Source: Mayamaea pseudoterrestris (lineage: Eukaryota). From it: a stretch of DNA of 64,000 nucleotides. Location of the stretch: assembly GCA_027923505.1 (NCBI GenBank), contig BROI01000001.1:2294001-2358000 (forward strand), read 5' to 3'. Positions within the stretch are counted from its first letter, which is position 1. Every line of letters starts with the position of its first letter. The notes below the pieces were generated by a model, which did not search any database, was not told where the DNA came from, and saw only the letters and a program-made list of their open reading frames with translations. This document shows positions 1 to 64,000 of the stretch, piece by piece. Made by a program: the position numbers and the translations under genes.

Positions 1-1678
1 TCACCGGAATCGACCCATGGTTGAGCCAGATCTCCCTACGCACAGCCTCCAGAGTAATGACTCGCTTGTCACCAACCTTGACGGCCGCGTCGGGATCAAT
101 AATGGTTTGTGCGAGCTTACTCACTCGCTCTTTGGCTGATTGTGACGCCTTGTCGGCGGCAGCCATAATCTTAGTGATGTGGTCCATTTCATTATCGCCC
201 TTGGCAGCAACCTTTGGCGAACCTCCGCTTGTTGCAGCGTCAGTCCTGGCCGCTCCATCACCAGCAAGTCCAGCTTCAGTCGACACAGCCGTGACTTCTC
301 CTCTCGCCTTGGCAAGCATGCGTTTAAAACCGGCGATCGAAGCCAATCCTTCCGCCCCAGAAACCGCTTCCACCTCATCGTCAAAGTCATCGTCATCCTC
401 ATCATCGTCTTCCGCCTCATAGTCTGCTTCGTCAAAATTAACTTCCGTCTCGCCAACATCGACATCATCGTCATCAAACTGTTCATTTGCATCATAATCT
501 AACTCGTCGTATTCCGCTTGTACGTCGCGTTGGTAAAAGTCATCCTGCATTGCAGCGCCGTCGGCTCCCCGCTCCTGCTCTCCGGCAGGGCCAGTAGCGT
601 TAGTATTGTCGTCGTTACCTTCACGATTCGCATTAAAGGCGTTAAACCTTTGCTTGGCGGCGAATATTGCATCATTTGTTCCACCAAGAACGCCGTCGTC
701 GCCAACTCGGACAGAGTCGTCCGCCATGGAGCTGAGCAGTTCCTTGCGTGCACCAGACGCACCCTTGCGCGAGGCAAACGCCACATCGCTCATGACGTCT
801 TCTCCCTCTTCAATGGCGCCACTGCCAGCAGCAGCGTTGAAGTGCATGAGTTTTCCCATGAGTCTATGCTTGCTGCTGTTCTTGTTTAAATGATTGTTCA
901 TTCTCGCCGCAGCGACACCTCCAAACCCAGGAGGTAATCCCGAGGTCGCCGATGCAATGTTAGCCGCCGTTGGCATGCGCGTCAAACCAGGCTGTCCCTT
1001 CTGCTGCTCCATGATTGCTTGTGCCTGCGAAAGTGAAAGTGACGCTCGCGAGGCTGGCTGTGCAAACAGAATGGTTGAATTTCCGGCTGGAACAACCCGA
1101 CAAGACAAGGTCGGAGTAGCATCATCATCATCGTTCGTGTCCATGAATGTTGTTTCATTTAACTGCTCCAGAATAATGTAATGACTGGGATTATGCTCGG
1201 GTACTCCTTCGTAGCGTGACGACATTTTCAAGTGTGAATTGTCATCGGCTGCAGCGGCGTCAGTCTTCTTCTCCCGTCGAGCCACCATGGTTTCAAAGAA
1301 ATCGACCTTTTCTTGTAGAATCCATTGTCGCTTGGGAGCCTCAAATTGTCGCCATCGTTTCTTCTTCTTTAATCGAGTGTCAGCATCATCGTCACTGTCG
1401 TCGAGCGCCTTTGGAACATCCTGCTGATACAATCGTCCAGACTTCCATGGCTCTTTCGTAAAAGCTGGAGGAACAACAGACTCTGGAAACTTTGCGATCA
1501 ACGGAAAGGCTTGCTTGGGAGCCTTGGCGTCGACTGGATCAACTGTGAGTATATTATTGGGTCCTTTGACGAGTCGCAGACGAATGGATCCACCGACGGG
1601 TAGCGCCTTGCCGAGCGTCTGCAGAAGGGAATCGACGCCATATTTTCGTTTCGCAGACGATGACGAGTTGCTTGACAT
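1..1678 (-). CDS. Transcription initiation factor IIF large subunit (TFIIF-alpha/RAP74/Tfg1-like), 3'-truncated by the window edge
   Basis: Manual translation from ATG at 1678 (MSSNSSSSAKRKYGVDSLL...) stays open to base 1; the ORF track misses it because it has no stop codon in the window. The N-terminal block YEGVPEHNPSHYIILEQ...CRVVPAGNSTILFAQPASRASLSLSQAQAIME resembles the RAP74 dimerisation region. A long acidic tract follows, then ITLEAVRREIWLNHGSIP, which resembles the start of the C-terminal winged helix. Confidence 0.75.
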   Translation of the reverse strand, partial: MSSNSSSSAKRKYGVDSLLQTLGKALPVGGSIRLRLVKGPNNILTVDPVDAKAPKQAFPLIAKFPESVVPPAFTKEPWKSGRLYQQDVPKALDDSDDDADTRLKKKKRWRQFEAPKRQWILQEKVDFFETMVARREKKTDAAAADDNSHLKMSSRYEGVPEHNPSHYIILEQLNETTFMDTNDDDDATPTLSCRVVPAGNSTILFAQPASRASLSLSQAQAIMEQQKGQPGLTRMPTAANIASATSGLPPGFGGVAAARMNNHLNKNSSKHRLMGKLMHFNAAAGSGAIEEGEDVMSDVAFASRKGASGARKELLSSMADDSVRVGDDGVLGGTNDAIFAAKQRFNAFNANREGNDDNTNATGPAGEQERGADGAAMQDDFYQRDVQAEYDELDYDANEQFDDDDVDVGETEVNFDEADYEAEDDDEDDDDFDDEVEAVSGAEGLASIAGFKRMLAKARGEVTAVSTEAGLAGDGAARTDAATSGGSPKVAAKGDNEMDHITKIMAAADKASQSAKERVSKLAQTIIDPDAAVKVGDKRVITLEAVRREIWLNHGSIPV

Positions 1679-1967
1679 GCCTATTGTATGTGATTTAGAT
1701 TGAATTGGTACGTTGCCGGAGATTAATTTGGAAGAGATGAATGAATCTCCATGATGTGAGGCTTGCGACGGACATGATGCGACAAATTTTAGTAAGCGGC
1801 ACTAAAAAGACAACTTCCAAGGGGCGATGAGAAACATACATGTTGTACATACTGGTAATGGGAGTACAAATATAGTTAAATGGAAAGGATAGCTGCACAT
1901 AGGTGCAGGTACTCACACAGTAGTAGTTATGTATAACACCAAGATTTGTCGCGCGATTTATCATTGT

Positions 1968-3270
1968 CTACATTAGCCCAATGGTTTCCTTCAGACCCAA
2001 CGCAATGTTCAAATTCTGCACTGCTGCTCCACTTGCACCCTTTCCCAAGTTATCCAGTCTGGCGCAAAGCAAAGCTTGCTCCTCATCGTCATTGGCAAAT
2101 ACAAAGATTTGCAGCTTGTTTGTGTTCGCCAAGGTATCTGGCGCTAAGAAGGCTCCACGTTCCAGCAAATCAGCCGCCTTGACTGCCTCCTCGCCCAACG
2201 GCATGACCTCGACAAACGTGCTTCCCTCGTAGTGCTTCTTGTATGCGTCGTGAATGGCTTGAGCGCTGGGATTCTTGAGCCAGGCGTAATGGAGCGGAAC
2301 GCTGACAACCATGCCTTGCGCAAAGTCGCCGACGGCTGGTTGAAAGATTGGATTCTTCCCCAAGTTGGAGTACTTTGCCATTTCTGGAACATGCTTGTGC
2401 TTGAGTCCAAGTCCGTACGTGCCCCATGGCTCGTGCTTTTCCGTTTCGAAAATCTTCATCAATTGGGCGCCCCCACCTGAAAATCCTGAAATGGCATTGA
2501 CAGTCAATGGCGTTCCCTTTGGCAGAATGCCAGCATCAACGAGCGGACGAGTGAGCCCGATGAACCCCGTCGGATAACATCCAGGGTTGCTAATCCGCTT
2601 GGATTTCGACAAGGCGATGCGTTGCTCCGGCGAAAGTTCTGTTGCGCAGAAGGAAGAAGGAATTATGGGTCAGCGCAAAGCGCACATGCGCCTCGCTCGC
2701 TGCCGCCTCACACCTCACAACAGTGCGTACGTACCTGGAAAGCCTGTAGATTGTGAAAAGGAAGAGAAGATAGATGATGAAATGAGCGTCTGAATGACTA
2801 GAAAAGGACGACCAACGATGGCCGAGCGCATCAGCGCAACATGGCCCATTCTGTCTCAGCCTTGCGAAACGTAACGCACCGTAATCCCAATCATCATTGA
2901 CCCGAAAGGCTGTCGATGCATCAATCAGTACAGTTCGATCATTACCGGCTTCTATCCACGACGCTGCTTCCTCCGATGCTGCATCAGGAAGGCAGAAAAT
3001 AACTGCATCGGCTTCATTGATCAGCTTTTTTCTCGTGGCATCATCCTTGCGCAAGTCGTCGGGAATCTTGAGAATTTCAACATCGTCGCGAGCTTCCAGT
3101 CGTTCTCTGACTTGCAGCCCCGTAGTTCCAGCTTCTCCATCAATGAATATCTTTGGCTTGGCCAGAAGACGAGTGCTGGCAGTCGATTTTTGAACGATGG
3201 AAGGCGGAGCAAAGGCTTCACTTCCAACAGCGAGAAGTACGGCACTCACAGTCAATCCTACTACTTTCAT
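1968..3270 (-). CDS. argC: N-acetyl-gamma-glutamyl-phosphate reductase (type 2 ArgC), plastid-targeted; exons 3270-2880, 2743-2735, 2638-1968
   Basis: Motifs KIFIDGEAGTTGL, IDASTAFR, spliced YGFPEL, ISNPGCYPTG, SGFSGGG and ARLDNLGKGASGAAVQN. A signal peptide is followed by SEAFAP (ASAFAP-like). GT-AG introns at 2879-2744 and 2734-2639. Confidence 0.95.
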
Positions 3271-3568
3271 GGTTGATAAAGAAACAGATACTGAAGATAC
3301 AATTACCGACAATAAATTATGACTGGATGGATAAGGGTGGAAAGGAAGCAGTGGCCGTCACAAAATCGGAGGCAAGTGCACGGAAGAATGGTCGAGCGGA
3401 TCGGAAAGATCCTATTGGGTACCGTTACGACATATGTCAACGTCTATTCGAGCGTTGCTTCAGAGCGCATTCTTTCAAACTATCTTTAATCTTTAAAGTA
3501 TACTACTGAGTAAGACACGAGGCCACAGATATGAAACAATCAACCGTACTTTGACTTATGCTGACAGA

Positions 3569-6500
3569 TTATCGCTTGCCATCCTTTCCAGTGCTTTGAA
3601 TCTTGTTGGCGGCAATGATCGAGTTTACCGCCGCCTTCACCTTGGATTTGGCAACCTTGAGCTCGTCAAGATTGCCGCTCAAGTTCCGTTGCATCAAAGA
3701 AGACTCCTCCATCTTGATCCAATCACTGTCCAGAGCAGCCGTAGCCGTGATGCGTCCAATCGGGTTCACCGTCAACATGCGGGCAATGAGAATCTTGGCG
3801 TCCTCCGATACATCGCTCCAATAACGCTTGTGGAACTTGTACTCGCCATACCGGATGGATCGCATCACATCCTCGCCTTCGCCGCGGAACGGTCGGTAGC
3901 CGCCCAACAAGATGTACAAGCAAACGCCAAAGCTCCACATGTCACACTGAACGTCATACGCGGGTCGGTGCTCTAGAATTTCAGGACTGACATATCCTTC
4001 GGTACCGCACTGAGTTTCCAAGGCATTTGGGTACAAGACTCGCTTGGCAAAGGAAAAGTCGACAATCTTGACGTCCACATCATTGTCCTTGGCGACACAA
4101 ATCAGGGATTCCGTCTTGAGATTACGAATGGCAATGCGTCGGTTGTGGCAGTACTCAATGCCATGCAACACTCCTTTGACAAGCTTTCGGGCATCTGCTT
4201 CGGAGTAGTAACGTTTAGTTATAATGCGATCAATCACCGAGCCACCATAGAGCCGCTCCATGACCATGTACGTAAAGTCGGGTTCTTCAAAAACGTCATA
4301 CAGTTGAGCTATGCAAGTGCCACCGGAAACCATACGCAATGCAGCAATTTCATCCTGCAGGGCGACGGCATCGGAAGGTTGCATATCGGAGCGCTTGAAG
4401 CGTTTGACAGCAAAAACGCTCTTGGTCTGGCGGTTCTTGCTTTCATGGCATACAAAGTATCCTCCATCCTCAATCTCCTTGCCCCATCGATACAACCCTT
4501 CAAAAGGCTTGCCGCTAGTAGAGTCTTCTATGATTTCCTCATTGCCTTCTTTAACAGGCCGAAGCACGTCGCTTGTTCGCTTGGCAATACGGTTTTTGAT
4601 TTCTTCGCTCGTTCCTAGTCCTACAGTAAATGACACATCCAGCGACTCGTATTTATTCTTGGGTTTCTTGGGCTGAATCTCCTTGGCTGCTACTTGCTTC
4701 TCCTTAAATGAGTTTAAAGCTTCTTTAGCTCCCGACAAGTCCTTAGCGGTCAGTGATTCTTCCTCAATTGTCATCCAAGGGCACTGCAACGCTTCTTCAG
4801 CCGATAGCCGGCGTTCGACATCAATCTCTAACAAACTAGCAATCATGCCCTTTGCCGCGTCCGAAATGTCACTCCAGTACTTGTCGTGAAAGCAGTAGTC
4901 AGCCTTACAAATCGCTCGAGCGAGTTCCTGCACTGGGCCTTCAAACGGCGCGTAGCCTCCAAGTAAAATATATACAACAACGCCAACACTCCACATGTCA
5001 GCGCGCCAGTCGTACCCGCCGCTCTGCAAGTCGAGAACTTCCTGTTGACAAGAACGAGAACATTTGTTTAGCTTGGTACAAGACATGACAACGCTATGAG
5101 CGGACTGCTTTCACATTGCTCACGTTGCTGTCACACTAAAACAACCATCCCACGTTCGTACCGGCGCTACGTATTGAGCGGTGCCACAAAGCGTCCGCAA
5201 GCAAAATGGCTTCGGAGCCTTCTTGGCAAAGCCAAAGTCGGCAATTTTGATGGTTGTGTCATCGTCTGCTTCCACCATGAGTACCTGCCGAAACATGAGG
5301 GACGAGTAAGTAATGACGCCGACGCATGATCGAAACACTTTAAAACAGCAGCAAGTCAGTCAATTCACGCACATTCTCCGGCTTGATGTCTCTGTGACAA
5401 ATCTTCATTTTGTGAAGGTAGTCCATTGCCTGAAAAATGATCTTGCAAGTCTTTCGAGCCTCGCGTTCCGTGTACACCTCTTTTTCAGTGATGCGAGTCA
5501 GCAAGTCGCCGCCCTTCATCTCCTCCATGACGAGATATGTATGCCCAGCGTTTGGTTCCTCAAACACATCAAAGAGCCGAATGATGTGCGGGCCGCCTCT
5601 GACGAGCTTCAAAATGGTAATCTCTTCCTTGAGTGCCAATAACGAGTTCTCTTCCAGAACGTCTGTGTTGACATCCTTAATAGCGTAAGCTTCCTTAGTT
5701 ATCTTGTTTGTGCATCGATATACGCAAGCGTAACCGCCTTCGCCGAGAATGTCTCCAAATTCGTACACATCATCGCACTTTTTGCCGCTGTTTCCCTCCT
5801 CCTTGAACTTCGGTTGCTGTCGGTGCGCCACTCCGTCTGGCGTAATTCGCATCTGCGACTCTCCCCGCTGCCGATCCAAAAACCCAGTAAAATTTTCCTG
5901 CAAGTCATTAAGCCGATTCGCATTTGCCTTGTTTGTGTTAGCCTTTTGCTTGCCTTTTATCGTCGTTTCTTTAAGGTGGTCAACGTTAAGCGCTGTCGAT
6001 TCAAGCTCAACGTCGTTACGGAGCATCCATTCATGCTTAAGCGCTTCATCCGCGCTGAATCGCTTATTTGGATTGACAGTGAGCAGCTTGGTGACCAAGT
6101 CCTTGGCAGCCTTAGAAATGAGCTTCCAGTAGGTTGGATGGAAAAAGTACTTGCCGTTTCGGGTATGCTCAAACACCTTGTCCTCGTCTTGATCGTCAAA
6201 TGGTAAATATCCGCCGAGCAGTAGAAAGAGAATCACGCCAACACTCCATAGGTCGCACTTGGTGTCGTATGCCGGCCATCGCTCCAGAATTTCCTGCGCG
6301 CACGAGGGTGACGAACGCATGAGAAAAGCAATCTAGTCGCTAAATCCACTTGATACTCTCCGGACCTTCTTTCACCAGCAATTCTACGACAAACTTCAGA
6401 CTTACCGGACTCATATACCCAGGGGTACCGCAAAGCGTTCGGCATCCATTGACTTTCTTGACTATCTTGGAAAAGCCAAAATCTGCAAGCTTGACCTGCG

Positions 6501-7266
6501 TATCCGATCCGGTTTCGACAAGCAGTAAATTCTCCGGTTTTAAATCACGATGAGCCATGCGTCTGTGCAACAGGAGTTGTGAAAAGTTATAGTAAGTGAC
6601 GGCAAGTTGCGGCAAATATGTCGGCCTGCCAACACACTTATTGCGACTCACTTGAGATGAAGGTACTCCAACCCCGTCAATACACCGCGAATGGCATCTC
6701 GCGCTGATTTTTCCGAAAAGGTCTTGTTGTCGAGTATCCGCTCAAAGAGTTCGCCGCCTCGCATTAGTTCGGTGACAAGATAGCAATGTGACTTTTCTTC
6801 GTATACTTCGTAGAGTTGTACAATGTTTGGTCCTTGTCGCACCTATTGTAGAGGATGATTGATAAATGAGACGACTTGATGCATAAAACGCGTGCGCGTT
6901 TAACCGAAGGTCCAAACGTACCGTAATGAGATTGTTGACTTCATCCTCCAAAGCATCCCTCGAATCGCCCCAAACCATTTTGCTTCTATCAATTTTTTTA
7001 ATGGCATATTCAACCTTTGTCGCCTTGTGCACTCCAAGAAAGACGTTACTAAAGGCTCCTAATCCAAGCTCCCTTCCTTTACTATATAACTTGTCAAATT
7101 CTCCCTTGCCAGGCACAACGCGGACCTTTTGATCTAGCGAGGGTGGCTTAGAGTGATCATACCCATCGTCTCCCATGGAAATGAGCGACTGCGCCGGCGC
7201 CGATGCTCGATTACTGGGCCGCTTGCCCTTGTTCTTCTTGATTGGCGATGTTGAAGCAGGATCCAT
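3569..7266 (-). CDS. CaMK-family Ser/Thr protein kinase with three tandem kinase domains; exons 7266-6922, 6842-6652, 6562-6406, 6293-5373, 5284-5162, 5041-3569
   Basis: Domain 1: GLGAFSNV/AIKK/HRDLKPEN/DFG/CGTPGYMSPE. Domain 2: GEGGYACV/AIKD/HRDIKPEN/DFG/CGTAQYVAPE. Domain 3: AVKR/IRNLKTES/DFS/CGTEGYVSPE. Five GT-AG introns join the ORF-track pieces in frame. Confidence 0.9.
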
Positions 7267-7884
7267 GATTATTGTATGTTGGAAGAATGTTTATATACGG
7301 AGTTGCCTACTGGAAGATCCAATTGTTCTGCCGAGTAATGGAACGAAAGAAGAACAAGCAACGGCGTCAGAAAAGCAGCCGTCGTCCACCATGCATGATT
7401 TTCATCGTCCTTCGACAACGATTTCAGCGACCTTGACATCTGCTCTACCTATATTCATGTTTTGATGCGATTGGTATGCTTCATATTGGTCATGCAACAT
7501 CGTGATACCCACTGACACGTCAAGACCGTCAACTGCTCTTGATCATCGTCTGTCTCCAATTCAAACTCACCAAGCTCTTGATTCTCCATGCAATTCTAAT
7601 TGACTACAGTGACCAATCTTATCTACGAATAGTCAGCTTTCCATAACATACATGCGCGCTTTGAGATCCAAGCCGGGTCGTCACGGTCCTCTCGTCATGG
7701 CAGCAAGCAGCGCCGCGTTGCTCGGGTCTTGTGTGAAAGCTTCCATAGTGACTTTGATATTTTTATGAACGAACGAGACATGTGCCCAATGACTCATTAA
7801 TGTCACAAGAGCGTCGCGCTGGGTGCCTTTATACTATGTGCCAGAATGTACTACAAATCCATCTAGTGTGGTCTATAGAGTAAT

Positions 7885-8028
7885 GCCAAAAACTTTGATT
7901 TTCAAATTACTGTACGCCAAAGTGTAGTGTCAAAAACTTTGATTTCAAAGTTACTGGCACTGTGAGACCAAGTGTACTGCCAAAAACTTTGATTTTCGAA
8001 GTTATTGGCACTGTAAGCCAAAGTGTAC
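7885..8028. repeat. Three degenerate tandem copies of a 44-50-bp AT-rich unit (core CAAAAACTTTGATTT..AAGTTA.TGGCACTGT...AAGTGTA)
   Basis: Copies start near 7885, 7929 and 7979 in the intergenic region upstream of the triple kinase. Confidence 0.85.
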
Positions 8029-8862
8029 ATAATCAACTCCCGACAACTCCCGACGCCTTGACCATGGAGCAACGAGCGAGATGTTGCTCATGACGCTGCG
8101 GCATGACGATGGAGATGCTTGCTGCAACTTCTTGGCAAGTCAAATGAACCAGCTGCTGTATAGGTCTCACTTTTAGTGGATGTCATGAAAGGTTACCGAA
8201 AGAATGATGGACCTGCATGGACGCGTATGACGCATGTGACGCAGCCAATATCCAATCGTTGCTCTACTTCGCGATTTCCTGCCCGGCACTCTCAAGGACT
8301 TGAGTACATATATGATTGAACGAGTATGGTTTGGACATTGTCGGTAGGTTTGGAGTTACTGTAAATTGCGAGGCGCAGGCAGCATCAGCATCGATTCGCT
8401 CACTTCAGCAAAGAGGGAGCAGGGAGCAGGGTGAATGACTGGGACAAAAGCATGGAGGAACATCGAGTCTTTGCTGATGTCTGACGCAAAAGAGAAATGA
8501 ACATTGCCAATGCCTTACGCGTACAGTAACAGCAGGCTGACCATAGTCGCTCGCCGCGCGTGGAAATGCTGCCATGCGCCGACAAAAATCGTTGCGAAAC
8601 AACCTCTCAGACGCCAACGCATCTGCTCAATCTCTCATATTAAAAGCCCCGGTACTACTGCATCACAATGATGATATTGGTAACGGCAAACTACTTTTCT
8701 ATTGCATCGAAATGTCGTCTAATAATTCTCTCGGTCAAGTAGAACGTACTGTACTTCTGCATTTGCTAACACTCAATCAAAGTCCTGTATCATTGTTTTA
8801 TAAACTTCTATAGTATAGCTGCAAACATAAGTGCTTCAATGCGACACAGACCAAGCGTATCG

Positions 8863-10560
8863 CTATAGATCGATCTTGTTCAGTATTTCATCGACAGCCT
8901 CCTGCACATCCATGGCAAAGACGGCTGTTCCAATCGCAAAGTTCGTCCAAAGACCAGATACCATGCCTGACAGACCACCAAACACAGCCGACAAACCAGT
9001 CCGCATTTGCATTGACGTCTTGTTGTCAGTCGCCTGTGCAGTAGAGCTCGTCGTGTCAATTGCCTTGGACTCCTTCTTTCCAAACGGCAAGAGCTGCTTG
9101 ATGCCATCAAGACCCAAATTACTAAAGACACAGCCAGTCAGTATCAAGACGGCGCCCAGGCCACTATCGATACCAAGCTGCTCGCCCATGACCAAAGACG
9201 CAAAGACCGTGCCCCAAATTGGTTCCGTCGAAAATATGAGCGTTGTTTCCGCCGCCGAAAGCGTCTTGAGCGCCAACGTTTCCATGTATACAGTCAGCGC
9301 AGTGGTGATGCATCCCGTCCAAAACAAACCAAAGAGTACTTGCGGGTCTGACATCCATTCCATCGCATGCTGCAGACTCAGTGCGCCTGGCTCGGCAATA
9401 GTACTATAGGCAAGCGACCCCAAAAAGACGGCCATCAGTTGCGCCGCCGTTGATCGATTCGCCTCGTCTGGATGCAGTCGCATGCACTGCTCCATCTTCC
9501 AAAATCCCAAACCAAAGCAAAGTGGCTGTACCAAGCTGGCCAAGTCGCCCGAGGATAGCTGCAAGCTGCCCGTTGCAAAAACGTCACCGAGTTCCAAAAT
9601 GGCAACACCGCCAATGGCCATGAGAGTTCCCGTCAACTGATTACGCGACACTGACTTGTTGGCAAACAGATAATCCAAAAGTGGAACGACAACGACTGCC
9701 AGCGAGCATAAAAAGGCCGACTTGCTAGCCGCCGTTGTTTCCAACCCGACGGCCTGAGCAACGTATCCAATGGCATTGTAGGCTCCGACTTCAAAACCAA
9801 GCAACGCAGCGCCCCATTGATGCTTTGAGTAATCGTCTTGTTGTTGCTGCTGGTGTATAGCGACTCCAGTAGTACTTGTAGCGTCTTGCTGGTCAATCGC
9901 TTGACTTGATTTTGGCGCTCGTGATGGCAATAGCCAGGGAGACGTTGCTAGTGCCGCCATGCCAAAGCGCAGCGTACTCGAAGCTCCAACAGGCAAATGC
10001 GCCTGTCCGAGCAGCTTGACGAGTGAAAAGTTTGTTCCATACAGGGCTGCAGCACCGAGAAGTAACCAGCGAGCATTGATAATAGCCTTTTGTTTTTGCT
10101 GCTGCACCTCCTCAACGGATGACTCATGAGGTTGTAACGTAAAGACGGCAGAGGTGGTGGCAGCAAGAGTCTTTGAATCACCCAAGTCTCCTTCTGTTAC
10201 AGCAGAGTCCTGATGTAACTGCAACTCATGTTGATGTCGTTGAAGGTCTCGTAGCAATGTATTGGAAAGCTCCTCGTCATTCATCAAGGACGACGATGCG
10301 GATGTTGATTGATCTTGATTGCGTTGCTCACAGTCAATCTCATCATCCACGGCGGAGTAGGCGAGTCGAGACAATCCTCGCTGAACGAAGAATGGCTTGA
10401 AAGACGGTAGCGGTAGTCGTGAAGACGTCGACCGTGTGACTGTAAATGCTTGACATCCGATTGACAGTGAAGAAAAGCTCGACCAGCAAAGGAACGCAAT
10501 TGCCGCTGCACCGCTAGCACTGGAGGTAGAGGTCCGGTCGCGCTTCATCCTTGCTATCAT
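8863..10560 (-). CDS. EamA/DMT-family (drug/metabolite) transporter, probably plastid-targeted
   Basis: About 10 hydrophobic segments with EamA-type motifs (AAALYGTNFSLVK, QAVGLETTAASKSAFL, ALKTLSAAETTLIFSTEPIWG). The N-terminal hydrophobic stretch is followed by CQAF and an S/T/R-rich transit-like peptide. The exact start codon is uncertain. Confidence 0.85.
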   Translation of the reverse strand: MIARMKRDRTSTSSASGAAAIAFLCWSSFSSLSIGCQAFTVTRSTSSRLPLPSFKPFFVQRGLSRLAYSAVDDEIDCEQRNQDQSTSASSSLMNDEELSNTLLRDLQRHQHELQLHQDSAVTEGDLGDSKTLAATTSAVFTLQPHESSVEEVQQQKQKAIINARWLLLGAAALYGTNFSLVKLLGQAHLPVGASSTLRFGMAALATSPWLLPSRAPKSSQAIDQQDATSTTGVAIHQQQQQDDYSKHQWGAALLGFEVGAYNAIGYVAQAVGLETTAASKSAFLCSLAVVVVPLLDYLFANKSVSRNQLTGTLMAIGGVAILELGDVFATGSLQLSSGDLASLVQPLCFGLGFWKMEQCMRLHPDEANRSTAAQLMAVFLGSLAYSTIAEPGALSLQHAMEWMSDPQVLFGLFWTGCITTALTVYMETLALKTLSAAETTLIFSTEPIWGTVFASLVMGEQLGIDSGLGAVLILTGCVFSNLGLDGIKQLLPFGKKESKAIDTTSSTAQATDNKTSMQMRTGLSAVFGGLSGMVSGLWTNFAIGTAVFAMDVQEAVDEILNKIDL

Positions 10561-11014
10561 ATTTGCAGTGAGTTTGATAGTGCTTCTGAATGCTACGCCT
10601 CTTCAGTCTTGTCGTGTTTGCTTGATGGAACGGAGAAGGTGGAACCAGACGGATGAATCTTGTGGACCGCCACCGATTCCATCAAGTCGACGACCGACAC
10701 GTCGCGCAAACCCCCCACGAGCAGAAGGCCATCGTGAAAACAGCGTTCCGTGGGGGCTCCTCGTTGCACTTCCACGTCACGCAACACATGCAAAACATTT
10801 TACTCCATGTCTTTGCGGTACTCACAAGATCGTCCGCGAACCTCGACGAGAGCGTTCGATCGATCACCGTCCGATTATCTTTATTGGCTTGGCTTGGCCA
10901 TCCATTGAACCTTGGACTGACTGGCACCTGCTGTCATACTATAAGATCAGCGAGTACGAGTACTTCCACCTGTAATAGATAGTTCACGCGCAGTAAAACT
11001 TCGGCTCCATCATC

Positions 11015-13342
11015 ATGGGATCGGATGCGTCGAAACCCCAAGCTCAAGCTGCAAACGAGGATGTCACGTCAGAGCCAATCAATGGCAGTTCTAGCAGCAT
11101 CGCGGCTTCCTATGTTGCCTCTGGATCAGTAGAAGATGGCAGCGGCGGCGAACAGGGTAACTCAACTACGCCTGGACATGTCGTCATTCTCGATGGCAGT
11201 GACGGCAACTCGTCGCATGCGAATCATAATGGAGTCCGATCTCGCATTGTTTCCAAACACCGCCATCGCTTGAACCGACTCGACGAGGATGCTGCTCATT
11301 CATTCCCATACCCAGTTCCTGAGCAATCCATCGCGCAGAGTGATCACGGCAGTAGCAAGAGACACAAGAAGGATGTTGCGAGTCTAGACAAGTGGGATCG
11401 CTTGCAGTATTCCATTACTAACTGCACACGCCTTCCAAAGACACCAGGGGATTGGATTGGCTTCTTTCTACCAGCTTACCGATGGCTCAAGCAGTACAAT
11501 GTACGCACGACGCTACAAAAGGATATAATCGCTGGATTGACTGTCGGCGTCATGATTGTTCCGCAAAGCATGAGTTACGCGAAACTGGCGGGCCTGCCTG
11601 TTCAATATGGACTGTACTCTTCCTTGGTGCCAATCTACCTTTACTCACTCTTTGGATCCAGTCGACAGCTGGCCGTTGGACCTGTAGCACTTGTTTCTCT
11701 CATGGTCAGCACTGGACTTTCAAATATCATGGCCAAGCGAGCGCAGTCCGATCCAACCTTGATGGATGCAACGTCCCAAAATTACATTGACCAGTACGTC
11801 ATTTTGGCCATTCAAACGAGCTTTCTCGTAGGCGTTTTGAACATTGGTTTGGGACTGGCTCGACTTGGATTCATTACAATCTTTCTCAGCCATGCGGTTA
11901 TTTCCGGATTCATATCTGGCGCGGCAATCATTATTGGTGCCTCGCAATTGAAACTCATATTTGGAGTAAATGTCGAGCGGAGCGACTTGATTTACGAGAT
12001 TCTTCGAGACTTGTTCAAGTCACTTGGTCAAACCAATTGGAAGGTCTTTGTCATGGGGTCGCTTTCGCTGATTACGCTCATTAGCTTCAAGCAGATTGGC
12101 AAGTTCGTTCCGAGATTAAAGTGGATGCAGGCGCTCGGCCCGCTGACAGTGACTGTTATTGGCATTATTCTCGTGGCTACCTTGAACCTGGACGAGCGAG
12201 GTATTGACGTTGTTGGCGAAATTCCTCAGGGTCTTCCAGACTTTACGGCTGGCCTTTGGACGCCCATGGATAATATTGGGGACTTGTTTGTCACTGTGGT
12301 TAGTATTGTTTTGATCGGCTTCATGGAGTCAATTGCCATTGCTCGCAAGTTTGCTGCCATTCATCGTTACGAAATTGACCCTAGCCTCGAGCTAGTGGGA
12401 CTTGGATTCGCTAATCTATTCGGCGGCATGTTCCAAGCCTACCCTGTCACTGGATCATTCAGCCGGTCCGCCGTCAACAACGATAGCGGCGCGCAATCAG
12501 GAATCGCCGGAGTTATTACTGCGACGCTTGTCATGATTGTGTTGCTGGTTTTGACGAGTGTTTTTGAGCTTTTGCCTACGGCTATTCTCGGTGCCATTGT
12601 CATTGCCGGTGTAATTGGACTTGTTGATTATCCGGAAGCGATCAACCTATGGAAAGTTCACAAGAAAGACTTTTTGTGTTGGTTGTGCGCATTTCTTGGA
12701 TCCATGTTCCTTGGCGTTGAATTGGGACTGGCAGTTGCCGTCGGGCTCTCCTTGCTGATTGTCTTGTACGAGAGCGCGTACCCCAAGACTGCTGTGCTGG
12801 GTCGACTGAAGGGAACTACTGTGTACCGGAACATTAAGCAATATCCGGATGCAGAAGTCTTTGATGGAATTGTCCTCATTCGCGTCGACGCTCCCTTGTA
12901 TTTTGCCAACGCCCAGCACGTTCGAGAGAAGGTGCGCAAATATCGACTAGCAGCGGAGGAGTCGTCCGACATGGACGACGTCAGGTTTTTGATCATGGAT
13001 ATGACGCCCGTCTCGCACATTGACACGAGCGCGCTCCATGTTCTGAATGACATGTACGACAATTATCGCTCGCGTAACCAGCAACTTTGCTTCAGCAACC
13101 CCAATTTGACATTAATGCAGCGATTTGATGCGAGCGGCTTTACAGATAAAGTTGGGCGACACCTCTTCTTTGCTTGCACACACGATGCCGTCAAATGGTG
13201 TCTCGCGGATATGGACATGGAGACATTGTCTGCTCACGGTGATGCGGAAGGCGAGCATTCTGGAGATGGCGAATCAGAAGGTGTGGCATCTGCGATAGCG
13301 GATGATTTGGAAAGCCCGGCGGTACCCGCTGGCTCTTCGTAG
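11015..13342 (+). CDS. SulP/SLC26 sulfate/anion transporter with C-terminal STAS domain
   Basis: Motifs DIIAGLTVGVMIVPQSMSYAKLAGLP, GSSRQLAVGP and TGSFSRSAVN; STAS motifs RVDAPLYFAN and DMTPVSHIDTSA. Confidence 0.95.
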   Translation: MGSDASKPQAQAANEDVTSEPINGSSSSIAASYVASGSVEDGSGGEQGNSTTPGHVVILDGSDGNSSHANHNGVRSRIVSKHRHRLNRLDEDAAHSFPYPVPEQSIAQSDHGSSKRHKKDVASLDKWDRLQYSITNCTRLPKTPGDWIGFFLPAYRWLKQYNVRTTLQKDIIAGLTVGVMIVPQSMSYAKLAGLPVQYGLYSSLVPIYLYSLFGSSRQLAVGPVALVSLMVSTGLSNIMAKRAQSDPTLMDATSQNYIDQYVILAIQTSFLVGVLNIGLGLARLGFITIFLSHAVISGFISGAAIIIGASQLKLIFGVNVERSDLIYEILRDLFKSLGQTNWKVFVMGSLSLITLISFKQIGKFVPRLKWMQALGPLTVTVIGIILVATLNLDERGIDVVGEIPQGLPDFTAGLWTPMDNIGDLFVTVVSIVLIGFMESIAIARKFAAIHRYEIDPSLELVGLGFANLFGGMFQAYPVTGSFSRSAVNNDSGAQSGIAGVITATLVMIVLLVLTSVFELLPTAILGAIVIAGVIGLVDYPEAINLWKVHKKDFLCWLCAFLGSMFLGVELGLAVAVGLSLLIVLYESAYPKTAVLGRLKGTTVYRNIKQYPDAEVFDGIVLIRVDAPLYFANAQHVREKVRKYRLAAEESSDMDDVRFLIMDMTPVSHIDTSALHVLNDMYDNYRSRNQQLCFSNPNLTLMQRFDASGFTDKVGRHLFFACTHDAVKWCLADMDMETLSAHGDAEGEHSGDGESEGVASAIADDLESPAVPAGSS

Positions 13343-13492
13343 TCAGCACACTGATTGCTTGAGCAAGCACTTGGGCAATATAATCATTCTTTTTATTTTA
13401 CTTAACACTGGTACGCGTCTTGTCTAACGGTAAATCTAAAATTTACTAAAGCACAGCCTAACTTTTGTCGTTAGACTACGTTACAATCCGGA

Positions 13493-15166
13493 TTATTCTT
13501 TTTCGTCCATGGTCACCAAATCCCATCCCTCGCCTCGATCAATTACGTCTGCTCGGTTCGGTCCAACGCCGATCCATCGAATTGGTACGCCTAATAGCTC
13601 CTGCACTCGCAGAATATATCGCTGGCAATTATCTGGTAAATCCTCGAAAGTTTTGCAATCCGAAATGTCTTCGCTCCAACCAGGAAGCGATTCATACTCA
13701 ACCTCCACATCGCTCAAAACGGTCAGGTTGGCCGGCATGGTTGATAGGTACTCACCCTTGTATTTGTAAGCCTTGCCGAGTTTGACTTCCTCTAGCCCCG
13801 TCAATACATCCACCTTTGTCAAATTGATGCTAGTAAACCCATTAATCAAGGCCGAATACTTCATTTGCGGAATGTCTAGCCATCCGCACCGACGTGGGCG
13901 ACCCGTTGTAGTTCCATACTCGACTCCTACTTCGGCCAAGTGCTTGCCGGGGCTCCCGTCCGCCAACTCCAACTCAGTAGGAAAGGGTCCTTCGCCTACA
14001 CGAGTACAATAGCACTTGACTGTTCCGTAGATGCCGCGCAATTTGCGCGGACTAACGCCAAGACCCGTCAAGACACTTCCGACGGAAGGGTTGCTACTTG
14101 TCACGAACGGATATGTGCCAAAGTCGATGTCAAGCATGGTAGCATTGGCGCCTTCGACCAAAATCTTCTTGCCTTGCTCATACTGCTGGTTGGTAAAGTC
14201 GATGGTATCGATGGTCATGCTTTGCACTCGTTCCGCAACGGATCGGTAAAACTCTAGCTCGGTTTCAATGTCAATTTTGAGTCCAGGATATGCCGCCATG
14301 TGGTGGGCAGCAAGTGCTCGGAACCTTCGTTCAAAGTATTCCATGTCCTGCAAGTCTCCCACGCGCAATCCATTGCGAGAAATCTTAGAGGCATACGCTG
14401 GACCAATACCTTTTTTCGTTGTTCCAATTTTGTGGCGACCAAGTCCAGACTCCTGCAAGCCATCAACTTGTTGATGGAAGTCGAAGACCAGATGCGCTCG
14501 ATCCGAAAGAAAGATGCGCCCCTCACTGCTGACACCACCCCGAGTTCCACTAGCCGTCTTGAGTCCATCAATCTCGTTCAAAAAGGATGGAATATGTACA
14601 ACGACGCCGTTACCAATGACGCAAACAGCGGATGGATTCAATACACCGCTCGGCAGTAAATGAAACTTGTACTTGACTCCATCCACAACAATGGTGTGTC
14701 CAGCGTTACTTCCTCCAGCTACGCGACAGCAAACGTCATAGTTTTGACTGCTGAGCAAGTCAACAAGCTTACCCTTGCCTTCGTCGCCCCATTGAGCGCC
14801 TAGTACAATGTCAATTCCATAGCGCTTCTTATTGTCGGGCGGACCAGCGTCAAAGCGACTGGCATGCTTGCTGCTAGATCCAGTTGTCGTTGCAAATGTC
14901 GACGAAGAAGCAGAGGATGAAGAAGTACCGCCAACCAAGTTTTCTAATCGTTGGACTCTGCTGTTAATGTCTTGCAGTAATCCAATTATGCTTGTCGATG
15001 AATCAGACGCTTCCTTCTTGCCATCGCAAGCAGCAACAGAAGTGTCGCGAGAGTAAATCTGATAGCGAAAGAAAAGAGAGCTAGCGTAAGCATGGATAAG
15101 ATTCAAGCTCGAGAGTAGCCGCCCATTGTTTACATCAAGCACAAGACTAGAAATCTTTCCTCGCAT
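13493..15166 (-). CDS. purA: Adenylosuccinate synthetase with N-terminal extension (5' end uncertain; possible in-frame intron at about 15133-15059)
   Basis: Motifs GAQWGDEGKGK, GGSNAGHT, IGTTKKGIGPAY, EGANATMLDIDFGTYPFVTSS and EYGTTTGRPRRCGWLD. Confidence 0.95.
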   Translation of the reverse strand: MRGKISSLVLDVNNGRLLSSLNLIHAYASSLFFRYQIYSRDTSVAACDGKKEASDSSTSIIGLLQDINSRVQRLENLVGGTSSSSASSSTFATTTGSSSKHASRFDAGPPDNKKRYGIDIVLGAQWGDEGKGKLVDLLSSQNYDVCCRVAGGSNAGHTIVVDGVKYKFHLLPSGVLNPSAVCVIGNGVVVHIPSFLNEIDGLKTASGTRGGVSSEGRIFLSDRAHLVFDFHQQVDGLQESGLGRHKIGTTKKGIGPAYASKISRNGLRVGDLQDMEYFERRFRALAAHHMAAYPGLKIDIETELEFYRSVAERVQSMTIDTIDFTNQQYEQGKKILVEGANATMLDIDFGTYPFVTSSNPSVGSVLTGLGVSPRKLRGIYGTVKCYCTRVGEGPFPTELELADGSPGKHLAEVGVEYGTTTGRPRRCGWLDIPQMKYSALINGFTSINLTKVDVLTGLEEVKLGKAYKYKGEYLSTMPANLTVLSDVEVEYESLPGWSEDISDCKTFEDLPDNCQRYILRVQELLGVPIRWIGVGPNRADVIDRGEGWDLVTMDEKE

Positions 15167-15767
15167 TCATTCCCGCTGATAAGAAACGACGAGAAAGAAT
15201 CGGCAGGTGGCTCGTTGCTTGCTCGCCTATCTCTTCAAGCCTGCGAGCATGGCATAGATGTTGCTACATCATCGCGCCATTCTTTAATCTGTATGATAGG
15301 TCATGGACTATATTTTTCTGATTTCGCATTGAAACTCACCAATCCGGCGACAAAGGATCCTAGAACGGCCGATCCGCCGACCACTAGAGGTGCTCGCGCG
15401 TATGCTTGACGAAACATGCTGCTCGTCTTTCGTCGGTACTAAAATTACTAGAGAGTTTCTGCAAGTACAATCTATGCAAGTCTCCTGCTGACAAAATCAG
15501 TCTATGGAGTTGTGACGACTCGTCTGTACTATTATATTCTGCCTTTTTGTTTCAGCGACGGTCAACTTCCATCTCCCATGGTCGGATCGTTCCATCGGAC
15601 GGTCCTCGCACGAACTGGGTCATGAGCTTCTCTATGACGTCATTGTAATTCTTCGCGCCAAAAGGCAAGCGCGCTCAAGTTGGTTGAACCGAAAGATCGC
15701 GACGAGTTTCCTCCCTCACGCGGCCCATGCCATCGCCCTGCCGACGATTCAACAGAGCATTTCGACC

Positions 15768-16631
15768 ATGAAGATTGCCTTGATTGCTTCGCTACTCACC
15801 AGCACGGCGGCCTTTGCGCCTGCGTCGCAAAAGGTGAGTCTATAAAGTGTAGATTAGACTTTTATTGGAGCAGTCAAATGTTGCTTCTAGATGCAGCAAA
15901 GCCAGCTCGACTGCCTCGTCGCAACTCTCTCTCTCATGGTATTGATCGTTTCCTTTTCACTTGCTCTTGTCCATATCAGACGACAGTGTCAACGTCGGCA
16001 CTGAGCGCCGCCGAAATGTCCCAGTCTGTTCCATTCTTGACAAAGCCAAAGAACACGGCTGGACTTGTTGGAGACGTTGGCTTTGATCCACTCGGTCTCT
16101 CTGACTACATGGACATCAAGTGGCTCCGCGAGTCAGAATTAAAACACGGACGCGCCGCTATGCTTGCCACTCTCGGTTTCGTTGCTCAGGAATACATTAC
16201 ATTGCCAGGCATGATCCATGTAGATGACTCGAATTTGGCGCCAGAGGCAGCTGGCATTTCATCCATGCTGCAAATTGTCTTTGGAATAGGTATTCTGGAG
16301 TTCTGGTCCAACAAGGGCAAGGTCACTATGGAAGACATGTTTGACGACCCAGCACGAGTTCCCGGTGAGCTCGGATTTGATCCCATGGGACTTGGAAAAG
16401 GCAAGACCAAGGAACAATCCGAAAAGCTTCAGCTTCAAGAAATTAAGAATGGTCGATTGGTAAGTGTCACAAGGCATTAGTTACATGTTGGCGTCGAACA
16501 TTCGAGCTGCTACTCGTTTCTAGTGGTTGGACATTGTTTTGCTCATTCTTTGTGTTCCTTTTTTGCAGGCCATGTTGGCGATCGGTGGCATGGTGCACCA
16601 CAACTGGGTGACGGGAGAACCACTCTTTTAA
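15768..16631 (+). CDS. Light-harvesting fucoxanthin-chlorophyll a/c-binding protein, probably Lhcr-type; exons 15768-15833, 15980-16459, 16569-16631
   Basis: Presequence MKIALIASLLTSTAAFAP; motifs GFDPLG, WLRESELKHGRAAMLA and spliced QEIKNGRLAMLAIGG; two GT-AG introns. Confidence 0.93.
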
Positions 16632-17087
16632 ACATTTATTTAAATACAGTCAAGCCCAATACCTTTTTCATTTAATGTTACTCGTCATTCTTATAATGTA
16701 GTGCAAGTACGTTGCGATGCTCTTCAATCAAATTTTGGCCAGAGGCTCATGCGATATCCATCCCTTTGCAGTTGTATGTTGACCAGTTCTGGGAATGAAT
16801 TTCTCTCTTCAGCTATAGCCACGCATTCATTCCAACGGCTAATGTACTACATTGGATAAGCCAAACCAAAACCTGTGCATTGTCTTTGAGCTACAGCAAC
16901 TGTAGCCCATTGCAGTGGCTTGCTATAGTTGACGTTGACCGATGGCCCCAGATCGCAACTGTATCTCACTCTTTCATGTTATCTTCATTCGAGGCGTTTA
17001 TAAATCAGATGTTTTATTTTTTGTATATAATAGCCTTTATAATATATTGTTGTACATGTAGCTCATCTATCACGAAATCCTTTCTTC

Positions 17088-19286
17088 CTACTGACCCGTT
17101 AGTTCAAATGGCCGACGACACTGCGCATCCAAGAGAAACTGCAGATGAATCGACGCGTCCTGTTGCTCGCTGGGAGCATACGATTTGAAGAATTGAACCG
17201 GATCCTTCCCGCCACAGTAAGCGCCGGATTCGTCGACCTTGTCGGCACAATAGTCGTCGCGATCTGCTAAACCGGCCTCGCCGTCACCATCGCCAGCCTC
17301 ATGCCTTTCCACCTCTTCCAATGAATCGACGCTTTCAAACGGAGCGACCAAAGCGTACCTATACTTTTGAAAACGTGCTTCGTCAACCAGCATACATTCG
17401 CTGTTCAGAAACACTCGAGGAGGCAGCGAAATAGGAAGCAGCGTGCATAATGGTTCGGCATCGTCGTTGGCGTCATCGCTGCTCCAGTCACCGCGCTCAT
17501 CAACATCCTTAACAATCACAGCCCGACCTAGCGAGTTTGACAAATGCTGACCCTTAACAGCCTTCCCGCGCAAGTCAACGCGAAACAAAACATGGCCGTC
17601 ATATTGAATCCCATGCATCATACCGTCCTCGTACACAACAATGTGAATGACATCGTCATATGAAACCTCGTGGTTTGTCGCCAATTTGTTAGAAACGCTC
17701 GCTGCCATCCACGCAGACAAAACGACATTAGCATCGGTTTTCCCATGTAAACCAGGTACCAAGTACGACGGATCCAAAGGAACAGTTTCGGCCGAGGTCC
17801 AACTTGAAACTCGCCCTTTCTTCTCCTTCAAAACGATAGCAGAATTGGTCTTTATTGTCTCGGAGGTCTTTTCCGTTTCCACCAAGACTGGTTCCATTCC
17901 TTTCCCAGATTGTTGACCCGTCCATGCCAGCATCCACGAGGGAACTTCCTCGTTAATTTTGACCACCGACGTTGGCGAATACTCGCGCTCCTGCGGCGGA
18001 AGCGAAACTGGTGATGTTGACGAAACGAGCGAGGCACCATCAGCAGCAGCCGAGACGCTCGTGCCCATGCCTGAGCCAACAGCTGCTGGTTCTGCATGTT
18101 TCTCGCTGTTAATGTCACCTTGATGTTCATGGTCGTCGCCATTTTCCGAGTCACTATAATCAAATGAATATGCCTCCTTGTCATTATAATCATCGTCCAA
18201 GTCAACGGCCAGTGCGCTGCAATCTCGCATCAATTGGCAATTCTCAAGGCCAACAAATGTCATTGGTGCCGATGTTTGGTGTTGCTGCATTGGATCTGAC
18301 CCATGGCTACTCCATGAATTACTCAACGTTCGCAGTGCCATGGAATTTGGAGCGCTTTCATTCAAGATCATGTGAAGACTATCCACCGAAAAATTAAAGG
18401 ACTCGTGCGCTCGCGCTCTATGCTTACTCGATGCCGTCGCATTGGATTCGAGTCTGTTTCGAAGTGGAGGTGGCATCGAATGAGATGGATGATTCATCGT
18501 CATGGCTGCTGCAACATTCATGTTTGCATTCGAACCGGCAAATGACTTGACTCGCATGGCCGACGCAGTCGATGGCGAGGATGCCAGAGGAGGACGTTGC
18601 AGCGAGACTTGACGTGCTCCAAGCGTAGGCGGCCGCGCCGAAACTTGCCGCGTCATGATCGTTGGCAATGATTGCGACTGAGGCTGTAGCAAAAGAGTCT
18701 CTGTAGCGTCCTTCTGTAACTCCAAAGCATCCTGCGCAACAAGAGGAACCGTCGCTGCAGTATCAATCAATTCTTGCTGCTCCGATTGCTCCAGTCGCTC
18801 TAGCTTTTCTACTGTTGATTGCTTTGAAGTCTCATGCTTTGACTCGTCTTGCTGCTGTTCCATCTGCGTTTGCCGCATCTGGTTACTGACACGAGCTTCT
18901 TGCTCTCGCTCTACCGGTAATTGCTGCGCGACTGTATTCTGCGTCTCTTGCTGCTGCTGCAGATCCATTTGCGATTTCCGTAAATGTTCATTCAAGGAAG
19001 CTTTTTGCTCTGGCTGCTGCGTGACTGTTTTATGCGTCTCTTGCTGCTGCTTCGGTTGCTTTTCAGTACTTTCATCCGTACTCGACGCTGGATGAACGAA
19101 ATCCTTGCAAAAACCAAGACGCAATCCCGTCAGTCGTTGAAGAAACGAAGGCTTGTCGGAATGAACGTCCAGGTTGTTGCGAGGAGGAGGATTCTTTCGT
19201 GTCAATCGACGACTTGCAGTCTTGTTGGAACTGCCGCCTTTGCGCTGGTCGTCTGCAGTTTCATGACTCTTGCTTCGAGGAGCCAT
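17088..19286 (-). CDS. Hypothetical protein (732 aa): Q/S-rich disordered N-terminus, possibly globular C-terminal ~230 aa
   Basis: Long uninterrupted ORF with coding-like composition; no family recognised. Confidence 0.7.
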   Translation of the reverse strand: MAPRSKSHETADDQRKGGSSNKTASRRLTRKNPPPRNNLDVHSDKPSFLQRLTGLRLGFCKDFVHPASSTDESTEKQPKQQQETHKTVTQQPEQKASLNEHLRKSQMDLQQQQETQNTVAQQLPVEREQEARVSNQMRQTQMEQQQDESKHETSKQSTVEKLERLEQSEQQELIDTAATVPLVAQDALELQKDATETLLLQPQSQSLPTIMTRQVSARPPTLGARQVSLQRPPLASSPSTASAMRVKSFAGSNANMNVAAAMTMNHPSHSMPPPLRNRLESNATASSKHRARAHESFNFSVDSLHMILNESAPNSMALRTLSNSWSSHGSDPMQQHQTSAPMTFVGLENCQLMRDCSALAVDLDDDYNDKEAYSFDYSDSENGDDHEHQGDINSEKHAEPAAVGSGMGTSVSAAADGASLVSSTSPVSLPPQEREYSPTSVVKINEEVPSWMLAWTGQQSGKGMEPVLVETEKTSETIKTNSAIVLKEKKGRVSSWTSAETVPLDPSYLVPGLHGKTDANVVLSAWMAASVSNKLATNHEVSYDDVIHIVVYEDGMMHGIQYDGHVLFRVDLRGKAVKGQHLSNSLGRAVIVKDVDERGDWSSDDANDDAEPLCTLLPISLPPRVFLNSECMLVDEARFQKYRYALVAPFESVDSLEEVERHEAGDGDGEAGLADRDDYCADKVDESGAYCGGKDPVQFFKSYAPSEQQDASIHLQFLLDAQCRRPFELTGQ

Positions 19287-20243
19287 GGCAAACGATATTC
19301 AAATATCGGTGATGCAATCGGCAGTCGCAAATTTCTCAAGCCCTTCGTTGGCGATGGCAGCAGCGAGACTCAAAATGGTCCTCGCCTCCTGCAGTTGCGT
19401 AAATCGTACCGTAGAAGCAATCCTTTTCTCGTCCTTCCACTAGGTCAAGTAATCTAGCTTCACCAAAACGCTACTTGCGAGAAAACAATGGATTGCTTGT
19501 CGTACAGTACCCGGTAGTCGTGTCGGTTAAGTTCTTCTACGAAGCGGAGTGCTCGGTTTGTGTGTGTTTGCATCTGCATGGTAGCTCGCTACTCGCGTGG
19601 ACGACGCGACGACTTCTTCCACCACGACACCACGACATTTCTGACTCCCGCGTTCAACGGATGCAAAGCTTCCACCGCATGTGCGCCTGGCCAATCACCT
19701 AATTGTACCTCAATCATGAGACTATTGCCCTTGACAAGGCTGGCGTGCAATGACACAGAAATGTGAGTCACATATTCAATCGAGCCGGCCGACGCTTGGT
19801 TTCAGGTGCATCTCACAATTTCAATCGTTTTTTGGCTCGGCGATCCTTGAACCAACGATGACAATTCCTCGCAAAATAGATGAGAATTCATGGATAAACG
19901 AGACTTATGATCGAACAGACAACCGTCATTTTGATAGTTATGACAGATGTGAGCTTGCGGCGCACCTTTTCGTCAAGCAAACGACAGATTCTACAGTCGC
20001 CAGAGCATAAAGAAAAACCAACCCCTTCAAACGCTGAATGCACATGCACGAAGTAAGTCCCCTGACGACTGCGCTCACCGCTTGTTACAATGTTAATACA
20101 AGTAATTAGAGGTAACCATATAGAGAGATTACAGAGCTGCTGAGTAGGTCACAATTAATTTTTGGGAAGCAACACATGCTTCAGCAGCAAACATCGCAAC
20201 AGCAAACTACAGAAAACCGTTTCGTGCGATAATCACAAGACAC

Positions 20244-23004
20244 TTAAAACTCTTCAAATATTTCATCCTCGTCGGCAGTCAGCTTGGGAAACTTTTTCTT
20301 CCCTGCGTCTGCCAAGTGACTCCAATCCTCGAAATTGGACGCGTCGAGTGGATCGCTAATCTTGGGAACTTTCGGAGCCTTGATTTGCTTGTGACGAAGC
20401 TTGTCAAAATCAACCTTGACGAACCAAGGATGATCGTAAATGTCGTCTTCGCCGCCCTTGAGACTACCAAGACGCCTGTTTGGGTTCTTTTGCAAAAAAC
20501 CACCAATCATGCTTGCCGCTTCCGACGAGCAACCCTTGGATGGCAAGCTGTAACGGCACTTGACAATCGCACGAAACAAATCCATTTGCTGCATGCCGTC
20601 TTGGAAAAATGGTGTTTCGCCGAATATCATTTCATAAATGAGCACCCCGAGACTAAAGTGATCGGCCGCCCAGTTGTGTCCTCGGTTTAAAATGATTTCT
20701 GGGGCCAAGTAAAGAGGCTATTACGAACAAACAAAGGGCTGACGTGAGTGCACGTACAACATCGATGTCAGTTCTTTGCGACAAATGAACTTACCGTGCC
20801 GCACAAGGTGTAGGTCTTGTCGGTAATGCACTTGGCGAACCCCAAGTCGACAATGACGCAGTATCCTTTGTCATCCACGAGCACATTTTCTATTTCAGGA
20901 AAAGAACGGGGAGTGAGTCTAGCAAACCCCGAACATTAAATTCCAATAAGAGCAGAGTTCTTGCTCACCCGGCTTTAAATCGCGGTAGACAATCTGCAGA
21001 CGATGCATATAGGCGAGCCCTTCAGCGATACACGCAGAATAAAATTTGGCATGTGCTTCCGAAACGCCGTCGTGCCTGTCAGAGTGAATGTAGCTGTACA
21101 GCTCACCACCTTGTACAATTTCCAGCAACATGTAAACAAAATCTGTATCCTGATACGTTCGAACAAGACGAATAATAAAGGGATGGTCGATGCGTGCCAT
21201 AATGTCTCTCTCGTTGCAGACTGATTTTGCTTGTCCATCCTTGATTAGCTCATATTTTGTTTGCACCTTTAACGCGTAAGCTTGTCGGTTCGACTGCGAC
21301 GAAGCTCTCGAAACGAGCCATACTTTTCCAAAGGTGCCGGCGCCAAGCAGTGCGTGCATTTGCAGGTCCGCCAACTTGATATCCTGCGTCCGCACGCTAC
21401 GACTAAACTTTGACGCGCCCTTGTCGCCCAGATTTCTTGTGTTGATAATCTTCCGCAGATCCTTTAAAGTCAGCACGCCGCAAACGCACTCATCAACAAC
21501 TGTTGCAGTAAAATCGGCTTGAACCGTTGCGTCTTTGTTATTGATTGCGCCTTGAGAATCCGCAGTAAGTGTTTCATGACCAATGTACGAACCACGCTCG
21601 TACACGTCCTTCGAACCGTCCTTTCCCATCAATTCGATCTTACCCGATCGAATCAGGTAGAGCGCCGCTGGCGATGTCGCACCCGTTTGGAAAAGCGTCG
21701 TGCCCGGTGAGTACTTGTTATCCGTGATCAACTTGGCCATGGCTTCGATTGTTTTCGCGTTAATCTCTGAATCAAGAATAATTCGCATTCCAGCCTGAAA
21801 ATGTAGAACGTTTAAGCTTATTCAGCAGTGCTCCAATATGCAACGCTTCATCTCAATCGCTCTGTTATACGTACTAACTGTCGGACATCGTTGGACCGCA
21901 AAATGACCTCTTCCAAATCACCCAATACTTGAGCAAAAGTATCTTTGTTAATGACAAACGCCAACCCATTCGTCTTGGCAACAAGGTCAGCTGCCCTCGC
22001 CTCGCCGGTAATGATCGCTCGCTCGCCAGCATATGCGCCAGGCCCCAGCTCCATGTCCTCGTACTTTGATTGTCCGACGGCAATATTCTTTGCCACCAGC
22101 GTCCCCTCCTCGACAATGTAGAAGTTATCGCCCTTGTCTCCCTTTTTGAAAATGACCTGATCCTTGGTAAACTTGAATGGTGTCATGACGTCGGCTAGTT
22201 TGGCAATTTCCGTGTCGGCCAAGTCGGTTAGAAAGCGAACGTTGCGAAGAAGCTTGACCTTTTCGTCGACACCCTCCATGGTTTGCTTTTGTAGAATGAA
22301 TCGAAACGTCGTTTGGTCCACGCGAAACAGTTTGGTTTCTTCTGCTGCGACAACAGTCGCTGCTCGGGGGCAGCTGTCTGTAATTCACGTTGTTGAAACG
22401 AATGCACGTAAATGATTAGAAAGCAAGGCAATGGCTCAACCGTCAAGGGAGCCAAGTCTACTAGGAACTTACACAATAGAGCCAGCTCTCCAAAGGATGC
22501 TCCAGCTGGCGCCGTTCCAACCTCCTTATCGCCAACTTTGAAAATGACTGAGCCATGCTGTATAATGAAGAAGAATTCGCCCTTGTCGCCCTGCCGAATG
22601 ATTTCCTCATCCTTTTCGACACTCTGCAGTTCAAATGCCAAAACGAGAGGCTGAATCTCCTTGGGAGACAAGTGCTCAAAGACAAAATTGCTCTTCAATG
22701 CATTTCTAATTAAAGTCTCGTCGGCCTTGGACTTGGGATGATGCACAGTCTTGTACGTGCTCAAGTCGAGATTGTCAAAGGGCGTTGCAAAAATATTCTT
22801 GACGTGATGCGCAACATTCTTGACGTTACTCTTGACGTCATTCGCAAGTCTCGATTTGAAATCAAGACTCTGATCCTTCACTTCGACGCTTGGCTCGCGA
22901 AAATTACCATCTGGATTCGTCTTGGTGTTGTCGTCAAGACCCTTCGTCAAGTTGACAGCCTTGCCGCTGCGAAGCTGCTCCTCTTTGCTTGGCGAGCACC
23001 CCAT
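20244..23004 (-). CDS. Cyclic-nucleotide-dependent AGC kinase (PKG-like architecture: three cNMP-binding domains plus kinase); exons 23004-22473, 22377-21875, 21794-20969, 20889-20795, 20717-20244
   Basis: N-terminal MGCSPSK; cNMP-binding motifs IIRQGDKGEFFFII...FGELALLYSCPRAAT and FKKGDKGDNFYIV...GERAIITGEARAA. Kinase motifs GAGTFGKV, YALK, YRDLKPEN, DLGFAK and TLCGTPLYLAPE, followed by an AGC C-terminal tail. Confidence 0.92.
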
Positions 23005-23346
23005 GGTTGATCTATGAATGCCTCCAGTGGTAATATGATAACTCTATTGTCCTTGTAGACGAGATACCAAGTACATCAAGAAGAGTGCGAAGTCATGTGA
23101 CTTGAAAGATCTTGTCAGCGGTCGATGAATCGCATCGGTACTTACTGAGACACTACTTTAGCTACGTAACGTATGACTACTCTTCATTCATCATTGGCAA
23201 ATAGTGCGCATAGCACCCTTTGCTCAATTTTTCTGTTACGTATAAAAATTACCACTACAACTGCACATTCAATACACGCAAATCTATATGTCTTTAAAAA
23301 CACGCTAGCTCCATTGCACGTCAACATGAAGGTGGACCAGTTGGTT

Positions 23347-25781
23347 TCACTCATGTGAGACAGACTCTTCCGTGCCATTGTCGTCGTCGTCGTCGCTTTC
23401 ACTGTCCTTGGAAAAGTCTTTTACCGCTGGTGGCGTCATAATGTAATCTTCCAAATCGTCAATCGACTCCAGCGCTTCGTCTGAAGCGTCGCCAAACAAG
23501 GCCTCATTCAGTTTGATATAATCAATTGACTTGCGTCGCCGCTTGCCAGCGACAATGTTCGCAGTGTCTATCTTCCCTTGACCCGAACCACTTATCTGAG
23601 TGACACTGGAGCTTTCCGTGGACGTACCACCTCGCTTGCGAAGCCGCTTGCTGAGCCGACGATTCGATCCATTGACAATTACATCGCTAACGTCATCAAC
23701 ATCAGATAGCGCTGCAACTTCCTCCTTGTCAATGTGTAATTCGACGCTGGATAAATCACCCAGCGATGCTTGACTGTTTCGGTCGCTTTCGTCAACCGCG
23801 TCGTCGACATGTACACTGTCAGCTTCGCCTTGTTCTGGGTCAAAATCTTCCTCGTCATCGTCGTCGTCGTCATTCATGGCATCTTCATTGATTCCATCGG
23901 CAGGTTCATCCTCTCCAAGAACTAGCGCCAGGAATCGCCGCGTAAGAGCGTTTCGTACGCCACTCTTGAGTTGGCTTGCCGCCTCAAACTCCCGTTGCGA
24001 GTCTGGAAACACCTCGTCAACGCCGTCCCATGATTTAAGCGAATCCGTCACGGCGACTACACGCTTTTTGCGTCCACCTTCGATTGCCAATGCGTGACGC
24101 CTTTGCTCCCAGTCATCACCCATGTATTCCCCTTGGACAAAACCGACAAGTTCAGCAATTCCGACGCAAATGGGACAAAACCAGTCGTTTTCATCATCAC
24201 TTTCGTCAATAGTGACACGCGGAACTACGCAATCCTGATGATAAGCTCTGTAGCATCCTCGTCCGTCGCACAAAACCATGTCGTTGTCGTCCGTCGCTTC
24301 GTACGAAAGGCAAACGCAGCACTGCAAGTCCTCCAGTGACACTCCACTGGCGTCGTCGTCACCAGCCGCTGTTATTTTTTCTTTTAACATCTTTTTCGCC
24401 CAATGGTGGTTTGCATGACACAAATGATGATTGTTGGAATGTATTTCCGGTGCAGCGTTGCTTGAAGCCGTACTCGCGAGTCTTCCATCTCGCAAACCCT
24501 TCCGCGTAGTAATCTTTGCTGCGACTAAACTAGAGGCGATGGTACCACCAACAATGGCAATCTCCTCTGGTATTGGCTGGTGGTAATGATTACTGATTGT
24601 CGAGTCAGGTGTAGCGACACACTTCGCCGCTGCATCATTCAACGCATCGTCACTTGCGTGCAAGCGCATTTCACTCGTCCGAGGTTCCACTCGCCTGTAC
24701 TGAAGTAGATCTATTCCGAACGGAAACAGAACCCGGACCACAAAGTCATGATTCGTCTCATCCAGTTTCAAACTCGCCTCCTCTAACAACTGATAAGCAG
24801 TCGGAGTAGATCGACGGATTGCTTCCACGTTGAGCAAAAGTTTGCGAATATTCCACTTTGCAGAACACAGTTTCATCAAAACTTGCACCAACTCTTGCGA
24901 AATGGGACGCTTTGAGTTATTGGTATGCTGCAAAAAGTAGTTTCGATTACGCCGTGTACTCGTGAGCGCGTCAAGTGCAGTTGCTGCTTGTCGGTGATTC
25001 GCCAACTGGGTCTGTAGGTATTGACGAAGCTTTGCGAATTGCTGCTTGTAGAGTAAGGCCTTGGCATGAGCCGCTGAGAGTTCCCATGCGACTTCCTGGG
25101 CATGAATCAGGTCGAAAGGCTGCGTTGGAGGTGATCGGAATAGGGCGTCATACCGAAACACATGCGTCGGCTGCTGCGACGTTCGCTTCATTCGCTTGCC
25201 TCCACGCTGTTGCTTCGTATGCTGCTTGTCTCGATGGTCTTGCTCACGCTGCGTCTGACACAAAAGACAATGCCAGGAGCCTCGAGGAAGCAGTAAGAGC
25301 GGAACAAAGTGACATTTCTGGTGGTACAAGCGATCGCAAGAGTCGCAGTACACCAATGCATTGCAAGGATCGTAAAGTGTCGCAGGAAGGTACGGATCCG
25401 TTGGCCGAAAGTAAAAGGACGACTGAGATGAAACTTCCTCCTTTTCTTTTTCATCATAGTCTTCCATTCGATCTTGCTGAAAAAAGGCTGCTCGATCCGA
25501 AAAGTCTAGACAGCAGTGACAAAGGCAGCATGCTCCAATGTCCAAGGATGCTTCGTCGTCGTCGTCGTCATTCTTCGGTTCCTTCTTCGCTGAAGCGTTC
25601 GTTTCAGCTGGTAAATAGATATGAAATGTAGCATCTGTTAATATACCATTGCAGCCTGTCGAATCTGTCTCGCATCAAAGTGACAGTGATAACGTTCGTC
25701 CACGGTGACTGACGAAACAAGCCGTCGCTTACCTTGCTGCTGATGCAGCTGCTTCTTCTTCTTCTTGTGACGACTCGTCAT
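23347..25781 (-). CDS. PHD-finger chromatin protein (two PHD-like fingers), PRH/HAT3.1-like; exons 25781-25733 and 25607-23347
   Basis: Motifs CDSCDRLYHQKC...WHCLLC and CCVCLSYEATDDNDMVLCDGRGCYRAYHQDC...WFCPIC, an acidic tract and RRRKSIDYIKLNEALFG. The short first exon is inferred from an in-frame GTAAGC...CAG intron. Confidence 0.85.
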
Positions 25782-26201
25782 GCTTGTCAATATCAAGCAG
25801 TCACTCTTCTTTCTTCTGGCTTCCAGTCGGCTCAATGGTCAATCGTTTTACCCTTATAAACTAACTGCAGTCGGCCGAGGAAGGACCTGTCGGTGGTCGT
25901 CGCCCTTGTGAATGACAACATTCGTGATGACGGAGAACGAGAAGCGCGCGCCGGTTGATTCGACTTGTAACCTCAGCGCTAACTGTGAGTGGCACGACTA
26001 CCGTAGTACTCGTACCAGTTAGCTAACGTACGTGCTGCACGACAACAGTCCATCGCTTACTGTTAGTTCGCTTGTTTACCATACACGTTTGTATTGCAAC
26101 CACTCCAATGTATTTAACAAAATGCAAACTAATAGTAAAATGTAATACTCGACGCCCTAACTAAACCTAACAGCAACTTCACAGTTGTCAAACCCAGAAG
26201 T

Positions 26202-27671
26202 TCACCATGACTCGGTCGTTGGCACTGGCGCCGGCTCAGGATTCGCGTAACCTGTAAACACGTTATTGTGAAAGGTTCCCTTTAAAACTTGCGCCCGACG
26301 GTTGCGGTGCTTGTTGGAATCTTTAAAGGTGTAAGTTCCATGCCCGTGCATGCGACCCGCCTGCAAGTCGCCAAGGTAAACGTCGCCACTTTCCACAAAC
26401 TTGAGGACGCCAACGCCATGCGGCTTGCCACGAAACATTGGACCAGAGTAGACAGCTGCCCTAACGCTCCCGTCGGCTGCAGTCAATGAGACTGCATGAC
26501 CGCGAACGCGCGTCGAGGGGTGTGGAGGTGGCGTCGACGCAGATGCGCCCGCAACACTGCCCAAGTCAGCGTCGGGTCGATGAAGAGAATGGTTCCCGCC
26601 GCCATCGGGACTGCCATCCTTGTCCATGTTTGTCAAAGTCGTGGACTGGTGGTCTGGATACAAGTTGGTCAAGCCAGAATTGACCGAAACGTTGCAGTCA
26701 TCGCCATGGTACACTTCAATCTGCTCAATCGGCAAGTAGCTAGAATTGTCGGCTTCATTATGAGGCTCGTGATCATCGTAGACTGTAACTGGTTGCTGCA
26801 GCTGCAGCGTCATGTTGTTCTGGTCTTGCGGCGTGCCAATGTTCTTGTAGAGACTCGTCAAGTAGTCCACTGGCTGTTGTTGCTGCTGTACAGTTTGCTG
26901 CACCATGAGCTTGGCTCGCAAGGCTTGAATCTCGGCTTGCTGCTGCGCGATTATTCCTTCACTTTGCGACAAGCAGACACGGCAGTTTGGGAGTCGGCAA
27001 AATTCGCGATGCGTCAGTAGGGTATTCCGCTCCCACCTTTTCGAGGTTTCTTCCAGCAGGCGATTCAATGCGCTGAGCGAATCTTCGTCGTCGTCGTCCT
27101 CCATAACATCGTCTTCGTCATAGTCTTCACCATCGTCTTCGTCTTCATCATACTCGTGAGCATTAGTGTCAAAGGAGCCAATTTCGTAGCTTCCAAGATC
27201 AGCTTGTTGGACTGGATGATTCACAAGGACCAGCGCCGTGGACAAATGACGCTGCAAATCCCAAGCAGCTTCATCGTCTTCAGTATTGGAGCGGCCGCGG
27301 ACCGAATTGTCAGTCGGCTCGCTGTTTTCGCCGCTGCTGCAGCTTGTGCAAGTGGCGGCTGTTCCGGTGCTTTCCGAGTAAAAGAGGTGCGGCGGACGAG
27401 TCAAACTTGATGATGCTGCGGGTCCATTCGTCCTTGCCGCCGATGACTGAGATGCGAGCGGCGAGGAATCTAGAGAATTCGTTTCGACATTGGACTTGCG
27501 GAGCTGTCCTGGAAAAGATGAATCTCCAGATTGCCCTGCATTCTCCTGCAGAGGAACTTCGAGCGCCGCTTGCTGCTGCTGTTGCTGCTGGCGTTTTTTG
27601 CGGTTTAAATGATTCAAATACGCCGACGTTACCGAGTTACGCGGAGGACGAAGCGCCGTGATTGCAGTCAT
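26202..27671 (-). CDS. Low-complexity protein with C-terminal MORN repeats
   Basis: C-terminal VYSGPMFRGKPHGVGVLKF..GDVYLGDLQAGRMHGHGTYTF. The start at MTAITALRPP was chosen over the upstream GTG. Confidence 0.8.
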   Translation of the reverse strand: MTAITALRPPRNSVTSAYLNHLNRKKRQQQQQQQAALEVPLQENAGQSGDSSFPGQLRKSNVETNSLDSSPLASQSSAARTNGPAASSSLTRPPHLFYSESTGTAATCTSCSSGENSEPTDNSVRGRSNTEDDEAAWDLQRHLSTALVLVNHPVQQADLGSYEIGSFDTNAHEYDEDEDDGEDYDEDDVMEDDDDEDSLSALNRLLEETSKRWERNTLLTHREFCRLPNCRVCLSQSEGIIAQQQAEIQALRAKLMVQQTVQQQQQPVDYLTSLYKNIGTPQDQNNMTLQLQQPVTVYDDHEPHNEADNSSYLPIEQIEVYHGDDCNVSVNSGLTNLYPDHQSTTLTNMDKDGSPDGGGNHSLHRPDADLGSVAGASASTPPPHPSTRVRGHAVSLTAADGSVRAAVYSGPMFRGKPHGVGVLKFVESGDVYLGDLQAGRMHGHGTYTFKDSNKHRNRRAQVLKGTFHNNVFTGYANPEPAPVPTTESW

Positions 27672-28956
27672 GATACTAACAGAGACTCTAGCAGTACTTG
27701 CTGTAAAAACTACTTGCGATAAATAGACTTGAGAAAGCAAGCAATTCACTTGTCTCGACTTGCAAAAGGAGTGGGTGCGTTGTGCCTCGCACATCCACTC
27801 GTTGGTGGCGTGGCGTGGCGTGATTCAAACCAATCGACGTTGGTTTCGAATGGCACATGAGAGGCTTATGTCGAAAGCATGCGGAGTATACCTGCCACGC
27901 CAATTTTGGTGAATAGCCAGCCAATGAATGCTCGCCAATGCATGTGCCTTCAAAACGTCAAGGTTCGCACTTGAATCTTGCTTGATTTTGTGACTCCCCA
28001 TGGTACCGGTAGGCCATTTCCGTCGGTCCTTCGAGTTTGAGAACATTCGACCATGGAGGCTTGCGACAAATCGTCTTCGGTCGCATAGTACACGGTAGTG
28101 ACAAGCTCGATATAGTTTTGGCAAATTGGATATTGACGCTTACCAAACAATACAGTTTCTCTCGCGTCCCTCTTGCCCCGTACTTGCGATTGATATATGA
28201 TATTACTGATACGGCGGTTTCTAACGTGGTGGACGAAGAGTGATTCGAGTACGAATAAGAAGTTACCGCTACTCGGATATATATGTGAAATTAGGCTACA
28301 GTAAATGAAAACCGGGTGGTTCATGGTGCTATAATGGTATTTAAACTTCCGGCTTCCGAAGTAAGGCAATTTTTGGATCCTTCCTTTGGCGGCGGCGATG
28401 CTCGAGCTATTTAATTCGGTTAACTAAAAGGCCTAATACAAGTGTCTGTGTACCCACTTAGCTTTGGGACTGTTAGTAAACTCTAAAGAGCTCGTTTTGT
28501 CGCGGTACCAAATTCAATGATACATGATGATGCCGACTGCCGATACTGCTGACGGCAGACGGCATATTGGCTGTCAGCACTTGATTAGCTCATTCGGTTC
28601 TGGATGAAGACGGCATAGCAAGTCGCGTATGTGAGATTGTGATCAAGTAATAAGCCAGGGTCATGGAAAAACTTTCTCAAAGTCGATTTCCAAGGCGTGT
28701 GGCGAATGGTCATGGTCGGCGCACGGCGCGCTTGAAATAACGAGTACCGGTCTAGACTCGCCCGGCTCGGTTACGACACAAACCTGCTTATTTAACCATC
28801 GCTGCCTGCTCGCTAGCGATTCCAGCGAATCCATTATTTTTTTGTCGTCATGAATCCGGCCACCAAGGCTTGCAGCTACTAGCACCTCGACTGCGTCTTC
28901 CCAGGCAGGCCTGACGACTGAAAAGGCTAGGACTGTACACTGCAATCGTCCTTGTC

Positions 28957-31140
28957 ATGTTGGCAAGCGTAAGAAATCGAATTGCCCAAGGCGATTTGCT
29001 TGGCACCAGGTCGATCAACATTGGATCATCGGCTCCATCGGCGGCACCTTCCAATTCCGGCGGCCAGTGGCCGTCCATTATGATGGCACCACCAAGCATT
29101 GCGAACGACGGAGGCGATTTCTACGATCAAATTCATTCAGAAATCAAGGATCTGCGGAGTCGCGTTGATGTGAGGTTAAGAGACGTTGTTTCAAATGGAG
29201 AGAATGAATTAGACTTTCTCACCGAGCAATTGGATGCACTGAAAAGACTGGAAACAGAGGAAGGGATGATAAACTTTGCAGCTGAAATGGAAGCCCGCAA
29301 TGATTTTTCTAACAAAATTTTGGTTGCTGAGTCTCCCTTGGACGATGCATCGGAGGGAGGAAAATCGTTTGACGATTTGCAGATTTCATCCTCGGCAGCG
29401 ACTGAACCAGCGAATAATCGCCGGCAGATTGCTATGGCGCGACGACTACACAAAATTAACTTCCCCGACGAAGACACTATTGCCGAGTCAGATGCTGAAA
29501 CGGAGGAATCCTCCAAGAGTGACTACGTTTTTCAAAACTCCATGATCATGGACAAACCGCAGGCTGCAAGGAAAAATGACGCCGTCACAAAAGCACGTGA
29601 GCTTGCCAGCCCAAAGTTTCGACATTTCTTTCCAGACAAAGAAACAGACAATAGAATCAGTAACAAAGCTACGATGAAGAGCCTCGTGGACACTCCCTCA
29701 GAGTCAAGCGCCATTGTGCCAGTGGCAATAACTCGATCTCCGTACGCAAGTCAAATGCGCGCATCCGTACAGCCGACAATCTATAACCGGCAGCAGTCAA
29801 AAGGTCAAGTAGGTGATTCAAGACCAAACATGAGTCAAATTCGCAACTTGTCCCAGCACGTTCCGTCGCTGCTGGATGGATTAGAAAGCCCAAGATCACC
29901 TCAGGTGACGCGCGAGCGCGAGCCGCCTGATACAGAGGTTGTCAGGCGTCGAGCAATTGTTCCTGATCCAAGTGGGGTCGACAACCAGCTGGCAATAAGT
30001 CCATCGCGCAGCGGACGTTACTTGCAAAGGAGCGACATAAGTGCCCAAAAGAACACAGGGCATCGCGATTCACAGCTCGACGAATTCATGTCATCACTCG
30101 ATTACCTCGACAAACAACATCAAGCGTCGTCTGCTGCAACACCACAAATTTCTCCTCATCCGTCACATACCCCATCAGTTAAATCCAGTGAGTCTGTTGA
30201 AAATCGCATTGTTGCAATCGACAGTAGTGATCTTTATAGCACGGCTATGAGTTCTGCTCTTAGCGTGGCACAATCCGTCGCCAGTCAAAGCTGCGCCTAC
30301 AAGGCCATGAATTTGGAGTCGCTGGCACATAGCTCAGTCACTGATAGTATGGCGCTCCACTCAGAGACTGACATCTTCGCCAAAATCGCAGCTGGCAAAA
30401 CCAACGGTGTCGTGCGGATAGAAAAGGTGCAAGGCCGCGCGCTGTGCGACCCATACGGTGACCGAGGACGTTATACTGGCATTTTGGTCAAAGGCAAACC
30501 ATATGGACATGGAACTATGCACTACGACGACGGTCGCAGCTACACTGGTGATTGGAAGAATGGTCGATGGCAAGGCAAGGGGCGAACGCTGTTTGTGAAT
30601 GGTGATTTTTATGTGGGTAAGTATGTCAAGGACCAGCGGCATGGTCTTGGTCGATATGAATGGAGCGACGGTCGAGTTTACGACGGCCAATTTATCAAGG
30701 ATCGAAGGGAAGGCAAAGGGACGTATACATGGCCTGATGGCGCTATATACGCCGGCGATTTCAATGCGGGACATCGGCACGGTCAAGGATGCTACAAATT
30801 TCCAGACGGATCAGTATACACAGGTGAATTTAAAGAAGGAAAGTACCACGGAGTCGGTGAATGTATATGGGCCGACGGGCGATGGTATCGTGGCGAGTGG
30901 GCTGAGGGCCATGCCCATGGCTACGGCGTTGAGGTCCGACCTGACGGCACGATTCGCCACGACGGCGAGTGGAAGAGCGATCGACCAGTACGAAATGGGA
31001 AGGAGCTGAAGGAGCGCAACATTCAAGACAACACCCGTAGAAAGAACAAGATTCCTGAAGGTGACCGGCCGAAGCGACGTTCGGCTCACCCACCTTCGCC
31101 TGGAATGAAGTCAAAGTTCATCTACCAAATAGATCCATAG
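28957..31140 (+). CDS. MORN-repeat protein (~8 repeats at the C-terminus)
   Basis: Repeated YxGxWxxGxxxGxGxxxxxxG units from DPYGDRGRYTG to DGTIRHDGEWKSDRPV. Confidence 0.9.
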   Translation: MLASVRNRIAQGDLLGTRSINIGSSAPSAAPSNSGGQWPSIMMAPPSIANDGGDFYDQIHSEIKDLRSRVDVRLRDVVSNGENELDFLTEQLDALKRLETEEGMINFAAEMEARNDFSNKILVAESPLDDASEGGKSFDDLQISSSAATEPANNRRQIAMARRLHKINFPDEDTIAESDAETEESSKSDYVFQNSMIMDKPQAARKNDAVTKARELASPKFRHFFPDKETDNRISNKATMKSLVDTPSESSAIVPVAITRSPYASQMRASVQPTIYNRQQSKGQVGDSRPNMSQIRNLSQHVPSLLDGLESPRSPQVTREREPPDTEVVRRRAIVPDPSGVDNQLAISPSRSGRYLQRSDISAQKNTGHRDSQLDEFMSSLDYLDKQHQASSAATPQISPHPSHTPSVKSSESVENRIVAIDSSDLYSTAMSSALSVAQSVASQSCAYKAMNLESLAHSSVTDSMALHSETDIFAKIAAGKTNGVVRIEKVQGRALCDPYGDRGRYTGILVKGKPYGHGTMHYDDGRSYTGDWKNGRWQGKGRTLFVNGDFYVGKYVKDQRHGLGRYEWSDGRVYDGQFIKDRREGKGTYTWPDGAIYAGDFNAGHRHGQGCYKFPDGSVYTGEFKEGKYHGVGECIWADGRWYRGEWAEGHAHGYGVEVRPDGTIRHDGEWKSDRPVRNGKELKERNIQDNTRRKNKIPEGDRPKRRSAHPPSPGMKSKFIYQIDP

Positions 31141-31252
31141 CTCCAATAATTTTGAATTGTATGAGACTTACTAAAGGCTTGGATAAATATCTTTGTACTA
31201 CAGACAGATTTACATGACAGTTATACATTGAATAATTAAATGCCCATCATCA

Positions 31253-33970
31253 TCAGATGATCGGTTCGTCCTCGCGCCATAGGCCGTCGTGGCGAACGGT
31301 TCCATCAGAGAATGTTTCGATACCTTTGCCATGCGCCATCCCGTTCAGCCATTCACTGTTAAATAACAATATCGTTAGACTTGCAACCAAGCGCGAAACA
31401 CCCGTTGCGTAATGATTACATACCCTTTGTAACACCTGCCATCCTCCCACGAGCAGACGCCATAGCCACTGTATCTTCCGTCCTTCCATGAGCCTTCGTA
31501 CTTGCCGCCATCGCTAAATGTGTATTGGCCTTGTCCTTCCCGCTGTCCGTTGCGAAACTCTCCCTCGTAAACTGCCCCATCGGGCCAAATAAACTTGCCC
31601 TTGCCGTGCCGCTTATCCTCGCGAAACATTCCATCGAAGACACGGCCATCGTGCCATTGATAAATGCCTCTCCCATGGCGTTGATCGAATCGATACTCGC
31701 CTTCGTATGTATCGCCATTCGCGAATGACGCTCTTCCAAAGCCATGCCAACGCCCATGTCTCCATTCGCCTGCATACGTGCGCTTGTCCTCGTGATATAC
31801 CATTTCTCCGTATCCATGTGGCATGCCAGTCGATCGCAGAATGATTCCAGTATATTCGCCCTTGTCGCCATAGGGATCCATGATGGTTTGCTTTTGCGCC
31901 TTGATTCGGTCTTCCCCAAATGTTGACGAGGCTACTGTATGTCCAACACTGGCGTTGTCGTCGACAAATGAAACTCCACCTGTCCTACTCTTGGGCGACT
32001 TCGGTTTTTGCGGCAAGATGGCTCGAGCGGCAGCTGGGTTCGTACCGGGCGAACGCGGTGGCAGGTTACGAGGTTGTCCATTCGATACGCCAACGACATT
32101 GTCACTCATCGCAACGACTGGTCGAGGAGGTGTGGTTGGATAATCTAGTTCTTGAGAAGTATCATTTACTGCGGCGTTTCCCTTATTGCCACTCGCACCG
32201 AACTCTGGAACCTGCGACTTGTTTTGATGCTGAATGTGCAAAGGTATGCTCGTCCCAAAAGTGATATTCTCCTCCAGTGGCACTGGCGGTGGTGCTCCTC
32301 CGTCAAATCCAATGTCCTGAGGAATCGATGCAGCAGCGAGCGAATACTCGTCCAAGTCGGATATTTGATGCGAACCTTCCACTTGTCGCAGTTCCTTGTT
32401 CCAATCAGGTTCACTATAGTTGTTGGAGGCATTCTCGTGCTCCTGATCCTGTTCCTGCACCTGCTCATGGTTTGGCCGACTCACTGGCCCTTCAAGAGCA
32501 TCATTACTCTGTTGACTGCTACCATAGACAACGCCGCCGCCAACAGCCTGGCTACCAAGATCGGCCACATTGTTCCTTCGCGGCGACGCATTCAGAAGTT
32601 CGGTTGCTCGCGAGGTCAGTGGGCCAACCTTACGCTTGTATGCATTCTTTTGTGCCTGTGTTTTGCTTGCCCGCGATCGCCCCGACGCACTATTTGCATC
32701 CGACGCCGGCCAAGTGATGCTATTGCTGTCGAACTCATCCTTGCCTTCATCCGACAAGTTTTCGCCCATGGAGTTGCCTGTGCCAACCGACTCATCGTGT
32801 GCTTCGTTGCCATTAAGTTGGGGTTGCTGAAGCAAATGACTATTGTTAACATTGCCAGACTCGCTTTCGTTAATGCCCGCACCACTTTGAGACTTTCTCC
32901 TATAACTCTGCTGCTGCGCATTGTCTTCAGACGACTGTAAGCTTGACGCCGGCATGAAGTCGGGCTGGAAGAAGGCTGGATCTTCAAACCCATGCCAAGA
33001 GTTGGAACTTGGCGTAGGACTGGGCATGAGATTGGCAGCTGGTGGCGGCGGAGGTTGTTGCTGCATCACGATCATTTGCTTGTCTTGGTTATTATTACCA
33101 GAAGTGCTCTTGCGTCCTTGTCGAGTCTGCATGGCTGCTAACTTGATGAGCTTAAGCTCTTGTTGCATGCGCTGCTCCTGTTGGTGTAGCTTTTCCGTAA
33201 GTAGAACATTATCAAGGCGCAACTGGTTCAAGTCAGCGTTTGCTTGCTCGAGTTGCTGCTTCAATTGCGCATTTTCGTTCTCCTTTTGCCAGATCATCCA
33301 ATCCTGCATTTGCTGCATGCGTTGGATTTGCATGGTGAGTGCATCGTACTGTGCTGGCGAGTTGTTTGGTTGCACTGGCGGCGGTGGACTCGACCAAAAT
33401 GAACCAGGCGGCGCTCCCATGGGCGTGCCTCCCGGCGATGGCCCTTGCGGTGGTTGCGATTGACTCATTTGTAGTGGAGTCGTTGGTAGCGCATGTGACT
33501 GCTGCTGCGGCATGTGCTGCTGATGGTGTTGTTGCTGCAAATGAGCTTGTTGCTGCTGCTGCTGCTGCTGCATGGGACTGGGAGGCGGCAATCCCATGCC
33601 TGGGTATCTTGGCGGCAATGAATGCGAGGTTGGCGACGGCTGACTAGTCGATGGATGATTCTGCTGTTGGTGTTGCTGCTGATTATGGAATGGATTCTGC
33701 TGCTGCAATTGTGGCGCAGACGGATGCTGCTGATGCATCATTTGCGTCGGAGCTCCGCCTTGGTTCGCTGTAGAAGAAGCTGGCTGATACATTTGCTGCT
33801 GCTGCAAATCGTACATTGGACGTGTCTGGACTTGTACTGGTACTTGCTGCTGCTGTTGCATCTGCTGGTATTGGTGCTGGGTGTTTTGCGACGACAGCAC
33901 CTTTTCTTCGGAGGAGGTCGCTCGATTACTCCACTGGAGCGTCTCTACTGGGGGTCCTGCATCGACGGAG

Positions 33971-34002
<32 letters not shown>

Positions 34003-34344
34003 ATCTGCATGATGCACCATGGCAATGGGAGGTTGCTGCTGCATATTATTTTCCATGCCGGCATTCCCATCGCTAGCAATATTAGTAGCATTAGGTGCTG
34101 TAGTTCCAAGTTCCTGCAATTTCTGCTGCACCAAGGCTTGCTGCTCCTTTAAAACGGATCTTTTTTCATAAAATTCCATTTCACATTCGCGACAAAGAGC
34201 GTTCCGATCATCGTATCTTCCGCCGTGTTTGGGACAGGTAAAGACTCGCTCGCCGTGAGCCATTGGCACTAATGTTGACTGCATGGTTGCGTACGTCCCG
34301 GCGCCCCAAGAGTCAATCGACTTGGCGTCGCTATTGTCGGCCAT
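31253..34344 (-). CDS. Q/P-rich coiled-coil protein with ~8 C-terminal MORN repeats; exons 34344-31424 and 31355-31253
   Basis: MORN units from DPYGDKGEYTG onward. The intron at 31423-31356 (GTATGT...CAG) restores CYKGEWLNGMAHGKG...DGTVRHDGLWREDEPII. Confidence 0.9.
33971..34002 (-). repeat. Perfect (CAG)n microsatellite encoding polyglutamine
   Basis: About 10-11 uninterrupted TGC/CTG triplets on the + strand, inside the MORN gene. Confidence 0.9.
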
Positions 34345-35813
34345 TTTATTCTTTTAATGAATATTCCAAGTAGTGTAAGAATAGTGTAGCTCAAGAGTAT
34401 TCTCACAGTCGCCTACTCAAGTGCAGGAAGAAGGGGTGCGGCTAGAACGGAGCTGATAAATCCACCAAAACGACTAACGCAGACGCTCAACGGTTTCCCT
34501 AAATAAAACGCTCGTCAAGTCGCTCACAGCCAATAGACTTCTAGCTAGTTGTGAGTTGTCTGGTTCCTTGTAAGGTCAAAAGACTGCTATGCGAGTGGAA
34601 TCAACAAGTCCTTTTGAAGCTAGCAAGATCGACAGGTCACACGCAAAACGTGTGATGCGCAAGTCGCGGCGACCGCGAGCGTGACGTCGACACTTATGGT
34701 GAATAATGGATACAAGTATCGTACCGGTATCGATTGAGACGCGAGTGATTTTTCGTTTTTCTCGACCATCGACAATCAGCTCGCATTGACGCTCCTGATC
34801 GATTCAGATGCATATGTTTACAATAAGTTGTCCCCTGAACATAGTGGGTGCTTGATCCATGCTGTCTGTGTTACATGTAGCATGTGACTATCAATTTTAT
34901 CTACTGTCAATGAGGCAAGAAGGGCTCGTTTCGCTCGTCGGGAAGAGACAAGAGACTTATCCTTCGGAGTAATATATTGTACATTGATGGAACGAACGAG
35001 TCAACGAGGTGAAGGCTTGTAAAGCATGGCTTTGCAGGCAGCCGAGTACGACAAAGGAAGATTATCGACATCAAACACAAACCAGCACAATCAACAATCA
35101 TTAATCACCACCACCATTCCATATTCCATCCGATGTCATCGTATACTTATCAGCAGTCTTGCGAGCCATCGTTTTTAGTATCAGACTGTAAGTTAATTCA
35201 TCTTTATCTGGTTGGTACTTTGGAAGAGGGAGTGCCAAGTAACATTCAGTGTCGTCGCGTTAAATCGCAGAGACTGAAACGTCGAGTAGGATGCTAAACG
35301 TCTATTGTTTTTGAGGGCATGCACTTTATAAGATCATCTGGAATGCGAACGAGTCATTCATCGAGTGTTCTACCGGAAGTGGGTTTGCTAATGTGGTTTG
35401 AGCTGCCGATGGACCGCCTTGCGCCTTGCCTTTAGCAAGCCCCAGCACTTGCCTATTATTCACAAGCGATTGTACACAGAATGAATCGTTAAACTTGCTT
35501 TGCTACCACTTTGCTATTGATGCGATTGTCGCAAGACATACTGGTGTTTGGGAAAGTGCTAGGTCAGGAAGTCGGTCGATCGAACTATACAAGCTATTAT
35601 TGGAACCTGCCGGTACAATTTCCCGGGTCGTATAATTCAGAATAAAGCTTGTTGCTCGCCACAAATACAATGTCTTGACAAAGAGTTGCTTTATAAGGAA
35701 TCGTAGCTGCAATGTCTCACAAGCGAGCTTGCACATAGGCAACGCCAATCGATTAGGGTGACGCTACGGCAAGAGCAACCAAAGTGATTCCGCGTTACCA
35801 CTTGTGCAGCAGT

Positions 35814-38123
35814 TCAAACTCCATGTAAACGTGCCGACGTCACGTTTCTCTGCAATGCGGCGCAAGGCAGCTCCACCAACAGGTAGGCCAGCAGGGCCAG
35901 TACATAGCTTATCACCGACACGCTCAAGTAGGTCATGGCAAATGTTTCGAGGCGAAAAAACTGTTTCGATGTTTCGCCAAGCTGCCATACAAACAGTACA
36001 ATTGGATGTATCAAGTAAGTCGCAAAGGTGAGGCGCGATAGTGGCGTCCAGCACCTCCAAGACAAAATGTTTGCGACGGAATGGGTACGTCCCAACGACA
36101 AGTGCATGAGAGTGGCAATGCAAATGGACCAGACAGTCCGGCTTGTAGCAGTATACAGAAACGTGGCATGAGATGACCAAAGAGATCCGCATTCGTCCAG
36201 TTCCGGCCACTCCTTATACTGGCACGGCCTTCGCGCGTACGCGCCAGTCGCCGGCAAGTAGGCCACCACCGCAAGTGTCATAAGAATCAACGCCATTGCC
36301 AATCGATGCATCCATGTCCAAGGACTTCGTCGCGACAATGCCTTCTTTGGAAGATACATGGCAACGAGCATGCCGCAAAGATAGGACTGCGCACGGATAT
36401 GAGGTTTTGCGTACGCTTCCACGTCAAATCGGGCAACGGCAGCCCCGTCAAAGGTGTTGCTACTCCACCTTCTGATGTGCGTCAAGTAGATTGTTGTAGC
36501 GACTGAAAGTATGAATAGCGTCATAGTCATTTGGAGACCTTTAGTATGTTGCGCCTGTAACGCAAACACCAACAAGGGTGCCAAGAGAAAAAGTTGCATA
36601 TCGACGGCAAGGTACCAGCTGTGATAGAAGCAGGTTTCCGTTGTTGCTGTATCCAAAGGAAGGAAATTGTTGACAAAGAATAAGTTTGTCCACGAGTAAT
36701 CATGACAGGGTCGGAGCAGCGCCATCCATTGGTACCAAAAGGGTCCTTGTCCCAAGTGCGGCGCAATCTGCGTATAAAATCCCAGCGACAAGGTGTAAAT
36801 GGGTAGTATACGGGCGGCTCGAGTAACAAGCGCTTTTGGCAAGCTTCGTAAATATCGACTCCATAGGCAGGCATTGCCATGATGCTTGCTCAAAGGCATT
36901 TTGGCTTGCAGAACATATACGACAAGGAACCCACTAATGCACAGAAAAGTATCAACAGCGAAACGACTTGAAAAAATCAGTTGACCATGAATGGTTGTTG
37001 TGACTCCATGCGGTGGCAAGAATGCGGCCGGATTGGCAAAGCCTGCGCCACTAGTGCTGGTTATGGCCATGCTATGGCCAAGCAAGATCCACAGAAGCGA
37101 ACCGACGCGTAATCCGTCCAAGCTAGCCGTCTCGGCCGACGTTGGGGCTGTCAATCGCTTCCAGTGAAGCGCCAAGTCGAACGCTTCCCAATATTGGTCG
37201 CCTTTATCAGATAGCGCATTGGTACGGTTAGATTGCAAAAGAATACTTCTTGACCCGTCGCTGTCGTGCGTGTGCATCGTGTAAGACGGTAACTGCACCT
37301 CCGTAGGGTCCACAAGTACATCGTCCAAAAGTCCAACCATTTCCCCGACATATTTCGGCGATATCAATGTGCCTTTATCGTCATCGGTAGACTCTACAGC
37401 ACTGAATTGATTATCTGATCCATATGTAGTGCTTGTAGAAATCTGTTTCACGTCAAGTGCGACTTGACTTTGCTGCAGCTTCCGCCTCGTTCGTCTGATT
37501 TGTCGACCACGACGTGTGCCGATGGCCGACAAGGCTAGCATGGAAGTAATCGTGATGAGATACAAGTATCCCCAAGGGCATAATTCCCATGCAACTTTGA
37601 ATTCTCCGCAAGTCCATCCAGTTCCCAGAAATTTGTTGATTTCTGTTATGCGCTGCAGCAGATTCACATAATCGGATTGCAACTCCTGCATTCGCGTCAG
37701 TGTCGTCACTCCATCAGTGCTCCTCGCAGCTATGAGCTCCTTTTGTGCATTTGCTACTCTCATAAGCGTCGCATTAAAGTCATCTGCGCTCAAATCGTAT
37801 GCCTGGCAGCCGAATGGAAGACATGCCGATGCGAAATTGATGCTGTCACGTTTGACGCCAGCGCCAGCAATGCATGATTGTAGCGGACACTCGTCCATGT
37901 TTCCAAGTCCTCCTCCAGCGTAAATATATGGTTGGTACAGCAATGACGACAATCCAGATGGATGCGACGATGATTCCGTCGCAAGCGTGAGAATTTTTGG
38001 ATTTAGCAGCAAATTACTCAAGGATCGAGCGCAAAATTCCGACGTTAACGCGGGTGAAAAAGAATCAAGTGACGTTGTCCATTCAGCAAATGATGCTTCG
38101 TTGTAACTAGAAGAATTGCTCAT
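35814..38123 (-). CDS. Acyltransferase-3 family membrane O-acyltransferase (NRF-6/OacA-like)
   Basis: Motifs SLDGLRVGSLLWILLGHS, FAVDTFLCISGFL, RAARILP, CFYHSWYLAVDMQLF, PLSRLTFATYLIHP and LLVELP; Cys-containing N-terminal region. Confidence 0.9.
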   Translation of the reverse strand: MSNSSSYNEASFAEWTTSLDSFSPALTSEFCARSLSNLLLNPKILTLATESSSHPSGLSSLLYQPYIYAGGGLGNMDECPLQSCIAGAGVKRDSINFASACLPFGCQAYDLSADDFNATLMRVANAQKELIAARSTDGVTTLTRMQELQSDYVNLLQRITEINKFLGTGWTCGEFKVAWELCPWGYLYLITITSMLALSAIGTRRGRQIRRTRRKLQQSQVALDVKQISTSTTYGSDNQFSAVESTDDDKGTLISPKYVGEMVGLLDDVLVDPTEVQLPSYTMHTHDSDGSRSILLQSNRTNALSDKGDQYWEAFDLALHWKRLTAPTSAETASLDGLRVGSLLWILLGHSMAITSTSGAGFANPAAFLPPHGVTTTIHGQLIFSSRFAVDTFLCISGFLVVYVLQAKMPLSKHHGNACLWSRYLRSLPKALVTRAARILPIYTLSLGFYTQIAPHLGQGPFWYQWMALLRPCHDYSWTNLFFVNNFLPLDTATTETCFYHSWYLAVDMQLFLLAPLLVFALQAQHTKGLQMTMTLFILSVATTIYLTHIRRWSSNTFDGAAVARFDVEAYAKPHIRAQSYLCGMLVAMYLPKKALSRRSPWTWMHRLAMALILMTLAVVAYLPATGAYARRPCQYKEWPELDECGSLWSSHATFLYTATSRTVWSICIATLMHLSLGRTHSVANILSWRCWTPLSRLTFATYLIHPIVLFVWQLGETSKQFFRLETFAMTYLSVSVISYVLALLAYLLVELPCAALQRNVTSARLHGV

Positions 38124-38704
38124 GGCTGTCGTTCACGTGAGCTAGGAAAACGGCGACTCCGGCATGGTGATAATGAACGATGGCATGGAACGAGTTTTGA
38201 CGATGCGCGCGCATGCATTTTCGCGAAAATGTCACATGTGTGATGGTGCGACATGCAGGAATGTGTAAATCAGCATCCCCAGTTTTTCACGGCATGTACG
38301 ATCGCTTTATACGTAGTGTTGGTCGCCAGTCTTTCCAAATTATAAAGTAGTAACGGTAGATGGCTTGACCAGGTACATTGCCTATGGCGATTGTTCAATG
38401 GATTGCAATGGCGGTCTGCAGGTAGCTAAACGAGGCACAGCGGACGCACCTTCGCGCGCGCCGCGCCATCCGATTTTTCTTCGACTCATCGGCATTTCCA
38501 TCATGCCATTCGTCGTTGCTGCACTTGATTCTGTCACATTAGGTCAACAGGGAGACTACATTACATGCTCGTACGTAAGGACGGACTAGAGCAAGGGACA
38601 GTAACGAAATCTAACGATTGAGCACTTCTCAGAGCCATTCACACACCGTCAACGCGTCGTCATCCCTCTTCACGTCTTGCGTTTCACTGTTTCGACAAGG
38701 AGGA

Positions 38705-40607
38705 ATGGCAGCTGATTGTCAACCCCAATTATGTCAACGAATGCTGCATGTAGTCCTATTCTCTTTAATACTTTTGCCTGTGGCAGTAGAATCTTTCGTA
38801 AATTCCGGCAATCTGCTGCAACGGAGAATACGGAGTCCATTTCAACATCCATCACCTTCCTCATTGACGCTGACAGTCAATCAGTTTAGCAGTAGCGTCG
38901 GAGAATCAATACTTGATCAAGTACAATGGATCAATAACAAGTATCAAAAGGATCAATATTCGATTGCGGCAACAAATGATCACGAAGTTGATACGAACGA
39001 TCCATTCACTATTACGAGCGTCGACGATGCCTCCTTCATGGGCGCCGGAATCGGTCGCAATGTTTACGCATCCTGGTGGAAATGGCGGAAGCAGGAAGAC
39101 GGCGCTCTTGACGTATTAAGCATTGCGAGCAATCGAACAGCGACGCAACTCATGAAAACGAGTTCCAAAGACGCTCCAGTGTGGGAGGCGCTCGCAACGC
39201 TGGAGAATGACAGTACGTACAATTACTACTCGCACCATTCGCATTGGAACGTCGTATCCTCGTCGTTCGACTACTTCAATCACTCATCAATGATGCTCTC
39301 CTTTTCTTATAACAGTGCAAGTACTTGACCGAATGGCGGCTCAAAAACCTCAACTGTCAGCTTTCGAGTTTGCCATGCTCAGTGGTGCCGTCCTTAGCGC
39401 AGCCAGTGGCCCACTTATCCTCGGCGGAACTATTACAAACTTTCTCGCTCCATCCATGGCTGCCTTCATTGCTGCCATTGGCATTGGGGCCGAATATACT
39501 GGGAAAGTAGCCGTTGCTGATAGCAAGGAGGTCGCAGCCGTGTCCATTCAATGTGCGGCTGAAGCAGAAAGTTTCCTTGCAGCAGCCGAACGCGCCAAGG
39601 CCATTACGCCTGTATGCGTTGGCGTCGGAGCAACGGCTGCTTCCTTTTCTTTACTGGTTCCAGTGTTACTTGATACGATGAACATCGCCAGCAATCTGCA
39701 ACGGGTGACGGAGATTTACCTTTTTTGTCCACTCATTTCGCTATTGGCAGCAGCTGTGGCGGACTTGTCGCTACAGGAAACAAAATCACTAGCTGCCAGA
39801 GCTATTGGAGTTGGTAACCGAAGATTTGCTAGGTCAGGACTAGTGTCGCGGACGTGGATGAGTAGCACCGAGCTGATTGAGCGGAAAAGCTCTGCCCAAT
39901 ATGACAAATGGGTCACTTTTTCGCTCTCCGTCTTGCCTGCGCCGATTATTGGCGCTTTGGTCCCAGGTGCGCTGCCTACCAAGACAATTGTTGTTACTGC
40001 CTTGGCGGCGTGCGAGACGGCATACTTTCTAGCGGCTTCGGAAAGTGTTGTAAGTCGAGCGACTGATGCAGTCGCCTTAAAGGCGCGGTCCGCTGCAGTA
40101 TGTGACACTTATGCAAACCAGGGAGCACGATCGGCTGCTATTTTGCCGTTTACTTCGGCACTGAGTGGTCTTTGTGCAGCTGCTACTGCCGCGCTTGTGG
40201 AGCTTCCCTTCATTGACGCGCTTTCGAGTGCAAATAATCCAGGTGCCATCCTCTTGCACATGGGAACGGTAGCCATCTTTCCAGCCTTGTCGGCGCTTTT
40301 TGCCGCAGCTGCAAGTGTCAGCAAGGCGAGATGTGAGGTGGATGCACAAGCTTCGGTGCTTGCAGCATCTACCATTGCCGTGCCGTATGACGACGAGGAG
40401 CAAGATCCACTTCTTCGGCCTTTTGCTGGCGTACTCGAGCTCATCACGGTAACCGTCAGTAGTTCACTCCGCATGATGGGTCGAGCTACAATGCGCCGAA
40501 ATTGGCCATGGAGTCTACTGCGAAGATGGTGGACTCGAAGAATTCAAAAGCGACGGAACGGACAAACTTATAATGATGGCGACAATGCCACACCAGCACT
40601 TGCATAG
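38705..40607 (+). CDS. Hypothetical Ala-rich multi-pass membrane protein, probably plastid-targeted; exons 38705-39212 and 39316-40607
   Basis: Signal peptide followed by VESF. The GTACGT...CAG intron at 39213-39315 joins two ORFs in frame. Several hydrophobic helices. Confidence 0.75.
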
Positions 40608-40993
40608 TAGCATCTTTGAGGAATATTAACTACAAGTTTTCATCTTTTGGCTTCAAATGTACATAATAACTTATTCTTTAACTCACAATTGTATATTTGC
40701 GATATGAATTCTTCAACGTCATGACCATTGACAAAGATTGACAGCGAAGCGCTAGCTACCAGAATGTAAACCGCAGCGACACGCTATCGTGTGGCGCGCC
40801 GTCGCGCGTGATCTTCGACTGACGATGGGAAACAATCGCAATCATTCTGCCAAGCTTGTCCATTGTGGACGCGTCGTTTCAACTCTTGAGTTTTATGACA
40901 ACCATTTTTGATATCCTTTGAAAATCCCATTCATCTCGCTAAATTTGACTGGAACAACCGAAATTGACGCTTGCCATCACGCATCGCGCCATC

Positions 40994-41569
40994 ATGCATC
41001 GCACCTTCCTCCTGCTTTTGATTTGTTGCTGCTCCATTACTTTCGCATGGATTCCACAACGACGGATCTATGCATCTCCGAGTGCTCGACCCATGACAGC
41101 GTCTGCTCTTGATCCGCAGAATTCGCAGCAGCAAGAAGACTCCAAGTTTGAATACGTTGAATACGACTACTTGACAGAAGCCGACTTTATCAATTCTGAA
41201 TGGGTCGTTGGAACTCTCTTTGGCAACGACAAGAAGATTCAAGAAACATGGGTTCGATTAGCACGTACAGAAGACGGGAAGAATGTTTGCTTCTGGGGCA
41301 CCAAGCAACAAGGGACGTGGAACCTTGACGTCGCCTCTCAGTTCTTGTCGATTAGTCGCGAACAAATCTACGGCAAGCAAATTTGGGCGTGTACTGTCGA
41401 CGACTACTACTATCTACAAGGAACGGTCAGAGGATGGGCTTTTTGGAAGGCTGCCAGTGTATATGGTCAATGGCAAGCGGCGCGACTGGGAGTTGACGAG
41501 GAGGAAGCAGGGCCGGCCCCATGGTTTCAAGAAGATGGCAGCGACGACACGGCTGCATCAATATCTTAA
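40994..41569 (+). CDS. Hypothetical protein with signal/transit-like presequence (Trp/Gly-rich mature domain)
   Basis: MHRTFLLLLICCCSITFAWIP presequence; 191-aa ORF; family not recognised. Confidence 0.7.
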   Translation: MHRTFLLLLICCCSITFAWIPQRRIYASPSARPMTASALDPQNSQQQEDSKFEYVEYDYLTEADFINSEWVVGTLFGNDKKIQETWVRLARTEDGKNVCFWGTKQQGTWNLDVASQFLSISREQIYGKQIWACTVDDYYYLQGTVRGWAFWKAASVYGQWQAARLGVDEEEAGPAPWFQEDGSDDTAASIS

Positions 41570-42387
41570 CAGGTTTAGCATAGACCACACGTCGTTGAGT
41601 AGATACTATAAAATGAAATCTATATCCGCTAATAGTACAAGTTTCTTGCGTTTCCTCGTTTCACTGGTTCACTGTCAACATGTAGTGTCCATTGGACAGA
41701 CGACCAAGATGGCGCTGCAAACACAAAGCAGCAAGACCAAAGTCTAGATTTTACTCTTGCTTGGTAGTAGTTTATTGTCTAAAAAGGCTGTTAAGATACT
41801 CGCCGCAGTAACCGTCCAATTGTTGTCGTGTTCGTCGTGGTCGATTCGAACTGGGACTTGGCTTCAGGACAAGTCTCTATGGCATTCTCCAAAGCAATGT
41901 TGGCCCAGGAAAGCATGGGCTACTCCAAAGCAATGCTGCGAGGATCCTATGGACCCTCTTTTTGAAATTATCTGTACTTGTCCGGCCGCAGTAAAGGGAT
42001 GGTATAATGTGGAAGCTATGCACCTCGGCATTTGTCGGCATGTTAGTATTAGGGTTGTTACAAGTACAAGTAGATGCCAACCAGATATGCGATTGATGAG
42101 TTTACGATTGACGATCACTTAGTCGCAAGCCACTAATATTTGCAGTACCATGAAGTGTGCTGTTGCCATCGTTCGCCTACTACTCAAAGTTCGATGTATA
42201 GCGACAACATAAGGCAACATTCCGCATTACAGTCACATTTTAAAAGTCAAATGAAGTTGGATCTGCATCTACTCTTCACGTTGGCACTCCATGCCCGACG
42301 ACTCGACGATGCACCGCACCGACAACAAACCTCGCGGGCTTCATTGGATTTAGCAATCCAAACATACATGTACACATTCTTGTTCAT

Positions 42388-44234
42388 TCAGACACTTGCG
42401 AAAGCGTCATCGGCCGGATTCGGAATAGGGCGTAGCAGTGGAAAAGTTGGCCCGAGCGGCGCCGCGTGATTTGGGTCGTTCAACTCACCAGCCTCACTTG
42501 TCGATGACGATGCAGCATCGTCCCCGTCATCTTGGCTTTGTCCGTTAGCAGTTTCTTGTATGGCGGCACTCAATGCTTGAAGGCCATGGCTATGTCGACC
42601 GGAATAAAAATGTCCAATGGTAATCGGATCACTTACTAATGATCTTGAATGTCCCACGTTCTCGAGCCCAAGTCCTGTACCTAACACGGTCGATGCGGCA
42701 GTCAATGTCGTACTTGTGCCGCAGCTCGTGCCCTCCGAGATTGCACCTTCGTTTGGATATTGCATGATTGGAGCTTTGGCAAATTTATCCACGCCGGCCA
42801 AGCTCGGCGGAGGATTTATTGACAAAAAATCGGGAAGCCCTTCTGATGACAAATCATCATCCCTCCCGTCGGCATGCCGTTGCTGATTCTTAGCTGCTAG
42901 AATCTTGCCAGTTATATTCTCCCGAGGTGTGCATGTCAGTCTGCTCGCCAAGTCTTTGCGGTTGCGTTGAAAGAGGGGATGATAGAAGCATTCTGTTCCC
43001 GAACCACTCGTCATGCGTTGAAACCCCCAGCGATGGAGCTTTCTCACGAAGGATGCATATTTGGTATGCTTGAAAACCGGTCCAAGAACGATTTTAACAA
43101 ACAGCTTGGGGTCGACAATAACAAACGACTTGCCGTCGGGCAACCATGCGACAATGTTCTCGTTGGCATCGTGGCGCATGAGCGCGTCCATGAATTTTTC
43201 CGGAAAGGTTTGCGCCTTGCGCTTTTTGTGTTTCTTTGTGACTGCTGGCCGCAATGAAGGATATGCGGATACCGCAAGGTGCGCCGAAGCGACTGTTTGG
43301 TGCTGCGGTTGCTGCCACTGTTGCTCCTGTGTCATGAATGGCTGGGCTGTCGTTGGTTGATGTCTCAAGGCAAGTTGCTGCTCAAATTGCTGAGCCTCGT
43401 TGTAGGCGAACTGCATTTGTTGCTGGAGAGCTGCCTTTTGAAGCGCGATAGCTTGCTGCGTCTGCGGCGTATCCTGCTGTTGCATTGGCTGATGGATTGA
43501 ATAGAATGAAGGGGTAGGCGCCATGGGATGTGGATCGGGCATGGCCATAGAAGGATTCCATTTGCTTGCAATCGTCGCGCCACTTGCCGAAAATGGCATC
43601 GGTTTCTGCAAATGAGATGAGCCATCGTTGTACGTGGACTGCGAAAGAAGAAGCGACGCAGTTTGCTGCTGTTGCGCTGGTTGGTAAAACGAAGCCATTG
43701 GCATGAATGCACTTTCTTGTTGTAACTGCTGCTGCAGCAGTTGCTGTTGGCGTTGCTGCAAAAGATGTGTCTGAAGATCCATTCCGTAACTTTGCTGCTG
43801 AAGCTGCTGATATGCTAACGAGTTGTTTTTCATTTGATTCATATTCATGTTTTGGGAAGAAGTCGTAAGCATCTGCTGGTTCATTTTGATTGGGAAGTGC
43901 TGCACACCGGCATGCGGAGTGGAGGCATTCATTATTTGCTGATGCCATCGAGGAGGAGATCCCATAATTTCTCCTCCAAGAATCGGCTGTCGCATGAGCT
44001 GAATCGTATTACTCTGTTGACTTTGCAGGCTTGTGTCTGCAAGGAGCGAGCGACAAACAGAGCTCTATCTCAGTAAGTGCACATCAAACGAGTTGACTTC
44101 ACATTTCACATCGTTCAAATTCTTTGTCACTTACATCCTGGAGGAAGCGTAGCACCCATTCCCAGACCAACAAAGGGGTTCGTTTCTCCTTCTTCGAGGA
44201 CATTGTCATGGTGATTGACTTCGTCGTTATACAT
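42388..44234 (-). CDS. HSF-type DNA-binding-domain transcription factor; exons 44234-44135 and 44036-42388
   Basis: Motifs FPEKFMDAL...IVAWLPDGKSFVIVDP...FKHTKYASFVRKLHRWGFQR...FYHPLFQR and a Q-rich N-terminus. The first exon is inferred from a phase-1 GTAAGT...CAG intron. Confidence 0.9.
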
Positions 44235-44722
44235 GATGCTCGTAGCAAGCATCGTTGTTGAGACGAATGGACAACTCAATCGTTTTGCGAATGAGAATAA
44301 TGTGCACCGAAATGGTCAGGGTAGTCAATCGCCCCTGATCGTAGAATTCGCCGAGGCTTATATATTGAACATTATTGCCTTGCATGACTTTAGTCAGAGA
44401 ATGTCCAGTATCCATGTCTGTGACCAAAGTGATAGAAAACATAAGCTAAATGACCCATTGTTGAGTCCTATCATCAGGGACAACCCCCGTCAGCAATGAA
44501 TGACATCGACGACTACATCTAATTGGTCGTCGAATCCTCATGCCTGAGTCATTCTGCTCGTGAAATGTCCCAAACGTGCATATAGCGCCGCATTGGCGGC
44601 TGCTGTGAAGTACTCCGTAGATTATGTGATATCATACAGTAGCTCGGTCAGACGAGAGAAACCGAGCTATGGGCATGGCGTATAACCATATCTAGTTTAT
44701 AATCCGTCGACAATTGTAGCGC

Positions 44723-46052
44723 TCAACAGCAACTTGCCGCAGCAGCCACATCTCCCTTTCCACCTCTATTGCTTGTGCTCTTGTTAAATGGCAGTCCACC
44801 TCCACATCCTTCAAATAGGCCGTAGTGTCGATCCCAAGTTCCAATAAAGTCAAAATGGGGTGCAAGTCGAGGATTCTCACGTAGCATTTTATATGTATTG
44901 CCGCAAACAGCAAACACGCGTCCCGTCTCCATCGTGTGATGCTTGTCGAGTGTCCAAGACGAATTGAATCGAGGTATCGTTCCTTTATAGATAACCGCTT
45001 GCCCGTAGTCTGCAAATACGAAATTGGAAGAGAGACGCATGATTTATTAGACAAGCGCCTTAAATTTGGCATCCACGATTAGCTTTCAAAAACGTACCTT
45101 CACACGCCGGTTCTAGCTCGGGCAATTTAAAGAGTCGGTACGTGGCCGAGTAAAATTCCAAACCACCATGCCCCTCTTGATCTACCAAGGCAGCAACATT
45201 TTTATTCTGAATGGTAATGGGTGAATCTTCGACCAAACGTGGATCATTAAAGCCAGCCTGCTTGGCCAACGCCTCAAAGTCGTTCCAATAAAGGGCGCCC
45301 GACAAGCACTCTCCCCACAGTAGAGCATTCTTTTGCAAAGCCATTGGCACTCGACGATTGGTATATACGTCAGAAAAGTACAATTCGCCACCTGGTTTCA
45401 AAAGTTCGTAGCAAGCCTTCAACACGGCCGGCTTGTCGGTGCAAAGGTTGATGACGCAATTGCTGATAATGACATCAAACGTGTTTGGTTCTAGCTCTGG
45501 AATATCAAGAAGTGTCTCCAAGTAACCCTGGTAGAATTCCGTATTCTTGTATCCAAACTTGTCGGCGTGATAGTCTTGAAAGTCCTTGGCAGACTGCAGC
45601 TGTTCGTGCGTCATGTCGACACCTGCAACGCTTCCAGACGCACCGACGAGTTGACTCGCCAAGTAAACGTCTCGGCCAGCTCCGCACCCCAAATCCAAGA
45701 CTCTCGCTCCTTCCAAATTGTAGTTTGGTAGACACAAGCCGCAGCCATAGTACTTTGCTTTCGTTTCGTCGGCTATATTCTTAAGCAAGTCGCGAATGTG
45801 CGTTGGCGGCGAGGCTCCAGTGCAGCAGGCGTTGGTTTGAAGATCGGCCGACGTTTTGAGCGTCTCACCGTAGTATTTTGAAACGACTTGACGCGTCGAG
45901 GAAGCGTCAATGATTTCAACTGCACTTGCAGACGACGAAGAAGCCATGCTGAACAGATTGCTAGAAATTCTAGTGCTGCTGCTACTGCTACTAATCCAGG
46001 CGAACGCGATGCGAGAAAAGCAAAGTGCCAAAAGTAGCGCTCGCTCAATCAT
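44723..46052 (-). CDS. arsM: Arsenite S-adenosylmethionine methyltransferase (ArsM/AS3MT); exons 46052-45098 and 45009-44723
   Basis: Motifs YYGETLKTSADLQTNACC, KYYGCG, VLDLGCGAGRD, DVIISNCVINL, WGECLSGALY and spliced CEDYGQAVIYKGTIP; C-terminal SCC. Confidence 0.92.
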
Positions 46053-46289
46053 TCAATGACTGTTTCGTCAGACTATCTGAATGAGTATGGTACAGTCGCG
46101 TTTTCAAATGGTACAACTCTGATTTATATCGACTGCATGTGAATCTGTCGCGATTCTTTGTGCTCGTGGAATCGACGGCTGCAATATTGTCATAATTACC
46201 AGTCCGACGCAGATGCAGAACGCCATTCTCTGTGCGACATTAATCGGGTCACGTCCGATGACTGACGGCCCGCACAAAACGCAACCACC

Positions 46290-48459
46290 ATGAGGATTGG
46301 CGGAGGATGCGCTCTTGTTTTTTCACTGCTAGTGGCACATGTCCTAGCAGGAACTTCGGATCATAACTACAAAAAAGGAGATCATGTTGAGCTTTGGGTG
46401 AATAAGGTGCGAATCAAATACTCTCTGCTGCTAGAAAGATCAACCGTTATTTTGAGCAGCCTTTGAAATCGATTGCGAGGGCCATCGAGTCCAAGTAGCA
46501 ATGCTACTTTGCAGATTATATCTAGTACTAGAGATTCATGGATCATCACTGTTATTTGAACCCATGATTCACTCACTCTCTTTCCATGAAATCCTACAGG
46601 TCGGTCCATACGCCAATCCGCAGGAAGCCTACGAGTACTACACACTTCCGTATTGCGCTCCAGAAACCAAGCACCACCCCGACAATGAAGGGCAGTTTAA
46701 CGAATTCAAGCTTCAAAGTATCGGCGAGTATCTCGGGGGACATTCGCTTCGGCACTCTGGTCATGACATATTGTATGGCGAAGACTCGCAAAAGACGGAA
46801 GAATGCTCAACCAAGCCTCTCACCAAGGAACAAGCGCAAGCCTTTGCAAATGCCATTCAACGTCGATGGTTCTACCAAATGTACTTGGATGACCTGCCGC
46901 TGTGGGGAATGGTTGGAGAGCTGCTTCCAAGCTCAGGAAGCAAGGCTGTTTTGAAAGTGAAAGACAAGGACGACAAGGATCGACTGGACCATGTTTCGGA
47001 GGTCGAAGACATTGGAGATCTGCACCCATTCGTTTACACGACACGAAACCTTGTCGTTACCTACAATGGCGATAACATTGTACAAGTCGATTTGACGAGT
47101 GATCCGGCTAGTTTGGTCAAGGTGGAGGAGGGCGTCATTCTCAAATTTACCATGCATGTCAAGTGGAACAAGTCGACGGATCTCTTTCACTCGCGCTTTG
47201 AACGCTACCTTGATCACGACTTTTTCAAGCATCCCATTCACTGGTTTAGCGTTTTCAATTCATTCATGATGGTATTGTTTCTCATGGGATTGGTCGCACT
47301 CATTTTGCTACGAACGCTCAAGAAGGACTACGCGCGATATGGAATTGTCGGTGACATGGAAGCGGGCGACGGAGACGTGGACGACGAAGGCAAGCCACTG
47401 ACGGACAAGTCCAGCGAGGACGCTGGATGGAAGCAGGTGCATGGCGATGTTTTTCGAGCGCCCTCCATGCTGCCCTTGTTTGCCGCTTTGATTGGAACGG
47501 GCTGGCAATTAGTGGTACTCACGCTTGGAGTGATTCTCTTTGCCGTCCTTGGACCGCTCCATGGACAAGTGCATGAGCAACGAGGTGAAGTTTTGCATGC
47601 AGTGATTGTTTGCTACGCCCTTTCGAGCATAATTTCCGGTTATTCGTCGGGCCAATTCTTCAAAATGTACTACCCAACCACGTCGAGTGCTCGTCGCCAA
47701 ACTAGTGGACCGAAACCAATTCTTTGGCAGCTGGTCATGGGGTTGACAGTGCTTTTGCTGCCGACAGTATCAGCTGTTGTGTTGACGCTGCTCAATTCAG
47801 TTTCGCTGTTTTACGGCACGATCAACACAATCCCATTCATGGTCATGTTCAAGCTCTTTTTGATTTGGGTCTTTGTGTCGGTTCCACTTTGCGTCGTTGG
47901 TACGATACTCGGCCGTCACGCTGTTGGCAGCAAGGGATCAACGCCGTCGCCGCTGGATCATTTTCCGTGCCGAGTTAATGCGATTCCTCGACCAATCCCA
48001 GAGGATGTACCATGGTACGGTCGGCCAAGTGGTTTGATTCCATTGGCTGGTTTGTTGTCATTTGGAAGCATCTTCATTGAGCTTTACTACGTCTTGACGA
48101 GTCTTTGGAACTACAAGTTTTACCATGTGTATGGATTTCTGCTTGGCGTTTACTCAATCTTGACCATTGTCGTGGGTATGACATCGATCATTGTCGTTTA
48201 CTTTTGCCTCAATGCGGAGAATTACCTGTGGCAATGGACGGCGTTTGGTAGTGGAGCGTCAACGGCGGCATATGTGTTTTTGTATGGGATTTACTATTTC
48301 TTGTTCAAGACGCAAATGCACGGGTTGCTACAGACGACGTACTACTTTGGATATATGTCGTTGATTGCGATCAATCTGGGTCTCTTGTGTGGCACTCTTG
48401 GGCATGGAGCGGCTAGTCGATTTGTCCGAGCGATTTTCCAAAACGTCAAGGTGGATTAA
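46290..48459 (+). CDS. Transmembrane 9 superfamily (nonaspanin/EMP70) protein; exons 46290-46406 and 46600-48459
   Basis: Signal peptide; spliced VELWVNK|VGPYANPQE; motifs IHWFSVFNS and GWKQVHGDVFR; C-terminal VKVD (KxD/E motif). Confidence 0.95.
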
Positions 48460-48830
48460 CGCAGGCTGATTTGGGTTTGCGACTCGTCGGCGTGGAAGTG
48501 TAACGAGGAGTTTGATGCAAGCGCTACTTCACTGTCAGTGGTGTGCGAGTCGATGAACAGTTGCGTACTAGTAGGAAATACAATGTTTACAATCATTAAT
48601 AGCAAGTGTATCATGCATGATCATGTATCAAGTATTGCCTTTGCATTCATTGCGTGATTATTTCATCGAGTGATTGACAATCACTACATGATAAAAAGGC
48701 GACGGTTGTGGATGGCCCGATTCACTCATCATACTGGCAGCACTCGAAGCGTATGGTTCTACAAACAGACTAACAGTTGCGTATAATGTAAACGACCATC
48801 TATTGCGCCACATACTCGTGCAATTGTTAC

Positions 48831-49541
48831 TCATACAATGGGCGCCGCCATACATTCAAGCGCCTTGTCTTCATCGCCGTCACACTCCTTCAGCTTGGTC
48901 AAGAATAGTTTAGCCTTTTTGACTCCGAGCAATTCATATCCCTTCTTTGGCGTATAAAAGTAATTGTCGCGTCTCGGTCCTTTTCGGCCTCCAGTCTTGC
49001 GCAAAACGACCCGCTGTCGCCATCCGTCAGGCCATGCTCCGCCGTACACCAACGAAAGCGGTTCGACGGGTGGACCGTCGTGTACGAGCATCAAGCCACC
49101 CGCCAATGGTTGCTGCATGCCGGATTCCTCAACAGCGACTTCTTCTGCTGCATGCGCTCGACTTTCTTCTTGACTTGTAGTAGTAGTACTAATCGCTGCT
49201 GCCGCTGCCGCAGCTGCTGCTGCTACTTGGACGGCGTGCGTATGATTGGGAGAATTTGATCGTCCGTGCTTTTTGGAAAGAACATCAGCTACAACTTCAT
49301 CCGACAAGACCTCAATCGCATGCGTAAAATCAACTTGATTGTTTTCAACGCTATTGGCCGCTGCATCCAAAAGTTCCTGCTTGTATTTGACCGTTCGAGG
49401 TGTTTCCGGTTGTTGATTGTGCGGATCAGCAGCGTAAACGTCCTCCGCCTCATCTTCCACGTCATCATCCTTGAGACACGCCAGATCGTCGGCGTCTTCC
49501 CGCAACGCATTTTCATGGTCCTTTTCCTCTGACTCGGACAT
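48831..49541 (-). CDS. Small acidic protein with a C-terminal methyl-CpG-binding-domain (MBD)-like motif
   Basis: WPDGWRQRVVLRKTGGRKGPRRDNYFYTPKKG matches the MBD pattern PxGWxRxxxxRxxG....DxYYxxPxG. Confidence 0.65.
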   Translation of the reverse strand: MSESEEKDHENALREDADDLACLKDDDVEDEAEDVYAADPHNQQPETPRTVKYKQELLDAAANSVENNQVDFTHAIEVLSDEVVADVLSKKHGRSNSPNHTHAVQVAAAAAAAAAAISTTTTSQEESRAHAAEEVAVEESGMQQPLAGGLMLVHDGPPVEPLSLVYGGAWPDGWRQRVVLRKTGGRKGPRRDNYFYTPKKGYELLGVKKAKLFLTKLKECDGDEDKALECMAAPIV

Positions 49542-49979
49542 GACGCTACGTACAGTAGACTTTAGATACGTGAAGGAATGGCAGCAAACGGGGCGAAAAT
49601 AATAATGGCGATGCGGTGCGGCGCGCCATTAACGTCTGTCGTAGCGGTTACAGCTGCGACAAATCAATGCTCCGTACTGCAGTAACTCGTATAGTATATT
49701 ATACCAATGCCGGTAGTCCCTTTCTCCTTTGATCTGCGCCTTCTTCCTTTACGTTTTACTTGTACAACAAAAAGTTAATAACGAATGTAGGATACTAAAA
49801 CGCAGTCTCCCAAAGTTGTTACTGTACACAGGCATGGCGCTTGATGCGCCCAAAGACGAATCAATGATATCTGCGCAAACATTCCATTGCAACACTTGAT
49901 AAGAAAGGAGAGTGGTCGCACAAGCAAGTATATCAATGACTAGCGTCAGACTTTCAGACTTTGTTCGCCGTTACACTGT

Positions 49980-50786
49980 TCACTTGATTTTCGGTGCAGG
50001 TTCTATTCCAAGTCGCTTCCGCAAATCCACTAGTGGTGTTTCCCATTCGCGTTCGTAATAAACCGTCATCAAAGCTCCAAATTCCATCTGCTGCGAAACT
50101 CTCTTGGCCCATGGCAAGTATACCTTCCAAAGTATCGAGTGCTGCTGCGCATCCAGTCGCAAGGATCCAACCGTTCCGCTCAACGCAGCAAGTGGCAAGC
50201 CCGTTTGAAAAAGTTCCAACCACTTTAAACCAAGCTCGCCCAAGACCGTCGGTGGCAAGTTTGTTAGCGTATGAAAAAAATCATGAGACTGTCGATACCG
50301 AAGCATGACATACGCCAAATCGGGGTCGCAAATGTGCTTGATTTCGTCTCGATCGTCGGGATCAAATCCATGCTTGTGAAGAAAGGCGCCGTAGGCTTGT
50401 CCAAAAGTAATTCTGTCGGAAGGCGTCGCGTGAATAGATTCACTGCTTTGCAAAAGACGTTCATATGGTATGTTTTCCTTGGAAACGATGGGACGTTCCA
50501 GCATTATAAGTCTTCCTTGTTTGTCGTTGAGCATGACGTCGTGCAGTTTCTGCAATGCCAAATGACCAGTCAATTCACCTACGACAGCCACTGCATCAGC
50601 TCTTGTAGGATCTAAAACCGCCGCCATTGCATTTTGCACAAGTGTAATCATATTGGATGGCGATTGCGTTTGCGACTGCGATCGAGGGCACCCATAGAAT
50701 GGAATGCCGTCGCTAGCAAATGGTCGAGTTCGTTGCCCAAGCGCACGTCTAGAGGGGATTTTGACATTGTGAATTGTTAACCGCAT
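49980..50786 (-). CDS. COQ4: Ubiquinone biosynthesis protein COQ4
   Basis: Motifs DPTRADAVAVVGELTG, TFGQAY, YVMLRYRQSHDFFHTL...GELGLKWLELFQTGLP and VYYEREWE; basic, mitochondrial-like N-terminus. Confidence 0.93.
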   Translation of the reverse strand: MRLTIHNVKIPSRRALGQRTRPFASDGIPFYGCPRSQSQTQSPSNMITLVQNAMAAVLDPTRADAVAVVGELTGHLALQKLHDVMLNDKQGRLIMLERPIVSKENIPYERLLQSSESIHATPSDRITFGQAYGAFLHKHGFDPDDRDEIKHICDPDLAYVMLRYRQSHDFFHTLTNLPPTVLGELGLKWLELFQTGLPLAALSGTVGSLRLDAQQHSILWKVYLPWAKRVSQQMEFGALMTVYYEREWETPLVDLRKRLGIEPAPKIK

Positions 50787-51139
50787 CTTCCAGTGATAAA
50801 AGTATCAGTAGGGAACGAATGACTATGTATTTGCTTGACAATGGTAGGAACATGCGTCAATTTCCCATGGCGATGGGCGAGTACGAAACGATCGTCGGGA
50901 TCCAGTATGATAACCGCTACGATGTTGCTTCGGTACACTTTGTTCTATACTACCAATAAGTTTGATTCAAAGTTATGGCGTACACTACTTGTACAGTAGA
51001 ACGCTGGCCAGACGTTGCATCATCACCGCCGTCCATTATTCGAACGCGAGATTCGTTCGTCGCCGCGCCTCATCCTTCGACTCGCCACAAGTTCCATCCA
51101 CTGTCGAATACGAGCATACCTAAACCGTAGCACGTAAGC

Positions 51140-52565
51140 ATGCCTGCTCCTTCGTATACCCTCTATGCTCCAGAGGCTTCCTTTCGTGCCTTTTCGGTTC
51201 TAATTGCTGCCGAATACAATGGCGTTTCGATCAATGTAGATACTGACTTGAAGCATGCCTCCAAGAGCCCCGTCGGCAAGCTTCCCTTGCTGCAGTTGCC
51301 TGATGGATCAACCATCTTCAGTAGTCATGCCATGGCCAAGTATGTCGCTGGCTTGAGACGCGATACTGGATTGCTTGGCGAAACTTCGCAGGAAACGGCG
51401 GCGATTGACGCTTGGATGGATTGGGCTTCACATGATGTTGAGCTTCCAGCCTGCGTTTGGTTTTATCCGGCAGCGGGATACATTCCCTTTCAAGAAAATG
51501 CGTAAGTTCATAATGCGATCGGAGAATGGACGTGCTAGATGTCGTGATCACAGGGTTGCGTGCTTTGTTCGTGTCGCGCAAAGTGAAATGGCGAGTTGTC
51601 AATCCTTGATGAGTAACGACTTGTCACGCTTCGTCGGTAATTAACTTTACAGAATTTACTGACATTTTCGGCAATCAATTCTTTCCTATTCCTTTAGCTA
51701 CATCAAGGCCAAGACGGACCTTGCTGCCGCATTGACTGTCCTTGACGGATATTTGCTCGACAAGACGTACTTGGTTAGTAATCAGGTGACGCTTGCTGAC
51801 ATTGTCGTTGCTTCGACTTTGTTGTATCCATTCAAATTGGTTTGCGACAAGAACTTTATCAAGCCATTTGGAAATGTCATGCGTTGGTTCAATACCTGCG
51901 TCAATCAGCCTGAATTTGTCCAAGTCGTCGGCAAGGTGACGTTATGCAAAAAGGAGTTGTTAGCCAAGGGACAGTCCGCCGGAGGAGCGGCGGCTCCTAA
52001 GAAGGACGCCAAGAAGAAGGAGGACAAGAACGAAGCAGCTGCCGAAGTCGATTCGGAAGTTGCGCCTGTTAAGAAGGAGGAGCACCCCTATAAGATTATG
52101 GACCGTGAGACACCCTCGCCATTCATCATGGACGCTTGGAAGAAGCAGTATTCCAACGCACCTACTTACGAGGAGTCGATGAAGTGGTTTTGGGAAAATT
52201 TTGACGCCAATGGCTATTCCCTCTGGTTGCAAAACTACAAGTACAATGAAGAAAACAAGATGGTCTTCATGACAAGTAATGCCGTTGGAGGCTTTCAACA
52301 GCGCAGCGATGAAGTTCGCAAGTGGGCATTTGGTGTCATGGATGTGCTTGGAACGGAAGACACTACGCTCGAAATCAAGGGTGTTTGGTTACTGCGTGGA
52401 CAGACGGTGGAATATTTGCTGGCGGCGAACGACGATGCCAACTGGTACGACTGGACTAAGCTTGACCCAACGAATGAAGAACACAAGCAGATTGTTCAGG
52501 ATTACTGGTGCAGCGAGGAAACCCTCGAAGACAAGCCAATTCAGGACAGCAAAGTGTTCAAGTAG
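51140..52565 (+). CDS. EEF1G: Translation elongation factor 1B-gamma; exons 51140-51501 and 51698-52565
   Basis: GST-like N-terminal domain (SPVGKLPLL, TLADIV, NVMRWFNTCVNQPEF) plus EF1G domain (FIMDAWKKQYSN, YKYNEE, FMTSNAVGGFQQR); GTAAGT...TAG intron. Confidence 0.95.
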
Positions 52566-53203
52566 TGCCTGTGTGAGTGCAGCTGCCTGTGGGTGTTAGG
52601 GGTGCGACAAGTGGCTTTTGAGGTGTGACATGCTTTGAAGTTGGACGAATGCCTGATGTGGTCATGTTGCATGTTGAAAAATCTTTAGACCGGCTTGTAA
52701 TAATTATTTTAGTATCAATATAAGCAAGTACTGTATGTGACTTTGGCAACCCTGTAGGAGTTCTCCCCATGACCTTTCTCCCTACGACAAATGTCGGTGG
52801 CACAGCCTTAGAGGGTGAGCACCCATCGTAGTATCACTGACCCGTACGAAGTAGGGTCCAGTGAGTACAAACTTTCTCGCGTCTGTCACTCAAGATGTCT
52901 GTACGACTAGGGTAATGAAACTTCAACGTACAGAACCCGTCATGTCACCTAGGACGCAGGCTACCAATCCGCTACATCGCGTCACCCCCCTTAGCCTAGA
53001 CCTGGGTGACACATCCTTTTAAAACACTCTTACGATCCAGCACTGTACCAAGTACGCCCATTGGCATCCGTCTGGGCTTGAATCAACTGGGACTGCGCAG
53101 TGTTGGCGCGCTGCTGGGTTCGCTGCTGGGCTGAGTTGGCTAAGAACTGACGCAAGAAGCTATCCGGCTGCCCCCCACTGGTTACACTAGGAGCAGTTCC
53201 TGG

Positions 53204-56200
53204 TGGGTAGTACTGCGGATCTGGAAGCAGGCAACGTGCAGGAAGCAAATGCACAAAGTGAATGCACTATACAATATCCATTTGTGACCTTGGATCATGC
53301 CCCAAGCCAGTTTACAAAGAGATTGTGGGGATCTGATGTTTGCCACTGCTAGGGTAGGCAGTCACATAGTACCTGCTAACTGAAGCTGCTGACCTGAAGG
53401 CAAAAGGCAAGCAGGAGGCTGATGTGCAAAACAAATTCACCAAGGAGGTATGTCTTGTGCCCTCGGATCATGCACAGTGGCTGTACACATAGAGTGTGTG
53501 GGCACTTCATGTTTGCCACTGCTAGGTTGGTGTTCGGCAGTTGGGTAGTACATACCAGCAACTTCTGTGGATCTGGAAGCAGGCAACATGCAGGAGGCAA
53601 ATGCACAAAGTGAATGCACTATACAATATCCATTTGTGACCTTGGATCATGCCCCAAGCCAATTTACAAAGAGATTGTGGGGATCTGATGTTTGCCACTG
53701 CTAGGGTAGGCAGTCACATAGTACCTGCTAACTGAAGCTGCTGACCTGAAGGCAAAAGGCAAGCAGGAGGCTGATGCGCAAAACAAATTCACCAAGGAGG
53801 TATGTCTTGTGCCCTCGGATCATGCACAGTGGCTGTACGCATAGAGTGTGTGGGCACTTCATGTTTGCCACTGCTAGGTTGGTGTTCGGCAGTTGGGTAG
53901 TACATACCAGCAACTTCTGCGGATCTGGAAGCAGGCAACATGCAGGAGGCAAATGCACAAAGTGAATGCACTATACAATATCCATTTGTGACCTTGGATC
54001 ATGCCCCACGCCAGTTTACAAAGAGATTGTGGGGATCTGATGTTTGCCACTGCTAGGGTAGGCAGTCACATAGTACCTGCTAACTGAAGCTGCTGACCTG
54101 AAGGCAAAAGGCAAGCAGGAGGCTGATGCGCAAAACAAATTCACCAAGGAGTATGTCTTGTGCCCTCGGATCAAGCACAGTGGCTGTACGCATAGAGTGT
54201 GTGGGCACTTCATGTGTGCCACTGCTAGGTTGATGTTCGGCAGTTGGGTAGTACATACCAGCAACTTCTGCGGATCTGGAAGCAGGCAACATGCAGGAGG
54301 CAAATGCACAAAGTGAATGCACTATACAATATCCATTTGTGACCTTGGATCATGCCCCAAGCCAGTTTACAAAGAGATTGTGGGGATCTGATGTTTGCCA
54401 CTGCTAGGGTAGGCAGTCACATAGTACCTGCTAACTGAAGCTGCTGACCTGAAGGCAAAAGGCAAGCAGGAGGCTGATGCGCAAAACAAATTCACCAAGG
54501 AGGTATGTCTTGTGCCCTCGGATCATGCACAGTGGCTGTACGCATAGAGTGTGTGGGCACTTCATGTTTGCCACTGCTAGGTTGGTGTTCGGCAGTTGGG
54601 TAGTACATACCAGCAACTTCTGCGGATCTGGAAGCAGGCAACATGCAGGAGGCAAATGCACAAAGTGAATGCACTATACAATATCCATTTGTGACCTTGG
54701 ATCATGCCCCAAGCCAGTTTACAAAGAAATTGTGGGGATCTGATGTTTGCCACTGCTAGGGTAGGCAGTCACATAGTACCTGCTAACTGAAGCTGCTGAC
54801 CTGAAGGCAAAAGGCAAGCAGGGAGGCTGATGCGCAAAACAAATTCACCAAGGAGGTATGTCTTGTGCCCTCGGATCATGCACAGTGGCTGTACGCATAG
54901 AGTGTGTGGGCACTTCATGTTTGCCACTGCTAGGTTGGTGTTCGGCAGTTGGGTAGTACATACCAGCAACTTCTGCGGATCTGGAAGCAGGCAACATGAT
55001 GGGAGGCAAATGCACAAAGTGAATGCACTATACAATATCCATTTGTGACCTTGGATCATGCCCCAAGCCAGTTTACAAAGAGATTGTGGGGATCTGATGT
55101 TTGCCACTGCTAGGGTAGGCAGTCACATAGTACCTGCTAACTGAAGCTGCTGACCTGAAGGCAAAAGGCAAGCAGGAGGCTGATGCGCAAAACAAATTCA
55201 CCAAGGAGGTATGTCTTGTGCCCTCGGATCATGCACAGTGGCTGTACGCATAGAGTGTGTGGGCACTTCATGTTTGCCACTGCTAGGTTGGTGTTCGGCA
55301 GTTGGGTAGTACATACCAGCAACTTCTGCGGATCTGGAAGCAGGCAACATGCAGGAGGCAAATGCACAAAGTGAATGCACTATACAATATCCATTTGTGA
55401 CCTTGGATCATGCCCCAAGCCAGTTTACAAAGAGATTGTGGGGATCTGATGTTTGCCACTGCTAGGGTAGGCAGTCACATAGTACCTGCTAACTGAAGCT
55501 GCTGACCTGAAGGCAAAAGGCAAGCAGAAGGCTGATGCGCCAAAAAAATTCACCAAAGAGGTATGTCTTGTGCCCTCGGATCATGCACAGTGGCTGTACG
55601 CATAGAGTGTGTGGGCACTTCATGTTTGCCACTGCTAGGTTGGTGTTCGGCAGTTGGGTAGTACATACCAGCAACTTCTGCGGATCTGGAAGCAGGCAAC
55701 ATGCAGGAGGCAAATGCACAAAGTGAATGCACTATACAATATCCATTTGTGACCTTGGATCATGCCCCAAGCCAGTTTACAAAGAGATTGTGGGGATCTG
55801 ATGTTTGCCACTGCTAGGGTAGGCAGTCACATAGTACCTGCTAACTGAAGCTGCTGACCTGAAGGCAAAAGGCAAGCAGGAGGCTGATGCGCAAAACAAA
55901 TTCACAAAGGAGGTATGTCTTGTGCCCTTGGATCATGCACAGTGGCTGTACGCATAGAGTGTGTGGGCACTTCATGTTTGCCACTGCTAGGTTGGTGTTC
56001 GGCAGTTGGGTAGTACTTACCAGCAACTTCTGCGGATCTGGAAGCAGGCAACATGCAGGAGGCAAATGCACAAAGATAATGCACTATACAATATCCATTT
56101 GTGACCTTGGATCATGCCCCAAGCCTGTTTACAAAGAGATTGTGGGGATCTGATGTTTGCCACTGCTAGGGTAGGCAGTCACAAAGTACCTGCTAACTGA

Positions 56201-59200
56201 AGCTGCTGACCTGAAGGCAAAAGGCAAGCAGGAGGCTGATGCGCAAAACGAATTCACCAAGGAGGTATGAATTGTGCCCTCGGATCATGCACAGTGGCTG
56301 TACGCATAGAGTGTGTGGGCACTTCATGTTTGCCACTGCTAGGTTGGTGTTCGGCAGTTGGGTAGTACATACCAGCAACTTCTGCGGATCTGGAAGCAGG
56401 CAACATGCAGGAGGCAAATGCACAAAGTGAATGCACTATACAATATCCATTTGTGACCTTGGATCATGCCCCAAGCCAGTTTACAAAGAGATTGTGGGGA
56501 TCTGATGTTTGCCACTGCTAGGGTAGGCAGTCACATAGTACCTGCTAACTGAAGCTGCTGACCTGAAGGCAAAAGGCAAGCAGGAGGCTGATGCGCAAAA
56601 CAAATTCACCAAGGAGGTATGTCTTGTGCCCTCGGATCATGCACAGGGCTGTCCATAGAGTGTGTGGGCACTTCATTTGCTAAGTTGGTGTTCGGCAGTT
56701 GGGTAGTACATACCAGCAACTTCTGCGGATCTGGAAGCAGGCAACATGCAGGAGGCAAATGCACAAAGTGAATGCACTATACAATATCCATTTGTGACCT
56801 TGGATCATGCCCCAAGCCAGTTTACAAAGAGATTGTGGGGATCTGATGTTTGCCACTGCTAGGGTAGGCAGTCACATAGTACCTGCTAACTGAAGCTGCT
56901 GACCTGAAGGCAAAAGGCAAGCAGGAGGCTGATGCGCAAAACAAATTCACCAAGGAGGTATGTCTTGTGCCCTCGGATCATGCACAGTGGCTGTACGCAT
57001 AGAGTGTGTGGGCACTTCATGTTTGCCACTGCTAGGTTGGTGTTTGGCAGTTGGGTAGTACATACCAGCAACTTCTGCGGATCTGGAAGCAGGCAACATG
57101 CAGGAGGCAAATGCACAAAGTGAATGCACTATACAATATCCATTTGTGACCTTGGATCATGCCCCAAGCCAGTTTACAAAGAAATTGTGGGGATCTGATG
57201 TTTGCCACTGCTAGGGTAGGCAGTCACATAGTACCTGCTAACTGAAGCTGCTGACCTGAAGGCAAAAGGCAAGCAGGAGGCTGATGCGCAAAACAAATTC
57301 ACCAAGGAGGTATGTCTTGTGCCCTCGGATCATGCACAGTGGCTGTACGCATAGAGTGTGTGGGCACTTCATGTTTGCCACTGCTAGGTTGGTGTTCGGC
57401 AGTTGGGTATTACATACCAGCAACTTCTGCGGATCTGGAAGCAGGCAACATGCAGGAGGCAAATGCACAAAGTGAATGCACTATACAATATCCATTTGCG
57501 ACCTTGGATCATGCCCCAAGCCAGTTTACAAAGAGATTGTGGGGATCTGATGTTTGCCACTGCTAGGGTAGGCAGTCACATAGTACCTGCTAACTGAAGC
57601 TGCTGACCTGAAGGCAAAAGGCAAGCAGGAGGCTGATGCGCAAAACAAATTCACCAAGGAGGTATGTCTTGTGCCCTCGGATCATGCACAGTGGCTGTAC
57701 GCATAGAGTGTGTGGGCACTTCATGTTTGCCACTGCTAGGTTGGTGTTCGGCAGTTGGGTAGTACATACCAGCAACTTCTGCGGATCTGGAAGCAGGCAA
57801 CATGCAGGAGGCAAATGCACAAAGTGAATGCACTATACAATATCCATTAGTGACCTTGAATCATGCCCCAAGCCAGTTTACAAAGAGATTGTGGGGATCT
57901 GATGTTTGCCACTGCTAGGGTAGGCAGTCACATAGTACCTGCTAACTGAAGCTGCTGACCTGAAGGCAAAAGGCAAGCAGGAGGCTGATGCGCAAAACAA
58001 ATTCACCAAGGAGGTATGTCTTGTGCCCTCGGATCATGCACAGTGGCTGTACGCATAGAGTGTGTGGGCACTTCATGTTTGCCACTGCTAGGTTGGTGTT
58101 CGGCAGTTGGGTAGTACATACCAGCAACTTCTGCGGATCTGGAAGCAGGCAACATGCAGGAGGCAAATGCACAAAGTGAATGCACTATACAATATCCATT
58201 TGTGACCTTGGATCATGCCCCAAGCCAGTTTACAAAGAGATTGTGGGGATCTGATGTTTGCCACTGCTAGGGTAGGCAGTCACATAGTACCTGCTAACTG
58301 AAGCTGCTAACCTGAAGGCAAAAGGCAAGCAGGAGGCTGATGCGCAAAACAAATTCACCAAGGAGGTATGTCTTGTGCCCTCGGATCATGCACAGGTTTC
58401 TGTACGCATAGAGTGTGTGGGCACTTCATGTTTGCCACTGCTAGGTTGGTGTTCGGCAGTTGGGTAGTACATACCAGCAACTTCTGCGGATCTGGAAGCA
58501 GGCAACATGCAGGAGGCAAATGCACAAAGTGAATGCACTATACAATATCCATTTGTGACCTTGGATCATGCCCCAAGCCAGTTTACAAAGAGATTGTGGG
58601 GATCTGATGTTTGCCACTGCTAGGGTAGGCAGTCACATAGTACCTGCTAACTGAAGCTGCTGACCTGAAGGCAAAAGGCAAGCAGGAGGCTGATGCGCAA
58701 AACAAATTCACCAAGGAGGTATGTCTTGTGCCCTCGGATCATGCACAGTGGCTGTACGCATAGAGTGTGTGGGCACTTCATGTTTGCCACTGCTAGGTTG
58801 GTGTTCAGCAGTTGGGTAGTACATACCAGCAACTTCTGCGGATCTGGAAGCAGGCAACATGCAGGAGGCAAATGCACAAAGTGAATGCACTATACAATAT
58901 CCATTTGTGACCTTGGATCATGCCCCAAGCCAGTTTACAAAGAGATTGTAAGGATCTGATGTTCGCCACTGCTAGGGTAGGCAGTCACATAGTACCTGCT
59001 AACTGAGCTGCTGACCTGAAGGCAAAAGGCAAGCAGGAGGCTGATGCGCAAAACAAATTCACCAAGGAGGTATGTCTTGTGCCCTCGGATCATGCACAGT
59101 GGCTGTACGCATAGAGTGTGTGGGCACTTCATGTTTGCCACTGCTAGGTTGGTGTTCGGCAGTTGGGTAGTACATACCAGCAACTTCTGCGGATCTGGAA

Positions 59201-62200
59201 GCAGGCAACATGCAGGAGGCAAATGCACAAAGTGAATGCACTATACAATATCCATTTGTGACCTTGGATCATGCCCCAAGCCAATTTACATAGAGATTGT
59301 GGGGATCTGATGTTTGCCACTGCTAGGGTAGGCAGTCACATAGTACCTGCTAACTGAAGCTGCTGACCTGAAGGCAAAAGGCAAGCAGGAGGCTGATGCG
59401 CAAAACAAATTCACCAAGGAGGTATGTCTTGTGCCCTCGGATCATGCACAGTGGCTGTACGCATAGAGTGTGTGGGCACTTCATGTTTGCCACTGCTAGG
59501 TTGGTGTTCGGCAGTTGGGTAGTACATACCAGCAACTTCTGCGGATCTAGAAGCAGGCAACATGCAGGAGGCAAATGCACAAAGTGAATGCACTATACAA
59601 TATCCATTTGTGACCTTGGATCATGCCCCAAGCCAATTTACAAAGAGATTGTGGGGATCTGATGTTTGCCACTGCTAGGGTAGGCAGTCACATAGTACCT
59701 GCTAACTGAAGCTGCTGACCTGAAGGCAAAAGGCAAGCAGGAGGCTGATGCGCAAAACAAATTCACCAAGGAGGTATGACTTGGGCCCTCGGATCATGCA
59801 CAGTGGCTGTACACATAGAGTGTGTGGGCACTTCATGTCTGCCACTGCTAGGTTGGTGTTCGGCAGTTGGGTAGTACATACCAGCAACTTCTGCGGATCT
59901 GGAAGCAGGCAACATGCAGGAGGCAAATGCACAAAGTGAATGCACTATACAATATCAATTTGTGACCTTGGATCATGCCCAAGCCAGTTTACAAAGAGAT
60001 TGTGGGGATCTGATGTTTGCCACTGCTAGGGTAGGCAGTCACGTAGTACCTGCTAACTGAAGCTGCTGACCTGAAGGCAAAAGGCAAGCAGGAGGCTGAT
60101 GCGCAAAACAAATTCACCAAGGAGGTATGTCTTGTGCCCTCGGATCATGCACAGTGGCTGTACGCATAGAGTGTGTGGGCACTTCATGTTTGCCACTGCT
60201 AGGTTGGTGTTCGGCAGTTGGGTAGTACATACCAGCAACTTCTGCGGATCTGGAAGCAGGCAACATGCAGGAGGCAAATGCACAAAGTGAACGCACTATA
60301 CAATATCCATTTGTGACCTTGGATCATGCCCCAAGCCAGTTTACAAAGAGATTGTTGGGATCTGATGTTTGCCGCTGCTAGGGTAGGCAGTCACATAGTA
60401 CCTGCTAACTGAAGCTGCTGACCTGAAGGCAAAAGGCAAGCAGGAGGCTAATGCGCAAAACAAATTCACCAAGGAGGTATGACTTGGGCCCTCGGATCAT
60501 GCACAGTGGCTGTACACATAGAGTGTGTGGGCACTTCATGTTTGCCACTGCTAGGTTGGTGTTTGGCAGTTGGGTAGTACATACCAGCAACTTCTGCGGA
60601 TCTGGAAGCAGGCAACATGCAGGAGGCAAATGCACAAAGTGAATGCACTATACAATATCCATTTGTGACCTTGGATCATGCCCAAGCCAGTTTACAAAGA
60701 GATTGTGGGGATCTGATGTTTGCCACTGCTAGGGTAGGCAGTCACATAGTACCTGCTAACTGAAGCTGCTGACCTGAAGGCAAAAGGCAAGCAGGAGGCT
60801 GATGCGCAAAACAAATTCACCAAGGAGGTATGTCTTGTGCCCTCGGATCATGCACAGTGGCTGTACGCATAGAGTGTGTGGGCACTTCATGTTTGCCACT
60901 GCTAGGTTGGTGTTCGGCAGTTGGGTAGTACATACCAGCAACTTCTGCGGATCTGGAAGCAGGCAACATGCAGGAGGCAAATGCACAAAGTGAACGCACT
61001 ATACAATATCCATATGTGACCTTGGATCATGCCCCAAGCCAGTTTACAAAGAGATTGTGGGGATCTGATGTTTGCCACTGCTAGGGTAGGCAGTCACATA
61101 GTACCTGCTAACTGAAGCTGCTGACCTGAAGGCAAAAGGCAAGCAGGAGGCTGATGCGCAAAACAAATTCACTAAGGAGGTATGTCTTGTGCCCTCGGAT
61201 CATGCACAGTGGCTGTACGCATAGAGTGTGTGGGCACTTCATGTTTGCCACTGCTAGGTTGGTGTTCGGCAGTTGGGTAGTACATACCAGCAACTTCTGC
61301 GGATCTGGAAGCAGGCAACATGCAGGAGGCAAATGCACAAAGTGAATGCACTATACAATATCCATTTGTGACCTTGGATCATGCCCCAAGCCAATTTACA
61401 TAGAGATTGTGGGGATCTGATGTTTGCCACTGCTAGGGTAGGCAGTCACATAGTACCTGCTAACTGAAGCTGCTGACCTGAAGGCAAAAGGCAGCAGGAG
61501 GCTGATGCGCAAAACAAATTCACCAAGGAGGTATGTCTTGTGCCCTCGGATCATGCACAGTGGCTGTACACATAGAGTGTGTGGGCACTTCATGTTTGCC
61601 ACTGCTAGGTTGGTGTTCGGCAGTTGGGTAGTACATACCAGCAACTTCTGCGGATCTGGAAGCAGGCAACATGCAGGAGGCAAATGCACAAAGTGAATGC
61701 ACTATACAATATCCATTTGTGACCTTGGATCATGCCCCAAGCCAATTTACATAGAGATTGTGGGGATCTGATGTTTGCCACTGCTAGGGTAGGCAGTCAC
61801 ATAGTACCTGCTAACTGAAGCTGCTGACCTGAAGGCAAAAGGCAAGCAGGAGGCTGATGCGCAAAACAAATTCACCAAGGAGGTATGTCTTGTGCCCTCG
61901 GATCATGCACAGTGGCTGTACACATAGAGTGTGTGGACACTTCATGTTTGCCACTGCTAGGTTGGTGTTCGGCAGTTGGGTAGTACATACCAGCAACTTC
62001 TGCGGATCTGGAAGCAGGCAACATGCAGGAGGCAAATGCACAAAGTGAATGCACTATACAATATCCATTTGTGACCTTGGATCATGCCCCAAGCCAGTTT
62101 ACAAAGAGATTGTGGGGATCTGATGTTTGCCACTGCTAGGGTAGGCAGTCACATAGTACCTGCTAACTGAAGCTGCTGACCTGAAGGCAAAAGGCAAGCA

Positions 62201-62993
62201 GGAGGCTGATGCGCAAAACAAATTCACCAAGGAGGTATGTCTTGTGCCCTCGGATCATGCACAGTGGCTGTACGCATAGAGTGTGTGGGCACTTCATGTT
62301 TGCCACTGCTAGGTTGGTGTTCGGCAGTTGGGTAGTACATACCAGCAACTTCTGCGGATCTGGAAGCAGGCAACATGCAGGAGGCAAATGCACAAAGTGA
62401 ATGCACTATACAATATCCATTAGTGACCTTGGATCATGCCCCAAGCCAATTTACATAGAGATTGTGGGGATCTGATGTTTGCCACTGCTAGGGTAGGCAG
62501 TCACATAGTACCTGCTAACTGAAGCTGCTGACCTGAAGGCAAAAGGCAAGCAGGAGGCTGATGCGCAAAACAAATTCACCAAGGAGGTATGACTTGGGCC
62601 CTCGGATCATGCACAGTGGCTGTACACATAGAGTGTGTGGGCACTTCATGTCTGCCACTGCTAGGTTGGTGTTTGGCAGTTGGGTAGTACATACCAGCAA
62701 CTTCTGCGGATCTGGAAGCAGGCAACATGCAGGAGGCAAATGCACAAAGTGAATGCACTATACAATATCCATTTGTGACCTTGGATCATGCCCCAAGCCA
62801 GTTTACAAAGAGATTGTGGGGATCTGATGTTTGCCGCTGCTAGGGTAGGCAGTCACATAGTACCTGCTAACTGAAGCTGCTAACCTGAAGGCAAAAGGCA
62901 AGCAGGAGGCTGATGCACAAAACAAATTCACCAAGGAGGTATGTCTTGTGCCCTCGGATCATGCACAGGTGGCTGTACTCATAGAGTGTGTGG
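53204..62993. repeat. Satellite A: ~28 tandem copies of a 352-bp unit (a dimer of diverged 173- and 179-bp monomers)
   Basis: Near-identical units recur every 351-353 bp (ORF-track repeats at 53376, 53728 ... 62163, 62515). The internal motifs GGATCATGC and ATGTTTGCCACTGCTAGG each occur twice per unit. Confidence 0.98.
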
Positions 62994-64000
62994 ATGCCAT
63001 GCCCTGAGAATCAGCACATTCAACAACTGGTTGAATGTGCCAGCCCTGCTCCTTTTGTGGCTGCAAGAATCATCAGGTTTCCTTGCTGAGCCCACCAAAA
63101 TATTTCAAATAGGTTTGTTGTCATGATGGGCCATAAGTTGGTCAATTGCACCTCAGTATCCATCACCGTGTATGCCATGGTGAGACTCAAACCGACCTTA
63201 CAACTTATTGGTTCTGCCAGTGGTGCACCTCAAGTGGCAAGTGAGACTTCCAAAATGGCCTGCAGACCCCATAATACACCAAACATGGACTGTAACAGTG
63301 AATGTGACTCATAGACTTGTTCTTTTAGGTGTGGAAGCCATCACTGTGCCCTGAGACTCCGCACATTCAACAACTGGTTGAATGTGCCAGCCCTGCTCCC
63401 TTTGTGGCTGCAGGGATCATCAGCATTGCATGCTGAGCCCTCCCAATCCCTTTCATATCATGTTTGTTGTCATGATGGGCCATAGTTGGTCAGTTGCACC
63501 TCAGTATTCATCACCATGTATGCCATGGTGAGACTGAACCAACCCCACAACTTGTTGGATCTGCCAGCGGTGCACCTCAAGTGGCAAGTGAGACTTCCAA
63601 AATGGCCTGCAGACCCCATAATGCAATGCACATGGACTGTAACAGTGAATGGGACTCATAGACTTGTCCATTGGGGTGTGGAAGCCATCACTATGCCCTG
63701 AGACTCCACACATTCAACAACTGGTTGAACGTGGCAGCCCTGCTCCTTTTGTGGCTGCAGGGATCATCAGCATTGCCTGCTGAGCCCTCCAATATATTAC
63801 AAATAGGTTGGTGGTCATGATGGGCCATAAGTTGGTCAGTTGCACCTCAGTATCCATCACCTTGTACGCCATGGTGAGACTGAGCAGATCCAACAACTTG
63901 TTGGATCTGCCAGCAGTGCACCTCAAGTGGCAAGTAAGACTTCCAAAATGGCCTCCAGACCCCATAATACAATAAACATAAATTTGAACAGTGATTGGGA
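62988..64000. repeat. Satellite B: about 3 tandem copies (truncated by the window end) of a more diverged 347-bp unit
   Basis: CACATTCAACAACTGGTTGAA recurs at 63015, 63362 and 63709 (period 347). Copies differ at many more sites than those of satellite A. Confidence 0.95.

Follow-up and report, generated by a model that had tools for sequence, protein, structure and literature searches.

S352, a dimeric satellite of diverged nucleosome-length monomers in mosaic islands of a compact diatom genome

Nucleosome-sized satellites arranged in dimers or higher-order repeats are known from primates (alpha satellite) and Arabidopsis (CEN178/180). Dyad symmetry or a 10-bp periodicity is a common, though not universal, property of centromeric satellites. 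For their units, a size class of 170/340 bp has been described (PMC7290008). In diatoms, the centromeres of Phaeodactylum tricornutum are described as short, low in GC and without repeats (bioRxiv 10.1101/096016), and the putative centromeres of Fistulifera solaris as containing no highly repeated elements (bioRxiv 10.1101/2021.11.10.468027). Diatom genomes are also reported to carry CG-methylated repeat islands in unmethylated DNA. This methylation depends on DNMT5a, loss of which in Phaeodactylum removes CG methylation from the repeat islands on which it sits (bioRxiv 10.1101/2021.06.11.447926).

The satellite described here, S352, comes from an assembly of 30.6 Mb in 41 contigs, which can be assigned to a diatom because the genome contains six long silicon-transporter matches. 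The window, that is, the whole stretch of DNA analysed, covers 64 kb of contig C1 (C1:2,294,001-2,358,000). Tandem Repeats Finder places an array with a period of 352 bp, 27.8 copies and 98% matches at 53213-62993. A homogeneous satellite of about 10 kb had been predicted for this region, and the array agrees with it; the predicted start at 53204 has to be moved to 53213, since it included about nine degenerate bases. The features in and around the array are as follows (window coordinates).

51879..52565, plus strand: elongation factor 1-gamma domain, the last piece of the flanking genes (PF00647, E 5e-41)
52833..52941, no strand: dispersed non-satellite repeat of about 109 bp in the spacer between gene and array, with 10 other places at 71-99% identity
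53213..62993, plus strand: S352 satellite array, 27.8 head-to-tail copies of a 352-bp dimer (Tandem Repeats Finder)
53292..53464, plus strand: monomer A, the 173-bp half of the first dimer, split at GGATCATGC, 63% identical to monomer B
53465..53643, plus strand: monomer B, the 179-bp half, split at GGATCATGC
59191..62707, plus strand: units 18-27, with a shared patchwork of variants at unit positions 94, 101, 237, 242, 271 and 297 (unit-by-unit variant list)
62994..62998, plus strand: S352 passes straight into S347, with neither spacer nor terminal structure (read from the sequence and border table)
62999..64000, plus strand: start of satellite S347, a dimer of 170 + 177 bp with 88% matches between copies, rich in palindromes

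The unit is a cryptic dimer, as the original prediction had proposed from recurring motifs. GGATCATGC is indeed present at 53292, 53465 and 53644, and an 18-mer at 53336 and 53509. The only self-offsets above 0.33 in the array are 173 and 179 (0.44 each). Aligned with each other, the two halves are identical in 115 of 182 columns (63%). Their score of 154 lies far above the scores of 1000 base shuffles (37±9, maximum 66) and of 60 dinucleotide shuffles (50±6, maximum 63). By contrast, the whole units of the array (n=27, GC 49%) differ from each other by 2.0% on average, 26 of the 27 being distinct sequences. Thus, the dimer is old, whereas its amplification is recent. The patchwork of variants shared by units 18-27 suggests local amplification or gene conversion. 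The length of the unit is not a multiple of three, and when the unit is concatenated its open frames reach 80 codons at most. A structured RNA or an array of RNA genes was considered and rejected: Rfam gives no match over 52000-64000 at E up to 1, and the S352 fold is no better than that of shuffled sequences. Long head-to-tail arrays, high copy number, non-coding character and concerted evolution are all found in S352, which is a true satellite DNA.

To assess the array in reads, runs X1, X2, X4 and X7 were compared over 51800-53568. Of the 14 runs with small shares, X7 is the one included. The joint of the unit to itself 352 bases back is present in all four, which, together with the distinctness of 26 of the 27 units, speaks strongly against an assembly expansion. 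In the flanking gene, X1 departs from the window sequence at four sites and thus represents another strain or haplotype. X4 comes from the study of X1, has an allele in common with it and gives no independent evidence; the window may itself stem from X2. In X7, a rhizosphere metagenome from another study, the unit is present on a 351-base contig and the flanks are absent; the four differences of this contig correspond in number and span to the private variants of the first copy in the window. The summed depth of the unit relative to the gene is about 4,100-5,000x in X1 and 6,400-7,200x in X2, values that are inflated by overlapping short contigs and are not copy numbers; the unit is highly repeated in the runs. 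Depth is also raised at the dispersed repeat at 52833..52941, the flanks of which differ. Among the sequence holders no RNA data sets were found, and five JGI metagenome hits were discarded as chance matches of 22 bases.

An assembly expansion and a single-locus internal repeat of a transposon had been named beforehand as outcomes that would overturn the prediction. The former finds some footing in indels confined to single units and in an error-rich S347-like stretch (C1:2361199-2361724), which indicate imperfect polishing, and the exact length of the array is known from the assembly alone. It is contradicted by the head-to-tail joints in all four runs, including the metagenome from another study, and by variants that are shared between units in blocks. 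A repeat internal to a single transposon or virus is hard to reconcile with a family that occurs on at least 11 contigs without a common flank, has no match among viral contigs and no Rfam family, and has no open frame beyond 80 codons. Both options are largely refuted, and we regard them as hardly credible.

The array forms the left part of an island of about 30 kb with genes at both sides. On the left, gene-dense ordinary DNA stops about 650 bp before the array; 14 of the 17 frames scanned near the array have Pfam matches, and the genes are ordinary and closely packed. On the right, GTGTGG is found at the switch point in the units of both S352 and S347. S347 is itself a dimer, the halves of which share 109 of 182 columns (score 118 versus 50±9 in shuffles), and its fold shows a dyad excess (z -5.8). 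It runs for 10.4 copies up to C1:2360588, with further copies to about C1:2377072. The island reaches about C1:2,377,000, some 19 kb past the window, with a 3.7-kb insertion inside and genes afterwards. The insertion contains a frame of 708 codons for which Pfam gives no match; its Atlas neighbours are all unnamed, and recognition is low. The S347-like stretch mentioned above is rich in CpG and contains many single-base gaps; an ancestral source was considered there and rejected, as the gaps fit poor polishing better.

A 20-base motif of S352 has 377 matches in the assembly when at most one mismatch is allowed. In the tracts examined first, which contain about 241 units, the motif picks out 202, and the corrected number is thus about 450 units, or 160 kb and 0.5% of the assembly. 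Tracts are found on at least 11 of the 41 contigs (C1, C3, C4, C7, C10, C18, C19, C23, C30, C31 and C38), with assembled lengths of 0.3-13 kb, the longest measuring 13 kb. Four contigs have two separate S352 sites, located 1.6 Mb apart on C1, 30 kb apart on C4 and near both contig ends on C10 and C18. The question of one array per chromosome is therefore answered in the negative for S352, with the reservation that contigs are not proven chromosomes. S352 alternates in mosaic islands with families of 168, 169, 174, 181 and 183 bp, the S181 family having its own dimers of 349-352 bp; these islands were fetched by satellite match and are not a random sample of the genome. Alignments of S352 with S347, S169, S181, S168, S174 and S183 are no better than those of dinucleotide shuffles (p 0.09-0.92). 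Common ancestry of the families was rejected, since no pair with S352 beats such shuffles except that with a 315-bp repeat. S174 and S183 form the only pair that looks related. The 315-bp repeat contains internal short periods and aligns to S352 with a z of 2.9.

Satellite DNA lies within 4 kb of 33 of the 82 contig ends, and 24 contig ends fall inside it. S169 is found at 17/82 ends and S181 at 13/82, versus 1/82 for S352, and the first-look candidates number 30 for S352 versus 220 for S181. Judged by contig ends and first-look counts, S352 looks less abundant than its two neighbours S169 and S181. Runs of four perfect TTAGGG are confined to two places, the start of C11 and one inside C30. 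The former is the only assembled telomere (1/82 ends) and abuts an S181 dimer array, not S352; at this one end, S352 was thus not found next to TTAGGG, one of the locations raised at the outset. The remnant inside C30 is flanked by S169 and S181, and an S352 tract follows at a distance of about 9 kb. Contact of the sister family with the telomere and the remnant on C30 would suit a subtelomeric satellite, the interstitial place of which is a chromosome-fusion scar or results from the assembler wrongly linking sequences through repeats. Methylated repeats of model diatoms are likewise described as often lying near telomeres (bioRxiv 10.1101/2021.06.11.447926). Joins through repeats may be false, and the read check covered the left side of the island, not the right. 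On the left, however, the junction is crossed without differences by a 288-base contig of X1, with 22 bases on the array side, below the 31-base rule. Moreover, S352 occurs in one of the 82 contig-end samples and has no adjoining telomere repeat, and C1 also has small islands of 5-8 kb between unique DNA. The predicted subtelomeric mark finds no support, given the genes on both sides of the island and the absence of S352 beside the only assembled telomere, and we hold the subtelomeric origin, in either form, to be decidedly unlikely.

C1 carries at least six separated satellite islands, two of them with S352. Such dispersal could recall repeat-based holocentric or polycentric chromosomes, in which each island is a centromere unit. 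Many short arrays with units of 168-183 bp lie between genes, at least six of them on one 3-Mb contig, and a CenH3-like gene is present. In Rhynchospora, the Tyba monomers of 172 and 182 bp are described as forming dispersed, CENH3-bound arrays (bioRxiv 10.64898/2026.01.17.700053). However, Tyba is one conserved family, whereas the islands here are mosaics of unrelated families; the islands found on C1 lie at irregular distances (from about 50 kb to 900 kb), no carrier element came to light, and ChIP-seq in Phaeodactylum is reported to give about one short centromere per chromosome. Repeat-based holocentric or polycentric chromosomes are thus very improbable in this genome.

The CenH3-like gene, at about 130.3 kb of C2, encodes a divergent H3 with 66/90 identities to canonical H3, a loop one residue longer and substitutions typical of CenH3. 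The original prediction that the array could mark a centromere finds no support. The distribution of S352 argues against its being the sole centromere marker: there are contigs with two sites, S352 is one of several families, it occurs at a single contig end of 82, and genes lie on both sides of the array. A monomer near one nucleosome length (173, 179 bp) is what S352 has in common with monocentric satellites. It does not form one domain per chromosome (separated sites on C1, C10 and C18, contigs not being proven chromosomes), is not the most abundant tandem repeat by contig ends and first-look counts, and shows no excess of dyad symmetry (fold z -0.03; dyad p 0.68). Thus, by distribution, abundance and the dyad or 10-bp signal S352 departs from a monocentric satellite, and only its monomer size agrees.

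Satellite-type regional centromeres might still exist in this genome as one large CENH3-bearing block per chromosome, probably based on S169 or S181, with the S352 tracts being centromeric or pericentric. Several observations are consistent with such blocks. The 24 contig ends inside satellite suggest longer unassembled arrays, retroelement-like fragments occur in the arrays (a weak Pol domain hit, E 0.0017, below the cut-off), a CenH3-like H3 is encoded, and the unit sizes fit the 170/340-bp class of centromeric satellites (PMC7290008). No low-GC peak of the Phaeodactylum type was seen in 19 satellite-chosen blocks, which cover <2% of the genome and contain at most two low-GC windows in any 3 kb; 24 consecutive A/T are found at just 12 scattered places. 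Other stramenopiles are described with repeat-rich centromeres of average GC (PMC7082073) or with retrotransposon-marked ones (PMC11541908). Against this stand the at least six islands on C1, two with S352, of which a monocentric chromosome can use one; the minor share of S352, its tracts of at most 13 kb and its lack of a dyad excess or 10-bp signal; an island that spans only about 30 kb between genes; and the restriction of the low-GC scan to satellite-chosen DNA. We consider regional centromeres with S352 as a part unlikely, if worth weighing. A bolder scenario is a diatom in which satellite-based centromeres, maybe several units per chromosome, replaced the short low-GC type and unrelated families converged on nucleosome length (three independent dimers of about 350 bp), the present island being one unit. 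It is quite unlikely in our judgement.

The base composition of the array points to chromatin state. The observed/expected ratio of CpG is 0.23 for the array, 0.24 for S352 and 0.09-0.47 for the other families, and TpG/CpA reach 1.4-1.9. In the flank (1-52500) the CpG ratio is 1.09, and of 148 bins not one drops to 0.30. The S352 unit has five CpGs. Transitions per site per unit amount to 0.049 at CpG versus 0.005 at other C/G sites, a tenfold difference, and affect 9 of the 10 CpG positions. These values derive from 132 whole units in 15 tracts, of about 241 unit-equivalents, units <335 or >365 bp or without the anchor being excluded. At the CpG at 53464, T makes up 41% of the summed depth in X1, 15% in X2 and none in X4; this CpG change is therefore not only a consensus error. 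The array thus appears to bear the signature of methylated chromatin, CpG depletion and a tenfold CpG transition rate being indirect signs of a putative heterochromatic state. Three matches to C5-methyltransferases are found in the genome. One methyltransferase-like frame on C2 matches PDB 7r76 with E 5e-40; the listing names 7r76 Rad8, and we take it to be Cryptococcus DNMT5. A DNMT5-like gene is thus present. Heterochromatin is compatible with a centromere and does not exclude one.

Differences between S352 sequences amount to 1.3% within arrays, 1.9% between arrays and 37% between halves. The borders of 17 S352 tracts fall at many unit positions and have differing flanks, and no common flanking element ends were found around these 17 tracts; thus, no carrier element is evident. 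On C10 and C31, S181 and S352 meet at an identical linker, and on C18 one segment, made up of S352 and a retroelement-like fragment, is present three times. We infer that S352 spread by ectopic recombination of multi-family segments, its arrays also undergoing unequal exchange internally. At the 5' side, several borders concentrate at unit positions 338-349, a clustering that chance alone fails to account for and that counts against the explanation given below.

With moderate confidence, we favour the view that the array is a methylated heterochromatic satellite island, spread by segmental copying; tandem structure, dimer, dispersal, mosaic neighbours and CpG loss are its observed elements. 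S352 would be a non-coding family in a library of unrelated nucleosome-length satellites, which would build small CG-methylated heterochromatin islands, interstitial as well as terminal, in a compact diatom genome. An ancestral monomer of about 176 bp may have duplicated, and its halves would have drifted to 63% identity. Recent amplification may then have acted on the dimer as a whole, with unequal exchange or gene conversion keeping its copies alike both inside an array and from one array to another. Tracts would travel from island to island in segments of several families, carried by ectopic recombination and not by a transposon. A DNMT5-type enzyme may maintain CG methylation of the array, most CpGs having presumably been lost by deamination. 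The common unit length of 168-183 bp could correspond to one nucleosome plus linker per monomer, and might be kept by in-register recombination on chromatin or by selection for regular packing. Since S352 has no 10-bp dinucleotide periodicity (p 0.90-0.99), unit length is the one feature that would link it to the nucleosome. An intrinsic nucleosome-positioning signal was sought and rejected for S352; 2 of 24 tests gave p <0.05 uncorrected, both for the S181 dimer. The literature searched yielded no nucleosome repeat length for any diatom. The tract at 53213-62993 would accordingly be a silent island or island margin and, by itself, not a centromere.

S352 is one more family among the nucleosome-length satellites in mosaic islands, and a single array does not settle the identity of the centromere. 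With at least six unrelated satellite families, whose monomers all measure 168-183 bp and which are interleaved in sharp-edged islands, this 30-Mb diatom genome offers a compact system for asking why satellite units match nucleosome length. With CenH3-like and DNMT5-like candidate genes located, the same genome allows one to ask whether diatom centromeres could be satellite-based. By contrast, the described diatom centromeres are short and non-repetitive, and the described diatom heterochromatin consists of transposon islands.

No diatom satellite of the S352 kind was found in the open-access literature searched. S352 resembles alpha satellite and Arabidopsis CEN178/180 in its monomers of about 170-180 bp, in the amplification of diverged monomers as a homogeneous dimer, in concerted evolution and in retroelement insertions in the arrays. 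However, those arrays extend over hundreds of kb, whereas S352 tracts measure 0.3-13 kb, occupy several sites per contig and are interleaved with unrelated families; at 49% GC, S352 also has neither dyad excess nor 10-bp periodicity. With the centromeres described for Phaeodactylum and Fistulifera it shares only the taxonomic group, being a tandem array of genome-average GC without a low-GC window. The contrast between a 49% GC tandem array and the low-GC, non-repetitive centromeres described in Phaeodactylum (bioRxiv 10.1101/096016) thus holds as predicted. PpSat1 and PpSat2 of Phytophthora parasitica are also stramenopile satellites, PpSat2 lying near gene-rich regions, and their centromere role is described as a proposal only (PMC7290008). 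Going by their description, they are two families on separate scaffolds, whereas at least six families are interleaved here. Tyba of Rhynchospora is similar in its 172/182-bp monomers and its many discrete arrays along chromosomes (bioRxiv 10.64898/2026.01.17.700053); it is described as a single conserved, CENH3-proven family, whereas the mosaics here are known from sequence alone. The subtelomeric satellite of Ectocarpus, another stramenopile, recalls the sister family S181, which touches one assembled telomere, but it has a 98-bp unit with TTAGGG motifs and is reported as almost confined to subtelomeres, whereas S352 is mostly interstitial in this assembly (PMC11541908). The DNMT5-methylated islands described in diatoms are similar in their sharp edges, the apparent CG-methylation signature, the gene-dense genome and the DNMT5-like gene present here; those islands consist mainly of transposons (bioRxiv 10.1101/2021.06.11.447926), whereas the islands that contain S352 consist mainly of satellites.

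The S352 array, built of a 352-bp dimeric satellite, lies between a dispersed repeat on the left and a second satellite, S347, on the right. These and further features are listed below, with C1 to C34 being contigs of the host assembly G000.

Features of the window and the host assembly
window 52833-52941: dispersed repeat, about 109 bp, with a hairpin-like start
window 62999-64000, onward to C1:2377072: S347 satellite, a dimer of 170 + 177
C1:2360589-2364264: 3.7-kb insertion interrupting the S347 array
C1:1238001-1239254: additional CpG-poor satellite, period 173
C1:2150001-2153948: additional CpG-poor satellite, period 162
C1:2211415-2212565: additional CpG-poor satellite, period 176
C11:1-2219: the sole assembled telomere, directly abutting an S181-family dimer array
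C30:219806-219829: interstitial TTAGGG run, with an S169 tract on one side and an S181 tract on the other
C2, about 130.3-130.6 kb: divergent histone H3, candidate CenH3-like gene
C2, about 17.1-20.4 kb: DNMT5-like methyltransferase frame

The dispersed repeat recurs at 10 other places. On its 3′ side, the elongation factor gene is flanked by a segment (window 52560-52810) that has a 97% duplicate at C34:235968-236219, and sequencing run X1 displays two alleles and doubled depth over this segment. Among other genes, three adjacent ones carry MORN repeats (window 26202-34344; one on the plus strand, two on the minus), and a single 1445-codon frame holds three silicon-transporter repeats (C1:2970661-2974680).

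At 88% matches, S347 is older than S352. It contains strong palindromes (folding z against shuffled sequence, -5.8) and occupies many interstitial sites, with 93 candidates at first look. The insertion in its array encloses a 708-codon frame that matches no known family and has four close copies (91-100%), every one within about 1.5 kb of satellite sequence.

None of the three additional C1 satellites matched any of eight query families. Satellite islands also contain minisatellites, namely, 312 copies of an 11-bp unit nearly without CpG (C18:60-3500) and 61 copies of an 8-bp unit (C1:724178-724646). The S181-family array at the telomere consists of a 352-bp dimer (180 + 172) which, despite its equal length, is unrelated to S352. 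The TTAGGG run inside C30 is possibly a healed-and-fused chromosome end, or else a false join.

Besides the DNMT5-like frame, C5-methyltransferase matches were found on C8 and C19, one on each. The divergent histone H3 combines a longer loop 1 with CenH3-like substitutions.
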